Virus record (IMG/VR): IMGVR_UViG_3300033388_000817
Length of the DNA: 20,000 nucleotides
Reading direction: 5' to 3' (one strand)
From: an uncultured virus (IMG/VR IMGVR_UViG_3300033388_000817)
Lineage: Duplodnaviria > Heunggongvirae > Uroviricota > Caudoviricetes > Crassvirales
The notes under the pieces were generated by a model, which was given only the letters and a program-made list of their open reading frames with translations, did no database searches and was not told the DNA's origin. Position numbers and translations under genes: made by a program. This document shows positions 1-20,000 of the stretch, piece by piece (within the stretch, counting starts at the first letter, position 1; every line of letters starts with the position of its first letter).

Positions 1-2
1 CT

Positions 3-2456
3 TTAAAAAATATAACTGGATTAGCGGATGGTAGACCTAAGGCTAAAGCTGATTGGATGATAGGTAAGTTTGCTGAAGGATATAATGATTTTTATTTTAC
101 AGACGATCACTTGGGCAATGTTAGAGCTGTTAAAGATGTTTTAGACGTTTTAGATGTTAAGTCTAAAGTTCAACAAGCTAGAGTTAAGTTTCAAAAAGAT
201 TTAGATTTTGAGTTCAACAAAATGATTGAACGAAACAAAGGTGTAAAAGCAGAAGCTAGATATTCTCAAGTTGTAGCTCAAAGACTAGGTAAAAATAAGA
301 AGAGATTTAATTTGTTTTTACCGCCATCAGCAGAAGACTTTAAAGGTTTAACATCTTACATGTTTGCTGGTAAAGGTAAGCAAGGTGAAATGGATCAAGA
401 CTTTTTTGATAAAGCTTTAATAAGACCTTACACCTCAGCTGTTGCGGCTATAGAAACTGCTAAGCAAAGAGTATCTAATGATTATAGAAACTTGATGGCT
501 AACTTTCCTGAAATTAAAAAAGTATTAAGAAGTAAAATACCAGGTGAGCAATTTACTTATGACGAAGCTGTTAGGGTTTATTTATGGGATCAAGCTGATT
601 TTGAAATACCAGGTATATCTAATAGAGATAAAAACATACTAACTAAAATAGTAAGAGAAGATCCTAACTTACAATCGTTTGCTGATGGAGTTCTTTTAAT
701 TACTAAAAAAGATACTTATGTTGAGCCTCCTACCTATTGGCAGGGTCAAACAATACTTGGTGACTTAAACACTATAACAACAAAAGTAAATAGAGCAGAG
801 TATCTATCTGAGTTTAACGAAAACGTAGATATAATATTTAGCGAACAAAACTTAACTAAAATAGAAGCCGTATATGGCTCTAGAGTTAGAGAGTCTTTAG
901 AGAATATTATATGGAGAATGAAAAATGGAACTAATAGACCAAAAGGTAGTGACAGGCAAACAAACGCTTGGATGAATTGGTTAAATAGATCTATAGGAGC
1001 TATAATGTTTTTTAATAGAAGATCAGCTTTACTTCAGTTAATATCTAGTGTTAACTTTATAAACTGGTCTGACAATAATCCTTTTATGGCTGGTAAAGCT
1101 TTTGCAAATCAATCTCAATACTGGTCTGATGTTGTAAGGTTATTTAATTCTGATAAATTAAAACAACGTAGAGCCGGTTTAAAAGGTGATATTAATGAAG
1201 CTGAAATTGCAGCTGCAGTTAAAGGTTCTAAAAATAAAATGAGTACCTTTATAAGTATATTACTAAGAAACGGTTTTGTATTTACTCAAATAGCAGATAG
1301 TGTAGCTATAGCAACTGGTGGCGCAACGTTTTATAGAAACAGAATTAATACGTATAAAAAGCAAGGGCTAAGTCAAACAGAGGCGGAGACTAAGGCGTTT
1401 GAAGATTTTTCTAGAACATCTGAAGAGTCTCAGCAGTCGGCAGATCCCTCTATGATATCACAGCAGCAAGCTGGTATGTTAGGTAGGTTTTTACTTAACT
1501 TTCAAAACACACCTATGCAGTATACAAGGTTAATGAAAAAAGCTGGACTTGATTTAATAAACGGTAGAGGTGATGCTAAGACTAATATATCGAAAATAGT
1601 TTACTATGGTATGGTTCAGAATTTAATATTCTCAACATTACAAAACGCATTGTTTGCTATGATACCAGGTTTTGATGAACCAGATGATGAGTTGACCGAG
1701 GAAGAGCAATTAGAAAAATACGGAAAGGTATTAAGCAAGAAACAAGATAGAATAATAAATGGTATGATTGATACCATATTAAGAGGTTCTGGTGTAGGTG
1801 GAGCTGTTATATCTACAATTAAAAACGCTATAAATAGATACAACTTTGAAGAAAAGAAAGGTTTTACAGCTGATCACACATATACGGTACTGGAACTTGC
1901 TAACTTATCTCCAGCATTAGGATCTAAATTAAGAAAAATTTATTCTGCTATACAAACAAAGAAGTTTGAAAAAGACGTTATAGCTGAAAAAGGATTTAGT
2001 GTTACAATTGACGGTAGATTTCAACTAAGCCCATCCTATCAAGTTGTTGGTAGTGTAGTTTCTGGAGCTGCTAATATACCAATGGATAGAATGGTAGCAG
2101 AGATAAATGCTATTACGGAAGCTTTTGATAATAGAAATACTATATACCAAAGAGTAGCTTTAGCTTTAGGATTCAGAACATGGGATGTTAATTCTAAAAT
2201 AGAAGAATTTGATTTAATAAAAGCAGATGCTAAAATTCGTAGAAAAGAAGAAGGTAAAATAAAAGCTAAAGAAACTAGAAAAAGAAAAGCTCAAGAAAAA
2301 GCAAGACTTAAAAAACTAGAAGAAGAAAGATACAACAACATGAGTGATTCTCAAAAGTTAGAGTATGATCTTCAGAAGGACAAAGAGTTTCAAGAAAAAA
2401 TAGATAGCGCTATAGAAAAAGCTATGGAAAAATTAGATAAACTCTATAACGAATGA
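3..2456 (+). CDS. Giant virion-associated/internal (ejection-type) protein, 5'-truncated by the window; HAD-like phosphatase motif at the window edge and helical C-terminal region
   Basis: The frame is open from base 3 (LKNITGLADGRPKAKADW-MIGK...), so Met57 is internal. It is more than 817 aa, largely helical, with a charged C-terminal tail. It lies directly upstream of the endolysin with an ATGA overlap. K...FYFTDDHLGNV resembles HAD motifs III/IV. Confidence 0.6.
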   Translation, partial: LKNITGLADGRPKAKADWMIGKFAEGYNDFYFTDDHLGNVRAVKDVLDVLDVKSKVQQARVKFQKDLDFEFNKMIERNKGVKAEARYSQVVAQRLGKNKKRFNLFLPPSAEDFKGLTSYMFAGKGKQGEMDQDFFDKALIRPYTSAVAAIETAKQRVSNDYRNLMANFPEIKKVLRSKIPGEQFTYDEAVRVYLWDQADFEIPGISNRDKNILTKIVREDPNLQSFADGVLLITKKDTYVEPPTYWQGQTILGDLNTITTKVNRAEYLSEFNENVDIIFSEQNLTKIEAVYGSRVRESLENIIWRMKNGTNRPKGSDRQTNAWMNWLNRSIGAIMFFNRRSALLQLISSVNFINWSDNNPFMAGKAFANQSQYWSDVVRLFNSDKLKQRRAGLKGDINEAEIAAAVKGSKNKMSTFISILLRNGFVFTQIADSVAIATGGATFYRNRINTYKKQGLSQTEAETKAFEDFSRTSEESQQSADPSMISQQQAGMLGRFLLNFQNTPMQYTRLMKKAGLDLINGRGDAKTNISKIVYYGMVQNLIFSTLQNALFAMIPGFDEPDDELTEEEQLEKYGKVLSKKQDRIINGMIDTILRGSGVGGAVISTIKNAINRYNFEEKKGFTADHTYTVLELANLSPALGSKLRKIYSAIQTKKFEKDVIAEKGFSVTIDGRFQLSPSYQVVGSVVSGAANIPMDRMVAEINAITEAFDNRNTIYQRVALALGFRTWDVNSKIEEFDLIKADAKIRRKEEGKIKAKETRKRKAQEKARLKKLEEERYNNMSDSQKLEYDLQKDKEFQEKIDSAIEKAMEKLDKLYNE

Positions 2457-2878
2457 GAACAATAAATAAAATAATAGTACACTGTTCTGCTACGCAAGAA
2501 GGTAGAGATTTAGATGCTGCAGAAATAAATCGTTGGCATTTAAAAAGAGGCTGGAACGGTATAGGTTACCATTATGTAGTTTTATTAGACGGTACTATAG
2601 AATATGGCCGTAGCATATACAAACAAGGAGCTCATGTTAAAGGCGAAAATGAAGGCTCTATAGGTATTTGTTATATTGGAGGCGTTGAATCAGAACGCGG
2701 TTCTAATGGAAAATGGATTGCTAAGGATACTAGAACACCAGAACAAAAAGAAAGTTTATTATTGTTGCTTAAAACATTAAAGAAAATGCACTCGGAAGCT
2801 ACAATACATGGACACAATGAGTTTGCGGCTAAAAGTTGCCCATGCTTCGATGCTAATAAAGAATATTGTAATATATAA
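2453..2878 (+). CDS. N-acetylmuramoyl-L-alanine amidase endolysin (Amidase_2, T7 lysozyme-like)
   Basis: Motifs IIVHCSAT, GWNGIGYHYVV, GAHVKG.N..SIGICYIGG and HGHNEF..KSCPCF supply the His/His/Cys Zn ligands as in T7 gp3.5. Confidence 0.95.
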   Translation: MRTINKIIVHCSATQEGRDLDAAEINRWHLKRGWNGIGYHYVVLLDGTIEYGRSIYKQGAHVKGENEGSIGICYIGGVESERGSNGKWIAKDTRTPEQKESLLLLLKTLKKMHSEATIHGHNEFAAKSCPCFDANKEYCNI

Positions 2879-2888
2879 AAAATTAAAA

Positions 2889-3176
2889 ATGGCTTATAAA
2901 GTAAAAGGACCTGCTATAAAAGAAAAAGCTTACGAAAAGCAAAACAGGAAAATGCGTAAAGATTACACTGCTGAAACTGGTAAAAAGCTAGGATCAAGAC
3001 AAACGTCTGGAACTGGTAAACGTAGAGTTTCTTTCGCTTGTAGATTTGCCGGTATGGCGGGCGCAATGAAAGACGCTAAAGGAGAACCAACTAAAAAAGC
3101 AATGGCTTTAAAAAAATGGGGGTTTGGTAGCGTTGCCGCTGCTAGAACTTTTTGTAATAAACACAAAGAAAAATGA
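2889..3176 (+). CDS. Small basic phage protein (DUF6321-like)
   Basis: ATG at 2889 follows an A-rich leader and is preferred over 2808, which overlaps the amidase. The motif RRVSFACRFAGMAGAMKDAKGEPTKKAMALKKW recalls the DUF6321 marine phage family. Confidence 0.65.
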   Translation: MAYKVKGPAIKEKAYEKQNRKMRKDYTAETGKKLGSRQTSGTGKRRVSFACRFAGMAGAMKDAKGEPTKKAMALKKWGFGSVAAARTFCNKHKEK

Positions 3177-3724
3177 GAGATAAAATTAGAGGAATAAAAG
3201 GATTTCATATGGGTGCGGCTAATCCTACACCGCTAGATAAACTCAGAAGAAAAGATGCGCCTAGAGGTAGTCAAGCTACTATATCCGCTCCTACACCTGA
3301 AGATAGTGCTTGGCAACAACTTAAAACTTTTGTTAGTAATCCTTTTGATGGCACTAGAGCTTTGGTGAACGAAGCAAGAGGAGGTATAAGAGAAGCTTTT
3401 GGTTTAAGTGATCAAGGCGATAGAGATGGAGTTTATGGTAGTCTTACTAATTTAAGAAGAGCTAATGAATCTGAAGACAAACAAACTCAAGAAGCTCTAA
3501 GTAGATCAAGCGCTTTTAATTCTGTTTCTTCTATGGTACCAGTTGCTTTAACGGCTCAAACAGTTTCTGATGCTATTAGTGGTGATGTTACTTCATTAGC
3601 CACCAAAAAATTAAACAAAATACCTGTAGTTAAAGATATAGTTAAAAATCCAAAGCTAGCTAAAAAGATAGCTAAAACCGCTTACAATGCCTTGAAAACA
3701 AACAAAAACATAAACATAAACTAA
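3173..3724 (+). CDS. Hypothetical late protein
   Basis: 183-aa ORF with an ATGA overlap to the upstream gene; it tiles the operon. Confidence 0.75.
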   Translation: MRDKIRGIKGFHMGAANPTPLDKLRRKDAPRGSQATISAPTPEDSAWQQLKTFVSNPFDGTRALVNEARGGIREAFGLSDQGDRDGVYGSLTNLRRANESEDKQTQEALSRSSAFNSVSSMVPVALTAQTVSDAISGDVTSLATKKLNKIPVVKDIVKNPKLAKKIAKTAYNALKTNKNININ

Positions 3725-3726
3725 AA

Positions 3727-3888
3727 ATGGACGTGCAGCAATTTAAACTCTACTTAATTAACGGATCAACTCTGGGTGTAACAACATTTACAAAAATAGA
3801 AATGGGATTAAAAATAGTTCTTTTATTAGTTACTATAGGTTATACTATATCAAAATGGATAGAAATTAACAACAAAAAAAATAAATAA
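3727..3888 (+). CDS. Putative holin (53 aa, not in ORF track)
   Basis: Manual translation: MDVQQFKLYLINGSTLGVTTFTKIEMGLKIVLLLVTIGYTISKWIEINNKKNK. It has a hydrophobic segment and basic C-tail, lies near the endolysin, and starts 2 nt after the upstream stop. Confidence 0.65.
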   Translation: MDVQQFKLYLINGSTLGVTTFTKIEMGLKIVLLLVTIGYTISKWIEINNKKNK

Positions 3889-3891
3889 ATT

Positions 3892-4032
3892 ATGGGAAAA
3901 TTATTAGTAAAATTAGGTTTAGCCTTACAATCATGGTGGAAAAAGTTGATGTGCAAGTGGAACTGGTTAGTTTCTAAATTAATTGTAGATGTCAAAGATT
4001 GTCCAGTGGCACAATGTGTTTGTAAGAAATAA
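3892..4032 (+). CDS. 46-aa cationic Trp/Cys-rich peptide (not in ORF track)
   Basis: Manual translation: MGKLLVKLGLALQSWWKKLMCKWNWLVSKLIVDVKDCPVAQCVCKK. It fills the gap between 3888 and 4035 with 2-3 nt spacers. Confidence 0.7.
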   Translation: MGKLLVKLGLALQSWWKKLMCKWNWLVSKLIVDVKDCPVAQCVCKK

Positions 4033-4034
4033 AT

Positions 4035-4385
4035 ATGAAAAATATAGATCGCTTAAGAGGAGCAGCTAAAAGAGGTGCTGCTAATAAATATAGTAATTTT
4101 GGACAAGCTATTCAAAGTGCTGTTAGTGCTATGCCAGGAATGTCACCAACTCCTTTTGCTGCAGAAATTCCATTTTCTACTGAAATATCTGTAGAAGATA
4201 GACAAAAGCTTAATGATAAAGCAGATATACAAGTTGGAATAAATAACATAGAAGATGTTATGAAAAATGAAGACAACTATAGAAAAAGTGGTAAAATGAA
4301 AGGTAAGGCTAAAAGAGAGATTAGAAAAAATCAAAGAGAAATAAAGCCTAAAAGAGAAGAATATAGAGAAAAATATGATGAATAA
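4035..4385 (+). CDS. Hypothetical basic protein, last gene of + strand arm
   Basis: 116-aa ORF with a Lys/Arg-rich C-terminus, followed by hairpins. Confidence 0.75.
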   Translation: MKNIDRLRGAAKRGAANKYSNFGQAIQSAVSAMPGMSPTPFAAEIPFSTEISVEDRQKLNDKADIQVGINNIEDVMKNEDNYRKSGKMKGKAKREIRKNQREIKPKREEYREKYDE

Positions 4386-4431
4386 GGAACAAAGATAACT
4401 GGGCGTACCATACCCAAAAGTTCCTGTAACC

Positions 4432-4468
4432 GAAGGGGATCTCAAGCGAGGTCCCCTTCATTGTTTTT
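4432..4468 (+). terminator. Rho-independent terminator between the convergent arms
   Basis: GAAGGGGATCTC-AAGC-GAGGTCCCCTTC is a 12-bp stem with one G-U pair, followed by ATTGTTTTT. Confidence 0.85.
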
Positions 4469-6185
4469 ATCCGTCACAGGCAATACAATCTTCACTCATA
4501 GCTTGTTGTGCTATATCACCGCGAAGTACTGATTCAGTTCTAGTATAGTATAAGGTTTTAATACCTTTCTTCCACGCCTCAAAATGAACTTTGTTAATCC
4601 ACTTTGGTGTAGCTACACTAGGAAAAGCTAAGTTTAAACTAACTGACTGATCTACATATTGCTGTCTCAGTCCAGCTTGGTTAACAAGCTCTAATTGATT
4701 AATCTCCTTAAAAGTTTTAAATACCTCTTTTGCGGGTGTTTCGTGTGCCAAAGTAACATCATCAAGCTCAGTAATATTTTGCACGCTACCACCATCAGCC
4801 ATGATCTTATCCCACGTTTCATTATTATTTATTTTAAGTTTTCTAAGTAGTTTTACTAGAGTTGGATTTTTTCTAATAAAAGTACCTTTAGCAGATTGCT
4901 CAGTAAATACATTAGCAGCCCAAGGTTCTATTCCTGGCGAAACGTTTCCGCTAAGCTTTGAATTGCTAACAGTGGGAGCAACAGCACGCAAGTGAGTATT
5001 GCGCATACCAGTATTAGCACACCACAAAGGCTCACCATAAGTTTCAGCAAGTGCCATGGAAGCTCTTTCGCTTTCAATTTTAATTTGACTAAATATTTTC
5101 CTAGTTTCAAACTGAGCAAGTAACCCTTCGAACGAAATACCTTTTTCCTGTAAGTATGTGTGCCAGCCCAAAACTCCCAAGCCAAGCGCTCTTCCTTTCG
5201 TAGCTGACCTAACTGCGTTTTCAAAGCCTCGTAAGCCTTTAGCTCTTTGTATAAACTCTTCCATGACGCCATCAAGGAACCATATACTGTCGTAAATAAG
5301 GTTAGTACCTTTCCATTCTTCATATTTAGCTAAGTTTAATGATGATAAGCAACATACAAAACTATGATTTTCATCCGTGTGTAATGTAATTTCTGAACAT
5401 ATGTTTGTCATATGTACCTTTAGTCCGTTTTCTTTATATGCTTTTGGATTATTTTTATTAACGTTCCCTTTAAACATAATATACGGTTCTCCAGTTGCTT
5501 TTCGTTTTCTAAGTAATTTACTCCATCTAGCTCTAGCATTCGCATCTCCTTGTTCAAGGCGTCGCATAAACTTATCGCCCACAATTGCGCACTGATGTAG
5601 ATTAAGCGATTGTCTGTTAACATCTCCTTTGGGTTCTCTAATTTCAAGCCACTCTTCGAAATCATCGTGGTCAATATTGATGTTAACCGATGCTGCTCCT
5701 CTTCTGACTGATCCTTGATTAGTCGCGAGTATTGTTGAATCATAGATTTTACAAAAGGGTACAACTCCGTCTGATGTTCCATTTCCTGTTATTTTAGCGC
5801 CGGCGGGTCTGATTTGATTTATACCAATGCCAACTCCACCGCCGTGCTTAGCGAGTAGCATCATCTCTAGGTTTTTCTGTCCAATATCCTGTATTGAATC
5901 AGCCACGTCAATACCAAAGCAACTAATAGGTAAGCCGCGATCAGTCCCAGTGTTTGAGAGTACAGGACTAGCAAGACACAACCAACCGTTCCAAATATAA
6001 TTAAAAAACGTTTCTGCCATTTCTGGTTTATATAATCGTCTAGCCACAGTTTTAGCAACACGCATGTAAGCATCACGTGGCGTTTCATCTTGTAATAAGT
6101 ATCCACCAGATATTGTTTTTTTATAGACGTCTGTGTTTCCCCATACTGGGTAGTCTTCTCCTTTGATCCATTCATTGTTCCACAT
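4467..6185 (-). CDS. nrdA: Class I ribonucleotide reductase alpha subunit (no ATP cone)
   Basis: Motifs ASPVLSN, PISCF, GGGVG, TNICSEI (thiyl Cys), VCCLSS, APTVSNS, TLYYTR and C-terminal CIAC. Start is at 6185 (MWNNEW) with a TAATG overlap. Confidence 0.95.
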   Translation of the reverse strand: MWNNEWIKGEDYPVWGNTDVYKKTISGGYLLQDETPRDAYMRVAKTVARRLYKPEMAETFFNYIWNGWLCLASPVLSNTGTDRGLPISCFGIDVADSIQDIGQKNLEMMLLAKHGGGVGIGINQIRPAGAKITGNGTSDGVVPFCKIYDSTILATNQGSVRRGAASVNINIDHDDFEEWLEIREPKGDVNRQSLNLHQCAIVGDKFMRRLEQGDANARARWSKLLRKRKATGEPYIMFKGNVNKNNPKAYKENGLKVHMTNICSEITLHTDENHSFVCCLSSLNLAKYEEWKGTNLIYDSIWFLDGVMEEFIQRAKGLRGFENAVRSATKGRALGLGVLGWHTYLQEKGISFEGLLAQFETRKIFSQIKIESERASMALAETYGEPLWCANTGMRNTHLRAVAPTVSNSKLSGNVSPGIEPWAANVFTEQSAKGTFIRKNPTLVKLLRKLKINNNETWDKIMADGGSVQNITELDDVTLAHETPAKEVFKTFKEINQLELVNQAGLRQQYVDQSVSLNLAFPSVATPKWINKVHFEAWKKGIKTLYYTRTESVLRGDIAQQAMSEDCIACDG

Positions 6186-6433
6186 TATGAAAAATATAAT
6201 ATTATGTAGGCAATTGCTACGTTTAAATTTACGAACACTAAGTTCCATTGTTTTGCCACAAATACTTGAGGTATTGAAATAATACCTGCTATAATATAAG
6301 TGATCATACCTCTTTCATCAGGTAATAAATGAGGACTTGTCATCATAAACGCAGTCCCCATATACCCTAGTCTATTAGCTAATCTTTCAGTCGGACTTAA
6401 TTTCCTCTGCTTTACTAGATTTTTCAACCACAT
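6185..6433 (-). CDS. Small membrane protein (about 3 TM helices)
   Basis: Three hydrophobic stretches: LGYMGTAFMM, MITYIIAGIISIPQVFV and LVFVNLNVAIAYIILYF. Its stop overlaps the nrdA ATG. The start is uncertain (6433 or 6463). Confidence 0.7.
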   Translation of the reverse strand: MWLKNLVKQRKLSPTERLANRLGYMGTAFMMTSPHLLPDERGMITYIIAGIISIPQVFVAKQWNLVFVNLNVAIAYIILYFS

Positions 6434-6602
6434 CCTTTTTAAGTTCTTTGATTGCTTTTTCATATCCAGGCATTTTTTTAATTGTTTCTAATGTTCCTAT
6501 TGCTAAGTCTTTTACTTGTGTTATTTCATTAAGAAGATGCTGTGTTACCCTTACAACCGCATCCATCTTGTTTTTCATCTCTATTAGTTTTGATTCCTTC
6601 AT
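6387..6602 (-). CDS. Hypothetical coiled-coil protein
   Basis: 71-aa helical ORF in operon orientation. Confidence 0.65.
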   Translation of the reverse strand: MKESKLIEMKNKMDAVVRVTQHLLNEITQVKDLAIGTLETIKKMPGYEKAIKELKKDVVEKSSKAEEIKSD

Positions 6603-7248
6603 TTGATCTTGCTATTTTATTTTTTAATACAAGTTGATTTTTTGCTTTTTTAAAATCATGAAAAGCCACTTGTCTGGGTCCTGTTAATTTTTTTAATTTA
6701 TAAAACATAACTAACACCTCTCTACTTTCTTTAAATTCATTAGGATATTTGCTATGAAAATAATTACAAGGATAAGATATTAGTCTATTTTGTTTATGTC
6801 CTATAACAGACTTTAAGTCCCATTTAGATGTATCATTAGCATCAGACGTTAAAAGCTTATTAAAGTCGTCCTCAGAGCCTCCTGGATATGTATCTCCAAG
6901 ATCTTTGTGAGACCAAAAAGCAGTACCATTTAATTCTTTGGTTTTATTTTCAGACAAATAAAGAACTATAGCTTTTTCAGGTTGCTGTCCTTCTATTATA
7001 GTATCATTGTGTATACGCCAATCATTATCTTGCCCTTCTTTAGCTTGTCTAAAAAAGCATAATATATTTTCAACTTGTCTATTTTCTATGTATGATATTT
7101 TATTTATCATATAGTCAACTAAAAGACTATCAGGTTCTTTAACCCAAAAAGATTTACCAGGAGTTTTTACTTCCTGATAATCTCTTTTGTCTAACAACAG
7201 TGTGTCTAAAAGTTCTTTTTCTAAAAAATTATCTTCTATATAAATCAT
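6529..7248 (-). CDS. 2OG-Fe(II) oxygenase superfamily protein (DUF6445-like)
   Basis: N-terminal IYIEDNFL, HxD motif (IHND), LYLS...GTAFW, NRLISYPCNYFHS (distal His) and a downstream Arg (SREVLVMF). Confidence 0.8.
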   Translation of the reverse strand: MIYIEDNFLEKELLDTLLLDKRDYQEVKTPGKSFWVKEPDSLLVDYMINKISYIENRQVENILCFFRQAKEGQDNDWRIHNDTIIEGQQPEKAIVLYLSENKTKELNGTAFWSHKDLGDTYPGGSEDDFNKLLTSDANDTSKWDLKSVIGHKQNRLISYPCNYFHSKYPNEFKESREVLVMFYKLKKLTGPRQVAFHDFKKAKNQLVLKNKIARSNEGIKTNRDEKQDGCGCKGNTASS

Positions 7249-7277
7249 CTATATCTTCTTGTGTTATGTTTATCCAA

Positions 7278-8246
7278 CTACCAGATGTCCTCGAAGTCTT
7301 CACCCTCGCCAGCTTTTGAATAATCTGTTGGCCTAATTGCGAAAAAATCAGTATGAGTGACCCCGCCGGTAAGATGATAGAACCAATCAAGATTAGTTGC
7401 TGCTTTTTTGTCATATGAGAAATACGATCCAAGATCGATATAACCCAGTTCAATAAGTTTTTCATTTGTTCTTTTTCTTATAAATTGTTTTAAGTCATAA
7501 GCTTTAATGCCTTCAATATCACCCATCTCAAACATTTTATCTATGTACTTTTCTTCTAAAGCCACCATAGCTTCTGCGGCTGTAATTACATCTGATCTAC
7601 AAGCTTCTAATAGCTTATTATCTTCTTGACACATATGCTTAAATAATTGACAACCCATTTTACTATGTAGGCTTTCATCACGGACAGACCATTTCATTTG
7701 TTGCCCGATACCCTTAAGTAAATTTCGAAGCTGAAAACTATAAAGCACTGCAAAAGCACTATACAAACTAACTCCTTCAGCGAAGGCTGAAAACACAGCC
7801 AAGCTTTTCGCAATACCAGTAGTATCACTGCCGTTGTAAGCAACCAGATTATCAAATCTTTCAGCCGTTGCTGGCTCGTGAAGAAATGCTTCATAATCTT
7901 CTAGTTTTAATGTTTCATTTAAATAACTATATGCCACAGCATGCACGGTTTCTTGTGAGCCAAACATCATAGCCATTTGTCTTATTTCGTGTTTAGGAAA
8001 CCACGATACGACTTTCTGGGTCCAATAGTCTGAAACAGCGCATTCGGTCTGCGCGAATCCAAGAAGTATGTTCCCAACAAGGTTTTTTTCTTTTTCGTTA
8101 AGTCTTTCATTCCAATCTTTTATATCACTTTGCATTGAGATTTCTGTATGTAGCCAGAAAGCTTGTGCTTGTTTTAACCAACCCTCAGTATAATACTCAG
8201 GATAATCAAACGGCTTGTACGCTATGCGCTCATCAAATAATCCCAT
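7278..8246 (-). CDS. nrdB: Class I ribonucleotide reductase beta subunit
   Basis: Ferritin-like ligands QTE(68), ETVH(99/102), EGVSLY and DESLH, radical-site Tyr106, and C-terminal DFFAIRPTDY. Confidence 0.95.
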   Translation of the reverse strand: MGLFDERIAYKPFDYPEYYTEGWLKQAQAFWLHTEISMQSDIKDWNERLNEKEKNLVGNILLGFAQTECAVSDYWTQKVVSWFPKHEIRQMAMMFGSQETVHAVAYSYLNETLKLEDYEAFLHEPATAERFDNLVAYNGSDTTGIAKSLAVFSAFAEGVSLYSAFAVLYSFQLRNLLKGIGQQMKWSVRDESLHSKMGCQLFKHMCQEDNKLLEACRSDVITAAEAMVALEEKYIDKMFEMGDIEGIKAYDLKQFIRKRTNEKLIELGYIDLGSYFSYDKKAATNLDWFYHLTGGVTHTDFFAIRPTDYSKAGEGEDFEDIW

Positions 8247-8392
8247 TATTTATATATTTCTAAAGCTATGTCAATAAAAGGTATATACATAACGTGTGTG
8301 TCTTGACTTTCTTCATTATAAGATCTTATTCCAAACAACACACCTGGGTAAAACCCAACTGACAAGCTCCAATTTTTTATTTCTTTATCCAT
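8246..8392 (-). CDS. Hypothetical 48-aa protein (not in ORF track)
   Basis: MDKEIKNWSLSVGFYPGVLFGIRSYNEESQDTHVMYIPFIDIALEIYK. Its stop overlaps the nrdB ATG (TAATG). Confidence 0.7.
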   Translation of the reverse strand: MDKEIKNWSLSVGFYPGVLFGIRSYNEESQDTHVMYIPFIDIALEIYK

Positions 8393-8558
8393 AGCACTTT
8401 ATTCCGTATTTATTTTGTACTTCTACAAGCTCTTTGTAGATAACTTTATTTCTATTTTCAAAACTCCATTTCCACCACGTGTCTATTTTACGCTCAGCGT
8501 ATTTTTGCCTTGCAATTACTTTCGCGAGGTTAGGATTAACCTTATTGTTTCGTCGCAT
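8385..8558 (-). CDS. Hypothetical 57-aa basic protein (not in ORF track)
   Basis: MRRNNKVNPNLAKVIARQKYAERKIDTWWKWSFENRNKVIYKELVEVQNKYGIKCYG. It fills the gap and overlaps both neighbours. Confidence 0.6.
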   Translation of the reverse strand: MRRNNKVNPNLAKVIARQKYAERKIDTWWKWSFENRNKVIYKELVEVQNKYGIKCYG

Positions 8559-8968
8559 TCTTTTTGATTTTGTGGTTTGTATAATGTAAAAGGACCTATT
8601 TTACTTTCTGATATTAGTTTCTTAAACATTTTCCATCTAAGTGGAAATGATTCATTTGCACGGCCTTTTGTTTCTATTATAAAACCTTTACCTACAAAAT
8701 CAGGAGTATATTTAATATTAAGTATTTTTTTATTACCTCTATTTTTATAATCTCCTTTACCATTTCCACAACGCTCAAACGATTCAAATGGAAAATCAAA
8801 AGCTTCTTGAAGTTCAAATGTTTCTCCTTCATATAAAGCTCTGATCTTAGCTTTTTTCAAAGCCATATACATATATCGTTCTAGGCCCGACGCAAAGTTA
8901 ATACCGTCATATGATATCTTCTTTGATTGCACTGGGCCTTTTTTTCTTTTATAAGATTTCTTCTTCAT
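8516..8968 (-). CDS. PD-(D/E)XK nuclease, T7 endonuclease I/DUF1064-like Holliday junction resolvase
   Basis: Motifs DGINFASGLE, YEGETF, KYTPDF and IIETKG. Confidence 0.8.
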   Translation of the reverse strand: MKKKSYKRKKGPVQSKKISYDGINFASGLERYMYMALKKAKIRALYEGETFELQEAFDFPFESFERCGNGKGDYKNRGNKKILNIKYTPDFVGKGFIIETKGRANESFPLRWKMFKKLISESKIGPFTLYKPQNQKECDETIRLILTSRK

Positions 8969-9263
8969 TTATTTCAATGTCGTGATAGTGTAAACCATCG
9001 TTACCGTTTTGGCCTACAATATTTATTCTATTAAGCATAGCTTCTTCTATCTCATCTTGTAAACAATGTCTAGCTGATTCTAAGTATAGTATTGCGTCCA
9101 TTAGTTCTTCTTGTACATCAACAATAAATCTGCCAAGATCTTTTTTTTGACCTTCGATCTCTTGCATCATTGTAGCTCCGTATTTCTTTTGACCTATTAA
9201 GCTACGTTCGTCCATCTTCCTTAGTACATTTTGTACTATCTTGTCTTGTGTTTTAATCTGCAT
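8949..9263 (-). CDS. Small all-alpha NTP pyrophosphatase (MazG-like)-fold protein
   Basis: RSLIGQKKYG followed by the acidic helix DVQEELMDAILY; adjacent to nucleotide-metabolism genes. Confidence 0.5.
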   Translation of the reverse strand: MQIKTQDKIVQNVLRKMDERSLIGQKKYGATMMQEIEGQKKDLGRFIVDVQEELMDAILYLESARHCLQDEIEEAMLNRINIVGQNGNDGLHYHDIEINEEEIL

Positions 9264-10029
9264 CTTTTACGAAAGTTCCGTTAATCATTTTACCAGTTCT
9301 TGCTGATATTTCAGTGTAAGCAGAATCAATACAATCTTCAATAGACATACCCTCTAATTCAGCTAGATTAGTCAATACAACAACCATATCACCCACAGCA
9401 TCTTGTATTTCTTCTTTATCTTTTTGTAATAAAGCTTTAGCCAGTTCACCAGCCTCTTCCATTAATTTGACATACTGTGTATGTGAATTGCCTCCATCAT
9501 ATATACCTCTAACCAACGCCCAGTTTCTAATAAGATCAAACCTTTCGCAATCTAAATTGTTAGATATACACTTGTTAGGATTATGTTTAGTATTAAAATA
9601 AGCTTCATAAAAAGCTTTATTATATATGTAGGATCTGTCTGCGTTAAACATGGATGTTTTTACGTTTTGCATAATCCATTGTATGTTCTCTTTTGTTATT
9701 TTAAACTGGCCGAACTCTGTTTTCCACGTTAAACCAATATTATCCGTTAACCTGCCTTTTAACTTATTGACAGGGACAGGGAATGTTGAGGTTTGTTCTG
9801 TTGCGTTTATTTTCATTTTATTAAATAATTGTTTATATAGTTTTATATCTTTCTTATAGCCATAAGACTGTTGAAGCTCTATTTCGCGGTCTGATATATA
9901 ATCTATATCGTCTGACTGCTCAAGAACTTCATACTCATTCTCCTTGTATCCTTGCACAAGGGTTACCCTGCTATTAAGATCACGTGTAACACCGATCTTT
10001 TTACCTGGTATGTGGTATAAATAATACAT
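9253..10029 (-). CDS. Fusion: N-terminal GIY-YIG-like domain, unknown middle domain, C-terminal MazG-like NTP pyrophosphohydrolase
   Basis: N-terminus YYLYHI..KKIGVT..L..R...E. C-terminus IRNWA..RGI...QYVKLMEEAGELA...EIQDAVGDMVVVL...AYTEISARTGKMINGTFVKD. Confidence 0.8.
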   Translation of the reverse strand: MYYLYHIPGKKIGVTRDLNSRVTLVQGYKENEYEVLEQSDDIDYISDREIELQQSYGYKKDIKLYKQLFNKMKINATEQTSTFPVPVNKLKGRLTDNIGLTWKTEFGQFKITKENIQWIMQNVKTSMFNADRSYIYNKAFYEAYFNTKHNPNKCISNNLDCERFDLIRNWALVRGIYDGGNSHTQYVKLMEEAGELAKALLQKDKEEIQDAVGDMVVVLTNLAELEGMSIEDCIDSAYTEISARTGKMINGTFVKDAD

Positions 10030-10034
10030 ATTTT

Positions 10035-10676
10035 TTAAAGTTTATTATTGTATAAGTGCATGTTGTGAGCATGGTGGTAATACCACCCGGTTTCAATAGA
10101 CAGTCTGTCTGCAATCATATTTTGTAAAGACGCAAATTGATATTGATCATTACAAAAACCGTACCAGATGTCATTAGAACGCATATAAACAGACATACAC
10201 AGTTTGTTATTAATTATTGTAAACTGTACCGCATATGTACAAGGAGTATCTTTACTGTATTTATCATATTCCTTAGCATCGTATATACTTATAGCAGCGT
10301 GTCTAGTATCTTTATCGTCTCTAAGTTTAGCAACAACATAATCTATTTGATTGTTACGCTTCCATTGATAACCATAATTGCTATTTACATTGCCGTTACT
10401 ATCAGCCATACGTTCCCATATAGGTGGCACTTTACCATACAATTCAGCTAGCTTATTAATACTAGGATCACCAGATAAATACCAAGACCACTCGGCAGCT
10501 GCGTACTTTTTATTCCAATTACGCTGGGCGTTTGTTATCGCTTTATCTGAAGGATTATCTATATAAAAGCCACAATTAAATATAGCTTTAGTATCACCAA
10601 AATCTATACCGTGTTGTAGTATTTCATCTAATACATTTTCATAAGCTTCATTTGCGTTTTTAAATCTTTTTTTCAT
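10035..10676 (-). CDS. Thymidylate synthase-fold enzyme, dCMP hydroxymethylase (T4 gp42)-like
   Basis: AEWSWYLSG, PPIWERMA...NVNSNYG, DTRHA, catalytic PC146T, MRSNDIWYGFCND177 and NMHLY. Asp occupies the position that is Asn177 in ThyA. Confidence 0.85.
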   Translation of the reverse strand: MKKRFKNANEAYENVLDEILQHGIDFGDTKAIFNCGFYIDNPSDKAITNAQRNWNKKYAAAEWSWYLSGDPSINKLAELYGKVPPIWERMADSNGNVNSNYGYQWKRNNQIDYVVAKLRDDKDTRHAAISIYDAKEYDKYSKDTPCTYAVQFTIINNKLCMSVYMRSNDIWYGFCNDQYQFASLQNMIADRLSIETGWYYHHAHNMHLYNNKL

Positions 10677-10914
10677 ATTTATTATAGTAGTATTTATAAA
10701 ATTCGTATAACTTAATCCATATAGTTGTCGGACCATATGCTTCTGGTGATCTATTTACCTTGCCACCATTGTTGATCTCTATATACCAGCTCCCGTTCCC
10801 AGTCGCAAATGGAGATATAAATATCTTGTTCCTTATACACCAAATGTATGCCTTCGTGTCTTCCGAAGACTGAGTGTAGTGACCCATGGTGTTCTTTTGT
10901 TTTTTTGCTGGCAT
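10660..10914 (-). CDS. Hypothetical protein
   Basis: 84-aa ORF abutting the primase-helicase stop and overlapping the next start. Confidence 0.75.
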   Translation of the reverse strand: MPAKKQKNTMGHYTQSSEDTKAYIWCIRNKIFISPFATGNGSWYIEINNGGKVNRSPEAYGPTTIWIKLYEFYKYYYNKYEKKI

Positions 10915-12597
10915 CTATTCCCATGGCATTGGTTCGTTGTTAATACTCACTGGTTCATGAGGTATAAAACAACCTGATTTTGGCTCCCATTTAAAATGAG
11001 CTTCAGCACCATTTTCACCAAGGTTTTGAAACTTAACTTTTAAAACTTTAGCTTTAACTGTTTTGGCTTCATAATCTCTGTGAACTAATATGCCGTGATA
11101 ACTAGCATCATACCATTCACCACCACCTTTAATGTTGTACATTGTTGGTTCTTCCATTTTACCATCTTTGTCTTTATACATTTTAGTCGGGTGAGCTACA
11201 ACAAAAACTAAAACATCAAACTTTTTAGCAAATACTTCTATCTTAGTTAAATATTCCATTGTATACCTATTAACGTCTTCTGTCTTACAGTCAACGTCTC
11301 TAACTTTATTAAACGGATCTATAACGAGGCATTTAATACCTTTACGTTTAACTAGTTCAGCTCCTTTACGTAATACAGATTCTAACGTGTAGCGTTCCAT
11401 GTCAATATGGAAGTAATTAGTATTACAATGATTTGCTATTTGATTCCATTTATCACCGTGTATATCTGCTGACGTTGGCATACCTTCCCAGGTTTTACGC
11501 ATTAGCTTGTGAGCATGAAGATACGTCGGCGCATTCTCTGGTGACGCAAAAGCCGTTTTCCAACCGTAGTTACGATTATACCCGACAACCATTTGATCAA
11601 CAAAGTCTGATTTGCCGCTACTAGGTATACCAGTGACAGTAATAAATTGACCGGTATAAGTAGAAAATATGTCGTCAAAATTGGATAAACCAACTTGATA
11701 TCCTTTCTTAAAGCCATTGCGGACAAAGTCAGTAACCTCATCTTCAATATCCTTGAATGTTGTAACATTTTCGAGTGGTACGGGTCTCGCGGAGGTAATA
11801 CGCTGTACCAGTTTTTCTTTTCCATGTTTTTGTAAGTATTCATTAGCATCTTTACAGTCGTCAAACGTTGCTAAGTAACAAACTTCAGCTCCAAGTCTAC
11901 GGACTAATTCTGATTGTAATGCTTGCCCTGCTTCATCTGAGTCAACTGCTAATATGATTTTTTCTTTGTCTTCAAAGTAATCAATACAATTATCAAGATA
12001 ATCTAAGTTGTTATTATTAAGAGTAGCTCCATTAGGAACAGATACAACATTTGGTATACCTGCTTCGTGTAAAGCTAACACATCCATTTCACCTTCTGTT
12101 ATGATACAATATTCATAACCTACTATGCTATTTATATTATAGAATACTTTTTCAGCACCCTTATATAATTTAAAGTTTTTTCTTCCATCACGATACTTAA
12201 CATTAATAAGTTGATCACCCATGAAATAATTAAACTGTATTGTATTCTCGGTCTTACCGGTTTGTGGCATATACTCAGAACCTTCACCAACTTCTAAGTC
12301 GATCAAGGTCTGAGATCCTATACCTCTTGTTTTAAACCATTCAATTACTTTATCACTTAAAAATTCAGGGTATTCGGTATTGCTAGGCGGACCTGGTGGT
12401 CTTACGTATTCTTTTTCACTAGCTCCTTTACGTTGATAAGTGTGTAACTGAAATGATGTGTTACAATTATGACAAGTACCGAGACCCCGTTCCCAATCAT
12501 AAGACGCGCATTTAGCCTTTTGATTCTTGGGTTTTCTATCGTGAGAACAAAGAGGGCATATACCCTGCTTCTTTCCCTCTTCATGTCTGCATTTAAT
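10915..12597 (-). CDS. Bifunctional primase-helicase (Twinkle/T7 gp4-like) with anomalous 5' end
   Basis: The frame is open from 12597. It contains a Zn finger CPLC...CHNC, TOPRIM ITEGEMD and DSDEAG, Walker A GIPSSGKS, Walker B LVIDPFN and VAHP. There is no in-frame ATG upstream of the Zn finger; the ORF track's 12306 start is an internal TTG. Confidence 0.9.
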   Translation of the reverse strand: MKCRHEEGKKQGICPLCSHDRKPKNQKAKCASYDWERGLGTCHNCNTSFQLHTYQRKGASEKEYVRPPGPPSNTEYPEFLSDKVIEWFKTRGIGSQTLIDLEVGEGSEYMPQTGKTENTIQFNYFMGDQLINVKYRDGRKNFKLYKGAEKVFYNINSIVGYEYCIITEGEMDVLALHEAGIPNVVSVPNGATLNNNNLDYLDNCIDYFEDKEKIILAVDSDEAGQALQSELVRRLGAEVCYLATFDDCKDANEYLQKHGKEKLVQRITSARPVPLENVTTFKDIEDEVTDFVRNGFKKGYQVGLSNFDDIFSTYTGQFITVTGIPSSGKSDFVDQMVVGYNRNYGWKTAFASPENAPTYLHAHKLMRKTWEGMPTSADIHGDKWNQIANHCNTNYFHIDMERYTLESVLRKGAELVKRKGIKCLVIDPFNKVRDVDCKTEDVNRYTMEYLTKIEVFAKKFDVLVFVVAHPTKMYKDKDGKMEEPTMYNIKGGGEWYDASYHGILVHRDYEAKTVKAKVLKVKFQNLGENGAEAHFKWEPKSGCFIPHEPVSINNEPMPWE

Positions 12598-12601
12598 TTA
12601 A

Positions 12602-12907
12602 TTAAAATGGTAAATCATCATCTTTTCTATATATTTCCCCCTGCTTAGGTTGGTCTTGTCTTGGTGCTGGTTCAACATTAGTACCATTAGTCCACACAAC
12701 TTGTACGTTTCCTAAATATACTTTAGCAACTTTAGCCTCTCTTTCTTCCTTTGATTGTGCTACAACCACAGGACCGCTATTACCAAATTGATCTAACTCA
12801 TCATTTATGGTTATTGTTATCGGTAGGTATTTACCTTTTTTACCTTCAATTATTTTATCCTTAGGTATATTGTTAAGGTTAATACTAGTTTTAATTATAC
12901 TTGCCAT
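12602..12907 (-). CDS. Single-stranded DNA-binding protein-like
   Basis: Beta-rich 101-aa protein with an acidic DDDLPF C-terminal tip, located between the recombination genes and the primase. Confidence 0.7.
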   Translation of the reverse strand: MASIIKTSINLNNIPKDKIIEGKKGKYLPITITINDELDQFGNSGPVVVAQSKEEREAKVAKVYLGNVQVVWTNGTNVEPAPRQDQPKQGEIYRKDDDLPF

Positions 12908-13086
12908 TATGCATATTGATTTATTTGATTAAACATCCTAGCTAACTGATCTTTTGTCGCGTTAGTAGTTCTTCTTATATTGTCTACAGCTTTTACGTGC
13001 GTTTGGTTTTTGTAAAAATTATTTACATCAGTTTCTAATCCTGTTACACTGCACACTTTTGTTTGGTTTTTTCTGGTTCTTGCCAT
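12907..13086 (-). CDS. Hypothetical 59-aa protein
   Basis: MARTRKNQTKVCSVTGLETDVNNFY... starts 1 nt after the upstream stop and has a TAATG overlap downstream. Confidence 0.7.
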   Translation of the reverse strand: MARTRKNQTKVCSVTGLETDVNNFYKNQTHVKAVDNIRRTTNATKDQLARMFNQINQYA

Positions 13087-13087
13087 A

Positions 13088-13819
13088 TTATAAGGTTTTA
13101 TTAATAAAATATTGGGTAGGATCAAAGCCTTCAGACTTATAAAATAACTCATAAGCCTGAACTGCTCTTTCAACTTTGTCCTTACCACGTTCATAAAATT
13201 CTGGTGAGCAGTCAAATATACCTATTTGGCCTGTATTTTTATCAATGGCAATAAATACCATTTCATAACCAAATAGTTTACTATAAATATAAGCTTGTGA
13301 GTCATAATTATACTTGGAAGCTGAATATTTAAATTTATTAAGATCTGCTGTCGTCTTTAAATCAACAACTAGCTTTTCTGAATGATTTATAATATCTGCT
13401 TTACCTTTCCATTTATGACCTTCAAGTTCTGTAATGCCAGGCACTTCATATTCGCATTGCCCTTCGCGTATAAGATCATAACATATTTTATTAGCTAACA
13501 TTTTATCTGTTAGTTTTTCTATATTATCAACCTCATGTTGCAGCAGGCACAACTCACCGCCTGACATCTCTTTATACACTTTTGTGTTTCTAGTTGTAGC
13601 CTCTATAATCTTAAACTTTTTAAGTTTGTCAGGTTCTAGAATAGCTGTATGGAAATAACCACCAACTAAAAACGCGGGTCTAGCTTCTGATGCTTTACCT
13701 AGCGCTAAAGGGTTTGTAAGCAAGGTACTGATATCTGAGTTACTAAGATACTTTTTACCAAAGGCACCGTAGTAATGTTCGTCATCACGTAGCTTTTCAA
13801 TTGCTTTTTCTTTATTCAT
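13088..13819 (-). CDS. PD-(D/E)XK exonuclease, RecE/exodeoxyribonuclease VIII (DUF3799)-like
   Basis: YLSNSDI, GGYFHTAILEP, KGKADII, VDLKTT and YNYDSQAYIY; adjacent to ERF. Confidence 0.85.
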   Translation of the reverse strand: MNKEKAIEKLRDDEHYYGAFGKKYLSNSDISTLLTNPLALGKASEARPAFLVGGYFHTAILEPDKLKKFKIIEATTRNTKVYKEMSGGELCLLQHEVDNIEKLTDKMLANKICYDLIREGQCEYEVPGITELEGHKWKGKADIINHSEKLVVDLKTTADLNKFKYSASKYNYDSQAYIYSKLFGYEMVFIAIDKNTGQIGIFDCSPEFYERGKDKVERAVQAYELFYKSEGFDPTQYFINKTL

Positions 13820-13820
13820 A

Positions 13821-14369
13821 TTATAGTGTTGTTAACGCTCCTTCTATTTCTTTAGATAGAGCATATTTAGCTTTTATAGCTGATACTTTACCACCTGCTG
13901 TTACATACTGTACTGCTTTTTCATAGGCAGGATCTTTTTTAGATGTTAAGGTTGGTTTTTTTGGCTCGAACTTCTTCTTACCGTGATCATTAGTAGCATC
14001 ACTATCCGCTGTATCATCAATTAAGAATAAATTACCCAATGCATATTTCTTAGCATACGAAGATGCTGATCCAAATTGCTGAGGTGTATTCATACCTTTT
14101 TGATTTAAGTCTACGCCAACTATAGCTGTAGCTTCTATAAAATCTTTACCATCTGTTATAGTAGCTGTTGATGTCATAATAGGTAAACCTACCACTTCAT
14201 CAAGCCTTTCGTTTATTGTAACTGATACTCCTAATTCTAATAAAAAGGGTTTTGTTGCTTCTAGGATGTCTTCGGCTGATCTGAAGTTGTATTTGCCGAA
14301 AGAGTTAAATCTGCTTTTTTTAGATTTAAACTTTGTTTGGATTGTCGCTAATTTTTCGTTTATATTCAT
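13821..14369 (-). CDS. ERF-family single-strand annealing recombinase
   Basis: FGKYNFRSAEDILEATKP and QQFGSASSYAKKYALGNLFLIDDTADSD. Confidence 0.9.
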   Translation of the reverse strand: MNINEKLATIQTKFKSKKSRFNSFGKYNFRSAEDILEATKPFLLELGVSVTINERLDEVVGLPIMTSTATITDGKDFIEATAIVGVDLNQKGMNTPQQFGSASSYAKKYALGNLFLIDDTADSDATNDHGKKKFEPKKPTLTSKKDPAYEKAVQYVTAGGKVSAIKAKYALSKEIEGALTTL

Positions 14370-14434
14370 TCGTTCGTTTTTAAATTTGCTTATTATTATA
14401 ATTACATGTTTTATTTTAGATTTACATACATAAC

Positions 14435-15190
14435 CTACAGATAATCAAGCACTTGCGAGTGATCTACATTGTCTATTAATTTTTGTACTGCTTGTCTTTT
14501 TAATTCAGAAACACGTACATAAGCACTTGCACCTCTAATGTTAAGTTTGTTAGCTATATAGTTACCAGAATGTTTATCACAGTCTAGACCATATGAAAGC
14601 CTTAGTACTTCATATTCAATTTTTGTTAAATATTTTTCCATTAAACTTTTTAAGTATAAATTTAATAACTGTATGTTATAAGGTTCAGACTTATCAGGTA
14701 ATTGATACATCATATTTTCACCGTGCTCATTAACAGGTTGATTATCTATAGATAAAAACGTACTATTAAAAAACATAGCTACGGCTATTTTGTCTTTAGG
14801 ATTTTTACGTATTTCATTGAGTTTATGTTCTGGTATACGCATATCACCTCTAGCCATATCAATTCTTCTTCTTATTGCTCCTTTAATACGTTTGCTAAAA
14901 AAACTTTTTAATGTTTTTTCTACATCTTCAGAATCTTCTAACATGAGCCAATCTAATTTATCTACTCCCTTTGTTAAACCTTCACCACCACATTGTATTA
15001 AGTCCATTATGGTTAATACGCCTGAAGCTTGTTGTGATGTTGAAAATTTTCTAGCTAAGTTTTCTACTAATGGCATGAATTTAATAATTAACTCATCTCG
15101 TGAATAATAATCATAAAATTTATCTGGAGGCATAGAGGATTTTAAATCTTCTTTGTACCTTATATAGTTTTGTATGTTATATTTCTTCAT
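14435..15190 (-). CDS. Phage-encoded sigma-70 family RNA polymerase sigma factor
   Basis: Region 2 (PLVENLARKF, DLIQCGGEGL..GVDK, RIKGAIRRRI, MRIPEH) and region 4 HTH (EYEVLRLSYGL...IANKLNI...RVSELKRQAVQKL). Confidence 0.85.
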   Translation of the reverse strand: MKKYNIQNYIRYKEDLKSSMPPDKFYDYYSRDELIIKFMPLVENLARKFSTSQQASGVLTIMDLIQCGGEGLTKGVDKLDWLMLEDSEDVEKTLKSFFSKRIKGAIRRRIDMARGDMRIPEHKLNEIRKNPKDKIAVAMFFNSTFLSIDNQPVNEHGENMMYQLPDKSEPYNIQLLNLYLKSLMEKYLTKIEYEVLRLSYGLDCDKHSGNYIANKLNIRGASAYVRVSELKRQAVQKLIDNVDHSQVLDYL

Positions 15191-15791
15191 TTAGTATTTT
15201 TATTTCTTGTTTTAACTCATCATTTATATGACGATATATCGTTCTTTTAGACACGTCTAATAATCCAGCTATTCTACTAATACAAATATGTTTACCAAGA
15301 TCGTTAAGATCAAGCATACATTGATATATAGCTTCTTCATCAACTCGTGATGATCTACCTATTAACCTACCTACTATACTAAGCTTTTCACTTATAGTTA
15401 GCATGCTATAGTCTTTAAATATTACTTTACGTATTTTATTAACAGGAGGTTCGCCACCTGTTTTAAAAACATCATCTATCATATCGTTTAATACTTTTTT
15501 ACTAATAAAAAACGTTACAAAACCGTTATCTTTATTGGCTATAAATTCATAAACATGTGATGGCAACAAGCCATTTTCTTGATTTAAATAATATAGCACT
15601 AAAAAATGCCATTTTAAAGATTTGTATGTAGTTATTTTAGCTTTAGTATTAAACAAACTATAATGCTCGTGTGTGCCATTTTCAAAGAACATGTATTGAT
15701 TGGTTTCAATAGTAGGTTTGTCATTAATAGGAAACTGCCTATAAATAACACGTCTATCATTTAACCATTTTATATTTCTTTCTTGTGACAT
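15177..15791 (-). CDS. DNA-binding protein with C-terminal helix-turn-helix
   Basis: C-terminal ISRIAGLLDVSKRTIYRHI HTH. Confidence 0.7.
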   Translation of the reverse strand: MSQERNIKWLNDRRVIYRQFPINDKPTIETNQYMFFENGTHEHYSLFNTKAKITTYKSLKWHFLVLYYLNQENGLLPSHVYEFIANKDNGFVTFFISKKVLNDMIDDVFKTGGEPPVNKIRKVIFKDYSMLTISEKLSIVGRLIGRSSRVDEEAIYQCMLDLNDLGKHICISRIAGLLDVSKRTIYRHINDELKQEIKILNEEI

Positions 15792-15832
15792 TTGCTTATT
15801 ACTTATTTAACTTATAAGGGCTGTTGTCACAA
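15783..15832. promoter_or_regulatory. Inverted repeat spanning the upstream stop codon and the HTH gene start codon
   Basis: TTGTGACA (15783-15790) and TGTCACAA (15825-15832), with a partly self-complementary AT-rich spacer. Confidence 0.55.
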
Positions 15833-16021
15833 CCCCAGGTATTTCAATCTTCGATTGTATTTTAAAAAAAGCTTTGCTTTTAATTGTGCTAAATGATAAT
15901 CACCATTTAACGTGTGCAAAACTATATCGCTATGCATATTTGCTATTGCTATTTCTAGTTTGTTTTTGTGCGCTTTTTTTCTTCGGCTTTCTGTAAGATT
16001 TAATCTTATCGTTAATTCCAT
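15827..16021 (-). CDS. Hypothetical basic protein
   Basis: 64-aa ORF overlapping the upstream stop. Confidence 0.6.
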   Translation of the reverse strand: MELTIRLNLTESRRKKAHKNKLEIAIANMHSDIVLHTLNGDYHLAQLKAKLFLKYNRRLKYLGL

Positions 16022-16518
16022 TGTAATTCGTTTTTATTAAGTGGTCTACTAATCTTTTGCTCATTTTTTCCTTTTATTAATTGTTTTTCTTGTTCGTAAT
16101 AATTCCAATAAGCTGATATGCTATCACCTTCAACTTTATACTCATCTGGCATACACTGAGGTGGTTCTGTAAAGAAACCGTCAGGCATGCCATTAGGTAC
16201 AAACATTAAAGGTACTTTGCATTTAGTTATTGTTAAATGTGTTTTACCATATCGCTTAGTATACTCATCGCCAAGCGCAATCATATGTTTATATAACCAC
16301 AAATATTGGCTTTTATTGCCTCTAGTCCATATAGTTGATGGATGATTGTAGTGGGCTTTTTTGTATGGTACAAAAGTTTTGTAATTATATGATTCCGCAT
16401 AATGATGATGTGCTGTACAAAGCATCTGGGCTGATTCTAAGACCATTTTGACCACATGTTTGTTGTATTGTATCTGTGCAGCTTTAACTGGATCAGAGTC
16501 TAAATAAAATATATTCAT
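16012..16518 (-). CDS. Pyrimidine dimer DNA glycosylase/endonuclease V-like protein
   Basis: MNIFYLD..P..AA....KHVVKMVLESAQMLCTAH, YKKAHYNHPSTIW, EYTKRYGKTH and PPQCMPDEYK. Confidence 0.8.
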   Translation of the reverse strand: MNIFYLDSDPVKAAQIQYNKHVVKMVLESAQMLCTAHHHYAESYNYKTFVPYKKAHYNHPSTIWTRGNKSQYLWLYKHMIALGDEYTKRYGKTHLTITKCKVPLMFVPNGMPDGFFTEPPQCMPDEYKVEGDSISAYWNYYEQEKQLIKGKNEQKISRPLNKNELQWN

Positions 16519-16625
16519 CTATATCTTTTATTATTTATTCTATTATAATATTGATCTAATAATAAGTGTACTACTTCTTCGCTTATCATGTTTTCGTTGT
16601 ATAGTTTCCATATTAGTTTACTCAT
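16515..16625 (-). CDS. Hypothetical 36-aa protein (not in ORF track)
   Basis: MSKLIWKLYNENMISEEVVHLLLDQYYNRINNKRYR, with an ATGA overlap to the downstream gene. Confidence 0.6.
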   Translation of the reverse strand: MSKLIWKLYNENMISEEVVHLLLDQYYNRINNKRYR

Positions 16626-16785
16626 AAAATTCTTTTATAGTTTCTTCGTGGTAGCCCATTGCTCTTACTATTTCTAGCCACATATCATGTAGCTGCTCTA
16701 AAGTTACATCTGAATGATCTACCTGTGTAGATATTTTTTTATTATAAAACTCTAAAGTGATTTTGGTTGGTTCTATTTTATTCAT
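16618..16785 (-). CDS. Hypothetical 55-aa protein (not in ORF track)
   Basis: MNKIEPTKITLEFYNKKISTQVDHSDVTLEQLHDMWLEIVRAMGYHEETIKEFYE, with an ATGA overlap to the upstream gene. Confidence 0.7.
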   Translation of the reverse strand: MNKIEPTKITLEFYNKKISTQVDHSDVTLEQLHDMWLEIVRAMGYHEETIKEFYE

Positions 16786-17024
16786 AATCCTGATTTTTTA
16801 AGGAAGTAATTGTATACTTCTGGTATATGCTTTTTGTAATAAGGTTGCTCTTGTGCTACCCAACGCTTAAGACTTTGTTTGTCATGAAACGGAGCACACA
16901 TATTAAACACAGGTTCTATGTCATCAATAAAGTCGCCGACTGTCCAGCCTTCCCATATATGTTTATCTCTATTTATCATATTTTGTATTGTGTTAAAATA
17001 TCTATCTGCTAATGGATCATTCAT
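16782..17024 (-). CDS. Hypothetical protein
   Basis: MNDPLADRYF...HIWEGWTVGDFID... The start at 17024 is preferred because 17180 lies deep inside the ligase. Confidence 0.7.
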   Translation of the reverse strand: MNDPLADRYFNTIQNMINRDKHIWEGWTVGDFIDDIEPVFNMCAPFHDKQSLKRWVAQEQPYYKKHIPEVYNYFLKKSGL

Positions 17025-17859
17025 AATTTCTAAGGGTTTTAAATAATGGATGTCTGTAACTACCGGCTTTAGTACGTTCAAAGTACGTAAAAGTTGCACG
17101 TTCGCCAATATAATCGTGTATATTATTAAGTATATTAGCAAGATCTTTATAGTTGTAACCTTTACCTGGAGGACAACCAAATTCTACACCTTTATCATCT
17201 TGCATCATAAATTTGCCAAGAGTACCTGTGCGTTTACCTTTACCTGGCACGTAACCTACAATAGTAGCTTCTGCATCATGGAAGTCTTTGAATTTTTGTA
17301 AACCATAAGAGCGTTTGTTTTGATATTTTGTATCTAAGCGCAGTATAGAACCTTCGTAATCTTTTTCTAAAAAACTTTTATGTTTTAGATTAGCATGACC
17401 GTTAGAAGTAACTCGCCATGTTGGAACATATTTTACACAATAAGAATACATATCACTAACGCTTAGATTTTGCATTCTTTGCGAATAGGGTTCGTTACCA
17501 TTAGCGTAATCGTAACAATGAAATTGTACTAATTTTTTAGATTTAGAACGCATATAAGTGGTTGGCTTTTGAGTTCTAACTAATGATATAATTTTTTCGA
17601 AGTCGTTACGTAGTTCGTGATTGTACAATTCACCGTCTAATATAGCATCTGGATGTTCTGCAAACCAAGGTTTAAGATCTTTTAATATGTGTCTTATATT
17701 AAGCCAAGGTTTACCTGTACGTGAGTAAGCTATTACCTTTCCTGTTTTGTCGAGCTGTATAACACAGCGGACACCATCAAGTTTTGGTTGCATAAACACT
17801 TTCTCGGACCAGTCGACGGGTTTTTTGCCTACTTTGTATGCGAGCATTGGTTTTATCAT
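17017..17859 (-). CDS. ATP-dependent DNA ligase (minimal)
   Basis: IKPMLA, motif I QPKLDGVR, LDGELY, FHCYD, EGSILR, LQKFKDF and OB-fold RHPLF. Confidence 0.95.
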   Translation of the reverse strand: MIKPMLAYKVGKKPVDWSEKVFMQPKLDGVRCVIQLDKTGKVIAYSRTGKPWLNIRHILKDLKPWFAEHPDAILDGELYNHELRNDFEKIISLVRTQKPTTYMRSKSKKLVQFHCYDYANGNEPYSQRMQNLSVSDMYSYCVKYVPTWRVTSNGHANLKHKSFLEKDYEGSILRLDTKYQNKRSYGLQKFKDFHDAEATIVGYVPGKGKRTGTLGKFMMQDDKGVEFGCPPGKGYNYKDLANILNNIHDYIGERATFTYFERTKAGSYRHPLFKTLRNYE

Positions 17860-18092
17860 AATTTATTTAATTTAGTTTCTATTCTTTTTATTTTATTTTG
17901 AATAACGGCACATTTTTGATACTCTTCCTGTTCTAAGTACGAAGACAATAGCGTCATAAGTCTTGCTAATTCAGCTAATAATGCTTGTTCTTCGTCTTCA
18001 TCGGGTGGTACAAATGACAAATCCGCGTGAGCTCGTTCGTATAGAAGTTGCGCCACGCGTTGTGCTATTTTTTCAATGTCTTTGTCTGTCAT
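17856..18092 (-). CDS. Hypothetical protein with UVR (UvrB/C)-like C-terminal motif
   Basis: YLEQEEYQKCAVIQNKI. Confidence 0.6.
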   Translation of the reverse strand: MTDKDIEKIAQRVAQLLYERAHADLSFVPPDEDEEQALLAELARLMTLLSSYLEQEEYQKCAVIQNKIKRIETKLNKL

Positions 18093-18108
18093 ATGTTTAT
18101 TATCATTT

Positions 18109-18579
18109 TTAGTTCGTATTTAGTTTGTAATGTTTCCAGTCAGTATAATCAAAGTTTTTAGGTTGAAACCAACCACTCTTCAATATATCACTTACTTTAC
18201 TTACAAATACACAAGAATTGTTGTATTGATTCCAGCATGTTATCCACACGTCTGGTTTACCTGTCCATATTGTGTAAGTGTAGTTATGATCTATATTCTC
18301 GTGAGAAGGGTATAAATACTGCGAATTATAATGAAAGTCTTTAACTAGGTGTGATGCTATTCTTGATGCATCATTAAACCTAGTAAAACCTTCATCTTCT
18401 TGCATATGTTTAACCCAGTTAGCTAGTTCTATAGCTCTATATTCAGGATAACCATCGTGATGTAAATACATATTTACATGGCTTTTGTCACTGACAACGC
18501 TTGGATTACAAGCAAAACCTAGGTCATTATCTTCCGCAGCCGACCTTGGGACTACCATAGTTACATTTCTTGTACTCAT
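18109..18579 (-). CDS. Conserved phage hypothetical protein (MSTR...YLHHDGYPE type)
   Basis: 156-aa ORF with MSTR start and Y.H.DGYP motif. Confidence 0.75.
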   Translation of the reverse strand: MSTRNVTMVVPRSAAEDNDLGFACNPSVVSDKSHVNMYLHHDGYPEYRAIELANWVKHMQEDEGFTRFNDASRIASHLVKDFHYNSQYLYPSHENIDHNYTYTIWTGKPDVWITCWNQYNNSCVFVSKVSDILKSGWFQPKNFDYTDWKHYKLNTN

Positions 18580-18593
18580 ATTATTTTAATTAG

Positions 18594-18666
18594 GTGCGCA
18601 GGGTGGATTCGAACCACCGACCTCTAGCTTATGAGGCTAGCGAGCTACCAACTGCTCTACCGCGCA
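18594..18666 (-). tRNA. tRNA with CAT anticodon (Met/fMet-like; identity atypical)
   Basis: Full cloverleaf: TGCGCGG TA GAGC AGTTGGTA GCTC G CTAGC CTCATAA GCTAG AGGTC GGTGG TTCGAAT CCACC CTGCGCA C. No encoded CCA. Confidence 0.92.
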
Positions 18667-18672
18667 ATATTA

Positions 18673-18747
18673 AGAGAGATGTGCCCACGAAGCGCTTCGT
18701 ATTTCTGTTTTTAGACAAGCCATGAACTGCATATCTGCCATCTCTCT
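18673..18747 (-). ncRNA. Candidate structured RNA immediately upstream of the tRNA
   Basis: A 9-bp closing stem AGAGAGATG/CATCTCTCT encloses two hairpins. It is intergenic and richer in GC than its flanks. Confidence 0.45.
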
Positions 18748-18755
18748 GTGTAAGT

Positions 18756-19025
18756 TTAGTCTAATAAGACCATATAGGCATTTACATTGTTTTTTCTAAA
18801 CCATGTTAACGCTTTTTGAAAGTCATTTATTAGGCTTTTGTCTTCTAGCCCCATTTCAAAAACAGCTTGTGTACCCATTATAAAATCATAAATGGATAAC
18901 TCTAGTCCGTTTAGATAAAAATCTTCTTTTGAAAAAGGATTTGTTACTGTTTCTCCTTTTGTGTATATTTCTCCATTGAACCATTTTGGTATTTCTTGTT
19001 TAATTTTCTGCTTTTTCATATTCAT
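18756..19025 (-). CDS. Hypothetical protein
   Basis: 89-aa ORF (or 87 aa from 19019) ending WFRKNNVNAYMVLLD. Confidence 0.75.
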   Translation of the reverse strand: MNMKKQKIKQEIPKWFNGEIYTKGETVTNPFSKEDFYLNGLELSIYDFIMGTQAVFEMGLEDKSLINDFQKALTWFRKNNVNAYMVLLD

Positions 19026-19446
19026 ATCCTTCTTCTATTAATTCGTTTTCAATTTCTTGTTTCATGTCGTTTACATAAGAGTCATATACTTCTGTAACCG
19101 CATCTTCCACGTAATAAGAATCCAGATCATCTACGTATATTAACTCGTTATAATCAGTCATAGCTTCAACTAGTTTGTCTGATAAATCGTTTTCGTAGTA
19201 GTGTACGTCTTCATTTATACATATATTTCTACCATCACCGTTTGTAGCAACCCATACTTCATAGCCATCTGCTGTTGTTTCAGTGTATATACTAAAGTCA
19301 GGTGTGCCATTCCAGTTGTCTGTTAGTTCAAAGTCGTAATGCTTTTGTATTACTTTAAGTGCTTCATCGTGTTCAATATCAAATTTTACACCGTGTGCTT
19401 CTAATCTTTTGTCGATTAGTTCTTCTGTTAATAATTTCTTTTTCAT
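19000..19446 (-). CDS. Hypothetical acidic protein
   Basis: 148-aa strongly Asp/Glu-rich ORF with an ATGA overlap to the upstream gene. Confidence 0.75.
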   Translation of the reverse strand: MKKKLLTEELIDKRLEAHGVKFDIEHDEALKVIQKHYDFELTDNWNGTPDFSIYTETTADGYEVWVATNGDGRNICINEDVHYYENDLSDKLVEAMTDYNELIYVDDLDSYYVEDAVTEVYDSYVNDMKQEIENELIEEGYEYEKAEN

Positions 19447-19679
19447 CTTTTTATAATTTTATCACCATACATGAAGCTGTAAGCAGACATATCGTAGCTA
19501 TTTATACTTGAATAAGTCATTAGATCTCTCATTTCATCGATAGTAAGTTCATGCCACATTAATTTTGACATTAGCGTGTATTTTAATCTTTTAGCACTGC
19601 TGTACTTTCTAGCACTAGCTTGCAATTCTGTTTTAACGTCGGGCAATAGATTGTCGTAGACTGTTTTTAATTTACTCAT
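19443..19679 (-). CDS. Hypothetical protein
   Basis: MSKLKTVYDNLLPDVK... The start at 19679 follows an A-rich leader, 17 nt after the upstream stop. Confidence 0.7.
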   Translation of the reverse strand: MSKLKTVYDNLLPDVKTELQASARKYSSAKRLKYTLMSKLMWHELTIDEMRDLMTYSSINSYDMSAYSFMYGDKIIKR

Positions 19680-19696
19680 TGTTTGTAATTTATAGT

Positions 19697-19999
19697 TTAA
19701 TAATTCCATACTGATACTCCACCATACATAGTCAAATTTCTCATATTGTAGTTTCTTTTGCAAAATTCTACTATATACATAAGTCTTGCAAGCGGATCAT
19801 TGATTAATTCTCTAGCGTGCACTATATATTTTAAAGTTTTTAGCTTACCGTCATTTATTACGGTGTATCTTTCTTCGCGTTTGTAAACTTTGTTTAGCTG
19901 ATATATTCTATCGCTAGAGTTACATCTTCTAACATAACCTGAAGTATAAGAAGCTAATTGATCGCCATTAGGCAACACAAATTGTCTTGTGCCGTTTTT
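19697..19999 (-). CDS. Hypothetical early protein, 5'-truncated by the window
   Basis: The frame is open to the window edge: KNGTRQFVLPNGDQLASYTSGYVRR... Confidence 0.7.
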   Translation of the reverse strand, partial: KNGTRQFVLPNGDQLASYTSGYVRRCNSSDRIYQLNKVYKREERYTVINDGKLKTLKYIVHARELINDPLARLMYIVEFCKRNYNMRNLTMYGGVSVWNY

Positions 20000-20000
20000 C

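Follow-up and report, generated by a model that had tools for sequence, protein, structure and literature searches.

By its sequence, the primase-helicase gene in the 20,000-nt stretch of phage DNA that we analyzed (hereafter the window) is a disrupted copy of an ordinary primase-helicase of the T7 gp4 type. The gene has lost its start codon, and comparison with relatives supports a private, frame-shifting deletion of 47 nt just before the zinc finger as the explanation. We lean, with due caution, toward a real loss of these 47 nt from the gene's 5' end, very recent and private to this record.

The primase-helicase gene in its genomic setting

The window carries a phage replication and nucleotide-metabolism module with a G+C content of ~33%. 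The module includes genes for an ATP-dependent DNA ligase, a sigma factor, an Erf-like annealing protein, an exonuclease, an SSB-like protein and the primase-helicase, as well as thymidylate synthase, MazG, a Holliday-junction resolvase and both ribonucleotide reductase subunits, with an amidase gene on the opposite strand. No second primase is present within the 20,000-nt window. Relatives of the window are IMG/VR contigs of 35-130 kb from marine samples, and because Cellulophaga, Tenacibaculum and Flavobacterium are the hosts of the closest cultured phages, the host of this phage is likely a member of the Flavobacteriia. A scan of positions 12000-13300 for promoters and terminators found promoter-like sites to be no commoner than in shuffled sequence, and its sole terminator-like match (12566-12553) falls within coding sequence. 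One related IMG/VR contig of 129,537 nt (the source of loci L033 and L080) contains the primase-helicase region twice, ~62 kb apart; it could be a concatemer, or two related genomes may have been assembled together.

The body of the primase-helicase gene, recognized by translation, Pfam and PHROG, comprises 555 codons and a stop with no usable start (10915..12582, minus strand). The zinc-finger frame starts at GAA 12582, reads EEGKKQGICPLC...CHNC and is stop-free to 10915. Pfam identifies Toprim_2 (E 1.2e-14), Toprim_4 (E 1.5e-11) and DnaB_C (E 6.2e-07; 29.5 bits against a cut-off of 27) on this open frame, in agreement with an earlier note on this DNA that described it as running unbroken from the zinc finger into the TOPRIM and helicase regions. 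The frame also matches PHROG 239, 'DNA primase/helicase', with an E value of 1.2e-83. Its Cys4 zinc domain (CPLC...CHNC) is present, with the N-terminal leader (residues 4-19) deleted; across 108 aligned family members, the zinc cysteines C28, C31 and C56 are found in 108/108 and C59 in 105/108. The zinc, TOPRIM and DnaB/RecA-type helicase elements are thus all in place; what is missing is one uninterrupted ORF that has its start codon before the zinc domain.

What precedes the zinc finger is a remnant start, ATG CAG ACA followed by TGA (12581..12592, minus strand), recognized from the sequence and from relatives. The ATG (12592-12590) lies nine bases past the stop of the SSB-like gene, and the TGA occupies 12583-12581, so that, as both the sequence and the ORF translation confirm and the note had stated, this well-placed ATG specifies only Met-Gln-Thr before a stop. 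Upstream, the zinc-finger frame is shut by TAA 12600-12598, after which the sequence reads ATT (12597) AAA TGC AGA CAT. The ATT is indeed the only start that the note could offer on the near side of the in-frame TAA, and we find no ATG, GTG or TTG ahead of TTG 12306. The first canonical in-frame starts (12268..12306, minus strand) are TTG 12306 (codon 98) and ATG 12270 (codon 110), both of which lie inside the primase RNA-polymerase domain, beyond the zinc domain; judged from these positions, a product from either would be without a zinc domain. As the ancestral ATG is out of frame and no ATG, GTG or TTG occurs before codon 98, we regard the window gene as a disrupted member of its family.

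A second ORF, of 60 aa and out of frame with the gene, covers much of the same region (12402..12584, minus strand), and its ATG 12584 overlaps the TGA (ATGA). This ORF is a by-product of the deletion, in which the zinc-finger region is read in the wrong frame, and its exact sequence is absent from the public protein collection. A similar wrong-frame reading of the zinc finger makes up the first ~48 residues of one family member of 249 aa (P0206), which are 51% identical to the 60-aa ORF, with the rest in the correct frame; P0206 is a further public sequence in which the frame of this gene region is disrupted. We also considered a -1 shift out of the 60-aa ORF (frame B) at A AAC CCA, noted by inspection, and rejected it: its product would lose the first CxxC, and the heptamer belongs to the ancestral coding sequence.

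The SSB-like gene immediately upstream (12602..12907, minus strand; stop 12604-12602) translates into 101 aa with an acidic tip, DDDLPF*, its 3' end reading GAT GAT GAT TTA CCA TTT TAA. The protein is assigned to PHROG 24909, of unknown function, and a Pfam search returned no match for it. Its linker is QGEIYRK (within 12602-12660, minus strand); relatives are rich in Ala, Pro and Gln there, and the DDDLPF tip is kept. The exact 101-aa protein occurs on four contigs in the public protein collection, and a 186-nt contig from run X3 is identical to the window across 12590-12775. The odd SSB tail is therefore real and not an error. A 35-mer from this unusual tail has 0 matches in IMG/VR and 0 in GTDB genomes.

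The two genes are separated by a 9-nt AT-rich spacer, TTAAATTAA (12593..12601, minus strand), which stands ahead of the ancestral primase start and holds ATT 12597-12595. Across 77 loci, the distance from the SSB-like stop to the primase ATG ranges from 1 to 384 nt; it is 9 nt in the window and 9-10 nt at several loci. The gap between these genes is a variable cassette site (window 12593-12601; L082 1190-1500; L083 1200-1500; L108 about 170-330), and in the closest records it contains a tiny Cys-rich ORF (CxxC...CxxC, ~24-40 aa) along with a 23-aa ORF. From the SSB-like gene to the primase body, the window is 243 nt shorter than G001 and G002. We examined this shortfall as a possible second lesion and discarded the idea, ~196 nt of it being natural cassette variation. 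The 180-nt spacer that separates the exonuclease stop from the start of the SSB-like gene (12908-13087) is strain-variable, present in some and missing from others: two X4 contigs join 12907/12908 directly to 13088.

Comparison of the 5' end with relatives

A protein search of a large collection returned thousands of relatives, of which we compared the best 120 (89-96% identical, 568-575 aa). Every one of these 120 homologues begins MQT-[T/I/V]EINGFLIDEFNQ[H/Y]KL-EEGKKQG.CP.C in a single frame, as in MQTTEINGFLIDEFNQHKLEEGKKQGICPLC. From IMG/VR, 404 related stretches were confirmed and 80 were kept for reading at the DNA level. The frame is continuous in 77 of the 80 loci, where ATGCAGACA is followed by ~48 more bases and then by GAAGAGGG; in the other three, the 5' end was missed by the regular expression. 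The segment is likewise kept in all 14 IMG/VR contigs that share with the window an exact 29-mer over the SSB stop and primase ATG; seven of the 14 are outside the 80. In total, 85 IMG/VR contigs were read at the DNA level. In the closest allele, L108, ~116 nt past the junction are identical to the window, and ACAGAGATCAATGGATTTTTGATTGACGAGTTCAATCAACATAAGCT stands between ...ATGCAGACA and TGAAGAGGG.

Set against these sequences, the window is without exactly 47 nt between ...ATGCAGACA and TGAAGAGGG: codons 4-18 are gone, and so are the first two bases of codon 19. The junction falls between A 12584 and T 12583 (12583..12584, minus strand), where relatives carry 47 nt or more, and the TGA formed there consists of the last base of ancestral codon 19 and the GA of codon 20. 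These comparisons bear out the proposal in the earlier note that a deletion just after codon 3 had removed an N-terminal stretch: relatives read MQT, 16 residues and then EEGKKQG.CP.C in one frame, and the extra residues after MQT that the note anticipated are continuous in the proteins (120/120), the loci (77/80), the 29-mer contigs (14/14) and L108 alike. Conservation of the ATG-CAG-ACA-TGA arrangement, which the note had named as a sign against a deletion, was seen in 0/85 contigs and 0/120 proteins.

In the alignment with L108, the borders of the junction share no bases. The junction is therefore unambiguous and without microhomology, and hence suggests no obvious slippage mechanism. Inside the deleted stretch, relatives such as L009 and L001 have an 8-bp perfect hairpin, TTGATTGA-N5-TCAATCAA, with an EcoRI-like center. 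The hairpin does not establish a mechanism of deletion: the base of its stem does not lie at the deletion ends, and flanking direct repeats are absent.

The importance of the lost segment can be gauged from its conservation. Searching 1.84 billion cluster representatives with HMMER yielded 6738 relatives at E <= 0.001, and we aligned the intact homologue with 107 full-length members that are 31-87% identical (n = 108). Positions 11-19 are occupied in 91-100% of the 108 members; position 14 is F, L, W or Y in 89/108, position 18 is Gly in 61/108 and position 19 is I, L or V in 96/108. An EINGF..D..N motif is kept in the primase/helicase of Cellulophaga phage phi10:1, which is 43% identical. The AlphaFold2 model built on the 108-member alignment (mean pLDDT 92.4, pTM 0.80) has a β-strand at residues 9-13, and residues 11-20 have a mean pLDDT of 91; in T7, the zinc-binding domain is made up of four β-strands. 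Because it is conserved family-wide and includes a predicted strand, the deleted stretch is very probably part of the zinc-domain fold. Two distant family members, P0121 and P0148 (485 and 525 aa), are called from just past the zinc domain. At the other extreme of length, members of 900-1318 aa, among them P0124, P0125, P0153, P0163, P0216 and P0257, match in two or three stretches, a pattern that suggests inserted elements, possibly inteins.

Past the junction, the 555 downstream residues of the window include 0 private residues in an alignment of 196 unique sequences; for the 195 other sequences, the 90th percentile is 5 and the maximum 26. There is therefore no sign of relaxed selection, and the lesion is either very recent or an artefact, which agrees with the note's view of an otherwise intact gene and a recent lesion, if any. 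We also checked the whole record against the two closest IMG/VR records, at ~90% nucleotide identity over ~16.6 kb. All gaps whose length is not a multiple of three are compensated within 15 nt or are intergenic, and with no other frame-breaking indel in ~16.6 kb, the record is not generally error-ridden.

The junction pattern itself has 0 matches in IMG/VR and 0 in GTDB species genomes, and its only match among JGI metagenome contigs lies in a GC-rich coding sequence that is unrelated and matches by chance. Four marine runs were compared as contigs rather than as reads, each with at most 0.47 of the sampled window words. Contigs from these runs break at 12582 and at 12584, with loose ends that correspond, in reverse complement, to both ends of the segment missing from the window; in one X4 contig of 192 letters, other letters replace base 12583, and 111 and 33 letters fit on either side. 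Among the contigs listed for the four runs, a minority of all their pieces, none bridges the junction of the window, a result that is not evidence of absence. The four runs show the intact form in nature and are silent on the deleted form in the source of the record. They also reveal an extremely microdiverse marine population, with hundreds of short branching contigs per run.

Exact look-ups in the public protein collection gave a further comparison. Seven neighboring proteins each have exact copies on 3-18 contigs, and the 463-aa TTG form and the 451-, 435- and 390-aa ATG forms of the broken gene have none, although a gene caller's start may differ from ours. The look-up was also empty for thymidylate synthase with a start of our choosing, and the choice of start therefore matters in such exact searches. 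That the neighbors are present exactly and the products of the broken gene absent may point to near-identical contigs with an intact gene; the contrast is only suggestive, because the gene caller may have picked another start.

Readings of the disrupted start

The earlier note had left room for expression of the gene through ATT initiation or a +1 shift at ACA-UGA. This part of its reasoning did not hold up, the ATG-CAG-ACA-TGA arrangement being conserved in no relative, and we regard functional non-canonical expression as quite improbable. Initiation at ATT 12597 (giving M-KCRHEEGKKQGICPLC...) or at ATA 12561 would produce a functional, N-terminally shortened primase-helicase. The start codon of infC is AUU, and a conserved in-frame AUU start of this type would be the precedent; the relatives of the window gene start at ATG instead. 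The ATT in the window is in frame, comes just after the in-frame TAA and would retain all four zinc cysteines. The probable hosts are moreover Flavobacteriia, the nearest cultured relative infecting Cellulophaga, and a study on Bacteroidetes describes translation initiation without Shine-Dalgarno pairing (PMC6847099), so that an AT-rich leader may suffice. Yet this ATT belongs to a leader, AATTAAATTAAATG, that is kept in most of the 77 loci and in which it is out of frame; it is in frame in the window because 47 equals 2 mod 3, so it does not count as a selected start. Ribosomes would be captured by a strong ATG that this leader has 5 nt farther downstream, and the product would be without residues 4-19, which are conserved family-wide and include a predicted zinc-domain strand. 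A search of PMC6847099 turned up no passage on AUU, non-AUG or GUG start codons. We consider functional initiation at either codon very unlikely.

A programmed +1 ribosomal frameshift at ACA-UGA, which would join MQT to EEGKK..., resembles prfB (RF2) in its geometry: the window, like prfB, has an in-frame UGA with the protein continuing in the +1 frame, and the stop codon would sit in the A site. The shift site, however, is found in no relative and so cannot have been selected. According to a report on prfB, its shift requires a slippery CUUU for re-pairing of the peptidyl-tRNA, mutation of the CUUU abolishes the product, and efficiency in F. johnsoniae is only ~7% with a proper site (PMC10798248). 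The window differs from prfB in having no such CUUU, in an arrangement shared with no relative and in its creation by a private deletion. Both hallmarks of the prfB type, a site conserved in orthologues and a slippery CUU-U P-site codon, are accordingly missing. By inspection, ACA-U gives no re-pairing (CAU), the site is just three codons from the start, and the product would again be without residues 4-19. A functional shift here is, in our judgment, exceedingly improbable.

The weightier question is whether the lesion existed in the phage. An artefact of library preparation, sequencing or assembly, with the true gene of the phage intact and starting MQT-TEINGF..., is a serious contender, though we give it rather less than an even chance. 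The lesion is private (0/85 related contigs, 0/120 proteins), its junction is absent from IMG/VR and GTDB and matched in JGI by chance only, no decay is seen downstream of it, and it strikes a gene expected to be essential. The population is extremely microdiverse, and with hundreds of short branching contigs per run, assemblies of it are error-prone. Seven neighbors are found exactly on 3-18 contigs versus 0/5 candidate products of the broken gene, and the 8-bp hairpin in the deleted stretch could favor template switching by a polymerase in vitro. What speaks against an artefact is that the borders have no repeat or shared k-mer, and a de Bruijn assembler would therefore have needed reads that contain the junction; the absence of any other frame-breaking indel in the ~16.6 kb compared points the same way.

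A real deletion is the reading that we prefer. It would have cut out the zinc-binding domain's conserved leader, TEINGFLIDEFNQHK(L), and the frame shift would make ribosomes starting at ATG 12592 produce Met-Gln-Thr and stop at the TGA made by the junction. With the frame shifted and this TGA in place, no full-length primase-helicase would come from the window copy; at most, TTG 12306 or ATG 12270 could give fragments that lack the zinc domain, or ATT 12597 could give traces of product. We infer that the deleted molecule existed in nature as a loss-of-function variant, either a dead end or a mutant that co-infecting intact relatives carried along.

Comparison with T7 gp4 and meaning for phage populations

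The gene 4 primase-helicase of T7 (63-kDa gp4A and 56-kDa gp4B), like the window gene, unites a Cys4 zinc domain, a TOPRIM RNA-polymerase domain and a DnaB-type hexameric helicase in one polypeptide. The homologue P0001, 96% identical to the window frame, matches the T7 gp4 structures 5ikn, 6n7i and 1q57 with E values of 4e-19 to 3e-17 over residues 143-561. T7 gp4 differs from P0001 in that the sequence similarity stops short of the zinc domain. T7 also produces a 56-kDa form of gp4 without the zinc domain (PMC2910064). By analogy, this zinc-less form could be the best model for a product from TTG 12306 or ATG 12270. T7, however, makes its short form from an internal start dedicated to it and has the full-length protein as well, whereas in the window the full-length protein has been lost through the lesion; and in contrast to a gp4B-like start at the domain boundary, the TTG at codon 98 and the ATG at codon 110 lie inside the primase domain.

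The nearest cultured relative, gp026 of Cellulophaga phage phi10:1 (Assiduviridae), shares 43% identity with residues 4-556 of the intact homologue. Its annotated start, M-EINGFTVDEYNVHKIKDG...CPKC, includes the same pre-zinc-finger leader that is missing from the window. The relationship is otherwise distant: the phi10:1 gene is intact, and its neighbors are methyltransferases rather than an SSB-like gene.

An ATG with an early stop and the gene continuing in the +1 frame looks like recoding, and the case calls for caution in this respect, as comparison with relatives identifies it as a private deletion. Annotators should flag the gene as disrupted or compare the record with its reads; neither an ATT start nor a frameshift should be assigned to the gene. 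Should the deletion be both real and the majority form in the sample, the window would represent a defective genome or primase-dead 'cheater' belonging to an abundant, highly microdiverse marine phage of the Flavobacteriia type. Intact co-infecting relatives would supply this genome with primase-helicase in trans, and it may itself still contribute a helicase-only fragment like the 56-kDa form of T7; we think this combination unlikely. If the deletion is real and frequent in the sample, it would provide a natural example of a replication-defective phage genome kept by co-infection, and as such a case of moderate interest to phage population biology.
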